In this document: positions 1 through 64,000 of the stretch, piece by piece | Layout of the letters: every line of letters starts with the position of its first letter | How positions within the stretch are numbered: the first letter of the stretch is position 1 | Source of the DNA: Eledone cirrhosa | Lineage: Eukaryota | Assembly (NCBI GenBank): GCA_964016885.1 | Contig: OZ024759.1 | Location: 12,648,001-12,712,000, forward strand | DNA length: 64,000 bases | Direction of reading: 5' to 3' | Position numbers and translations under genes: made by a program | Notes under the pieces: model-generated | Told to the model about the DNA's origin: nothing | Databases searched by the model: none | The model's input: the letters and a program-made list of their open reading frames with translations, nothing else

Positions 1-99
1 AGTTTACAAAAGACCTACCATATATCGTCTTTCCAAAAATTCTTTTCATGTTATTATTATTGTTACTGTCATTACTATTTTACACATCTATCTACTCAC

Positions 100-902
100 C
101 ATTATGCTTTCCAGCATAGTTACGTCCCTTTAAGTTCAAATCCCGCCAAGGTTGACTTTGCCTTTCATCCTTACGGGGTCGATAAAATAAAGTACCAGTA
201 ATACACTGGGTGATTGCTGGCCTTGTGCCTAACGTAGAAACAATTATAACTCGAGGTCAACTTTGCCTTTCATCCTTACGGGGTCGATAAAATAAAGTAC
301 CAGTAATGTACTGGGTAATTGCTGGCCTTGTGCCAAAAGTAGAAACAATTATAACTACGACTAGTGCAGTGGATTGGCAGTATCGGTAGAGAGTCGGACG
401 CCATGCTTTCCAGCGTAGAGTTACGGCCCTTTGCGGTCTGAGTTCAAATCCCGCCGAGGTTGACTTTGCCTTTCATCCTTACGGGGTTGATAAAATAAAG
501 TACCAGTAATGTACTGGATAATTGCTGGCCTTGTGCCAAAAAAGTAGAAACAATTATAACTGCGACTACTACCACCACTACTATTATTATCAGTAACTGT
601 ATTTATTTATTTATTTATTATTATTATTATTATTTATTCTATCCGGGGTCGATAGAATAAAGTACCAGTAATGCACTGGGTAATTGCTGGCCTTGTGCCA
701 AAAGTAGAAACGATTATTATTATTATTATTATTGTTATTATTATTAAGACGCATAGTTACGTCCCTTTACGATCTGAGTTCAAATCCCGCCGAGGTTAAC
801 TTTGCCTTTCATCCTTACGGGGTCGATAAAATAAAGTACCAGTAATACACTGAGATAATTGCTGGCCTTGTGCCAAAAGTAGAAACAATTATTATTATTA
901 TT
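100..902 (+). mobile_element. Cluster of tandem full and partial copies of a tRNA-derived Meta-domain-like SINE
   Basis: repeated GAGTTCAAATCCCGCCGAGGTT(A/G)ACTTTGCCTTTCATCCTTACGGGGTCGATAAAATAAAGTACCAG, B box, (ATT)n tail; more copies at ~5580-6056, 6452-6570, 18895-19222, 24010-24195, 27494-27663(-), 32757-33000, 36130-36322, 39117-39258, 59149-59245(-), 59880-60056, 61580-61985. Confidence 0.85.
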
Positions 903-973
903 GGAGTCTCAGTCATTGATGTTATTTAACTGGAAAGTTTGTTGAAATGAATATCAAGCCACTACCTGCAGCC

Positions 974-1156
974 TCAGACATTCAGGACGTATCGGAGGGT
1001 TCTTGCTGTTCCCTGCAAGCATGTCTTTTGAAGTGTTCCAAAAAGCGGGGCTGGACTAATCTTCTTTAACCATCCCTGGAAACTCTTTGAGATAGTACCC
1101 AGTGCACCTATGACAATCAGGACGACCTTGATTTCATGGCATATTATTGTTTTCAT
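974..1156 (-). mobile_element. 3' fragment of an RLE-type (R4/Dong-like) non-LTR retrotransposon
   Basis: peptide VIGALGTI...LQK..L.GTAR.LR.VL is typical of the C-terminus of RLE retroelements. Confidence 0.65.
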
Positions 1157-1362
1157 TTATGTTATTCACCGATGTATCTATAAATACCAGTGCCCTGTTT
1201 TATATACACACCAATATTCTGATGATTTAATCAGGTAAACACTGTAATTAAGGTTGAGTGACGTAATTTCTAACGATCAACGGCTTTTAGACTCACCTAA
1301 TGAAACAATTGTTAATACTGTAAATAAACCCTTTTTGTACAGCTGACCATGTTATTCTTCAT

Positions 1363-1414
<52 letters not shown>

Positions 1415-1426
1415 ATATATATATAT

Positions 1427-1554
1427 ATAGGAACGAGTAGGACCCCGACAGCTGAGCTCAAGCCGTTTCGATGGCTAATTCTGGACTAAATTTAGTCCAG
1501 AATTAGCCGTCGAAACGGCTTGAGCTCAGCCGTCGGCGTTCTACTCGTTCCTAT
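1427..1554. repeat. Spacerless palindrome, ~128 bp
   Basis: arms read as reverse complements around GGACTAAA|TTTAGTCC (1490/1491), with few mismatches. Confidence 0.9.
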
Positions 1555-1654
1555 TATCCACTCTACTACTCTAAGTATTGAGTACTTTGGTGCGTTATGG
1601 TCTATCTGGTTCCTTACCACATTTCCTTCATTATATATATATATATACATACAT

Positions 1655-1771
<117 letters not shown>

Positions 1772-1896
1772 GTATAAAATAAAATATAGTGGATTGAGTT
1801 CATGAATTGGCGAAATAAAAAGTGATATAAAAAAAAAAAGAATAAGGAGTCGAAGACAAAAAACAAAAGATAATAAAAATACCTTTTACATACATA

Positions 1897-1988
<92 letters not shown>

Positions 1989-2256
1989 TATATATATATA
2001 TATAGTTATGTAATAAACAACATAAGACAATTATTCCATTTACCAAAGGTTTCACGAAGACAGACAAGCTTGACACAGACAAGCTTGACACAGACGTCTG
2101 AAATCGCTCATCAGTTTCTGATGAATAATTGTCTTATGTTATTTATTACATAACTAAATAGCTTTGTAGCTTACATAGGAGCACTCTCCTTTCCTTTACC
2201 CTCCCTACGGAAAATTTTTATATATATGTATATATATGTTGTTCTGTTTCTTTCAG

Positions 2257-2352
2257 ATTGAAATGATATGGCCTATAATTCCACTCAACAAATTCGAAAA
2301 TGTATTGTATCAAGACTTCTTAAACATCTTCAGTAATCCTATCAACAGACAG
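2257..2352 (+). CDS. EFCAB6: EFCAB6-like gene, first exon visible in window (internal, phase 0/0): IEMIWPIIPLNKFENVLYQDFLNIFSNPINRQ
   Basis: tttctttcag acceptor, CAG|gtcagt donor, 96 nt open; peptide is paralogous to the exon at 40512. Confidence 0.8.
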
Positions 2353-2750
2353 GTCAGTTAATTATTCTAGAAATAGATATATATCTTAACCTAACCAAAC
2401 ACTCACCTTCATCTTTTAATATAAGGAAGAGGCTATGTAGCCGGTAAGAGTGTCAGACACCATGAGTTGTGACTCGAGTTAAAACAACTAGCAGAAAACC
2501 ACCCGAAGGGTGGTTTTCTGCTAGTATGTGTAGTGTGTATATTGATATTATACGCAAGTATATATACATGTAGATATGATACATCAAATAACATTGTAAT
2601 TGACAATATACACAGAAATTGAACGAAGACTGTGTTACATTGTCTTATGTAATCAGTAACGTAATCCATGATACATTAAAAAAAGACGATATTATATATA
2701 AACTCCATTAGGAGAAAATTAGTGACGGAAATATATGAATGTTTATGTAA

Positions 2751-2971
2751 CCCTTTAGCATTCACATTATTCTATATATACTATTATATTTTCATGGTAA
2801 AGGCTTTTTCCTTGCATAATTATCTCACATAATATCGAATCTATGAGATTTTGAAAGTATTTATTTTGAGAACAATACCTTAACATCAGTATGAGTGGCC
2901 AGTTACAGCCAGTTTCAACAGAAAGAGGTAGAGAATTCTGGCCAGTTTTGACCAGTTTGAAAGGTAAAGGG
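2751..2971. mobile_element. piggyBac-like MITE (~220 bp)
   Basis: CCCTTTA...TAAAGGG termini flanked by (G/T)TAA; other copies at 29795-30014, 52797-53005, expanded copies at 28250-29790 and ~12030-13757, partial at ~44715-44810. Confidence 0.8.
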
Positions 2972-3639
2972 TTAAGCGATTGCTAACCGGAAGTGTTGAT
3001 GTTTGAAAGTGAATCTTAAAATAAGCAACAAAATTATTTATATTTAATCAAGAATAACGAAATTTAGTAGATAAATTATGTAATATTCATTCATTATTTA
3101 TTTAAAGTAATCCAACTTATTTTACAAATGGGATAAAAAAATATTTTCTGGCTGCAGTCCAGCACTCCTTACCTTATTATAGCTTAGATTGTTAAGACAA
3201 TTTGAAATCTTTTCCACCATCAATTGTTAAAAGACAAGTTAAGATCATTTAGTCGTCCATTTGTAACATATACACATTTACAGGTAAATACATAAACAGA
3301 TACAGACAACAGAAGGAAGGGGCTGGTGAAACGCTGTAGCAATGTCTGTTGTGTCCCTTTACCGGTTACGTAGCCTATTTGATGATATAAGCCTTTCTGT
3401 TTTCATGAAATCAAGCCGGAATCAGTTCCCATATGAGCAAGACAAGGTCAGCCGACCGGACACTGCCCACAACAGGACAACCCGTCTAACCCATGCTAGC
3501 GTGGGAGAACGGACGTAAAACGGTGATGATGATGATATATATTATATATATATTTATACACATGCAGATTTGAGATGCGTATATATAAACATGGATGTGA
3601 TATATATATTATATTATATGGAGATGTGCAGTGTGTGTA

Positions 3640-3989
3640 TCATCATCATCATCATTTCATTTTACGTCCGCTTTTCCCTGCTTGCAAGGGTGGGACGGGA
3701 ACTGATTCTGGCTTGATTTCTACAGCTGGATGCCCTTCCTAACACCAACCTCATTTACAGTGAGTGCTGGGTGCTTTTTTTTTTTTTGCCGTGGCACCTC
3801 CACGACCACTTTGCAGTGGAATGATATGGACCCCAGTCCCTATCATCTCATTTCTACAGCTGAGTAAACTGGAGCAATGTGAAATAAAGTGTCTTGCTCA
3901 AGGAAACAACACATCACCCGGTCTGAGAATTGAACTCACAACCTTTCGATTGCAAGGCCAATGCTCTAACCACTAAGCCATGTGCCTCC
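3640..3989 (-). mobile_element. tRNA-derived CORE-type SINE with RTE-derived 3' end
   Basis: A box TGGCTTAGTGG, B box GTTCAATTC, CORE-like CCTTGAGCAAGACACTT...CTCAGCTGTAGAAATG, (ATG)n tail; copies at ~38803-39118(-), 41954-42288(-), 42311-42680(-), 45467-45806(-), 55955-56298(+). Confidence 0.85.
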
Positions 3990-4006
3990 CTGTATATATA
4001 TATATA

Positions 4007-4556
4007 CAGGGTTTGGACAAAATAATGGAAACACCTAGCATCATAGCATCATATTTTTGAAATATCTATAAAACCGTCAAAAGCTTGTTTATTTTTATTT
4101 ATTATTAGTGTTGCTTAATATGTTTTGTTAAAATTGCTGTTTCTTTTCAGATATCATCAGAAAAAGGTAATTAAAAATCATTAAAATGACAGATCTATCG
4201 GACTTTCAAAGAGGTCAAATTGTTGGTGCTCGTATGGCAGGCCCTAGCATAACGAAAACAGCCGAAATGTTTGGTGTATCAAGAAGTAGTGTCTCGAAAG
4301 TAATGACAGCCTTTGAGAAAGAGGGAAAAAACCTCCTCGTCGAAACAAAACTCTGCAAGAAAAACAAAACTTTCAGATAGGGACCGTCGGCCTCTTACGC
4401 GAATTGTTAGAAAGGATCACAAAAGTACAGCTCCCAAAATTACTGCAGAGCTTAATGACCACCTCGAGAACAATAAAAATAAACAAGCTTTCGACGGTTT
4501 TATAGATATTTCAAAATTATGATGCTATGTGTTTCCATTATTTTGTCCAACCCCTG
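4007..4556 (+). mobile_element. Internally deleted Tc1-family DNA transposon
   Basis: TA flanks, ~90-bp TIRs beginning CAGGG(T/G)TTGGACAAAATAATGGAAACAC; frameshifted N-terminal HTH transposase remnant (MTDLSDFQRGQIVGAR...; KLSDRDRR.L.RIVRK...TA.KITAELN); no DDE domain. Confidence 0.9.
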
Positions 4557-4574
4557 TATATATATATATATACA

Positions 4575-4843
4575 ATCATCATCATCATCATCATCATCGT
4601 CGTTTAACGTCCATATTCCACGCTTGCATGGGTTTGGATGGGAGTTTTCCCACCTGAGGCAAGAGTGGTTGTCTTGCTCGCATAGGACTGTCTGGCAGGT
4701 TTTCTACAGCTGGATACCCTTCCTAACACCAACCACATTTACAGTGTGGGGCTGGGAGGTTTTTACTGTGTTACCTACACGGCCACATTACAGCGTGGAG
4801 TGTGTGTTTTTTTGTCGTGACACCTACACAACCTCATTTGTTT

Positions 4844-4881
<38 letters not shown>

Positions 4882-5336
4882 ACACACCCCTGTCCCACCA
4901 CCTCCACCCCATCCACACCGCCCCTTTCAATGTAAAGTTATGTTGGTCCCACAACATCCAGGCCGAAACAAATGAGATCGTGTAGGTGTCACGACAAAAA
5001 AACAGACAGTCCACGCTGTAAATGTGGCCGTGTAGGCAACACGGTAAAAACCTCCCAGCCCCGCACTGTAAATGTGGTTGGTGTTAGGAAGGGCATCCAG
5101 CTGTAGAAAACCCGCCAGACAGTCCACGCTGTAATGTGGCCGTGTAGGCAACATGGTAAAAACCTCCCAGCCCCACACTGTAAATGTGGTTGGTGTTAGG
5201 AAGGGCATCTAACTGTAGAAAACCCGCCAGACAGTCCTCTGCGAGCAAGACAACCACTCTTGCCTCAAGTGGGAAAAGCCCCGTCCAAACCCATGCAAGC
5301 GTGGAACATGGACGCTAAACTTGATGATGATGATGA
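4575..5336. mobile_element. Two oppositely oriented 3'-UTR fragments of the RTE family seen at 33421-35546
   Basis: 4575-4847 (-) and ~4880-5336 (+) both match 33421-33780 and end in (ATG)n. Confidence 0.8.
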
Positions 5337-5501
5337 CAGATAGAGAGAGAGGGGGGAGGTGTTAGATGTTTAAATAATAAGAAAGTGTAAAAGTGTAAAA
5401 ATGTTTATAAAAGTTATTTTTCTATTTATATATTTCTTATTATATACCATATTTGTTTGTTATTTCACACCTGTATATCTGTCTGTGTGTCATTCCAACA
5501 G

Positions 5502-5546
5502 GTGTTATCACCAAACACTGACAAACAAGACAATTTCACCATCAAG
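5502..5546 (+). CDS. EFCAB6: EFCAB6-like 45-nt exon (phase 0/0): VLSPNTDKQDNFTIK
   Basis: ttccaacag acceptor, AAG|gtaaaa donor, unique sequence among repeats; symmetric, so the frame check cannot validate it. Confidence 0.6.
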
Positions 5547-6148
5547 GTAAAAATAATCTCACTCTATTTGCTTTTCATGTGTTGTGCCTAAAGTAGAAAC
5601 AATTATTATTAGAGGTTAACTTTGCCTTTCATCCTTACGGGGTCGATAAAATAAAGTACCAGTAATACACTGGGTAATTGCTGGCCTTGTGCCAAAAGTA
5701 GAAACAATTATTATTACTATTGGTGGTGGATTGGCAGTATCGGTAGAGGGTCGGACGCCATGCTTTGACGCATAGAGTTATGGCCCTTGCCATGCCATTC
5801 TGAGTTCAAATCCCGCCGAGGTTAACTTTGCCTTTCATCCATACAGAGGTCGATAAAATAAAGTACCAGTAATGCACTGGGTAATTGCTGGCCTTATGCC
5901 AAAAGTAGAAACAATTATTTATTATATATAAATTAAGAGTTAAAATCCCGCCGAGGTTAACTTTGCCTTTCATCCTTATGGGGTCGATAAAATAAAGTAC
6001 CAGTAATACACTGGGAAAATTGCTGGTCTTGTGCCAAAAGTAGAAACAATTATTATGGATAAAATGTTACCAAGTTGTGTGTTAAGAATTGTTAGTAAAT
6101 TGACATGAGCTTTTATTGATATTTATCTTGAATTTTGTTGTTTTTAAG

Positions 6149-6306
6149 TCTGAGGAAGCCATAAAAAATCTTCTTACTGAGCAGCCAGTCAGGTTTCTAA
6201 CAGAAATAGATGCAGACTGTTCTAATCGCGCTGAAGTAAAACTGAAGATCTTGAAGAAAGTTCTGGATAAGCTGGTCTCTCCAGTGAAAGTCCAAGATTT
6301 GAAAAG
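6149..6306 (+). CDS. EFCAB6: EFCAB6-like exon (phase 0/2): SEEAIKNLL...SPVKVQDLK
   Basis: tttttaag acceptor, AG|gtcagt donor; within ORF 6116-6415; phase matches the next exon. Confidence 0.75.
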
Positions 6307-6754
6307 GTCAGTAAAAAACCCTTTGGTTCCCAACCCCCAACCCAAACTTAGCTCTGGTTCTATGAAACAAAACCAACCATTTGAAACGGTTCTTATTCAA
6401 AATCTTCCGAAATGATTTTATATAGGAACTGTTTAAGTTATTATATTAGAAATTCAAATCCCGCCGTGGTTAACTTTGCCTTTCTTCCCTAAGGGGTCGA
6501 TAAAATAAAGTACCAGTAATGTACTGGGTAATTGCTGGCCTTGTGCCAAAAGTATAAACAATTATTATTATTAGAAATTAAATAATTAAATAATTAATGA
6601 AGTAAGATCTGACTAAATTAATCGCTGCTAAATTTAATTGCTTGATTTTTCTGTAGCATGTAAAAAAATTAGCGAGAATTAGTTGATAAAAATAACGAAA
6701 CATGTAAATTTGACGTAGTTACCTCCCTTGCACCAAACAAATATACACACGACC

Positions 6755-7205
6755 AGTGTGGACTGGATGCTTTTGGTCGTGACACCTCCATGACCACTTT
6801 ACAGTGTGGACTGGATGCTTTTGGTCGTGACACCTCCATGACCACTTTACAGTGTGGACTGGGTGCTTTTTGTTGTGACACCTACATGACCACTTTACAT
6901 TGAGTACTGGGTGCTTTTTGTTGTGACACCTACATGACCACTTTACAGTGTGGACTGGGTGATTTTTGTTGTGACACATACATGACCACTGTACAGTGAG
7001 TACTGGGGGCTTTTTGTCGTGACATCTACATGACCACTTTACAGTGTGGACTGGGTGCTTTTTGTTGTGACACCTACATGACCACTTTACAGTATGGACT
7101 GGGTGCTTTTTGTCATGTCACCTACACGACCACTTTACAGTATGGACTGGGTGCTTTTTGTTGTGACACCTACACGACCACTCCACAGTGTGGGCTGGGT
7201 GTTTT
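6755..7205. repeat. 48-bp minisatellite, ~9 copies, from the RTE/SINE 3' module
   Basis: unit TTACAGTGTGGACTGGGTGCTTTTTGTTGTGACACCTACATGACCACT; period 48. Confidence 0.9.
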
Positions 7206-7487
7206 ACAGTTATATTTACTATAAATATTTGAATTAACAAACTCTGTTTTAAGATATTTTCTGCTAAATCATGACAGGATGTTTAGAGTTAATCTTGAAG
7301 CAAACAAGAGAATTCTTTATCCAAACAAGAGATTATTGCTAAGACTTATATTAAATACTGTCTGTTACACACTTATTTAGCTGATTATTAGTTGATCACT
7401 TCTTAACAGAACTCTATGATATTAGAATCTTACTTTGTCTGCGGCTAGTTTCACATTTACTACATACACTCCATCTAGAGTCTCTAT

Positions 7488-8920
<1,433 letters not shown>

Positions 8921-10109
8921 TTCAAGAGTAACTGATCTTAAAGAGAGAGATGGAGATAGGAGAGGAGAGATTGGTGAGTTAGTTAGAAGCCAAAGCGTAA
9001 AGGCATGTGCTCAATGTGCAATATGCAGTAGAAAGCAGCTAGGTGGCTGGGTTCATGCAGAAGTTAGGTGCGCAGAGCTGGAAATATTCATTAGTTAAGC
9101 AAAACAAACCCACAAAGTTCACAAGGAAGACATTATTAAAAGATTGTCAACATATTTTAGTTTGATGTAAGGAATGTATATAAACCGCGGAGTGGGGAGA
9201 CCCAAGATGACTTGGGATGAGGTGATAAAAGCCGACCTTACCCAACTACACCTCTCAAAGTCAATGACACACGACCGTGACTTCTGGCGTCACGCAGTAA
9301 TACAGGGTACCCGACCTCCCATGGGTACATGCTGAAGCATATAAACAATATGCCCCCCCCCCCCCCCCCCACCGCAAGGTGGCCGTGGAGGTGCCACGGC
9401 AAAAAAGCACCCAGCCCACACTGTAAAGTGGACGTGTAGGCGCCACGAAAAAGCACCCAGCACTCACTGTAAATGAGGTTGGTGTTAGGAAGGGCATCCA
9501 GCTGTAGAAATCAAGCCAGATCAGTTCCTGTATGAGCAAGGCATGGTCAGCCGACCAGACACTGCCCACAACAGGACAACCCGTCTAACCCATGCTAGCG
9601 TGGAAGAACGGACGTAAAACGGTGATGATGATGATGATGATGATGACACACTTCAACAGCATTCCAGTAAAAGTGTATATACATTTTTGGGGGACACCCT
9701 GTATGTATATATTTATAAAAGGGTCAGCTGAAAAAGTTCATAGGCTGACCAAGATACTCTCATGGAATGACCAAATGAGGTTTATTTTTCACTCCTTCAT
9801 AGTCAGCCTCTGAACCTTTCATCCCACCCTCGTATATACAGTGTACCCCACTGCGGTTTAGCATTCGTGGACCCGGTTATTCGTGGAATTTTCTTTAGAA
9901 CCTAATTAATAATTGTTTGTGGTAACCATCACATAGTCGTGGAATTGTAAATATCTTCTGCAATTTTTTAATGTTTTTTTTTGTAAAAATATATATTTTC
10001 TCATGTTTTTTAACGCTAAACTATTAATAACAATATACCGTATTTATCGGCCTATATTTTATGTTATATTTTGTATGTATGTGTATATATATATATATGC
10101 ATGTATAAG

Positions 10110-11253
10110 TCAGGGTAGGAATGGAGTTTAGTGAGGAATTCCGGATACAAGTAGGAGTACATCAAGGTTTGGTCCTCAGCCCGCTCTTGTTCATTATAGT
10201 CTTCCAAGCCATAACAGACGAGTTTAAGACTGGCTGTCCATGGGAACTTCTCTATGCTGACGATCTGGTTCTTATAGCAGAATCAGTAGAGGAGCTAGAG
10301 AATAAATTCTGGCTATGGAAACAGCAGTTGGAAGCAAGAGGACTGAGAGTGAATCTAGCTAAGACAAAAGTGTTGATGAGTAGAAAAGAGGACAAAACCC
10401 TGATTCCGTCAGGGAAATGGCCATGTTCGATATGCAGAAAAGGAACTGGCATAAATTCTATAAAATGCACAAAATGCAGATTCTGGGTACACAAGAGATG
10501 TAGCAGGATAGCAGGCAAACTAACAGGTAGGGAGAAATATGTATGCAGTAGATGTACAGGGAAATTAGACAGTAGAAGTCGCATTGATAGACACATTTTT
10601 CAAATGCAGGAGGGCGCTATAGAAGTGGTGGATAGCTTCCGGTACCTAGGAGATCAGATTAGCATGGGAGGAGGGTGTTCCGAGGCCATAGTATCTAGAA
10701 TAAGGACGGGTTGGAAGAAGTTTAGGGAGCTGCTTCCTCTGTTGACGAAGAAGGGTTTCTCCCTGCGTATGAAAGGCCGGTTGTATGATGCCTGTGTGAG
10801 GAACACGATGCTGCATGGTAGTGAGACATGGGCAACAACTGCAGAGGATATGCGACGGCTGGAGAGAAATGAGGCAAGCATGCTCCGTTGGATGTGCAGT
10901 GTAAATGTGCGTGAACGACCCAGCATAAATGTGTTGAGAGAGAAACTGTGTCTGAGAGGGATAGAATGTAGTGTACGGGAGAGGAGACTGCGGTGGTATG
11001 GACATGTGATGCGCATGGAGGATGACCGATGGGTGAAGAAGTGCCAGGAAATGCCAGTTGAAGGAAGACGTGGTAGAGGTAGACCACGAAAAACATGGGC
11101 GGAGGTGGTGAGAACAGACCTCAGATCATTGAAGCTCACGGTGGAGATGACGAGGGACCGTGACGAGTGGAGAGATGCTGTGCTGAATAAGACCCGTCCC
11201 ACCCTTGCAAGCAGGGAAAAGCGGACGTAAAATGATGATGATGATGATGATGA
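10110..11253 (+). mobile_element. 5'-truncated RTE-clade LINE: intact 369-aa 3' ORF, (ATG)n tail
   Basis: GVHQG..LSPLLF, YADD, Cys-rich insert, RLRWYGHVMR, GRGRPRKTW; decayed copies at ~22618-22992(-), 23466-24010(+), 61383-61581(-). Confidence 0.95.
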
Positions 11254-11810
11254 TATATATATATATGTATGTAGGCACCTCTTAACCAAATATACACCCC
11301 AATCCACTACCCCTACCCTATCCTCCCACTCCCACCAACACCACCCTCTCTCTGTAAAGTTGCTACCACAACATCCAGTCCAATGAGATGGAGATCGAGA
11401 TCGTGTAGGTGTCACAACAAAAAAACCCACAGTCCACGCTGTAATGTGGCCGTGTAGGTAACACGGTAAAATGCTTCCCAGTTCCACACTGTAAATGTGG
11501 TTGGTGTTAGGAAGGGCATCCAGCCGTAGAAAACCTGCCAGATAGTCCTATATGAGGGAGACACGGTCACCCGACCAATCTTACCTCAAGTGGGACAACT
11601 CCCGTCTAACCCATGCTAGCGTGGAAGATGGACGTTAAACGAAGATCATGATTTTGACGTTTATAAGCATTTTTACGGACCACGTCCTATATTCCCGGTA
11701 CCCCAGGGACGTAAACCCCACAACTACCGGGGGACAACTGTATTCACATTTTCACAGTAATTTTGTTACTTTCTAACATATTTCGTCATTTTGTTGAATA
11801 TATTTTCCAG

Positions 11811-12015
11811 TTTGCTCCATAAATACGATGTTTCCCAAGATAATGGAATTGTTGATGCTATAGAGTTCCAGGAGAAACTCTCCCAACCTAATCTAGCATT
11901 ATCTCGCTACAAACCGACCGTCGACGTCGCTGATACTGTCATAAGTGTCACTGCTAAGGAGCTGCCATTTCTTCTTGTTATGAAGTCGCAGCAAACATCA
12001 CTGAAGATTGTCAAG
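11811..12015 (+). CDS. EFCAB6: EFCAB6-like exon (phase 2/0): LLHKYDVSQDNGIVDAIEFQEKL...LKIVK
   Basis: ttttccag acceptor, AAG|gtaaat donor; EF-hand-like YD..DNGIVD..EF. Confidence 0.8.
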
Positions 12016-12035
12016 GTAAATAACTTTAACACTGT

Positions 12036-13692
12036 AGCGTTTACATTACTCTATATTTATTATTGGATTTTCATGGAAAAAGCTTTGTCTCACATAATTA
12101 TCTCACATATCTCACATAACATTTACATTACTCTATATATACTATTGTATTTTCAGTGTAAAGGCTTTACCTCACATAATATCTCACATAACATTTACAT
12201 TACTCTATATATACTATTGTATTTTCACAGTAAAGGCTTTACCTCACATAATATCTCACATAACATTTACATTACTCTATATATACTATTGTATTTTCAC
12301 AGTAAAGGCTTTACCTCACAAAATATCTCACATAACATTTACATTACTCTATATATACTATTGTATTGTCACAGTAAAGGCTTTACCTCACATAATATCT
12401 CACATAACATTTACATTACTCTATATATACTATTGTATTGTCACAGTAAAGGCTTTACTTCACATAATATCTCACATAACATTTACATTACTCTATATAT
12501 ACTATTGTATTGTCACAGTAAAGGCTTTACCTCACATAATATCTCACATAACATTTACATTACTCTATATATACTATTGTATTTTCACAGTAAAGGCTTT
12601 ACCTCACATAATATCTCACATAACATTTACATTACTCTATATATACTATTGTATTGTCACAGTAAAGGCTTTACCTCACATAATATCTCACATAACATTT
12701 ACATTACTCTATATATACTATTGTATTGTCACAGTAAAGGCTTTACCTCACATAATATCTCACATAACATTTACATTACTCTATATATAATATTGTATTG
12801 TCACAGTAAAGGCTTTACCTCACATAATATCTCACATAACATTTACATTACTCTATATATACTATTGTATTGTCACAGTAAAGGCTTTACCTCACATAAT
12901 ATCTCACATAACATTTACATTACTCTATATATACTATTGTATTGTCACAGTAAAGGCTTTACCTCACATAATATCTCACATAACATTTACATTACCCTAT
13001 ATATATACTATTGTATTGTCACAGTAAAGGCTTTACTTCACATAATATCTCACATAACATTTACATTACTCTATATATACTATTGTATTGTCACAGTAAA
13101 GGCTTTACCTCACATAATATCTCACATAACATTTACATTACTCTATATATACTATTGTATTGTCACAGTAAAGGCTTTACTTCACATAATATCTCACATA
13201 ACATTTACATTACTCTATATATACTATTGTATTGTCACAGTAAAGGCTTTACTTCACATAATATCTCACATAACATTTACATTACTCTATATATACTATT
13301 GTATTGTCACAGTAAAGGCTTTACCTCACATAATATCTCACATAACATTTACATTACTCTATATATACTATTGTATTGTCACAGTAAAGGCTTTACCTCA
13401 CATAATATCTCACATAACATTTACATTACTCTATATATACTATTGTATTGTCACAGTAAAGGCTTTACCTCACATAATATCTCACATAACATTTACATTA
13501 CTCTATATATACTATTGTATTGTCACAGTAAAGGCTTTACCTCACATAATATCTCACATAACATTTACATTACTCTATATATACTATTGTATTGTCACAG
13601 TAAAGGCTTTACTTCACATAATATCTCACATAACATTTACATTACTCTATATATACTATTGTATTGTCACAGTAAAGGCTTTACCTCACATA
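12036..13692. repeat. 72-bp minisatellite, ~23 copies, expanded inside a piggyBac-like MITE
   Basis: period 72; unit matches the left part of the MITE at 2751/52797, and MITE sequence resumes at ~13700. Confidence 0.95.
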
Positions 13693-14314
13693 GTTATCGC
13701 ACATAATATCAAATCTACGAGATTTTGATATTATATATTTTGAAAACAATACCTTAACCTCTTCAGTGCTGTAGACACTTTATTTCACATTGCTCCAGTT
13801 TACTTAGCTGTAGAGATAAATTGCGACGTCACTGTTGTTGAACTATATCAGCCTTTCCCTTGGACAACATCGGCGGCATGGAGAGGAGAGACTGGTATAC
13901 ATGGGCTCCTGCTGGTCTTCCACAAACACCCCTTGCCCAGGCTTGTGCCTCGAAGGGGAACTTTCTAGGGGCAAAACCATGGTCATTCGTGACTGAGTGG
14001 GGCCGTAAAAAAGATAAGCTTCCATAATTTTTACATTGTTATTTTCCATAAAATACTATATACTTAAAATTAAAATTGATTGTAACTTGAGGGAATAGAT
14101 CAGTTCCAGCCAGTTGGTGAGAGAGGCAAGAATGGCCTGTGTGAATGGGCCTGCCCTGAGCATGTGCCTGTAGTATCGAGGAAGGACAACTGGGAGAGGG
14201 TACTTGCCCTGGTGGTCAGGGTGACCATGACTCTTGTGAGCTTTCTCCACGAGTGACCCTTGGAGTCTCACCACCTTTGGGGAATTTGTTGTTTGTTTTT
14301 TTAAATGTTTATTT

Positions 14315-16035
14315 TAATAATAATAATGAAAATATTGTGTACAGTGCTCAGGTGCACTACAACTCATCAAAAGTGTATGTATAGTACATAGGGTAATGTA
14401 CAAACGTCAGGAAAATGAACAGTGCATGAGTCATGGTATACACATGTGTGCATGTGTATGGAAAGGGGACATCAGGTGTAGTTTTGGCGAATTTCGGGAA
14501 GCATGAGGGTTTTAAAGGATGCAGTGTCTCAGCAGCTAACAACTGACACAGGTAGTTTGCTCCATGGAGGTTTTAAAGGATGCAGTGTCTCGGCAGCTAA
14601 CAACTGACGCAGGCAGTTTGTTCCATGGAGGTTTTAAAGGAAGCAGTGTCTCGACAGCTAACAACTGATGCAGGTAGTTTGTTCCATGGAGGTTTTAAAG
14701 GATGCAGTGTCTCGACAGCTAACAACTGACGCAGGGAGTTTGTTCCATGGAGGTTTTAAAGGAAGCAGTGTCTCGACAGCTAACAACTGATGCAGGTAGT
14801 TTGTTCCATGGAGGTTTTAAAGGAAGCAGTGTCTCGACAGCTAACAACTGATGCAGGTAGTTTGTTCCATGGAGGTTTTAAAGGATGCAGTGTCTCGACA
14901 GCTAACAACTGACGCAGGGAGTTTGTTCCATGGAGGTTTTAAAGGAAGCAGTGTCTCGACAGCTAACAACTGATGCAGGTAGTTTGTTCCATGGAGGTTT
15001 TAAAGGATGCAGTGTCTCGACAGCTAACAACTGACGCAGGGAGTTTGTTCCATGGAGGTTTTAAAGGAAGCAGTGTCTCGACAGCTAACAACTGATGCAG
15101 GTAGTTTGTTCCATGGAGGTTTTAAAGGAAGCAGTGTCTCGACAGCTAACAACTGATGCAGGTAGTTTGTTCCATGGAGGTTTTAAAGGATGCAGTGTCT
15201 CGACAGCTAACAACTGACGCAGGGAGTTTGTTCCATGGAGGTTTTAAAGGAAGCAGTGTCTCGACAGCTAACAACTGATGCAGGTAGTTTGTTCCATGGA
15301 GGTTTTAAAGGAAGCAGTGTCTCGACAGCTAACAACTGATGCAGGTAGTTTGTTCCATGGAGGTTTTAAAGGATGCAGTGTCTCGACAGCTAACAACTGA
15401 CGCAGGGAGTTTGTTCCATGGAGGTTTTAAAGGAAGCAGTGTCTCGACAGCTAACAACTGATGCAGGTAGTTTGTTCCATGGAGGTTTTAAAGGATGCAG
15501 TGTCTCGACAGCTAACAACTGACGCAGGGAGTTTGTTCCATGGAGGTTTTAAAGGAAGCAGTGTCTCGACAGCTAACAACTGATGCAGGTAGTTTGTTCC
15601 ATGGAGGTTTTAAAGGAAGCAGTGTCTCGACAGCTAACAACTGACGCAGGTAGTTTGTTCCATGCTTCAGCAACTCTAAGCGTGAAAAAATGTTTCCGAA
15701 AGTCATGGGAGCTGTACTGTTTTCTGACTTTGTAGGCATGTCCACGTGTGTTAGACACATGGAGATCAAAAAGGTGCTCAGGGTTGTTGTTGGCGAGATG
15801 GTTAATAACTTTGTGGGTGTTTACCAAGTCCATTGCCAGACGTCGGAGTTTCAATGAATCCATGCCCAGGGAAGCAAGGCGTTCAGAGTATGGTAGGTGT
15901 CTGATGGAGGGCATGCGCTTGGTTGCAGGTCTCTGAAGTTTCCAGGCGGTCAATGTTCTGAGCAAGATAGGGGTTCCAGACTGGTGATGCGAATTCCAAG
16001 TGTGGTCGTACCATAGCTGTATACAGCTTTTATAA
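14315..16035 (-). mobile_element. CR1/L2-group LINE 3' fragment
   Basis: QRRATK...L.Y.ERL..L...SL..RR...D...TRGH..K...F..RV...WN.LP; (ATT)n tail; same family at 31172-31900(+) and 43030-43806(-). Confidence 0.9.
14502..15664. repeat. 61-bp minisatellite, ~19 copies, expanded from the 3' coding end of the CR1-like LINE
   Basis: period 61; unit encodes WNKLPASVVSCRDTASFKTSM on the - strand; the segment is single-copy in the other two LINE copies. Confidence 0.95.
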
Positions 16036-16160
16036 ATTCCATTTTACCCAAACCACACTGTATCGTCCTGTACCGTCTTTAATGTCTCCTTAATGTGAAC
16101 CCTGTGTGGCTAATAAAGAAATCCTTATTATTGTAATGAACATTGTGTATTTCACCTCAG

Positions 16161-16279
16161 ATGTTCCAGGCTTTCAATAAAAGCACAAAGGAAGTGTTGA
16201 AAATGGAGACATTACGGAACCTTCTGGAGTGTTTCAACATACAGCTGGGTGGGGAAGACATGAAGAAGGTTTGGCTGCA
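16161..16279 (+). CDS. EFCAB6: EFCAB6-like exon (phase 0/2): MFQAFNKSTKEVLKMETLRNLLECFNIQLGGEDMKKVWL
   Basis: ttcacctcag acceptor, CA|gtgagt donor; EF-hand pair helix pattern. Confidence 0.8.
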
Positions 16280-16297
16280 GTGAGTGGAGATAACTTT

Positions 16298-16693
16298 GTC
16301 ATCACCATTGTCATAACTATCATCATCATCATCATCATCATCATCACCATCATTGTCACCACTATCATCATCATCATCATCATCATCATCATTGTCACCA
16401 CTATCATCATTACCATCATCATTACCATCATCATCACCACCATTGTCACCATCACCATCACCATCATCATCACCACCATCATCATCATCATCATCATCAT
16501 CATCACCAACATCATTGTCACCACCACCATCATGATCATCACCACCATCACCACCACCATCATCACCACCATCACCATCATTGTCACCATCATAATCAAC
16601 CCTATCATCACCATCACCACCACCACCATCACCATCATTATCATCATCACCACCATCACCATCATTGTCACCATCATTATCACCACCATCACT

Positions 16694-16733
<40 letters not shown>

Positions 16734-16737
16734 CCAC
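16298..16737. repeat. (CAT/CAC)n trinucleotide tract
   Basis: direct reading; a similar (GGT)n tract at ~32130-32590 and a GT-rich complex repeat at ~51205-51555. Confidence 0.95.
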
Positions 16738-16789
16738 ATGAACCAGGTGGCATGCTTTGTTCAAGAGCAAGACAATTCAATTCATATTG

Positions 16790-18856
16790 CTTATCGTTAA
16801 ATCACCCAAGAAACCTCCTATGAGATACAACTTTGTAGGAGACCAGCTAAACCTACATTGGTGTGAGCTGTAACAACTTGATAGGACTGGGGTCCCTATC
16901 ATTAAATCACCCAAGAAACCCCCTATGAGATACCACCTTGCAGGAGACCAGCTAAACCTACATTGGTGTGAGCTGTAACAACAACTTGATAGGACTGGGG
17001 TCCCTATCATTAAATCACCCAAGAAACCCCCTATGAGATACAACTTTGTAGGAGACCAGCTAAACCTACATGGTGTGAGCTGTAACAACAACTTGATAGG
17101 ACTGGGGTCCCTATCATTAAATCACCCAAGAAACCCCCTATGAGATACAACTTTGTAGGAGACCAGCTAAACCTACATTGGTGTGAGCTGTAACAACAAC
17201 TTGATAGGACTGGGGTCCCTATCATTAAATCACCCAAGAAACCCCCTATGAGATACAACTTTGTAGGAGACCAGCTAAACCTACATGGTGTGAGCTGTAA
17301 CAACAACTTGATAGGACTGGGGTCCCTATCATTAAATCACCCAAGAAACCCCCTATGAGATACAACTTTGTAGGAGACCAGCTAAACCTACATGGTGTGA
17401 GCTGTAACAACAACTTGATAGGACTGGGGTCCCTATCATTAAATCACCCAAGAAACCCCCTATGAGATACAACTTTGTAGGAGACCAGCTAAACCTACAT
17501 TGGTGTGAGCTGTAACAACAACTTGATAGGACTGGGGTCCCTATCATTAAATCACCCAAGAAACCCCCTATGAGATACAACTTTGTAGGAGACCAGCTAA
17601 ACCTACATGGTGTGAGCTGTAACAACAACTTGATAGGACTGGGGTCCCTATCATTAAATCACCCAAGAAACCCCCTATGAGATACAACTTTGTAGGAGAC
17701 CAGCTAAACCTACATTGGTGTGAGCTGTAACAACAACTTGATAGGACTGGGGTCCCTATCATTAAATCACCCAAGAAACCCCCTATGAGATACAACTTTG
17801 TAGGAGACCAGCTAAACCTACATGGTGTGAGCTGTAACAACAACTTGATAGGACTGGGGTCCCTATCATTAAATCACCCAAGAAACCCCCTATGAGATAC
17901 AACTTTGTAGGAGACCAGCTAAACCTACATTGGTGTGAGCTGTAACAACAACTTGATAGGACTGGGGTCCCTATCATTAAATCACCCAAGAAACCCCCTA
18001 TGAGATACCACCTTGTAGGAGACCAGCTAAACCTACATTGGTGTGAGCTGTAACAACAACTTGATAGGACTGGGGTCCCTATCATTAAATCACCCAAGAA
18101 ACCCCCTATGAGATACAACTTTGTAGGAGACCAGCTAAACCTACATGGTGTGAGCTGTAACAACAACTTGATAGGACTGGGGTCCCTATCATTAAATCAC
18201 CCAAGAAACCCCCTATGAGATACAACTTTGTAGGAGACCAGCTAAACCTACATTGGTGTGAGCTGTAACAACAACTTGATAGGACTGGGGTCCCTATCAT
18301 TAAATCACCCAAGAAACCCCCTATGAGATACAACTTTGTAGGAGACCAGTTAAACCTACATGGTGTGAGCTGTAACAACTTGATAAGACTGGGGTCCCTA
18401 TCATTAAATCACCCAAGAAACCCCCTATGAGATACAACTTTGTAGGAGACCAGTTAAACCTACATGGTGTGAGCTGTAACAACTTGATAGGACTGGGGTC
18501 CCTATCATTAAATCACCCAAGAAACCCCCTATGAGATACAACCTTGTAGGAGGCCAGCTAAACCTACAAAGGTGTGAGCTGTAACAACATGATAGGACTG
18601 GGGTCCCTATCATTAAATCACCCAAGAAACCTCCTATGAGATACAACCTTGTAGGAGACCAGCTAAACCTACAAAGGTGTGAGCTGTAACAACATGATAG
18701 GACTGGGGTCCCTATCATTAAATCACCCAAGAAACCCCCTATGAGATACAACCTTGTAGGAGGCCAGCTAAACCTACAAAGGTGTGAGCTGTAACAACAT
18801 GATAGGACTGGGGTCCCTATCATTAAAACACCCAAGAAACCTCCCATAAGATACAT
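16790..18856. repeat. 104-108-bp minisatellite, ~19 copies
   Basis: periods 105/108/107; contains the hairpin GATAGGACTGGGGTCCCTATC also found in the CORE-SINE body (e.g. ~42515-42540). Confidence 0.95.
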
Positions 18857-19286
18857 TGTGGTTAATAAAGAAATCATTATTATTATTATTAAGGGCAAAT
18901 CCCGCCGAGGTTAACTTTGCCTTTCATCCTTACGGGGTCGATAAAATAAAGTACCAGTAATGCACTGGGTAATTGCTGGCCTTGTACCTAAAGTAGAAAC
19001 AATTATTATTATTAAGGGCAGTGGATTGGCAGTATCGGTAGAGAGTCGGACACCATGCTTTGTGGCATATAGTTACGTCCCTTTACGGCCTGAGTTCAAA
19101 TCCTGCCGAGGTTAACTTTGCCTTTCATCCTTACGAGGTCGATAAAATAAAGTACCAGTAATGTACTGGGGTCGATTTAATCGACTTTCCCCTCCCCTTC
19201 AAATTACTGGCCTTGTGCCTATACTAGAATTCATTATTTTGTTTTGTCCTTGTTTTGCTTTCATATTTTTTCTTGTCTTTCTCAAG

Positions 19287-19430
19287 ATGTGATCCTACAA
19301 ACAAGGGATCCATCACATATGAAGAGTTCCTGAAAGGGTGTGAACTTGAGGAAGTTTCCAGACTGGGGGACTCAGGATATACTGATACAGTGTGGAAAAC
19401 AGCCAGCACCTACAACAAAAGTCTTCCACT
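19287..19430 (+). CDS. EFCAB6: EFCAB6-like exon (phase 2/2): CDPTNKGSITYEEFLKG...YNKSLP
   Basis: pyrimidine tract plus caag acceptor, CT|gtgagt donor; clear EF-hand loop DPTNKGSITYEE-F. Confidence 0.85.
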
Positions 19431-19670
19431 GTGAGTATATATTAGGGATTGCTGTAGAATAGGGCACCATTTTTATTATACAGTCATCTTTCATACACAC
19501 TCTCTCACTCACACACACACATACAGACATACAGACATAAACATACATATACACATACATAAACACACATATATACATACGTACGTACAAAATATACATA
19601 CATTCATACATATATAAATACATACATAGATTTATACATACATGCATACATACATATGTACACACACAAA

Positions 19671-19749
<79 letters not shown>

Positions 19750-19753
<4 letters not shown>

Positions 19754-20775
19754 CCATGAAAATTACATCATCTTCACAGATGATTGCCGTCTCTAATTGA
19801 TTCTTCATTGTCATCCACATCCATGGCTTCGTAGATGACTTTGTAGGCCAGCTGTAGATCTACATGGTTTACAACACAGGTGACAGAAGAGAGTTGTGCT
19901 TTCCACAGGACCGGTGGTGTCACCCTGTGGGACACAATCTTTATGTACCACCATGTGTCTTTTTAGTCCGGCACTAGTTCTACATACCTTGTTGCACATC
20001 AGGCATGTTGTTTCACCAGGTCTTTGTTGAGTGGTGTTACAGGTGGTTATCCTTTCATGTGACTTCAGGTGATTAACATAACCAGCCTTTGAGAGGAGTA
20101 CACACTGGCAGAAATTGTATGTCCAACTACTGATGACTTCATTTAGACTATGAGCGCAGCCCTTCCTGAGCTGACGCTTCAGTTGTTTATGTTCTAGACG
20201 ATAATCCTCGAAAGTTTTGCAACTGACCTTGTTGTGCTTTCTCCACTCGGCCCTATTTAGAGCTCTCTCCTCCCAGTTCTATGTATCAAATGCCAGCTCT
20301 TTGAGGTTGTTTTCGTTGCTGTCCTTGTTCCTCATTTTTGGTTTGTGTTGTGGCCTATTTCCAAGATGGAGCTCACCACAAAACAGTTGCTTCGGGATCC
20401 TGCTTTCTTTCATGTGGACGATATGTCCTGTCCAGCGCATTTGAGAAGATGTTACTTGGGACTCAATGCTTGGACATTCTGATTTGATAAGGACATGGAT
20501 GTCAGGTGTTCTGTCTTGTTACTTGATGTGGAATATGTGTCTTAAACATTTCTGCTGAAAACGCTCAAGCAATTTGTTGTGTTTGTGGAATAGTGTCCAG
20601 GTTTTGGCAGAGTATAAAAGAGCAGACAGAAGGCACTCACCTTGGTGTTGTTGGTAATGTTGCCATTTGACCAAACTCTCTTTTCCAAGTTAACGAAGGC
20701 AACAGAGGCCTTCTGGATGTGCAGATGTATTTCAGCATCCAAGGAGCCATCATTTGAGAGTGTGCTACCCAAGTA
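19750..20775 (-). mobile_element. Decayed RTE/BovB-like LINE 3' part with C-terminal C2H2 fingers
   Basis: [16 protein letters not shown]...KAS.AF..L; C..C.K.CRS.AGL.SH.RSH motifs. Confidence 0.8.
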
Positions 20776-20778
20776 CAT

Positions 20779-20809
<31 letters not shown>

Positions 20810-20861
20810 TATATATACATATATATATATATATACATACATATATACATACTTACATACT

Positions 20862-20912
<51 letters not shown>

Positions 20913-21137
20913 ATATGTATGTATGTATGTCCAACTACTATATATATATCTATCTATCTATCTAAGGCGGGTAAAATTCCCGAGATCCATGGACGAGTTC
21001 TCTCCAGCGGTCTCTGTCCCTCATTATCGCTGCCATATCCTGCATCTCCAACAGACCAGTGTCTGTCCTTAGGGCATCAACACATGTTAACCTTGGTCTT
21101 CCTCTTCTAGTGTGTCCATGTAGGGGCTCCCAAAGTT

Positions 21138-21173
<36 letters not shown>

Positions 21174-21199
21174 CATACATACATACATATATGCATACT

Positions 21200-21246
<47 letters not shown>

Positions 21247-21399
21247 GCAAACATACATACATACATAATACATACATATATACATACATATATACATACA
21301 TACATACAAACACATACACGCACTCACATACACAAACATACATACAAGAAAAAAACACATACACACCCTTATATGGACATCCCTATCCTCCATTTGTAG

Positions 21400-21478
21400 G
21401 TCCAATCAAGATATTCAATCAAAACCTCAAGACATCAGAGAGTTTCTCAATAAAAACTGTCCTGAAGAATTTTGGAAA
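21400..21478 (+). CDS. EFCAB6: EFCAB6-like exon (phase 2/0): SNQDIQSKPQDIREFLNKNCPEEFWK
   Basis: catttgtag acceptor, AAA|gtaagt donor; needed to restore phase between its neighbours. Confidence 0.8.
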
Positions 21479-21665
21479 GTAAGTAAGGCTTTGATTAATA
21501 CCTTGTTGTTGTTGTTGTTTGAGGATGGGTCTCTTCCCTCCTCCATCTCCTCCTCCACCACATTTATCATCAACATCACCATCACCATCATATACATGGT
21601 ACCTATCTCTTCAACTCGTCCTGGAGGCCACTGGAAAATGCCCGTATATATATATATATATATAT

Positions 21666-22139
21666 TGTTATACTTTGGGAGGGTCATGTTGCCAATAAGA
21701 AACACACGCACCAGTTGCTTTCACTTCAATTTATTATATATTTATAAATTTATAAATTTCTGGTTGGTTGGTTGGTTCCACAACCAGATAGTTGTTTATA
21801 TATAGTCATAGTTCTTTCGTCACACACTCTGTGACCTCTTCAGTGACTGGGGATTCCTTTGTTCTGTCCTACGCCATTTTGTTTCTGTGTGTGTGTTGTG
21901 TGCTCAGTCTGCGCATGCGCCACATCCGGGTGTCTGTGTGTGTTTATGTTCATTTATTTATTTGTTTATTTACATGTTACTGGTTGGTTGTTTGTTCTAT
22001 GTGTGTGTGTGTTTTCATTTTGTCCTTAATTGTAAGTTGTGATGTTGCTGTTCCACTCATATTTTCTATTTAATTTTGGTTGGAGTTCATTTATGTTTAT
22101 TGCCTCTTTTATGTTTATTGACCCTCCCAAAGTATAACA
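21666..22139. mobile_element. TGT...ACA MITE (Ginger-like)
   Basis: TIR TGTTATACTTTGGGAGGGTCA, ATAT on both sides. Confidence 0.7.
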
Positions 22140-22197
22140 ATATCGGTTTCAACACACGATTTCAGATAAAGAATCTTGCTAAACAAATTCAGAAACG

Positions 22198-22228
<31 letters not shown>

Positions 22229-22362
22229 AAAGTTCTATTTAAATTGTTGGGATACAACAAGCAAATATTTTTATAACTGATATAAAGCACTCAACAAATA
22301 TTTGGAGTAAAAATACGATATATTAACAAATGGAAACTATATTTATAAAACCATATTTATTT

Positions 22363-22618
22363 CATTATACATATTTCAAGGACACCAAGTTAAATTATGG
22401 TGTGCTTTCATCAGATAAAATATAATATAGATCAGTTTTATAAATAAATATTGACATACCCTTAAAGAATGTGACCATTTCTGTTGGGAGGTTCCAACAG
22501 CAATGGTTGCATTCTTTAAGGGTATGTCAATATTTATTTATAAAACTGATCTATGTTATATTTTATCTGATGAAAGCACACCATAATTTAACTTGGTGTC
22601 CTTGAAATATGTATAATG
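22363..22618. repeat. ~256-bp fold-back palindrome containing a hammerhead-like motif
   Basis: arms nearly perfectly complementary about 22490; CTGATGA at 22567-22573, hairpin, GAAA at 22604-22607. Confidence 0.9.
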
Positions 22619-23070
22619 GGTCCTATTCAGCACAGCATCTCTCCACTTGTCACAGTCCTTCGTCATCTCCTCAGTGAGTTTCAGCGATCTGAGGTCTGCT
22701 CTCACCACCTCCGTCCATGTTTTTCGTAGTCTTCCTCTACTACATTTTCCTTCTACTGGGATTTCTTGGCACTTCTTTACACAGCGGTCATCCTCCATGC
22801 GCATCATATGTCCATACCATCTCTCCTGCACACTACAACTTATCCCTCTTATACCCAGTTTCTTTCTCAACTCGTCTATGCTTGGTCGTTCACGCACATT
22901 GACATTGCACACCAGCCGTCGCATATCTTCTGCAGTTGCTGCCCATGTCTCACTACCATGCAGCATCGCGCATCTCACGAAGGCATCATATAACAGAAAT
23001 AACAACACAATCGGTACAGTATATGGAAGGGATATATTAGGTTGACGCTTGATGTGGCAGCAAGAGGGTC

Positions 23071-23100
23071 TTAACGTTTCGGGCGCTAGTCCTTCATCAG
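23071..23100 (-). ncRNA. Minimal hammerhead ribozyme motif (Penelope pLTR relic)
   Basis: - strand CTGATGA-A-GGACTAGCGCCC-GAAACGTTA; helices I and II imperfect. Confidence 0.55.
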
Positions 23101-23248
23101 AAAGAAAGATTGAGAAATAAGATAGATTGAAGGGACGGGCGGGTTGGAATTGGAAAAAAATATATACACACACACAAGACAGGCAGTGTCTTTCATTAGA
23201 AATATAGTAACGAAATAAAGGGTTAATTGAATATTTATTCTATTTCAG

Positions 23249-23434
23249 GATTTGATGGATTTAAATCAGGAGGGTAGAGTGGCCATACATTTACTGGACT
23301 TGGTGAAGTTACTGGAAAAGTACAACATCACTTTAAGTGATGACCAAGAAGAACAGCTGAGCAATAATAACTTCTGTGATCCACATGGCAATGTCGATAT
23401 GAGATTATTTACCAATACTGTCATGTTTTGTGAT
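23249..23434 (+). CDS. EFCAB6: EFCAB6-like exon (phase 0/0): DLMDLNQEGRVAIH...NTVMFCD
   Basis: tatttcag acceptor, GAT|gtaagt donor; degenerate EF-hand pair. Confidence 0.8.
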
Positions 23435-24194
23435 GTAAGTACTGGACATTGCTGGACAGTAGTGGACAGTGGTGGTGGTGGCCATAGTATCTAGAATAAG
23501 GATGGGTTGGAAGAAGTTTAGGGAGCTGCTCCCTCTGTTGACGAAGAAGGGTTTCTCCCTATGAACAAAAGGCTGGTTATATGATGCCTGTGTGAGATGT
23601 GCAATGCTGCATGGTAGTGAGACATGGGCAGCAACTGCAGAGGATATGTGACAGCTGGAGAGAGAGAAATGAAGCAAGTATGCTCTGTTGGATGTGCAAT
23701 GTCAATGTGCGGGAATGACCAAGTATAGATGAGTTGAGAGAGAAACTGTATAAGAGGGATAGGCTGTAGTGTGCGGGATAGAAGACTGAGTTGATATGGA
23801 CATGTGATGTGCATGGAGGATAACCGATGGGTGAAGAAGTGCCAAGAAATCCCAGTGGAAGGAAGACCACGAAAAACATGGGTGGAGCTGGTGAGATCTG
23901 ATCTCGGATTGCTGAAGCTCACAGAGGAGATGACGAAGGACCGTGACAAATGGAGAGATGCTGTGCTGAATAGGACCCATCCCACCCTTGCAAGCAGGGA
24001 AAAGCGGACGTGGATTGGCAGTATCGGTAGAGGGTCGGACGCCATGCTTTCCAGCATAGTTACGTCCCTTTACGATCTGAGTTCAAATCCCGCCGAGGTT
24101 GACTTTGCCATTCATCCTTACGGGGTCGATAAAATAAAGTACCAGTAATGCACTGGGTAATTGCTGGCCTTGTGCCTAATGTAGAAACAATTAT

Positions 24195-26355
24195 TATATA
24201 TCTATATATCACCATATATAATATTGTGTATTATATATCTATATATCACCATATATAATATTGTGTATTATATATCTATATATCACCATATATAATATTG
24301 TGTATTATATATCTATATATCACCATATATAATATTGTGTATTATATATCTATATATCACCATATATAATATTGTGTATTATATATCTATATATCACCAT
24401 ATATAATATTGTGTATTATATATCTATATATCACCATATATAATATTGTGTATTATATATCTATATATCACCATATATAATATTGTGTATTATATATCTA
24501 TATATCACCATATATAATATTGTGTATTATATATCTATATATCACCATATATAGTCTTGTGTATTATATATCTATATATCACCATATATAGTCTTGTGTA
24601 TTATATATCTATATATCACCATATATAGTCTTGTGTATTATATATCTATATATCACCATATATAGTCTTGAGTATTATATATCTATATATCACCATATAT
24701 AATATTGTGTATTATATATCTATATATCACCATATATAGTCTTGTGTATTATATATCTATATATCACCATATATAATATTGTGTATTATATATCTATATA
24801 TCACCATATATAATATTGAGTATTATATATCTATATATCACCATATATAATATTGTGTATTATATATCTATATATCACCATATATAATATTGTGTATTAT
24901 ATATCTATATATCACCATATATAATATTGTGTATTATATATCTATATATCACCATATATAATATTGTGTATTATATATCTATATATCACCATATATAATA
25001 TTGAGTATTATATATCTATATATCACCATATATAATATTGTGTATTATATATCTATATATCACCATATATAATATTGTGTATTATATATATCTATATATT
25101 ATCACCATATATAATATTGAGTATTATATATCTATATATCACCATATATAATATTGTGTATTATATATATCTATATATTATCACCATATATAATATTGAG
25201 TATTATATATCTATATATCACCATATATAATATTGTGTATTATATATATCTATATATTATCACCATATATAATATTTAGTATTATATATCTATATATCAC
25301 CATATATAATATTGTGTATTATATATCTATATATCACCATATATAATATTGTGTATTATATATCTATATATCACCATATATAGTATTGTGTATTATATAT
25401 CTATATATCACCATATATAATATTGTGTATTATATATATCTATATATTATCACCATATATAATATTGAGTATTATATATCTATATATCACCATATATAAT
25501 ATTGTGTATTATATATCTATATATCACCATATATAATATTGTGTATTATATATCTATATATCACCATATATAATATTGTGTATTATATATCTATATATCA
25601 CCATATATAATATTGTGTATTATATATCTATATATCACCATATATAATATTGTGTATTATATATCTATATATCACCATATATAATATTGTGTATTATATA
25701 TCTATATATCACCATATATAATATTGTGTATTATATATCTATATATCACCATATATAATATTGTGTATTATATATCTATATATTATCACCATATATAATA
25801 TTGTGTATTATATATCTATACATCACCATATATAATATTGTGTATTATATATCTATATATCACCATATATAATATTGTGTATTATATATCTATATATTAT
25901 CACCAGATATAATATTGTGTATTATATATCTATATATTATCACCAGATATAATATTGTGTATTATATATCTATATATTATCACCATATATAATATTGTGT
26001 ATTATATATCTATATATTATCACCATATATAATATTGTGTATTATATATCTATATATCACCATATATAGTCTTGTGTATTATATATCTATATATCACCAT
26101 ATATAATATTGTGTATTATATATCTATATATCACCATATATAATATTGTGTATTATATATCTATATATCACCATATATAATATTGTGTATTATATATCTA
26201 TATATCACCATATATAATATTGTGTATTATATATCTATATATCACCATATATAATATTGTGTATTATATATCTATATATCACCATATATAGTCTTGAGTA
26301 TTATATATCTATATATCACCATATATAATATTGTGTATTATATATCTATATATCA
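24195..26355. repeat. 37-bp AT-rich minisatellite, ~57 copies, followed by a more degenerate AT-rich array (~26715-27955)
   Basis: unit ATATATCTATATATCACCATATATAATATTGTGTATT; period 37. Confidence 0.95.
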
Positions 26356-28012
26356 TATAGATATCATGTTCAACACTCTACTGATACTCCCAATCCCAAA
26401 TCCTATAAAACATTATATAAATCTATGTAATACACAATATTATATATCACCATATATAATATTGTGTATTATATATCTACATAGATTTATATAATGTTTT
26501 ATAGGATTTTGGATTGGGAGTATCAGTAGAGTGTTGAACACCATGCATTGCAGAATAGAGTTACTGCCCTTTACGTTGTAAGTTCAAATCACACTGTGGC
26601 CAGCTCTGCCTTTCATCCTTACGGGGTCAATAAAATAAAGCACCAGTAATGCACGGGTTGATTTAATCAACTTTCCCCTCCCAAATTGTTGACCTTGTGC
26701 CTAAAATCAGAAATCTATATATCTTATATATAATATTGTATATTATCATATATCTATATATAATATTGTATACTAATATATATCTATAGTTATATATAAT
26801 ATTGTATGTTATTATATATCTATATATAATATTGTATACTTATATATATCTATAGTTATATATAATGTTGTATATTATTATATATCTATATATAATATTG
26901 TATACTAATATATATCTATAGTTATATATAATATTGTATGTTATTATATATCTATATATAATATTGTATACTAATATATATCTATAGTTATATATAATGT
27001 TGTATATTGTTATATATATCTCTATATAATATTGTATACTAATATATATCTATAGTTATATATAATATTGTATATTATTATATATCTATATATAATATTG
27101 TATACTAATATATATCTATAGTTATATATAATGTTGTATATTGTTATATATAATGTTGTATATTGTTATATATAATATTGTATATTATCATATATCTATA
27201 TATAATATTGTATACTAATATATATCTATAGTTATATATAATGTTGTATATTTATATATATAATGTTGTATGTTATTATATATATCTATATATAATATTG
27301 TATACTAATATATATCAATAGTTATATATAATGTTGTATATTATCATATATCTATATATAATATTGTATACTAATATATATCTATAGTTATATATAATGT
27401 TGTATGTTATTATATATCTATATATAATATTGTATATTATCATATATATATAGTTCTATATAATGTTATATGTTATTATATATCTATATATAATATTTGT
27501 TTCTACTTTAGGCACAAGGCCAGCAATTACCCAGTGCATTACTGGTACTTTATTTTATCGACCCCGTAAGGATGAAAGGCAAAGTAAACCTCGGCGGGAT
27601 TTGAACTCAGATCGTAAAGGGACGTAACTATGCTGGAAAGCATGGCGTCCGACTCTCTACCAATATATAATATTGTATACTAATATATATCTATAGTTAT
27701 ATATAATGTTGTATGTTATTATATATATCTATATATAATATTGTATAGTAATATATATCTATAGTTATGTATAATGTTGTATATTGTTATATCTAATGTT
27801 GTATATTATTATATATCTATATATAATATTGTATAGTAATATATATCTATAGTTATGTATAATGTTGTATATTGTTATATCTAATGTTGTATATTGTTAT
27901 ATCTAATGTTGTATATTGTTATATCTCATGTTGTATATTATTATATATAATATTGTCTGTTGAATGTGTTGAGTCAATATTGACACCAATGTTTTCCATT
28001 GTATTTTATCAG

Positions 28013-28225
28013 ACTAAAAGACCGAATTTGTCGACCAATTTGTCCGGAATTGGTGGTTTATCTTACAAAGAGATGCACGACATGGTCCGTAAAATAGTCT
28101 TCTTAAACAAGAAAGACATACTTGCTGCCTTCCATAAGTGTGACTACGCTTCACTGAACTGTGTTAATAAAGAAGACTTTATATATATATTAAAGTCATT
28201 TGGACTGAACTGGGATAATAACACG
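28013..28225 (+). CDS. EFCAB6: EFCAB6-like exon (phase 0/0): TKRPNLS...DILAAFHKCDYASLNCVNKEDFIYILKSFGLNWDNNT
   Basis: ttttatcag acceptor, ACG|gtaagc donor; AF..CD.....V.KEDF EF-hand-like motif. Confidence 0.85.
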
Positions 28226-28266
28226 GTAAGCAAGCAGATGGTTGTTTAACCCTTTAGCATTTACTC

Positions 28267-29637
28267 CAGCTGTAACTGGCTAGAATTCTCTCATCTCTTT
28301 CTATTCAAACCAGCTGTAACTGGCTAGAATTCTCTCATCTCTTTCTATTCAAACCAGCTGTAACTGGCTTGAATTCTCAAACCACTTTCTGTTCAAACCA
28401 GCTGTAACTGGCTAGAATTCTCTCATCTCTTTCTATTCAAACCAGCTGTAACTGGCTAGAATTCTCTCATCTCTTTCTATTCAAACTAGCTGTAACTGGC
28501 TTGAATTCTCTCACCACTTTCTGTTCAAACCAGCTGTAACTGGCTAGAATTCTCTCATCTCTTTCTATTCAAACCAGCTGTAACTGGCTTGAATTCTCAA
28601 ACCACTTTCTGTTCAAACCAGCTGTAACTGGCTAGAATTCTCTCATCTCTTTCTATTCAAACCAGCTGTAACTGGCTAGAATTCTCTCATCTCTTTCTAT
28701 TCAAACCAGCTGTAACTGGCTTGAATTCTCTCACCGCTTTCTATTCAAACCAGCTGTAACTGGCTAGAATTCTCTCATCTCTTTCTATTCAAACCAGCTG
28801 TAACTGGCTTGAATTCTCAAACCACTTTCTGTTCAAACCAGCTGTAACTGGCTAGAATTCTCTCATCTCTTTCTATTCAAACCAGCTGTAACTGGCTAGA
28901 ATTCTCTCATCTCTTTCTATTCAAACTAGCTGTAACTGGCTTGAATTCTCTCACCACTTTCTGTTCAAACCAGCTGTAACTGGCTAGAATTCTCTCATCT
29001 CTTTCTATTCAAACCAGCTGTAACTGGCTTGAATTCTCAAACCACTTTCTGTTCAAACCAGCTGTAACTGGCTAGAATTCTCTCATCTCTTTCTATTCAA
29101 ACCAGCTGTAACTGGCTTGAATTCTCTCACCGCTTTCTATTCAAACCAGCTGTAACTGGCTTGAATTCTCTCACCGCTTTCTATTCAAACCAGCTGTAAC
29201 TGGCTAGAATTCTCTCATCTCTTTCTATTCAAACCAGCTGTAACTGGCTTGAATTCTCTCACTGCTTTCTGTTCAAACCAGCTGTAACTGGCTAGAATTC
29301 TCTCATCTCTTTCTATTCAAACCAGCTGTAACTGGCTTGAATTCTCTCACCGCTTTCTATTCAAACCAGCTGTAACTGGCTTGAATTCTCTCACCGCTTT
29401 CTGTTCAAACCAGCTGTAACTGGCTTGAATTCTCTCATCTCTTTCTATTCAAACCAGCTGTAACTGGCTAGAATTCTCTCATCTCTTTCTATTCAAACCA
29501 GCTGTAACTGGCTAGAATTCTCTCATCTCTTTCTATTCAAACCAGCTGTAACTGGCTTGAATTCTCTCACCGCTTTCTGTTCAAACCAGCTGTAACTGGC
29601 TAGAATTCTCTCATCTCTTTCTATTCAAACCGGCTGT
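28267..29637. repeat. 44-bp minisatellite, ~31 copies, expanded inside piggyBac-like MITE 28250-29790
   Basis: period 44; both MITE termini and TTAA flanks intact; an unexpanded copy follows at 29795-30014. Confidence 0.95.
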
Positions 29638-30099
29638 AGGCAGCCATTCATACTGATGTTAAGGTATTGTTCTCAACATAAATAATACCAAAATCTCATA
29701 GATTCGATATTATGTAAGATAATTATGTGAGGTAAAGCCTTTACTGTGAAAATATAATAGTATATATAGAGTAATGTAAATGCTAAAGGGTTAACCCTTT
29801 AGCATTTAAACAGGCTGTATTTGGCTAGAATTCTCTCATCTCTTTCTGTTCAAACCGGCTGTAACTGGCTTCTCATATTGATGTTAAGGTATTATTCTCA
29901 AAATAAGTAATATCAAAATCTCATAGAATCGATATTATATAAGATATTATGTGAGGTAAAGCCTTTACCGCAAACATACAATAGTATATATAGAGTAATG
30001 TAAATGTTAAAGGGTTAAATGAATATTTAATTGATAAACCTCTTTCATGATACATTTTGTGGCCTTTTTTAATCTAAGTGCTTTAATACTGTACACCAT

Positions 30100-30540
30100 G
30101 TACACCAGGTCCGAATAATCCCACTGTCACTGACTCTATCTCCTGCGCTCCCCATCTCTCACGTACACCAGGTCCGAACACAGAGGAACCAAACTCCCAC
30201 TGTCATCACCTCCATCTCTCCCCATCTCTCACGTACACCAGGTCTGAACACAGAGGAACCAAACTCCCACTGTCATCACCTCCATCTCTCCTGCTGTCCC
30301 TGTCTCTCATGTACCCCAGGTCCAAACACAGAGGAACCAAACTCCCACTGTCATCACCTCCATCTCTCCTGCTGTCCCTGTCTCTCATGTACCCCAGGTC
30401 CAAACACAGAGGAACCAAACTCCCACTGTCATCACCTCCATCTCTCCCCATCTCTCATGTACCCCAGGTCCAAACACAGAGGAACCAAACTCCCACTGTC
30501 ATCACCTCCATCTCTCTCACCTTCCCCATCTCTCACTGTT
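30100..30540. repeat. 69-78-bp C-rich minisatellite, ~6 copies
   Basis: repeated CAGGTCCAAACACAGAGGAACCAAACTCCCACTGTCATCACCTCCATCTCTC. Confidence 0.85.
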
Positions 30541-30559
30541 ATGAGCAAATGGAGTCCCA

Positions 30560-31170
30560 TGCGCTGGCCACCACAAGATCCTGGCAGACAGAATGGAGAA
30601 GGTGTTTCCCCGGAGAATGGTAAGGGAGATGCGCTGGAAGAGTCATTCCATCTCGTGAGGCTCACACCTGCAGCTGGCCAGCTCAGTGACTATGGTGGTA
30701 AGTAGGGAGGTGGTCCTAGGGCCAAGGACACCAGAAGTCTCGACAGCTATGGGCTTGACTGCAAACCTGTCGGAGAGCGACCGGTACTTGGAGATTTAAC
30801 CCTCCTCAGTCCGAAGTGCTACAGAGCCTGTGTTAGTCGCAGACAGCACCAGGTTGCTGCTGGAGAATGTGTCGCTTCATGCGGCATCCCAGAAAAGGGG
30901 TTTACCAACGCGGAACGGGAAGATGGTCATGCCATCTGGCCTTTTGCAATCCCCTCTATCCAGCCCTAGTGGGTCGAGCTGCGAGGATTGAGAAGCCTGC
31001 AGCGTCCAAGCCATGTTTTATGACGCAGCATGGCATGGAAGGCAGCTGGTAATGTAGTGACAAGAAAGCAGGTGGAGGCCAAATGCGTCCACGGTGGACC
31101 TACAGTGACATTCGTGTAGCTTGCAGATCCGGAGGCCGGGTCTTAGGGAAACCCCGGTGCACAGGCTATC
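30560..31170 (-). mobile_element. Decayed CRE-like (RLE) retrotransposon 3' fragment
   Basis: reverse-complement similarity to 56479-57240 (e.g. CGGCCTCCGGATCTGC, GGCTTGGACGCTGCAGGCTT). Confidence 0.75.
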
Positions 31171-31872
31171 ATTGGAATTCGCATCATCAGTCTGGAACCC
31201 CTATCTTGCTCAGAACATTGACCTCCTGGAAACTGTTCAGAGACGTGCAACCAAGCGCATACCCTCCATCAGACACCTACCATACTCTGAACGCCTTGCT
31301 TCCCTGGGCATGAATTCATTGAAGCTCCGACGTCTGGCAATGGACTTGGTGAATACCCACAAAGTTTTTAACCATCTCGCCAATTGCAACCCTGAGCGCC
31401 TCTTTGATCTCCATGTATCTAACACACGTGGACATGCCTACAAGATAAGAAAACAGCACAGCTCCCATGACTTTCGCAGACATTTTTTCACGCTCAGAGT
31501 TGCTGAAGCATGAAACAAACTGCCTGCGTCAGTTGTTAACTGCCGAGACACTGCATCCTTTAAGACACTCATGCTTCCCGAAATACGCCAAAACTACACC
31601 TGATGTACCCCTTCCATACACATGCACACATGTGTGTATCATGACTCGTGCACTGTTCATTTTACTGATGTTTGTGCATTGCCCTATGTACTGTACATGC
31701 ACTTTTTGATGAGTTGTGGTGCACCTGAGCACTGTACACAATATTTCATTATTGTTATTGTTATTATATCATGACTCGTACACTGTTCATTTTCCTGACA
31801 CTTTATTATTCTATGTACTATACATGCACCTTTGATGAGTTGTAGTGCACCTGAGCACTGTACACAATAATT

Positions 31873-31903
<31 letters not shown>

Positions 31904-33420
31904 CCAGCTGCGTTGCCCGTTGAAAAGGAGGGTAAGGCACCAGTGAGGGATTGCGTGGCTGAGTGAAAACATGTGAGGTGGTGCTGGTTGAGCTGGCGCA
32001 CTAATCTGTCCAAAGCCAGGTTGTACTGGATGGCATCCCACATGTTCTGGGGGGAGTTGATGTCAACAAGGGGGAAAAGGTGAAGGGACGTCTACTGGGC
32101 TGGGTCTGAACCGGTTCTAAGTCTCGCAGGCTATGGTGGTGATTGTTGTTGTTGTTGTTGATGGTGGTGGTGGTGATTGTGGTGGTGGTGGTGGTGGTGG
32201 TGGTGGTGGTGGTAGTGATTGTGGTGGTGGTGGTGGTGGTTGGTGATTGTGGTTGGTGGTGGTGGTAGTGATTGTGGTGGTGGTGATTGTGGCGGTGGTG
32301 GTGGTGATTGTGGTTGGTGGTGGTGGTGGTGGTGGTGGTAGTGATTGTGGTGGTGGTGGTGGTGGTGGTGATGTTAGTGGTAGTGGTGGTGGCGGTGGTG
32401 ATTGGTAGTGGTAGTGTCAGTGATGGGGGTCGAGGGGTGGGGGTGTGATGTTGATGATGGTGATTGTGGTGGTGGCAGCAGTGATGGCGTTGGTGGTAAT
32501 GATGGTGGTGGTGGTGGTGATGGGGTTGATGATGGTTGTGGTAGGGTTAGTAATGATAGTTATAGTGCTGTTGATGATGATGATGGGGGTGTGACGTCTC
32601 TCACTCTTTTTTATCTCCTCCTCCCTCCCTTCCTTCCCCTATTTTCTCTTAATAAAAATATTTAAACCTAAATATAGAAATTTTCTGGGAATAAAACCTT
32701 TTTTCGTTTTTGTTAATGATTATTTAATTCTATTTAATTAATATTCATTATTTTTTTCGAGGTTAATTTTGCCTTTCATCCTTTCGGGGTCGATAAAATA
32801 AAGTACCAGTAATGTACTGGGGTAATTGCTGGCCTTGTGCCAAAAGTAGAAACAATTATATATAGGGCGGTGGACTGGCAGCATAGAGTTACGGCCCTTT
32901 ATGATCTGAGTTCAAATCCAGTTGAGGTTAACTTTGCCTTTCATCCTTAAGGGGTCGATAAAGTACCAGTAATGCACTGGTTATTTGCTGGCCTTGTGCC
33001 ATTTTTTATTGATTATTTTTTTAATTAAATATTTATTTATTTATTTTAAATTCGTTTACTCAGTTGCCATTGGTAACGAACTGGCCAATCAAAATCCGAC
33101 ATTCAACTTTTGTTTATTTGTTTTTTCTGTATAAACAAAAGTTTTGTTTGGGTTGAAATATTTTTTGTTGCTAGAATTTCGCTGCACCAATATCGAATAT
33201 CGATAAAGTAAGTTTTCCTAGGTTTATTTGAACGCTTTTGTACCAAAACTACCTGGAATCGTCCCTCATTCTAATACCTTACAAAATAATTCATTGTAAT
33301 GTGTTTATACTTATTTAAAAATACAAAAAAATATCAATTTTATGTAAGAACCTCTGTTAATTTATGTTCCAAACACCAGCTTAATAATGAGAAAGTTTCT
33401 GTCTATGTCATTAACCCTAT

Positions 33421-35546
33421 CATCATCATCATCATCAACGTTTAACGTCCGTGTTCCACGCTTGCATGGGTTTGGACGGGGGTTTTCCCACTTGAGGCAA
33501 GAGTGATTGTCTTGCTCGCATAGGACTGTCTGGCAGGTTTTCTACAGTTGGATGCCCTTCCTAACACCAACCACATTTACAGTGTGGGTCTGGGAGGTTT
33601 TTACCGTGTTGCCTACACGGCCACATTACAGCGTGGACTGTGTGTTTTTTTGTCGTGACACCTACACGATCTCATTTGTTTCGGCCTGGATGGTGTGGTA
33701 CCAACATAACTTTACATAGAAGGGGGCCGTGTGGATGGGGTGGGGGTGGTGGGACGGGGGTGTATTTTGTTAGAGGTGCCTACTGACTGTAGTAGGTTTT
33801 ACTATGTATTTAGGTAAGGCGGGTCTTCTCTATTACTGAGTACCGCCAAAGGTCTCGGTCCAGTGACATTGTCTTGGAGAGGTGTAAGTGTGTGAGGTCG
33901 AAGTTTATCAGCTCGTCCCAGGTTTTTCTGGGTCTGCCTACTCCGTGGCTACCGTCTATCTTTATTGCCCTGCACTTTGTTATACAGCTATCGACTTTCA
34001 TGCGCATCACGTGTCCATACCAACGTAGCCTTCTCTCGAGTAAACAACATCTGATCCCTCTTATTTCTAATTTTTTCCTTAGTTCGTTTATGCTTTGCCG
34101 TTCACGTATATTACTATTACACATCCAGCGGAGCATGCAAGCTTCGTTCCTCTCTAGTCTGCGTATATCCTCTGCACACAATGCCCAGGTCTCACTGCCA
34201 TGCAACATTGCTATTCGTATGCAGGCATCATACAACCTGCCTTTCATTTTTAGGGAGAACCCTTTAGCGGCTAATAGTGGTATAAGCTCTCTGAACTTTT
34301 TCCATCCAGTTCTGACTCTAGCTACTGTACTTTCAGAGCAACCCCCCCCCCCCCCCCCACTGCTGATTTTGTCACCCAGGTAACGGAAGCTGTCCACTAT
34401 TTCTATAGAGCCCTCTGCGCAGTTGAAAGAGCTAGTATTTTGTGGGCACTTGCTGCTACTTATTGCACCAGAGCACCGGCCACATGTGAAATCTATGTTC
34501 TTAGTTAGCTTACCTGTGATCCCACTACATCTTTTATGCACCCATACTTTGCATTTCTGACACAAAATGGAGTTTCTACCTACGCCTTTCCTACACACTG
34601 AGCATGGCCACTTCCCGGAAGGGACCGCCGCCTTATTTTCTTTCCTACAAACTAGAACTTTGGTCTTAGCCAGATTTATTTTAAGGCCTTTTGATTCTAG
34701 GCCGTGCTTCCATGTTTGGAATTTCTTCTCTAGCTCGGCCATTGATTCAGCTATGAGTGTTATGTCGTCTGCGTATAGGAGTTCCCATGGGCAGTCGGTC
34801 TTGAACTCCTCTGTTATAGCCTGAAGGGCAATAATAAATAGTAGGGGGCTGAGAACAGAGCCCTGATGGACGCCAACTTTTACGCTAAACTCTTCACTAT
34901 ATTCGTTATTAATTCTAACCTTGCTGACTGTTTCTTTATACATGGCTTGTATAGCTCTCACAAGCCATTCGTCGACACCTAGTTTTCTAAGGGCCCACCA
35001 GATAATGGAACGGGGGACTCTGTCGAAGGCTTTCTCCAAGTCGACAAAAGCTAAGTAGAGGGGTTTACTTTTAGCTAGGTACTTCTCCTGTAGTTGTCGT
35101 ACAATGAAAAGAGCGTCTGTGGTACTTTTGCCTCACACAAACCCGAACTGCATTTCATCTAGGTCAATTCTCTCTCTGATTAGTTGCGCTACTACTTTTT
35201 CCGTGACCTTCATGACCTGGTCGATTAATTTAATGCCTCTATAGTTACTCCTATCTAGGGCATCTCCTTTACCCTTATAACAGTTAACGATGATGCTGCT
35301 ATGCCAGTCCTTCAGAACAACCCCATTCTGTACGACTTGGTTAACTATCCGGGTGACCATGGTGTGTCCCACCGTGCCAGATGCCTTCAGCATCTCAGCA
35401 ACTATTTCCGAAGGCCCAGCCGCCTTACCTGTCTTCATATCCTTGATTGCCTTACTTATTATACTACCCTCGACTAACACTGCTGGTCCCTCTATTGGGT
35501 CGATGTGGGGGAGACTGTCTTTCTCCCATTTATTCTCCTCATTTAC
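33421..35546 (-). mobile_element. 5'-truncated RTE-clade LINE (second family): RT ORF with one frameshift, 3' UTR and (ATG)n tail
   Basis: ORFs 33810-35039 and 35133-35567 (NYRGI.L, QFGF, DLEKAFD, GVHQGSVLSP, YADD); another 3' copy at ~57550-58255(+). Confidence 0.95.
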
Positions 35547-35945
35547 CATATTTCTAATGAAAGACACTGTCTATGTCATTAACCCTATCATTACCATATT
35601 TCTAATGAAAGACACTGTCTATGTCATTAACCCAATCATTACTATATTTCTAATGAAAGACTCTGTCTATGTCATTAACCCTATCATTACCATATTTCTA
35701 ATGAAAGACACTGTCTATGTCATTAACCCTATCATTACCATATTTCTAATGAAAGACACTGTCTATGTCATTAACCCTATCATTACCATATTTCTAATGA
35801 AAGACACTGTCTATGTCATTAACCCTATCATTACCATATTTCTAATGAAAGACACTGCCTATGTCATTAACCCTTTCATTACCATATTTCTAATGAAAGA
35901 CACTGTCTATGTCATTAACATATTTCTAATGAAAGATACTGCTTA
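35544..35945. repeat. 48-bp minisatellite, ~8 copies, from the end of a second TTAA-CCC MITE family
   Basis: unit TTAACCCTATCATTACCATATTTCTAATGAAAGACACTGTCTATGTCA; related single-copy MITE start at ~58606. Confidence 0.9.
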
Positions 35946-36472
35946 TGATTTTCAAATAATTTTGAAAATAACTAAGAATTTAGAAAGATTTAGTAAAATA
36001 ATTAACTTTCTCATTATTAAGTTTTCATTTGGAACACAACTTAACAAAATTTCTCACATAAAAATACCATGGAAGGTTTTAAAATAAATTTAACTACTTT
36101 AACCCTTTCCTTACAATATTATAATATTATAGGGCGGTGGATTGGCAGTATCAGTAGAGAGTCGGACGCCATGCTTTCCAGCATAGTTACGTCCCTTTAC
36201 GGTCTGTGTTCAAATCCCGCCGAGGTTAACTTTGCCTTTCATCCTTACGGGGTCGATAAAATAAAGTACCAGTAATGTACTGAGTAATTGCTGGCCTTGT
36301 GCCAAAAGTAGAAACAATTATAATATTATATTTCATTGACCAATAATGATAGAGGAAAGAAAAATAGTGGGGAGGCAATTCACCATCGAGGGTGACAGTC
36401 GACCGCACCTCACACTTTAGGGGTTAACTACACACTTTGAGGCAAGTCAACACACTCACAGCATTACCACGT

Positions 36473-37553
36473 GTGATGGCAAGGCTAAGGCCCTGAAATA
36501 ACCAGGCACCCTAATAGACATCACCTGACACCCCAGGAAGGTGAGGTGATGGCAAGGCTAAGGCCCTGAAATAACCAGGCACCCTAATGGACATCACCTG
36601 ACATCTCAGTAAGGTGAGGTGATGGCGAGGCTAAGGCCCTGAAATAACCAGCCACCCTAATGGACATCACCTGACACCCCAGGAAGGTGAGGTGATGGCG
36701 AGGCTAAGGCCCTGAAATAACCAGGCACCCTAATGGACATCACCTGACACCTCAGTAAGGTGAGGTGATGGCGAGGCTAAGGCCCTGAAATAACCAGGCA
36801 CCCTAATAGACATCACCTGACACCTCAGTAAGGTGAGGTGATGGCAAGGTAAGGCCCTGAAATAACCTGGCACCCTAATAGACATCACCTGACACCTCAG
36901 TAAGGTGAGGTGATGGCAAGGTAAGGCCCTGAAATAACCAGGCACCCTAATAGACATCACCTGACACCTCAGTAAGGTGAGGTGATGGCAAGGTAAGGCC
37001 CTGAAATAACCTGGCACCCTAATAGACATCACCTGACACCTCAGTAAGGTGAAGTGATGGCAAGGCTAAGGCCCTGAAATAACCAGGCACCCTAATGGAC
37101 ATCACCTGACACCTCAGTAAGGTGAAGTGATGGCGAGGCTAAGGCCCTGAAATAACCAGGCACCCTAATGGACATCACCTGACACCTCAGTAAGGTGAGG
37201 TGATGGCGAGGCTAAGGCCCTGAAATAACCAGGCACCCTAATGGACATCACCTGACACCTCAGTAAGGTGAGGTGATGGCGAGGCTAAGGCCCTGAAATA
37301 ACCAGGCACCCTAATGGACATCACCTGACACCTCAGTAAGGTGAGGTGATGGCAAGGCTAAGGCTCTGAAATAACCAGGCACCTTCACGGGCATCACCTG
37401 ACACCTCAGTAAGGTGAGGTGATGGCAAGGCTAAGGCCCTGAAATAACCAAGCACCTTCACGGGCATCACCTGACACCTCAGTAAGGCAAGGCTAAGGCC
37501 CTGAAACAACCAGGCACCCTCACGGGCATCACCTGACACCTCAGTAAGGTGAG
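36473..37553. repeat. 72-73-bp minisatellite, ~15 copies
   Basis: unit GTGATGGCAAGGCTAAGGCCCTGAAATAACCAGGCACCCTAATGGACATCACCTGACACCTCAGTAAGGTGAG. Confidence 0.95.
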
Positions 37554-37697
37554 CTGCCAGTGATGACAAGAACTTCGCTGTCAGCGGCCCAACTCCTCTA
37601 AACATCCCAAATGCCACAGACTGGATGAAATGATTTGAAAAATCATAGACAGTGTTTATTCGTTGGAAATATGGTGACCAAACAGGTTAAAGTGTTT

Positions 37698-38320
37698 ATC
37701 ATCATCATCATCATCATCATCATCATCTTTTTACGTCCATTCTTCCACGCTAGCATGGGTTAGACGGGTTGTCCTGTTGTGGGCAGTGTCCAGTCGGCTG
37801 ACCTTGTCTTGCTCATACGGGAACTGATTTTGGCTTGATTTCTACAGCTGGATGCCCTTTCTAACACCAACCTCATTTACAGTGAGTGCTGGGTGCTTTT
37901 TTTCCGTGGCACCTCCACGTCCACTTTACAGTGTGGGCTGGGTGCGATTTTTTGTGGTACCTCCATGACCACTTTGCAGTGGGAGGGTGTGGGGGCATAT
38001 TGTCTATATGCTTCAGCTTCGGCTTGTACCCGAAGGGGGGTCGGGTCTTCTGTATTACTGCGTGATGCCAAGGGTCACGGTCGTGTGTTATTGGGTAAGG
38101 TCGGCTTTTATCACCTCATCCCAGGTCTTCTTGGGACTCCCCACTCCGCGGCTTCCATCGACTTCCAGTGCTCTGCACCCTTTTATGCAGCTGTCATCCT
38201 TCATACACATCACATGTCCATACCAACGCAACCGCCTCTACTGCACACAGCATTTGATTCCTCTTATGCTCAGTCTCTCTCTCAATTCATTTATACTTTG
38301 GCGTTCGCGTATGTTACTAT
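37698..38320 (-). mobile_element. 3' fragment of a third RTE-related family
   Basis: RLRWYGHV and GRPKKTW coding remnant plus 3' UTR and (ATG)n; shorter copy at ~9185-9646(+). Confidence 0.8.
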
Positions 38321-38414
38321 ATATTCATCTAAAAAAAACTTCCATCATAATTTTATGTAAGAGTCTTTAAGTTATGTTGCAAACACCAACATCTCCTTTT
38401 CCCTGCTTGCAAGG

Positions 38415-38456
<42 letters not shown>

Positions 38457-39394
38457 TATATATATATATATGGCGGGTTTTCTACAGCTGGATGCCCTTC
38501 CTAACACCAACCACATTTACAGTGTGGGACTGGGAGGTTTTTACCGTGTTGCCTACACAGCCACATTACAGCGTGGACTGTGTGTTTTTTTTTGTCGTGA
38601 CACCTACACGATCTCATTTGTTTCGGCCTGGATGTTGTGGCACCAACATAACTTTACATTGAAAGGGGCGGTGGGGGTGGTGGGACGGGGGTGTGTTTTG
38701 TTAGAGATATATATATATATATATATATAATATATATATCATATATATATATATATCATATATATATATATATATATCATTTCATTTCATTTCATTTCAT
38801 TTCATTTTACGTCCGCTTTTCCCTGCTTGCAAGGGTAGGACGGGAACTGATTCTGGCTTGATTTCTACAGCTGGATGCCCTTCCTAACACCAACCTCATT
38901 TACAGTGAGTGCTGGGTGCTTTTTTGGTGTGGCACCTCCACGACCACTTTGCAGTGGAATGATATGGACCCCAGTCCTATCATCTCATTTCTACAGCTGA
39001 GTAAACTGGAGCAATGTGAAATAAAGTGTCTTGCTCAAGGAAACAACACATCACCCGGTCTGAGAATTGAACTCACAACCATTTGATTGCAAGGCCAATG
39101 CTCTAACCACTAAGCCATAGAGTTACGGCCCTTGCCATTCTGAGTTCAAATCCTGCCGAGGTTAACTTTGCCTTTCATCCTTACGGGGTCGATAAAATAA
39201 AATACCAGTAATACACTGGGGTAATTGCTGGCCTTGTGCCAAAAGTAGAAACAATTATATTTAAAAGTGACAGCTGTAATTGAAAGCAGATTTAGAAGCA
39301 GTAAAATAGAAATTCAGTACTCTAGTATATTGATTCAGTTTACAAAAATATGTTATATTATAATAGATACCTAAATCATACCAAAGAAGCTTGT

Positions 39395-39872
39395 GTGGTC
39401 ATGTAGGTGTCACGACAAAAAGCCCCAGTCCACGCTGTAAAGTGGTCGTGTAGTAGACATGGTAAAAAGGCTCCCAGTCCACACTGTAAAGTGGTTGTGT
39501 AGTAGACACAGTAAAAAGGCTCCCAGTCCACACTGTAAAGTGGTTGTGTATTAGACATGGTAAAAAGGCTCCCAGTCCACACTGTAAAACGATCATGTAG
39601 AAGACAGAAAAAAGGCTCCCAGTCCACACTGTAAAACGATCATGTAGGAGACAGACAAAAGGCTCCCAGTCCACACTGTAAAACGATCATGTAGGAGACA
39701 GACAAAAGGCTCCCAGTCCACACTGTAAAACGATCATGTAGGAGACAGAAAAAAGGCTCCCAGTCCACACTGTAAAACGATCATGTAGGAGACAGAAAAA
39801 AGGCTCCCAGTCCACACTGTAAAACGATCATGTAGGAGAAAGTAAAAAGGCTCCCAGTCCACACTGTAAATA
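39395..39872. repeat. 47-49-bp minisatellite, ~10 copies, from the RTE/SINE 3' module
   Basis: repeated AAAAGGCTCCCAGTCCACACTGTAAA, running into the module GTTGGTGTTAGGAAGGGCATC. Confidence 0.9.
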
Positions 39873-40008
39873 TGGTTGGTGTTAGGAAGGGCATCAAGCC
39901 ATAGAAAACCTGCCAGATATAATTCTGTACGAGCGTGACACGCTCATTTCAGTTTTTTTATTTGTTTTGAAAAATTTCTTATCTGAAAACATGTATTGAA
40001 ACAGATAT

Positions 40009-40362
40009 TGTTATACTTTGGGAGGGTCATGCTGCAAATAAAACACATGCACCTGTTGTTTCACTTCAATTTATTTTAAATTTCCAGTTGGTTGGTTTGA
40101 TAACCGGATGATTGTTTATATATTGTGGACATATAGCACACAACACACAAAAGAAGATGGTGCAGGACAGAACAAAGGAGAGATACAAAATAAAAACCCA
40201 GTCACTGAAGAGGTCACAGAATGTGTGATGAAAGAGCTTTGAGAATATATAAACAACCATCTGGTTATCGAACCAACCAACCGGAAAGTTATAATAAATT
40301 GAAATGAAAACCAAAAAGTGCCTGTGTTTTTATTGGCAGCATGACCCTCCCAAAGTATAACA
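40009..40362. mobile_element. TGT...ACA MITE (Ginger-like), second copy in opposite orientation
   Basis: ~110-bp TIRs starting TGTTATACTTTGGGAGGGTCATGCTGC, ATAT on both sides. Confidence 0.75.
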
Positions 40363-40511
40363 ATATATATATATATACACACACACACTGTAAATGTGGT
40401 TGGTGGGTGCTCTAGGAACATAACCCCTGCCAATACCGGGGGGTGGGGGGGTCAACAGTGTATATATTAAAACATTATATTGTAATCTTTTTTCTCTTGT
40501 TTTCATTTCAG

Positions 40512-40730
40512 TTTACAAGATTCTGGAAAATTCTGCCGCTTAATGAATTTGAGAACCTAATGTACCAAGATTTTGTATCTCTGTATAGTCCTGGGAAGAA
40601 AAAACCATCCACTGGGAGCAAACCATTGAATACCGTTAGTATAAAATATCTTCTAGAACCATGGAAACCTTCTGGTCCTAGTTTCTGCAGAAATGCAAAA
40701 GAATTAATGTTAAAAGACAAACCTTTTGAA
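40512..40730 (+). CDS. EFCAB6: EFCAB6-like exon (phase 0/0): FTRFWKILPLNEFENLMYQDF...KDKPFE
   Basis: tttcatttcag acceptor, GAA|gtaagt donor; F..W...P.N....L.Y.DF motif recalled from EFCAB6. Confidence 0.85.
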
Positions 40731-40880
40731 GTAAGTAAAATGTAATTTCCAACATCTCAGCCTTTTTTTTATACCAAACCCATCTGACCCTTGCCCGTTG
40801 TTAGACCTGAGGTATAAAACTGCCTGTTTTAAAATGGTTTTCTCTATATTAACACTTAACATCCTGTTGTACCACATGAA

Positions 40881-41430
40881 ACCACTTTAGCAAGACATTC
40901 TTGACAAGTACAAAACAGCACTATAACTGTATCACATTAAATACTAAAGACTTTACTATAATACTGCAAATGTTCACAACAATCTGTCCACTAGTAAAGA
41001 TACTATAAACTTTTGAAGTAACAAGCCACGTGACACCACATTAGCAAGACATTCTTGACAAGTACAAAACAACACTATAACTGTATCACATTAAATACTA
41101 AAGACTTTACTATAATACTGCAAATGTTCACAACAATCTGTCCACTAGTAAAGATACTATAAACTTTTGAAGTAACAAGCCACGTGACACCACATTAGCA
41201 AGACATTCTTGACAAGTACAAAACAGCACTATAACTGTATCACATTAAATACTAAAGACTTTACTATAATACTGCAAATGTTCACAACAATCTGTCTACT
41301 AGTAAAGATACTATAAATATTTAGTACAAAACAACACTATAACTGTATCACATTAAATACTAAAGTCTTTACTATAATACTGCAAATGTTCACAACAATC
41401 TGTCTACTAGTAAAGATACTATAAATATTT
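40881..41430. repeat. 154-bp tandem repeat, ~3.5 copies
   Basis: CAAGACATTC recurs at 40891, 41045 and 41199. Confidence 0.9.
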
Positions 41431-41503
41431 AAATTAACAAACCTGTTTTTAAAGCCTTACAGCATACTATAAGTTAAGTGTCTCCTCCCTTTTTCTACTT
41501 CAG

Positions 41504-41548
41504 ATTGGTGCCACCAGATATTTTAGGAGGGGCTCCTTCAATTCAGAG
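41504..41548 (+). CDS. EFCAB6: EFCAB6-like 45-nt exon (phase 0/0): IGATRYFRRGSFNSE
   Basis: long pyrimidine tract plus cag, GAG|gtaagg donor; symmetric. Confidence 0.7.
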
Positions 41549-43113
41549 GTAAGGGATATGTAAAAGTAGGTTTGGCTGTTTTATTCTTTTAAATTGAGAG
41601 TTTATTCCTAGAAGATAGCTGCACTACCTTTTGTTCGTTTTAACCTTTTTCTTACCATTGTTTGATCCAAGGTAAAAAAAACTATCTATTTTATAGGGTT
41701 CCAATTTAATCCTTTTGATACCAAACTCAACTAAAACCAGCACTAGTTCTATAAAATGAAACCACACATTTTAAAAGGTTCATATTTATTTAAATTAAAA
41801 TCTTCAGACATAATTTTAATATAGGCACCATATACTAAGTTAGTAATCAAACAATTTATAATTGTAGTAAATATACACATCATCATCATCATCATCATCA
41901 TCGTTTAACATCTATCTTCCACGCTAGCATGGGTTAGACGGTATCATTTTTTTCATCATTTCATTTTACGTCCACTTTTCCCTGCTTGCAAGGGTGGGAC
42001 GGGAACTGATTCTGGCTTGATTTCTACAGCTGGATGCCCTTCCTAACACCAACCTCATTTACAGTGAGTGCTGGGTGCTTTTTTTGCCGTGGCACCTCCA
42101 CGACCACTTTGCAGTGGAATGATAGGGACTCAAGTCCATATCATCTCATTTCTACAGCTGAGTAAACTGGAGCAATGTGAAATAAAGTGTCTTGCTCAAG
42201 GAAACAACACATCACCCGGTCTGAGAATTGAACTCACAACCTTTCGATTGCAAGGCCAATGCTCTAACCACTAAGCCATGTGCCTCCACTATATATATAT
42301 TTTTTTCTCTTTTTACGTCCGCTTTTCCCTGCTTGCAAGGGTGGGACAGGAACTGATTCTGGCTTGATTTCTACAGCTGGATGCCCTTCCTAACACCAAC
42401 CTCATTTACAGTGAGTGCTGGGTGCTTTGTTGCCGTGATGCCTACACGTCCACTTTACAGCGTGGGCTGGGTGCTTTTTTGCTGCGGCACCTCCACGACC
42501 ACTTTACAGTGGAATGATAGGGACTGGGGTCCCTATCATCTCTTACTACAGCTGAGTAAACTGGAACAATGTGAAATAAAGTGTCTTGCTCAAGGAAACA
42601 AAACATCACCTGGTCTGAGAATTGAACTCACAACCTTCGATTGCAAGGCCAATACTCTAACCACTAAGCCATGTGCCTCCATATATATATATAGATAGAT
42701 ATTTAGATATCATCATCTTTGTTTTACATCCGGGCTGTCCTCTTATGAAGGATTAGGTCAGGGGACCGTGACTTCGCTCACACAGAACTAATTTTGGCTA
42801 GGTTTCTACGGCTGGATGCCCTTCCTAACGCCAATCTCATTTACAGTGTGAACTGGGCGTTTTTTGCCGTTACACCTACACGACCTCTTTACAGTGTGGA
42901 CTGGGTGCTCGCTTTTGTCGTGACACCTACATGATCATTATAATTTCATTATATATTATATATATATATATAGAGAGAGAGATCTGTATATATATATATA
43001 TATATTATAGAGAGAGAGAGATATGTGTATATAATAATAATAATAATGAAATTATTGTGTACAGTGCTCAGGTGCACTAGAACTCATCAAAGGTGCATGT
43101 ATAGTACATAGAA

Positions 43114-43302
43114 TAATTGTTTCTACTTTAGGCACAAGCCCAGCAATTACCCAGTGCATTACTGGTACTTTATTTTATCGACCCCGTAAGGATGAAAGGC
43201 AAAGTCAACCTCGGCAGGATTTGAACTCAGATCGTAAAGGGACGTAACTATGCTGGAAAGCATGGCGTCCGACCCTCTACCGATACTGCCAATCCACCGC
43301 CC
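43114..43302 (-). mobile_element. Full-length Meta-type SINE inserted in a CR1-like 3' UTR, with 16-bp TSD
   Basis: TAGTACATAGAATAAT at 43102-43117 and 43303-43318. Confidence 0.9.
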
Positions 43303-43896
43303 TAGTACATAGAATAATACACAAATGTCAGGGAAGTGAATAGTGTATGAGTCATGATATACATGTGTGTATGTGTATGGAGGGGGAACATTAGGTGTAG
43401 TGTTGGCGGATCTCGGGAAGCATGGAGGCCTTAAAGGATGCAGAGTCTCGACAGCTAACAACTGATGCAGGTAGTTTGTTCCATGCTTCAGCAACTCTGA
43501 AAGTGAAAAAATGTTTCCGAAAGTCATGGGAACTGTGCTGTTTTCAGACTTTGTGGGCATGCCCACGAGTGTTAGACACATGGAAATCAAAAAGGTACTC
43601 AGGGTTGTTGTTGGCAAGATGGTTAACAATTTTGTGGTTGTTTACCAAGTCAGTTGCCAGGCGTTGGAGCTTCAATGTATCCATGCCCAAGGAAGCAAGG
43701 CGCTCAGAGTATGGTAGATGCCTGATGGAGGGTATTCGCTTGGTTGCACGTCTCTGAACAGTTTCCAGGCGGTCAATGTTCTGAGCAAGATAGGGGTTCC
43801 AGACTGATATATATATGGAGAGAGATGTATGTATGTATGTATAGCAGTTCTCTGTCTCATAGTTGATGTCACTATCTCTGCTCTATTAAACTATAG

Positions 43897-44068
43897 AAAA
43901 GCTCATACTCTGTAGATCGTCCAACAACTCAGGACAACTTCATTAATGCTGAAGTGGCTGAGAGAAGTATTAAAGATGTCATTTTTCACCATTGGAAATC
44001 TATTTTGAGAAACTGTCAGAAGGTGGATGTAAAAACCACTGGATTGATTGCACAGAAGAAGTTTAAAG
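43897..44068 (+). CDS. EFCAB6: EFCAB6-like exon (phase 0/1): KSSYSVDRP...HWKSILRNCQKVDVKTTGLIAQKKFK
   Basis: ctatag acceptor, G|gttcgt donor; W..I...C...D....G.I....F EF-hand motif; phase fits the next exon. Confidence 0.8.
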
Positions 44069-44227
44069 GTTCGTACATGTTGGGATTATTTCATTTGAGT
44101 TAATTAACTAATTAATAAGGATTTTAAATGTTGGTAGAGGGCTGGTAATTCTGTTGGAAGGAGAAAGTGGATAGTATCAAACCCATTATTTGTCTGGTAC
44201 TTGACCCCCAGAAGGATGATATGGGAA

Positions 44228-44632
44228 GAGATGGTTGGGTCATGTGTTGAGGAAGGGTGGAAGTGACTGGGTGAGAGGAATAGAGTCAGTGATGGTTGTT
44301 GTGAAGAGAAATGGAATGAGATGGTTGAGTCATGTGTTGAGGAAGGGTGGAAGTGACTGGGTGAGAGGAATAGAGTCAGTGATGGTTGTTGTGAAGAGAA
44401 ATGGAATGAGATGGTTGGGTCATGTGTTGAGGAAGGGTGGAAGTGACTGGGTGAGAGGAATAGAGTCAGTGATGGTTGTTGTGAAGATAAATGGAATGAG
44501 ATGGTTAGGTCATGTGTTGAGGAAGGGTGGAAGTGACTGGGTGAGAGGAATAGAGTCAGTGATGGTTGTTGTGAAGAGAAATGGAATGAGATGGTTAGGT
44601 CATGTGTTGAGGAAGGGTGGAAGTGGCTGGGG
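44228..44632 (+). repeat. 90-bp in-frame minisatellite, ~4.5 copies, from an RTE C-terminal coding segment
   Basis: unit encodes RWLGHVLRK...WVR; followed by VEGSRGRGRPRKTWD. Confidence 0.9.
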
Positions 44633-45224
44633 TGGGAGACGATGGAAATGAATGTGGAAGGAAGTAGAGGAAGGGGAAGACCAAGAAAGACTTGGGACTA
44701 AAGGGGAAGAAATGAGAACAATACCTTAACATCAGTATGAGTGGCCAGTTACAGCCAGTTTGAACAGAAAGAGGTGAGAGAATTCTGGCCGGTTTAAATG
44801 CTAAAAGGTGAATGGTTAGTTTGTTTGGCTAATGTCTGTAAGGTTATGAGTTTGATTCCCAGTGGTGTACAGTGTACTTGAGCCCAATACTAGCCCTAGT
44901 CCACTCAGCTATAAAGAAATAAGGTGTACTTGTGATTGAAAAAGCTCGCGTTGTCATATTTGCTGGTCAGCTGAAAATTTCAGAGTCTGACTAAGATACT
45001 CTCATGGAATGACCAAATGAGGTTTATATTTCAACACAGCCATTCGATTGAAACAATGTAGTTATTAATAAGAAGAGTTAAAATTAATGCATGCAAGATT
45101 TCACAGCTCTAGCATCAATCCTTCATAGTTAGACTATGAAGTTTTCAGCTGAACCTCATTTACGTTAAAGATATATGTTTGATTTATTGTTCTTTGTTTT
45201 GTTTTTTTGTGTTCCTTACTTTAG

Positions 45225-45412
45225 AAATCTTGTTGAATTTTGGGAAAAATATTCAAGTTGATGAATTCATAACATTGTGCAATAAATTTGACCCCCAAGG
45301 CAATGACACTGTGGCCTACAGAGAAATGATTCGTTATTTTATATTGGATTTGAAACCTATGAAGCCAGTTTTACCTCAAAGGAAACTTCTTTATGACCAA
45401 AACATGGATAAG
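45225..45412 (+). CDS. EFCAB6: EFCAB6-like exon (phase 1/0): EILLNFG...KFDPQGNDTVAYREMIRYF...NMDK
   Basis: long T tract plus ttag acceptor, AAG|gtacgt donor; EF-hand-like loop. Confidence 0.85.
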
Positions 45413-45801
45413 GTACGTAACAGTTATTGCTGTCACGGTCGTGTGTCATCACCTTTGAGATATATATCATCATCATCATCATTTCATTTTTACGTCCACT
45501 TTTTCCCTGCTTGCAAGGGTGGGATGGGGACTGATTCTGGCTTGATTTCTACAGCTGGATGCCCTTCCTAACACCAACCTCATTTACAGTGAGTGCTGGG
45601 TGCTTTTTTGCCGTGGCACCTCCACGACCACTTTGCAGTGGAATGATAGGGACCCCAGTCCTATCATCTCATTTCTACAGCTGAGTAAACTGGAGCAATG
45701 TGAAATAAAGTGTCTTGCTCAAGGAAACAACACATCACCCGGTCTGAGAATTGAACTCACAACCTTTCGATTGCAAGGCCAATGCTCTAACCACTAAGCC
45801 A

Positions 45802-46017
<216 letters not shown>

Positions 46018-46087
46018 CAGAAAACAATAACAAAGAGTGCAGTACAAAGTGTTAGTATTAGGTACACGCTTGAGAGTGGGGGCGGGG

Positions 46088-46118
46088 GACGACGTTTCGG
46101 GCTTAAGCCCTTCGTCAG
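46088..46118 (-). ncRNA. Minimal hammerhead ribozyme motif (Penelope pLTR relic)
   Basis: - strand CTGACGA-A-GGGC-TTAA-GCCC-GAAAC-GTC: intact core and helix II, weak helix I. Confidence 0.6.
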
Positions 46119-46216
46119 GAGATAAGTGGGAAAGAAAAGAGTTCCGAGGGTGTGAGGGGGAGTGGTGGAAAGACATTCAGGTTACATGTACCTCTTGACC
46201 AGGATTGAACCCAAGG

Positions 46217-46250
<34 letters not shown>

Positions 46251-46469
46251 ATATGAGAGACGTAAAATAAGAAAATTATAAAATTAACTTACTTACTAAA
46301 AAATCACTTCCAACTAATTAGTTTCTGGAATGGAGTAAATATATTTTCCGAAGAAACATATAGAAAATCATTCCGTCATCAGGAAAGTCTTTTTCCGTGT
46401 AAGTCTCCAGGCATATTTGCTAGCATTGATATGCATCTGTGTGTATATAAATGTTACTAGATATAAATT

Positions 46470-46518
<49 letters not shown>

Positions 46519-47005
46519 TATATATATAATTAATACATATAAACAGAGTAAGCCTTAAGCGATACTCTGACCAACTCTATCTCACTCAACAAACATTAGG
46601 ATATACCTAAGTATTATCCCAATTTAGTATTTGGGGTGCTAACTAAACAGTATTTTGTGGATAGCTGGTTGTATTATTTTATATGAGACATAATTAAATA
46701 AATATCTCTTTCCTTCCAGACGATCGTTTCGTTATAAGATTTCTACAATTTGGGATAAATAATGTCCAGGTTATGTAGAAACTTGTATATAATCCATAGT
46801 TTTATACACAAGCAGGCTCTTAAAAACTCATCAGTGGATGCCCAAATAATATCGATATAAGAATTAAATCGACATTAATAGAATGGTGATGGTCTCCCTC
46901 AGCGCTAAGAAGAGACTGGTAGATTAGAAAATCCAGCAGTCCTCCCAAAGATAAAATACACCCTGTCCCCAAAAGGGTAAAGGGAGGTCACCTTAAAATA
47001 AAACA

Positions 47006-47053
<48 letters not shown>

Positions 47054-47206
47054 CTATGTCTATCTGACTTAGGATAAGACACTGTGTCATTGCATGTCGT
47101 AAGAAGTGACTGAAATGATTGGTGTCCGGCAGGGCATCAATATGTAAAATATTGCCTGAAAAAATCCCATTCAACCTATGGAAGAGTTCACATTAAAACC
47201 ATGATG

Positions 47207-50200
47207 ATGATGGTGGTTATATATCACTGGTCAGTCTATATTTATCTTCTACTTTGATCTGGGACCACTGACCACTGGTCTGTCCAATGATGGTGGTGGT
47301 TATATATCTCACTGGTCAGTCTATATTTAACTTCTACTTTGTTCTGGGACCACTGACCACTGGTCTGGCCAATGATGGTGGTGGTTATATATCTCACTGG
47401 TCAGTCTATATTTATCTTCTACTTTGATCTGAGACCACTGACCACTGGTCTGTCCAATGATGGTGGTGGTTATATATCTCACTGGTCAGTCTATATTTAT
47501 CTTCTACTTTGATCTGGGACCACTGGTCACTGGTCTGTCCAATGGTGGTGGTGGTTATATATCACTGGTCAGTCTAAATTTAACTTCTACTTTGATCTGG
47601 GACCACTGACCACTGGTCTGTCCAATGATGGTGGTGGTTATATATCTCACTGGTCAGTCTATATTTATCTTCTACTTTGATCTGGGACCACTGGTCACTG
47701 GTCTGTCCAATGGTGGTGGTGGTTATATATCACTGGTCAGTCTAAATTTAACTTCTACTTTGATCTGGGACCACTGACCACTGGTCTGTCCAATGATGGT
47801 GGTGGTTATATATCACTGGTCAGTCTATATTTATCTTCTACTTTGATCTGAGACCACTGACCACTGGTCTGTCCAATGATGGTGGTGGTTATATATCTCA
47901 CTGGTCAGTCTATATTTAACTTCTACTTTGATCTGGGACCACTGACCACTGGTCTGTCCAATGATGGTGGTGGTTATATATCTGACTGGTCAGTCTATAT
48001 TTATCTTCTACTTTGATCTGGGACCACTGGTCAATGGTCTGTCCAATGATGGTGGTGGTTATATATCTCACTGGTCAGTCTAAATTTAACTTCTACTTTG
48101 ATCTGGGACCACTGACCACTGGTCTGTCCAATGATGGTGGTGGTTATATATCTGACTGGTCAGTTTAAATTTAACTTCTACTTTGATCTGGGACCACTGA
48201 CCACTGGTCTGTCCAATGATGGTGGTGGTTATATATCTCACTGGTCACTCTATATTTAACTTTTACTTTGATCTGGGACCACTGACCACTGGTCTGTCCA
48301 ATGATGGTGGTGGTTATATATCTCACTGGTCAGTCTATATTTATCTTCTACTTTGATCTGGGACCACTGACCACTGGTCTGTCCAATGATGGTGGTGGTT
48401 ATATATCTCACTGGTCACTCTATATTTAACTTTTACTTTGATCTGGGACCACTGACCACTGGTCTGTCCAATGATGGTGGTGGTTATATATCTCACTGGT
48501 CAGTCTATATTTATCTTCTACTTTGATCTGGGACCACTGGTCACTGGTCTGTCCAATGATGGTGGTGGTTATATATCTCACTGGTCAGTCTATATTTATC
48601 TTCTACTTTGATCTGAGACCACTGACCACTGGTCTGTCCAATGATGATGGTGGTTATATATCTCACTGGTCAGTCTATATTTAACTTCTACTTTGATCTG
48701 GGACCACTGACCACTGGTCTGTCCAATGATGGTGGTGGTTATATATCTGACTGGTCAGTCTATATTTATCTTCTACTTTGATCTGGGACCACTGGTCACT
48801 GGTCTGTCCAATGATGGTGGTGGTTATATATCTCACTGGTCAGTCTAAATTTAACTTCTACTTTGATCTGGGACCACTGACCACTGGTCTGTCCAATGAT
48901 GGTGGTGGTTATATATCTGACTGGTCAGTCTAAATTTAACTTCTACTTTGATCTGGGACCACTGACCACTGGTCTGTCCAATGATGGTGGTGGTTATATA
49001 TCTCACTGGTCACTCTATATTTAACTTTTACTTTGATCTGGGACCACTGACCACTGGTCTGTCCAATGATGGTGGTGGTTATATATCTCACTGGTCAGTC
49101 TATATTTATCTTCTACTTTGATCTGGGACCACTGACCACTGGTCTGTCCAATGATGGTGGTGGTTATATATCTCACTGGTCAGTCTATATTTATCTTCTA
49201 CTTTGATCTGGGACCACTGGTCACTGGTCTGTCCAATGATGGTGGTGGTTATATATCTCACTGGTCAGTCTATATTTATCTTCTACTTTGATCTGAGACC
49301 ACTGACCACTGGTCTGTCCAATGATGATGGTGGTTATATATCTCACTGGTCAGTCTATATTTAACTTCTACTTTGATCTGGGACCACTGACCACTGGTCT
49401 GTCCAATGATGGTGGTGGTTATATATCTGACTGGTCAGTCTATATTTATCTTCTACTTTGATCTGGGACCACTGGTCACTGGTCTGTCCAATGATGGTGG
49501 TGGTTATATATCTCACTGGTCAGTCTAAATTTAACTTCTACTTTGATCTGGGACCACTGACCACTGGTCTGTCCAATGATGGTGGTGGTTATATATCTGA
49601 CTGGTCAGTCTAAATTTAACTTCTACTTTGATCTGGGACCACTGACCACTGGTCTGTCCAATGATGGTGGTGGTTATATATCTCACTGGTCACTCTATAT
49701 TTAACTTTTACTTTGATCTGGGACCACTGACCACTGGTCTGTCCAATGATGGTGGTGGTTATATATCTCACTGGTCAGTCTATATTTATCTTCTACTTTG
49801 ATCTGGGACCACTGACCACTGGTCTGTCCAATGATGGTGGTGGTTATATATCTCACTGGTCAGTCTATATTTATCTTCTACTTTGATCTGGGACCACTGG
49901 TCACTGGTCTGTCCAATGATGGTGGTGGTTATATATCTCACTGGTCAGTCTATATTTATCTTCTACTTTGATCTGGGACCACTGGTCACTGGTCTGTCCA
50001 ATGATGGTGGTGGTTATATATCTCACTGGTCAGTCTATATTTATCTTCTACTTTGATCTGGGACCACTGACCACTGGTCTGTCCAATGATGGTGGTGGTT
50101 ATATATCTCACTGGTCAGTCTATATTTATCTTCTACTTTGATCTGGGACCACTGACCACTGGTCTGTCCAATGATGGTGGTGGTTATATATCTCACTGGT

Positions 50201-50507
50201 CAGTCTATATTTATCTTCTACTTTGATCTGGGACCACTGACCACTGGTCTGTCCAATGATGGTGGTGGTTATATATCTCACTGGTCAGTCTATATTTATC
50301 TTCTACTTTGATCTGGGACCACTGACCACTGGTCTGTCCAATGATGGTGGTGGTTATATATCTCACTGGTCAGTCTATATTTAACTTCTACTTTGATCTG
50401 GGACCACTGACCACTGGTCTGTCCAATGATGGTGGTGGTGGTTATATATCTCACTGGTCAGTCTATATTTAACTTCTACTTTGATCTGGGACCACTGACC
50501 ACTGGTT
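47207..50507 (+). repeat. 85-bp minisatellite, ~39 copies, homologous to the adjacent intron/last-exon junction
   Basis: period 85; unit aligns with 50519-50605. Confidence 0.95.
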
Positions 50508-50568
50508 TGTAAAATAAAGGTAGGTTTATAAATGTCTCACTGGTCACTCTATATTATTTATCTTCCAG

Positions 50569-50847
50569 TTTGTTCCTGGGCCACTGGCCACTGGTCTCTC
50601 CAATGCAATGTTGAGAATATACCCCTGTGTAACGAAACATTGGAAAACGATGCGCAGGAACTTCTTAAGGGTTGATGCCCAGAAATCCGGGTTCATTGAT
50701 GCTACAAGTTTCCGACAGATACTTCGAAGTTACAACATTAACCTAACAGAAGACGAATTCCACAGCATCGTTACATATTATGATAAAGATTTCCATGGAG
50801 AAATAGATTATAATATCTTTCTGAAAGCCTTCCTCAAACATATTTGA
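50569..50847 (+). CDS. EFCAB6: EFCAB6-like terminal coding exon: [19 protein letters not shown]...[23 protein letters not shown]
   Basis: tcttccag acceptor, TGA stop; C-terminal EF-hand pair (W..MRR.F...D...G.I....FR..L..Y.INL.E.EF..I..YYDK.....I.YN.FL.AFL) closely resembles the EFCAB6 C-terminus as I recall it; no database search was run. Confidence 0.9.
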
Positions 50848-50883
50848 AATAATGGATATCGTTAACAAAATCACTTTATATAC

Positions 50884-50925
<42 letters not shown>

Positions 50926-50973
50926 ATATATATATATATGTATATATCTCTCTATATATATATGTATATATAT

Positions 50974-51006
<33 letters not shown>

Positions 51007-51617
51007 CATATGTATATATATATATATATATATGTGTGTGTATATATATATGTATATATCTCTATATATATATATATGTATATATATAGATAGATATATA
51101 TAGATATATGTATGTATGTATATGTGTATGTATGTATTTTAAATTATTGATAAAAGCTATTAAAATCTAATTAATTATGTTTTTCATTATTCATTGGTTC
51201 AGTATTGGTGGTTGTGTTGATGGTGTGTAGTGGTTGTGTTGGTGGTGTAGTGGTGTGTAGTGGTTGTAGTGGTTGTAGTGGTTGCTGTGGTTGTGTTGGT
51301 GGTGTAGTTTTTGTAGTGGTTGCTGTGGTTTTGTTGGTGGTGTGTGGTGGTTGTAGTGGTTGCTGTGGTTGTGTTGGTGGTGTGTAGTGGTTGCTGTGGT
51401 TGTGTTGGTGGTGTAGTTTTTGTAGTGGTTGCTGTGGTTTTGTTGGTGGTGTGTGGTGGTTGTAGTGGTTGCTGTGGTTGTGTTGGTGGTGTGTAGTGGT
51501 TGCTGTGGTTGTGTTGGTGGTGTAGTTTTTGTAGTGGTTGCTGTGGTTTTGTTGAGTACATTTCATCATATTTGTGCATTTAGTTTTTGTATGTGTATGT
51601 CTGTATATATATATATA

Positions 51618-52229
51618 TATAATACATTATAAAGAAAGAAGAAACATTAGACATAAATAAAAATATATATAAATACCCAATATTCCCCTACATTCTCGAC
51701 TGCGCAGTTTCGTGGCTTCTTTGCAAAAACACTACATCATAGAGATGCAGTATTTCTGTGAGGTTTGTCAACTTATCAAGAGGACACCTCATTTAAAGTT
51801 TCAAAATACGTCTGCAAGGCGCGAGAGAGAACCTGGAAAGGCGGAGGGGGGACTTATCACATGATACAGTGGTCAAGAAACAGAGTTATGCCTCTTACAA
51901 CCAAGAGAAAAATACCACAATGGCGGAGGGGTGGGGTAATATCTGGGCTACAGACGAGGTGGCTAAGGAGGGCTAGAAGTGTAAATAGTGTAAGCTTGAC
52001 AGCAGTCACTATACTTCAGTGGTTACTCTACCGTAGGGAGTTATAGACTTTAAATGAAGTGTTCTCTTGATAAGTTGGCAAACCTCACAGAAATACTGCA
52101 TCTCTATGATGTAGTGTTTTTGCAAAGTAGCCACGAAACTGCGCAGTCGAGATTGTAGAGGAATATTGGGTATTTATATTTTTTTTTTACTTATGTCTAA
52201 TGTTTCTTCTTTCTTTATAATGTATTATA
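51618..52229. repeat. Inverted repeat: ~182-bp arms, ~247-bp spacer, hammerhead-like motif in the arms
   Basis: 51618-51799 is the reverse complement of 52047-52229. Confidence 0.9.
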
Positions 52230-52406
52230 CAGCTCTGATATAGAGTCAATCTAATTCATTCAGATTATTTTGTCCCTATTAATCATAGAGCAACAATGGT
52301 TAAGGTTGGCACCACACAAATTCAGTGATATATGTGGGTATATGCATGTATTCGCATGTGTCTGTGTATTTCTTTATATTGTATATATATATATATATAT
52401 ATATAG

Positions 52407-52615
52407 ATAGAATTCACAAGAATCAAAGCTATGTTCAAAGCATTTATTCACTTACAATTGTTTCATCCAAACCTAGGCTTGGAGTCTTCGGAGCATTTTT
52501 CAATGCTTGTACAATGCATTGAAAAATGCTTCGAAGACTCCAAGCCTAGGTTTGGATGAAACAATTGTAAGTGAATAAATGCTTTGAACATAGCTTTGAT
52601 TCTTGTGAATTCTAT
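52407..52615. repeat. ~209-bp near-perfect palindrome with a hammerhead-like motif
   Basis: arms complementary about TTGTACAA (~52511). Confidence 0.95.
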
Positions 52616-53399
52616 ATAACTGCTCTGTAGAACAACTGATGTTATTACATTGAGCTATTTATCTTACTGGTAATAAGGTAGTAATAAATTACTGACCTTC
52701 CCTGTTTATAGTTTAAAATATACATAACTATAAATAGCATCCTTAATATTATATATATATATATATGTATTTTTTTAAAACTTTTAAATCTTTTAACCCT
52801 TTAACATTTACATTACTCTATATATACTATTGTATTTTTGTGGTAAAAGCTTTATCTCACATAATATCAAATCTACGAGATTTTGATATTATTTATTTTG
52901 AGAACAATACCTTAACATCAGTATGAGTGACCAGTTACAGCCAGTTTGAACAGAAAAAAGATGTGAAAATTCTGGCCAGATACAGCCAGTTTAAATGCTA
53001 AAGGGTTAAATCTTTCGTCTCTTTTATATCCTCAGGTGTCTATCTGCATGTGTGTGCTTTTGTATATACATTTTAATTCTTTTAAAATAGGGTGTGCACA
53101 TGTGCGCGGGGACAGGAAATACCTGGGTTGGCGTCCAGGCGCGCAGAAAGCCCGCTGGTAGTGAGATGCCCCCTTAGATGTTGTCACAACATTTCTCGAG
53201 GAGAGGGAAACTCCGAATAAACACCTGATGTTGACCAGTTCTTCTTTTCGGTACATGCTCTCCATGCTCAGAGACTGGGATTAGTTCTGTGCAAGGCTTT
53301 TCTTCACTTAAAAAATTTCAAGCAAAGGCATCGCCTAATTGATTTGAACAAATAATTTGTTGCATTGTGGCTGGCTGTAGCCAAAATAGGTAAAAATAT

Positions 53400-54575
53400 T
53401 CAATGATGAACCATGATAATGTACGAATTAATGGCAATGGCGGCTCTGGAACTGATGGTGAAAGGGTCTGACTTGGCAGGTGTCTCATGGCACTGCAGCA
53501 TGGGCCCGGTCATCATTCTGCCACTGCAAAGAAGAAGTTGAAATCTATGAATATTGGTTGCTGGAACATCCAGACCTCATTAGATTTGGTGTCTTCAGAG
53601 CCACAACCAGAAAGAAGATCAGCTCTTGTTGCCAAAGAGCTGGGACAATACAATATGGATATTGTCTTATCTGAAACAAGGCTACTTGGAGAAGATCATA
53701 TCACTGAGATGTCCAATGGCTATACGTTTTACTGGAGTGGCAGAGCAGCAGGATGCAAAAGGGAAGCAAGTGTGGCTTTTGCAGTGAAGACGTCTTTGGT
53801 GTCGACATTTGACCAGTTTTCAAGTGGCATCAGTGATAGTCTTATGTTGATGTACAATCGTAACCTTACCATTGTCAGTGTATATGCTCCGACGATGAAC
53901 TCCAATGAAGACGAGAAACTCACCTTTTACATGTCTCTGAAGGAACTTGTCAAAAAGATTCCTTCAGCAGACAAAATTCTCATACTTGGTGATTTCAACA
54001 CACATTGGCAGGGATTATGAGACTTGGGATGTGATTGGCAGACATGGCATGGGGAAATGAATGTAACAGCAATGGTCTCCTCTTGCTACAGATGGGTGTG
54101 GAGTTAGATTTGTTCATTATAAGAATGATGTTCCACGCTGGGTCGAAAGTGTGGCATCTGATCGACTATGTTCTTGTGAAGAAACAGGACATGCAGGATA
54201 TCAAGCGTGTTCTGCGTGGTGCAGAGTGCTGGACTGACCATCGTCTGGTGTGCGCCAAGGCAAACTTTGTGATCAAACCTCAAACAAGAGCAAATGGAAG
54301 TTCTCGAACGGAGCAGGTGCATGAGTACAGAGAGTGCGATCTTTTGGCATCGGGTGAAGTGGTGCAGTCATGTAGAGTGGATGTCTGATGATGGTATGCT
54401 AAAGCAACTTCTCTACGGTGAACTGTGCAAAGGAAGGCAACCACCACATAAACCAAAAGTGTGGTCCCAGGACTGTGTCAGGGGCTCCTTAGCTTGCACT
54501 GAAATTTCATCTGAGGAATGGGAGAAAATGGTTGAGGAGCGTGTGAAGGGGAGACGATGTTTTGTCTTCAAGTAA
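53400..54575 (+). mobile_element. Decayed RTE/BovB-like LINE: APE endonuclease region fused to the 3' end, RT deleted
   Basis: IGCWNI.T, LSETR, YTFYWSG, VSVYAPT, LGDFN, WHLIDYV, TDH; then KW.SHV..M......KQLLYGEL. Confidence 0.85.
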
Positions 54576-55134
54576 ATTTACAATACAGTAGGTAGACATA
54601 TATATATATTCTACAGTAGAGATGAACTTTTAAGACTCATCAGAGAAAAGTGTTGTCCTTAAAGATGTCACAGAAGGGATAGTCCAAGTATGTATGACAG
54701 CAAAGCAAGGCTGCGTATTCATGACACGTTTATCCTTTAGGGACAAAAGTTTTTCTCTGATCAGTCTTATAAGTTCTCAGGGAGATTCAGTGGGTGTAAG
54801 TAATATGATATAGTGTCTTGCTCAAAGAACAAGAACACTGGGAATCAAACTCACCACCTTATGATAGTGAACCAAACACCCTAACCACTAAACCATGCAC
54901 TTTCACACATCATAAGTGTTGTTATATATATATAATTGTTTCTACTTTTGGCCCTATATATAATGTGTGTGTATATATATTTACATATGTATAGAAATAT
55001 ATGTATGTATATATATATATATGTATGTATATATATATATATGTATGTATATATATATATGTATGTATATATATCTGTGTATATATATATATATGTGTAT
55101 ATATATATCTGATATATACCAGATATATGTGACA

Positions 55135-57545
55135 GTACAGAGGACCTCCTCAGCGGCATCACCGAAAATAACCGATCTAGGGACCTAACAGACTGTATAA
55201 TAGGTAGTATGGATGTTGTGTCCCTGTATCCATCCATTGACGTGGATTTTGCTGTGGAGAAATGCGTAGAAATGATCAGTGAGAGCAATGTTGAATTCCG
55301 TGGGATTGATACCAGTGAGCTGGGACTCCTACTTAAACTTACTTATAGTAATGATTATCTAGATACATATGACCTTAGCAACCTCTGTCCCACAAGACCA
55401 GCAAGAGGCAGACCACCTACCATTACCTTAATGGCCAAGAAAACCCACACAGAAAGATGGAACGGGTGGACCAGAGCCATACGGACCCCCGAAAACCACA
55501 ATGAACTAAAGAAAATGATTGCACATGCAGTGGGGGCCAGTATAAAACTAACCCTTAAGGAACATATGTTCAAATTTAATGGAAAAACATATGCCCAAGA
55601 GGAGGGAGCAGCCATTGGTGTTAGCATTGCAGGTGACATAGCTAACCTATTCATGGTATGGTGGGACAATAGACTTAAACTTAAACTTAAAGAACAATTA
55701 GAAGACAGCAACCTCTTAACCCTGATAATGTACTCCCGCTACGTTGATGATATAAACATCGTAGTAAAAACACCCCCCACTAGAGAACAGTCAGGAATTA
55801 GAGAAAAACACCATGGAAAGCATCCAGCAAATAGCTAACTCCATCCACCAGAGTATTAGACTTACTATAGACTACCCAAGCAAACACCCCAACCATCGAT
55901 TACCTGTACTTGACACAGAGCTCTGGTTAGAAACCATTAATAACAAAAAACAATGGAGGCACATGGCTTAGTGGTTAGAGCATTGGGCTTGCAATCGAAA
56001 GGTTGAGAGTTCAATTCTTGGACCGGGTGATGTGTTGTTTCCTTGAGCAAGACACTTTATTTCACATTGCTCCAGTTTACTCAGCTGTAGAAATGAGATG
56101 ATAGGGACTGGGGTCCCTTTCATTCCACTGCAAAGTGGTCGTGGAGGTGCCACGGCAAAAAAGCACCCAGCCCACACTGTAAATGAGGTTGGTGTTAGGA
56201 AGGGCATCCAACTGTAGAAATCAAGCCAGAATCAGTTCCCGTCCAACCCTTGCAAGCAGGGAAAAAGCGGACGTAAAATGATGATGATGATGATGATGAA
56301 ATCCTCCATTCCCATTATGCCAAACCCATGACTTCCAAATATCTGATCCACCAAAATCAACATACTGATTGCGGATTTAGTACGGGTGATGAGAAACGTG
56401 TCCCGCATGTGCAACCCCAAAGAACTAGAGAGACCCATACAACACTTCATCCACCGTATGCATTTCTCAGGTTACAATTGTTTTCGAGCGGCCTCCAAAC
56501 CCCACAGTGGTGCCTGGCTCCATGCCCTGCACCCCTTCTCCACTGGCACGCAGCTAGACAACCATAGCCTGCGAATCGGCGTTTCCCTGAGGCTCGGCCT
56601 CCGGATCTGCCAGCCACACCAATGTCGCTGCGGTTCCACCGTGGACTCTTTGGGCCTCCACCCGCTTTCCTGTCGCCACAGTACCGGCCGCATTCCACGC
56701 CATGCTGCCCTCAACGAGGTCATTAAGCATGGCTTGGACGCTGCAGGCTTCCCTTCCCAGCTCGAGCCGGTGGGGCTGGATCGAGGGGATGGCAAAAGGC
56801 CAGATGGCATGACCATCTTCCCGTCCCGCTGTGGCAAATCCCTCGTCTGGCATGCCACTTGCACCGACACTTTCTGCAGCCGCAACCTGGTGCAGTCTAC
56901 GACTGACCCAGGTTCTGCTGCACGTCGGGCTGAGGAGGCCAAACTCCTCAAATACCGGTCGCTCTCCGACAGGTTTGCAATCATTCCCCTGGCAGTGGAG
57001 AATTTTGGTGTCTTCGGGGCCCAGGGCTACCTCCTTACTCACCACCATAGGCGCTGAGCTGGCCAGCTGCAGGTGTGAGCCCTGCGAGTTGGAGTGGCTT
57101 TTCCAGCGCGTCTCCCTTGCCGTCCTCCGGGGAAACGCCTTCTCCATTCTGTCCGCTGGGGCTGTGGGTGGCCCCATCGCGTACCAATACATTAGTTAAA
57201 TACCATTCTTTCATCTTATGTATCTCTAAATTATATTTTGTACAATAATCAGAGAGATAAAATCAGAGTATATAGAGGAGCCAGAACCAAATGGGAAAAA
57301 ATGGTAAATAATGATACAAATGGGACCTGCCCCTTGTATAGGAGCAAATTTTGGAATAGAATAGAAAGAACTAGGAATAAGGTTAATCGAATAAACTCAT
57401 GGTATGATAGCAATAAATATCAGAGTGTAATGTTCATCAATACAACCCCTAGAGGTGAATTAGCTTATAAATTTAGAAGGGCCCTAGATAAACTTAAACT
57501 TAATATTAAGATAGTAAAAAGACCAGGTACCTCCATAAAAACACT
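55135..57545 (+). mobile_element. Penelope-like element RT region interrupted by two nested insertions
   Basis: [33 protein letters not shown]; coding continues after the SINE (56299) and after the CRE fragment (57241). Confidence 0.85.
56479..57240 (+). mobile_element. CRE-like retrotransposon 3' fragment (zinc knuckle plus restriction-like endonuclease)
   Basis: C.CG...H.LSC, RH..LN, EP.GL.R.DGKRPDG, AE..K..KY, FQR.S.AV.RGNA; TACAAT on both sides. Confidence 0.85.
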
Positions 57546-58261
57546 ATATATATATACGCAGACTAGAGAGGAACGAAGCTTGCATGCTCCGCTGGATTGG
57601 TAATAGTAATATACGCGAACGGCAAAGCATAAACGAACTAAGGGAAAAATTAGAAATAAGAGGGATCAGATGTTGTTTACTCGAGAGAAGGCTACGTTGG
57701 TATGGTCACGTGATGCGCATGAAAGACGACAGCTGTATAAAAAAGTGCAGGGCAATAAAGATAGACGGTAGCCACGAAGTAGGCAGACCCAGAAAAACCT
57801 GGGACGACCTGATAAACTCCGACCTCACTCCTCTCCAAGACAATGTCACTGGACCGAGATCTTTGGCGGCACTCAGTAATAGAGAAGACCCGCCTTACCT
57901 AAATACAAAGTAAAACCTACTACAGTCAGTAGGCACCTCTAACCCCATCCACACCACCCCTTTCAATGTAAAGTTATGTTGGTGCCACAACATCCAGGCC
58001 GAAACAAATGAGATCGTGTCGGTGTCACGACAAAAAAACACACAGTCCACGCTGTAATGTGGCCGTGTAGGCAACACGGTAAAAACCTCCCAGTCCACAC
58101 TGTAAATGTGGTTGGTGTTAGGAAGGGCATCCAGCTGTAGAAAACCCGCCAGACAGTCCTATGCGAGCAAGACAACCACTCTTGCCTCAAGTGGGAAAAC
58201 CCCCGTCCAAACCCATGCAAGCGTGGAACATGGACGTTAAACGATGATGATGATATATATA

Positions 58262-58347
<86 letters not shown>

Positions 58348-58929
58348 GAGTTAATAGTTCCATGTTACCATAGTATAATAACACAACGAAACGCTGGTTA
58401 AAGCCTGAGACGGAAACCTCACATCAATGGAGTCACTCTAAGTAGTGGACAGAAGGTGTACATACGGCTAACATTATATATATGTACATGTGTATATATA
58501 TTATACACATGTGTATATTTATTCCTAATAAGGCATCAAATTTGCGAATGGAATCATAATAGGAGTAGAAAACACACCACAGGCACAAAATGGTAAGCCA
58601 TGTCTTTAACCCTTTCATTACCATATTTTCAGCGAAAGTATCTGTGTTTCAATTAATTTTAAAAATATTATAACTAACTTTATTAATCATCTGATGTTCG
58701 GAATATATTTGAATAAAGGTTCTCACAAAATATTACGATGGAAGGTTTTCAGATAAATAAATATAAACACTTTTTCGTTGCCGTATTTCAAATATTGCCC
58801 TTGGTTTTCAATTCAACCATAATAGTTAATTTGTGTTGTGTATTTGTGGTTAAATTTGGACCTTGAAACTTTGGGCAGCGGTTTTGTTTCGTGTATGAAC
58901 ATAAATAAATAATATAATATAATATATAC

Positions 58930-58965
<36 letters not shown>

Positions 58966-60422
58966 TTAACCCGGGTTCAATCGGATGTAACCACAGGAAG
59001 GTACTCAATACATAGCAGAGTATAAATATTTAATATAGAAGTTGCTTCGACAGTACTAGAACTGTTTCATTCGGAGGAGTTCATCATGACGATTTCCTCC
59101 GATTGAAACTGTTCTAGTCCTGTAGAAGCCATTTCTATATATATATATATAATTGTTTCCACTTTTGGCACAAGGCCAGCAATTACTCAGTACATTACTG
59201 GTACTTTATTTTATCGACCCCATAAGGATGAAAGGCAAAGTTAACCTCGACGGGATTTGAACTCATATAATGATGGCTGCAACTCGATTTCGAGTCATGC
59301 CATCGCTTGATACTTAAGCATGAGCCTCATGGACGTGGCTTCTTAGTCCTGTTAGGGACTTGCCTATGGCCAGTAATATCATGCATCGCAAAAGAAAAAG
59401 TCACATATTAAGCAATGCCTGTGCTTGAAGCTTTTTTAAGTGAGGAAAGACTTTGCACGGGGGTCAATCTCACTGACTGAACATTGAATGTATTTGCCCC
59501 AAAAGAACTTGTCTACGTCATTGGATGCAAACGAAGTCGCAGGTTTTATATGAGAGTGACCTTCTATGGAAATGTTTTAATGAAGACTAGGGTCTTGCCC
59601 CCCCCCCCCCCAGCTTTATTGGATGGCCGTTGACACTCCTGAGTTTCTTTGTCCTCCTGGTGGAATTGTAGGGGGTTTTAAACATGGCGTTTGCCATCCC
59701 CGTCCAGGTCTGAACACAGTTGATTTTTTTTCTTCCAGAGACGGAGGGAGAGAGAGAGAGTGAGTGATGGAAAGATATATGTAGAGGGACAATCGACACC
59801 AGTACATGACTGGTTAAGTTATCAACCTCGGAGAGATTTGGACTCAGAGCACAGAGAGCCGTGACAAATTCCGCAAAGTTGAGTTGAAGGCGGAAAAGTG
59901 TCAAGAGTCGTTTGAACGTTAGATAAAGTACCTTGCGGTATTTGTTCTGGTTCTCTGATCCCTGAGTTCAAATGCCATTGAGGTCAACTTTGCCTTTTCG
60001 TTTTTTTTTTTCGAGGTCGATAAAATAAAAGTACCAGTCTAGTACTGAGGTCGATTCTTGCGCTACATATATTCCTCACGCCTTCAGGCGTGGTGAGAAG
60101 ATGGGCCCCGCCACGTTTAAAATGCCAACCACTGTAATTCCAGGAGTTACTGCCTCAGAGATACATAGAAAGTTTATAAGCAGCAGCCGTATTTACGTAT
60201 GTGTATATATATATATTTATAGATATATATATTCATAGCTGTGTGTATCTTCGCCCATACTATATATATGATTATATGATGTAAAATGTATTGTTTGTGT
60301 ATATAAATATGTTGATAGAGGTGTGGGTGTATATATATATATATATATATGATGTAAAATGTCAACGACGTTGCCAGGAGAAGATAACTGTTGAAGCCAT
60401 TATTTTTGTGTGTTTAACGTCG

Positions 60423-60441
60423 TCGCCGCTAGGGGGCGCTA
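60423..60441 (+). promoter_or_regulatory. CTCF-like binding motif
   Basis: TCGCCGCTAGGGGGCGCTA versus consensus TGGCCACCAGGGGGCGCTA, in a unique CpG-richer island. Confidence 0.6.
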
Positions 60442-60602
60442 CTTTCGGAATTTCCTCTTTTCTTTTTGTTGTTGAATTAATTTTTTTTTCCACTAATTTT
60501 CCCTGAATTACTGCTCGCTGTTTGTTGTCGCTGCTGCTTCATCTTCTTCCAGCTCTCGCCATCGTCGTTGGAGTGTCCAGAGCAGCCGTGTGGGTTGAGA
60601 GC

Positions 60603-60618
60603 TGACGTCACTTCCAAT
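60603..60618. promoter_or_regulatory. CRE palindrome TGACGTCA with adjacent CACTTCC and CCAAT
   Basis: direct motif match in the same unique island; short motifs can occur by chance. Confidence 0.35.
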
Positions 60619-60752
60619 GGAACATGTTCCTTGGTTTGGTCCTATCAAGTAATATCTAGGCTATAAACAAAACAGCTGTAAGCACCTGCTTCACTGTCGT
60701 TGAACAGCACAAGAGAGGCTAGCCAGGCCGAGCCTCATCAACCACACCTCTT

Positions 60753-60785
<33 letters not shown>

Positions 60786-61063
60786 GAAAAGGCAGATTAG
60801 AGACTTTTCAACGATTAGAAGTTGACGTAGTCTTTCTCAAAAAAGAAGGTGGAAAGAAAGAAAGAAAAAAAAAACAAAACAAGGAAACAAGGGAAAAAAT
60901 TTACTGAAGCAACAAACAAACATCACCACCTTCACTAGCAGCAGAAAGGGATCACTGGACGGTGAAAGTCTTGAACCCTTCTCTCTTTCTTTCTTTCCTT
61001 CCTTCATTTCTACTCGTGAAACCCCTTGTTTTAAGGAACCGATAACAACACCAACAATTAACC

Positions 61064-61087
61064 ATGTCTACAGATCGGCGTAGTCAG
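61064..61087 (+). CDS. Candidate first coding exon of the downstream gene (MSTDRRSQ)
   Basis: AACC-ATG context, 8 codons, consensus donor CAG|GTAAGA, preceded by 5'UTR-like unique sequence; product unidentifiable. Confidence 0.5.
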
Positions 61088-62870
61088 GTAAGATTTTAGA
61101 TAATATAGTGTATATATATATATATATATATACACACACATAATCGTTAAACGTTTGCCTCTCCCCCTGGACCCAAACGTTACACACATACATATATATA
61201 ACACAACCATATATATATATATATACGTTTGTATTATCAACTCATCTAAACTCATATCAATATATATATATGTATATATGGCACAAGCAGATGAAATCTG
61301 TTATATTACTGCTATTATCTATATTATTTACTATAGTAATTATTTATATTATTAATAGTATTAACAGAAATGTTGCGATATTTATCATCATTTTACGTCC
61401 GCTCTTCCCTGCTTGCAAAGGTGGGACGGGTCCTTTTCAGCATGGCATCTCTCTATTCGTCACAGTCCCTCGTCATCTCCTCTGTGAGCTTCAGCGATCT
61501 GAGGTCAGCTCTCACCACCTCCGCCCATGTTTTTCGTGGTCTTCTACTGCGTCTTCCTTCCACCGAGATTTCTTGGCACTTCGAGGTCAACTTTGCCCTT
61601 CATCCTTCCGGGATTGATAAAATAAAGTACCAGTAACACACTGGAGTCGAAATAATCAATTTATCCCTCGCCTCACCCCAAATTACTGGTCTTGACTGGT
61701 CCTGAAAACAGGAGTACGGGTCGTTAGAGCGTCGAACGAATGGTTAGCAGTATTTGTTGGTGATTTTTACTTGAGTTAAAACTCCTGCTTCTGACAAGAC
61801 CCACTGGAAGGAGTGTTTGAGGATCCTGCCCCCTTAACTCTTCGGGAATAAGTGGGCGAAGAAGAGTTAAAGTCCCGTTGAGATCAACTTTGCTTTTCAT
61901 CCTTCCGAGGTCGATAAAATAAAGTACCACTGGTGCAAATTTAAATGACTTTCCTCATTGCCACAAATTGCAGGCCTTGTCTAGATTTAGCAATCTTAAT
62001 TTTGATATGTCTAAACCTTTATTCTCGACGAGAATGACGAAATAGTTTGTAACAATCAGCTTTTTTAATATTTAAATAAAATTAGTTATCTGTCGTCTAA
62101 ATATCCCAGATACTTCGGAATGGCGAGGAAGAGAGCATGAGAGATTGTAAAGTAGGAAAACTAAATAAGTAATTTTAAACCTATTTTATTCTCAGTTGTA
62201 TAAATAACATTACAAATTGCTCACAATTCTTTCAGACAAATATAAACACATATAAGAAATACAGTTAACCAATTAACCATTGCTAGGAACCTCACCAATA
62301 TATGAGATTGAAAGCATGTCTTTGGTAAATATCTTCACTGGAAATTCTAACTAAAAACACCTCAAATATTATTTGGATTTTCATTTTAAAGGTAAATTGT
62401 AAATATGGCTGTCTATTTTGTGTTTACACTTTAGTGGCTTGTGTGTGTGTAGTTGTTTGTGTATATGTAGTTGTCTGTATGTATGTGTGGCTACGTGTGT
62501 GTGTGGCAATATGTATATGTATGCTTTCAGGATTTAAAGAAGAACCGAATAACAACGAAATGTGTGGTCACTCGATCTTATAAATGCTAGAAATAATAGC
62601 CAAATCTTCTTCTAACCACTAATTAAGTCTTGTACTCCTATATAAACATCTATAGTTATATATTTTTTATTATTATTTTTCACTCGAAAATTCCCGGAAG
62701 TTGTCTATTTTCAAACGAAAGACTCACTCCCAATATTTCACTTCCCTGGTTTACTTTAGAGATGTAGGAATTATAAACATTTCCCCCTCTCCCATCCACT
62801 GCACACTCAATTAAATTAAAGCTCGCTACTTGTTGATTTTTCTTTACCCGGAATACACCAACCTGTTACT

Positions 62871-64000
62871 TCCACCCTCTATAATATGGACTTTCTACCA
62901 CTCTATAGTGTGGAGTTTCCACCCTCTATAATGTGGCGTTCCATCCTCTATAATGTGGAGTTTCCATCCTCTATAGTGTGGAGTTTCCACCCTCTATAAT
63001 GTAGAGTTTCCATCCTCTATAATGTGGAATTTCCATCCTCTATAGTGTGGGGTTTCCATCCTCTATAATATGGGGTTTCCATCCTCTATAATGTGGAGTT
63101 TCCATCCTCTATAATATGGGGTTTCCACTCTCTATAATGTGGAGTTACCACCCTCTATAATATGGGGTTTCCATCCTCTATAATGTGGAGTTTCCATCCT
63201 CTATAATATGGAGTTTCCACCCTCTATAATGTGGAGTTTCCATCCTCTATAATATGGGGTTTCCACCCTCTATAATATGGGGTTTCCATCCTCTATAGTG
63301 TGGGGTTTCCACCCTCTATAATATGGAGTTTCCACCCTCTATAATGTGGAGTTTCCATCCTCTATAATATGGGGTTTCCACCCTCTATAATATGGGGTTT
63401 CCATCCTCTATAGTGTGGAGTTTCCATCCTCTATAATATGGAGTTTCCACCCTCTATAATGTGGAGTTTCCATCCTCTATAATATGGAGTTTCCACCCTC
63501 TATAATATGGAGTTTCCATCCTCTATAATATGGAGTTTCCACCCTCTATAATGTGGAGTTTCCATCCTCTATAATGTGGAGTTTCCACCCTCTATAACAT
63601 GGGGTTTCCATCCTCTATAGTATGGGGTTTCCACCCTCTATAGTGTGGGGTTTCCACCCTCTATAATATGGAGTTTCCACCTTCTATAATGTAGAGTTTC
63701 CATCCTCTATAATGTGGAATTTCCACCCTCTATAATGTGGGGTTTCCACCCTCTATAGTGTGGAGTTTCCACCCTCTATAATATGGGGTTTCCATCCTCT
63801 ATAATGTAGAGTTTCCATCCTCTATAATGTGGAATTTCCACCCTCTATAATGTGGAATTTCCACCCTCTATAATGTGGAGTTTCCATCCTCTATAGTCTG
63901 GGGTTTCCATCCTCTATAATATGGAGTTTCCACCCTCTATAATGTGGAGTTCCCACCCTCTATAATGTGGAGTTTCCACCCTCTATAATATGGAGTTTCC
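62871..64000. repeat. 23-bp minisatellite, at least 49 copies, running off the window end
   Basis: unit CCA(C/T)CCTCTATAAT(G/A)TGG(A/G)GTTT. Confidence 0.95.

Follow-up and report, generated by a model that had tools for sequence, protein, structure and literature searches.

A mirage-type minisatellite made from the last splice acceptor of EFCAB6 in the octopod Eledone cirrhosa

The EFCAB6 gene of Eledone cirrhosa carries, directly ahead of its last coding exon, a tandem array whose units are copies of the gene's own terminal acceptor region, and in which the acceptor AG has been lost from every copy. By three structural features (described below) this array fits the class of repeats known as mirages. 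We read it as a mirage-type minisatellite that likely stems from one local duplication, has since undergone ordinary tandem-repeat turnover, and is probably spliced out without any role (a probability of about 0.8). All positions refer to the analyzed stretch of 64,000 nucleotides, hereafter the window.

The host gene was mapped by alignment of the EFCAB6 proteins of Octopus bimaculoides (P0001) and O. vulgaris (P0002), which located 12 exons, a further exon of 45 nt being read from the sequence. Together these 13 exons form an uninterrupted frame of 700 codons closed by its only stop, and the product of the last of them (50569–50847) is 84% identical to the two Octopus proteins; EFCAB6 in the window is thus an intact octopod gene. 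The features at its 3′ end are as follows.

45225–45412, forward strand: penultimate EFCAB6 exon, placed by tblastn with both Octopus proteins, with a GTACGT donor at 45413; its 3′ end is matched by the loose end of a spliced contig from run X4.
45413–50568, forward strand: last intron, 5156 nt (~3.3 kb of it array), delimited by the X4 contig and the exon boundaries.
47207–50506, forward strand: mirage minisatellite of 39 units, each combining intron end and exon start; the acceptor position reads CTAC in 35 units and TTAC in 4, and unit 39 is truncated.
48434–49975, forward strand: higher-order block within the array, recognized by an exact 862-nt run at a lag of 680 nt and by the variant string.
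50507–50518, forward strand: 12 nt lying between the end of unit 39 and the template copy, either original intron or a diverged unit tail.
50519–50568, forward strand: intron end of the template copy, comprising a pyrimidine tract and the live acceptor CCAG, whose AG (50567–50568) is the top-scoring one of the intron.
50569–50847, forward strand: last coding exon, 92 aa, encoding an EF-hand pair (by protein homology; stop at 50845–50847); its first 37 nt supply the exon part of the unit.

Split at a fixed anchor, the array resolves into 39 units of 83–88 nt in 18 sequence variants, and extending the split over 47215–50622 adds the true junction (~50519–50605) as a 40th, diverged copy; TRF likewise reports a period of 85, with 40.0 copies and 95% matches. 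Each unit corresponds to the terminal 50 nt of the last intron followed by 37 nt of the last exon, at ~83% identity to the template, and all 39 align across the 50568/50569 boundary. This agrees with the earlier note, which had described a ~3.3-kb array of some 39 copies of the gene's own last acceptor, and its proposed unit composition was borne out on alignment of the consensus to 50519–50605 (substitutions at 8 of 46 intron columns and 6 of 37 exon columns, p-distance 0.17). A 17-nt motif derived from the exon start recurs 42 times with up to three mismatches (mean of 0.28 in shuffled sequence); 38 full units and the exon itself account for 39 of these matches, the remaining three being three-mismatch background, and unit 39 is cut short at 50506, before its motif is complete.

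The units are far closer to one another (on average 3.0 differences, counted over the 33 units that measure 85 nt) than to the template core (9–12 substitutions). An exact run of 862 nt recurs within the array at a lag of 680 nt, equivalent to eight units and visible in the variant string as BACHDIEJ BACHDIEJ; this repeat is a recent block duplication. Similarity to the template along the array has no significant gradient (rho −0.30, P 0.07). The 12 nt at 50507–50518 equal in length the unit tail that they replace and match it at 7 of 12 positions, and may be either an old, diverged tail or the original intron that gave microhomology. Coding potential within the array was considered and rejected (the longest stop-free stretch in six frames is 73 codons), as was a hairpin masking either the new CAG or the dead acceptor (both described below); the unit folds no better than shuffled sequence (z of −0.41 to 0.70 for four units, 1.02 for the junction and −0.67 for a 380-nt stretch).

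The direction of copying is shown by the protein. The junction peptide reads NMDK/FAPGPL in O. bimaculoides and NMEK/FAPGPL in O. vulgaris (slash at the junction), with few residue differences, and a similar PG/GP motif occurs in several distant EFCAB6-like homologues (among 25 aligned of 150 listed). Since the junction peptide is conserved in the Octopus proteins, the repeat derives from the gene: sequence comparison shows the exon start to predate the repeat, the unit being a copy of the EFCAB6 acceptor region and exon start, as the earlier note had supposed. No orthologues closer than the two Octopus proteins were found, and changes within the exon part are thus without polarity. The converse history, in which the exon start and acceptor were taken from a pre-existing repeat through exonization of a terminal unit, would suit the position of the junction as a terminal, diverged array copy, but is opposed by the retention of the junction peptide in both Octopus species and its resemblance to distant EFCAB6-like proteins. 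The unit has, moreover, no match elsewhere in the 64-kb window; we regard this converse history as largely refuted and give it next to no chance.

The array is also present in sequencing data. DNA contigs from runs X1 and X3 contain unit variants and a head-to-tail loop, and in X1 the word depth of a variant scales with its copy number in the assembly (2 to 26 copies), with r = 0.995 and a slope of ~7.3 per copy. This fit uses seven of the eight listed X1 contigs (record 3, which fits several variants, was excluded) and includes record 4, which also fits several variants and was assigned to the 2-copy one, a choice that favors the fit; it checks the proportions of variants rather than absolute copy number. 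An assembly artefact or inflated copy number could draw on the facts that X1 and X3 are possibly the same sample as the assembly, that no listed piece spans the array and that single-copy depth is not shown, yet the agreement of variant depths with the assembly, together with the loop, makes such an artefact extremely unlikely and upholds the array as real.

We then consider the state of the acceptor within the copies. The CCAG of the template has become CTAC in 35 of 39 units and TTAC in the other 4, such that an AG at this position survives in 0/39, confirming the loss that the earlier note had reported for every copy read. All 39 units carry the identical G-to-C change; AG loss is therefore one shared event, not 39, consistent with the suggestion that one dead duplicate was amplified. 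At the divergence of the array, a hit on one or both of the AG bases has a chance of ~31% if all change is placed on the side of the copy. The alternative suggestion, that only an AG-less duplicate was tolerated, is not demonstrated, given a single event of this likelihood and the tolerance of AG-bearing duplicates in amphioxus BflGb6 and human CBS 844ins68 (see below).

Other changes have introduced new AGs. A new CAG lies upstream of the dead site in 35 of 39 units, as had been noted for most of them, though at 18 nt rather than ~20 nt; a new GAG, overlooked in the earlier note, lies 10 nt downstream of the dead site and behind the pyrimidine tract in 4 of 39 units, and a further 4 of 39 are without any AG. 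The observation that some units keep ancestral states stands as to the states themselves, the CAC of the junction being present in 4 units and TTTGTTC in 1, whereas their retention from the ancestor is only plausible: two clear variants equal the template, A/C and G/T variants at unit columns 59–60 are each one step off, and a rough model over 13 variants gives P(≥2) of 0.16 and P(≥3) of 0.03 for such matches. Back mutation, or conversion between the unit-internal CACTGGTC repeats, would also explain these template-like states.

Evidence for use of the true acceptor comes from X4, a run from another sample, whose kind is not on record and which is called RNA-like solely because its contig is spliced. 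This contig contains the exon from 50567 and then the end of exon 45225–45412, corresponding to the normal join of 45412 to 50569; at low depth, then, the true acceptor is used. The junction evidence is one contig with a word depth of 4.3, and contigs drop rare forms. Neither of the two X4 contigs that align here touches unit 39 or the intron end (a scope of 433 nt and one unit, at depth 4.3). With regard to the cryptic acceptors that the earlier note had proposed to seek in RNA, the sole X4 junction contig is thus the normal product, at a depth that leaves room for minor cryptic use or intron retention.

Site strength was estimated with a weight matrix built from the gene's 12 other acceptors, a coarse model under which real EFCAB6 acceptors score between −1.2 and 15.3 bits when left out in turn. 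The true acceptor ranks first of 134 AGs in the last intron (11.4 bits), while within the array the CAGs score 1.6–2.8 bits and the GAGs (four sites) 6.2 bits. Scored without the last two bases, the commonest dead site reaches 3.5; the true site then scores 7.4, and the other acceptors span −5.2 to 11.3. The dead site, lying within this span, would be an ordinary acceptor were its AG restored. Splicing to any one of the six last AGs in the array would bring a stop after 15–34 codons, and the unit CAG is in phase with the exon copy, such that a short tail and stop would replace the last EF-hand pair. Because AG-restored copies would score as ordinary acceptors and truncate the protein, loss of the AG has probably helped the array to be tolerated, and selection against a live upstream acceptor is a reasonable reading, which a single locus is insufficient to establish. 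On average, YTRAY-type 5-mers number 2.4 per unit within the array and 0.6 per 85 nt elsewhere in the intron, but the consensus unit's count of 2 branch-point-like 5-mers is not above shuffled sequence (P 0.32).

Two further splice-like elements were noted in the last intron. On the forward strand, 46720–46769 resembles a pseudo-exon, with the second-best acceptor of the intron (9.0 bits) and a GT at 46770; read in phase it has five codons followed by a stop, and it is absent from the X4 contig. It may be a candidate poison or alternative last exon, or a chance occurrence. A donor-like AAG/GTAGGT at 50517–50525 (forward strand) lies 49 nt upstream of the true acceptor and occurs in degraded form in the units; were the AG of unit 39 live, the two would delimit an exon of 40 nt containing a stop.

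The position of the array is best understood against the composition of the whole gene. Fourteen minisatellites (selected from TRF output, with units of 37–154 nt) cover 16,673 nt, or 34%, of the EFCAB6 span (2257–50847). Of 15 arrays tested in the window, nine match sequence beyond their own bounds, seven of them matching distant dispersed repeats and two matching each other; several EFCAB6 minisatellites are amplified pieces of dispersed repeats. Four other arrays start or end less than 100 nt from a splice site without including it. In a rough model that collapses each array to one unit and places it uniformly (this array included), the chance that one of the 14 seeds spans an acceptor is ~31%, and any splice site ~53%. 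One of the 25 splice sites in the window is duplicated, with no other mirage at the remaining 24. Given this chance of spanning an acceptor and a single duplicated site in 25, the position of the array is explained by a general tendency toward amplification of local sequence.

Downstream of EFCAB6 lie two inverted-repeat elements. One, at 51618–52229, is MITE-like, with arms of ~190 nt (141 nt at 94% and 46 nt at 98%) flanking a spacer of 247 nt; the other, at 52404–52618, is a palindrome whose 103-nt arms are 98% complementary and enclose a 9-nt loop. By eye, stretches between ~53400 and 57600 resemble decayed retroelement coding sequence, and a possible first coding exon of the next gene, with an ATG and a GTAAGA donor, follows a purine-rich leader at ~61060–61090 on the forward strand. 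An array of 23-nt units begins at 62870 and continues past the window end.

Mirages were reportedly first described by Canestro et al. in 2002. In later papers they are tandem repeats across an intron–exon boundary, found in amphioxus Adh3, the globins BflGb6 and BflGb9, troponin C and PGBD5, and showing concerted evolution, length instability and normal splicing (PMC3087553, PMC3902484). The EFCAB6 array has three structural properties of this class: it is a head-to-tail, minisatellite-like array (period 85, 39 units plus template), its unit crosses a host boundary that is supported by homology and by a spliced contig and that retains an authentic terminal copy, and its units evolve in concert (3.0 differences as against 9–12, with the exact 680-nt block duplication). 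As to normal splicing at the authentic site, the sole X4 junction contig is the normal join, at a depth of 4.3 that would hide rare forms. A parallel among these is BflGb6, which is also acceptor-side and in which haplotype 1 has lost the AG from three of six copies (D3–D5) and kept it in the other three, while haplotype 2 keeps it in three of three (PMC3087553). Against the amphioxus mirages so described, the present array differs in its octopod mollusc host, in its size (39 units, as compared with 3–6 in BflGb6), in the loss of the homologous AG from every copy, and in copies at 83% identity to the template that have acquired new, weak AGs. A search of the open-access literature returned no mollusc or cephalopod mirage.

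Related arrangements are known from human genes. In CBS 844ins68 the intron end and exon start are likewise duplicated immediately ahead of the genuine acceptor; splicing uses the distal site and the mRNA is normal. There, however, a single 68-bp extra copy leaves two nearby splice sites, whereas EFCAB6 has an array of dead upstream sites (PMC2630376). The 37-bp VNTR of F7 intron 7 places its terminal unit across an exon–intron boundary and its pseudo-sites are silent; it is on the donor side and its pseudo-sites are intact and potentially functional, in contrast to the acceptor-side, AG-less units of EFCAB6 (PMC1557585). Variable repeats at exon–intron boundaries also occur in human duplicated genes (PMC2812944). 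The length of an intronic VNTR near an ABCA7 exon correlates with exon skipping and expression (PMC5954066); this offers a model for an effect of copy number, which for the EFCAB6 array, likewise intronic and near an exon, would be hypothetical. Intron gain of the Rogers type, in which tandem duplication of a splice boundary leaves copies with usable AG and GT, through which a copy may turn into an exon (PMC3087553), was considered and set aside, the acceptor AG being kept in 0/39 units, with stops within 15–34 codons of the last six array AGs.

Taken as a mirage-type minisatellite, the array can be given a simple history. A short local duplication most probably set a copy of the acceptor region ~12 nt upstream of the template, in a genome that would seem to duplicate any sequence likewise, transposon pieces included. 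A single G-to-C change would then have killed the AG in the founder, or become fixed by homogenization. Slippage or unequal exchange would have expanded and homogenized the units, a pattern evident in the array, and recently by blocks, as in the exact 680-nt duplication. The true junction would have stayed outside this homogenization, held by coding and splicing constraint, and the spliceosome, at the low depth of X4, joins 45412 to 50569. No role is indicated by array structure, coding frame or branch-point enrichment.

Besides the low depth of X4, three observations sit less comfortably with such a passenger: AG loss in 39/39 copies is more uniform than in BflGb6, YTRAY-type motifs are more frequent in the array than elsewhere in the intron, and VNTR length can alter splicing in ABCA7 (PMC5954066). 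In other readings the array matters for splicing. An array neutral in origin might, through its weak CAG and GAG sites and its pyrimidine tracts, cause a slight delay or diversion in the removal of the last intron, scaling with copy number, in the manner of ABCA7; the best of the 39 array AGs (6.2 bits, the four GAG sites) do outscore 91 of the 92 AGs elsewhere in the intron, and in-frame readings from array AGs end in stops after 15–34 codons. Set against this, array AGs lie 5–10 bits below the true site, no such form occurs in X4 at its low depth, and the published mirages and the F7 IVS7 pseudo-sites are silent (PMC3087553, PMC3902484, PMC1557585), so that we hold a by-product effect of this kind to be unlikely. 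A stronger form, in which AG-dead tracts and weak AGs act as a copy-number dial that diverts the spliceosome, longer alleles giving more intron-retained or EF-hand-truncated product, and in which octopod acceptor-side mirages would be systematically AG-dead and donor-side ones not, seems to us distinctly improbable.

Splicing decoy elements bind the spliceosome unproductively and promote intron retention; the retention or skipping is lost on their deletion. The earlier note had proposed that the array could be a decoy field of this sort, with copy number tuning use of the last exon. As a selected device, its copies would have been kept and multiplied to bind U2AF/U2 unproductively. All 39 copies do combine loss of the homologous AG with a kept pyrimidine tract, at most 51 nt from the acceptor. 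However, the AG loss is one shared change with a likelihood of ~31% by chance, tract-damaging variants spread freely within the array, and the 13 other arrays of the gene behave alike without splice sites, in a gene full of minisatellites unrelated to them. The array AGs are weak, X4 contains the normal join, with no alternative product and no intron retention at its depth of 4.3, and branch-point 5-mers are not clearly enriched. A decoy field thus finds no support here, selection for one is very improbable, and the mirage-type minisatellite without a role remains our preferred reading.

The array extends mirage repeats to a cephalopod, with uniform AG loss as its distinctive feature. One locus is insufficient for a general statement; if acceptor-side arrays genome-wide were found to lose their AG above the expectation from divergence, they would constitute a natural test of competition between 3′ splice sites. 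The array also shows minisatellites inflating the introns of an octopod gene, to the extent of a third of EFCAB6.
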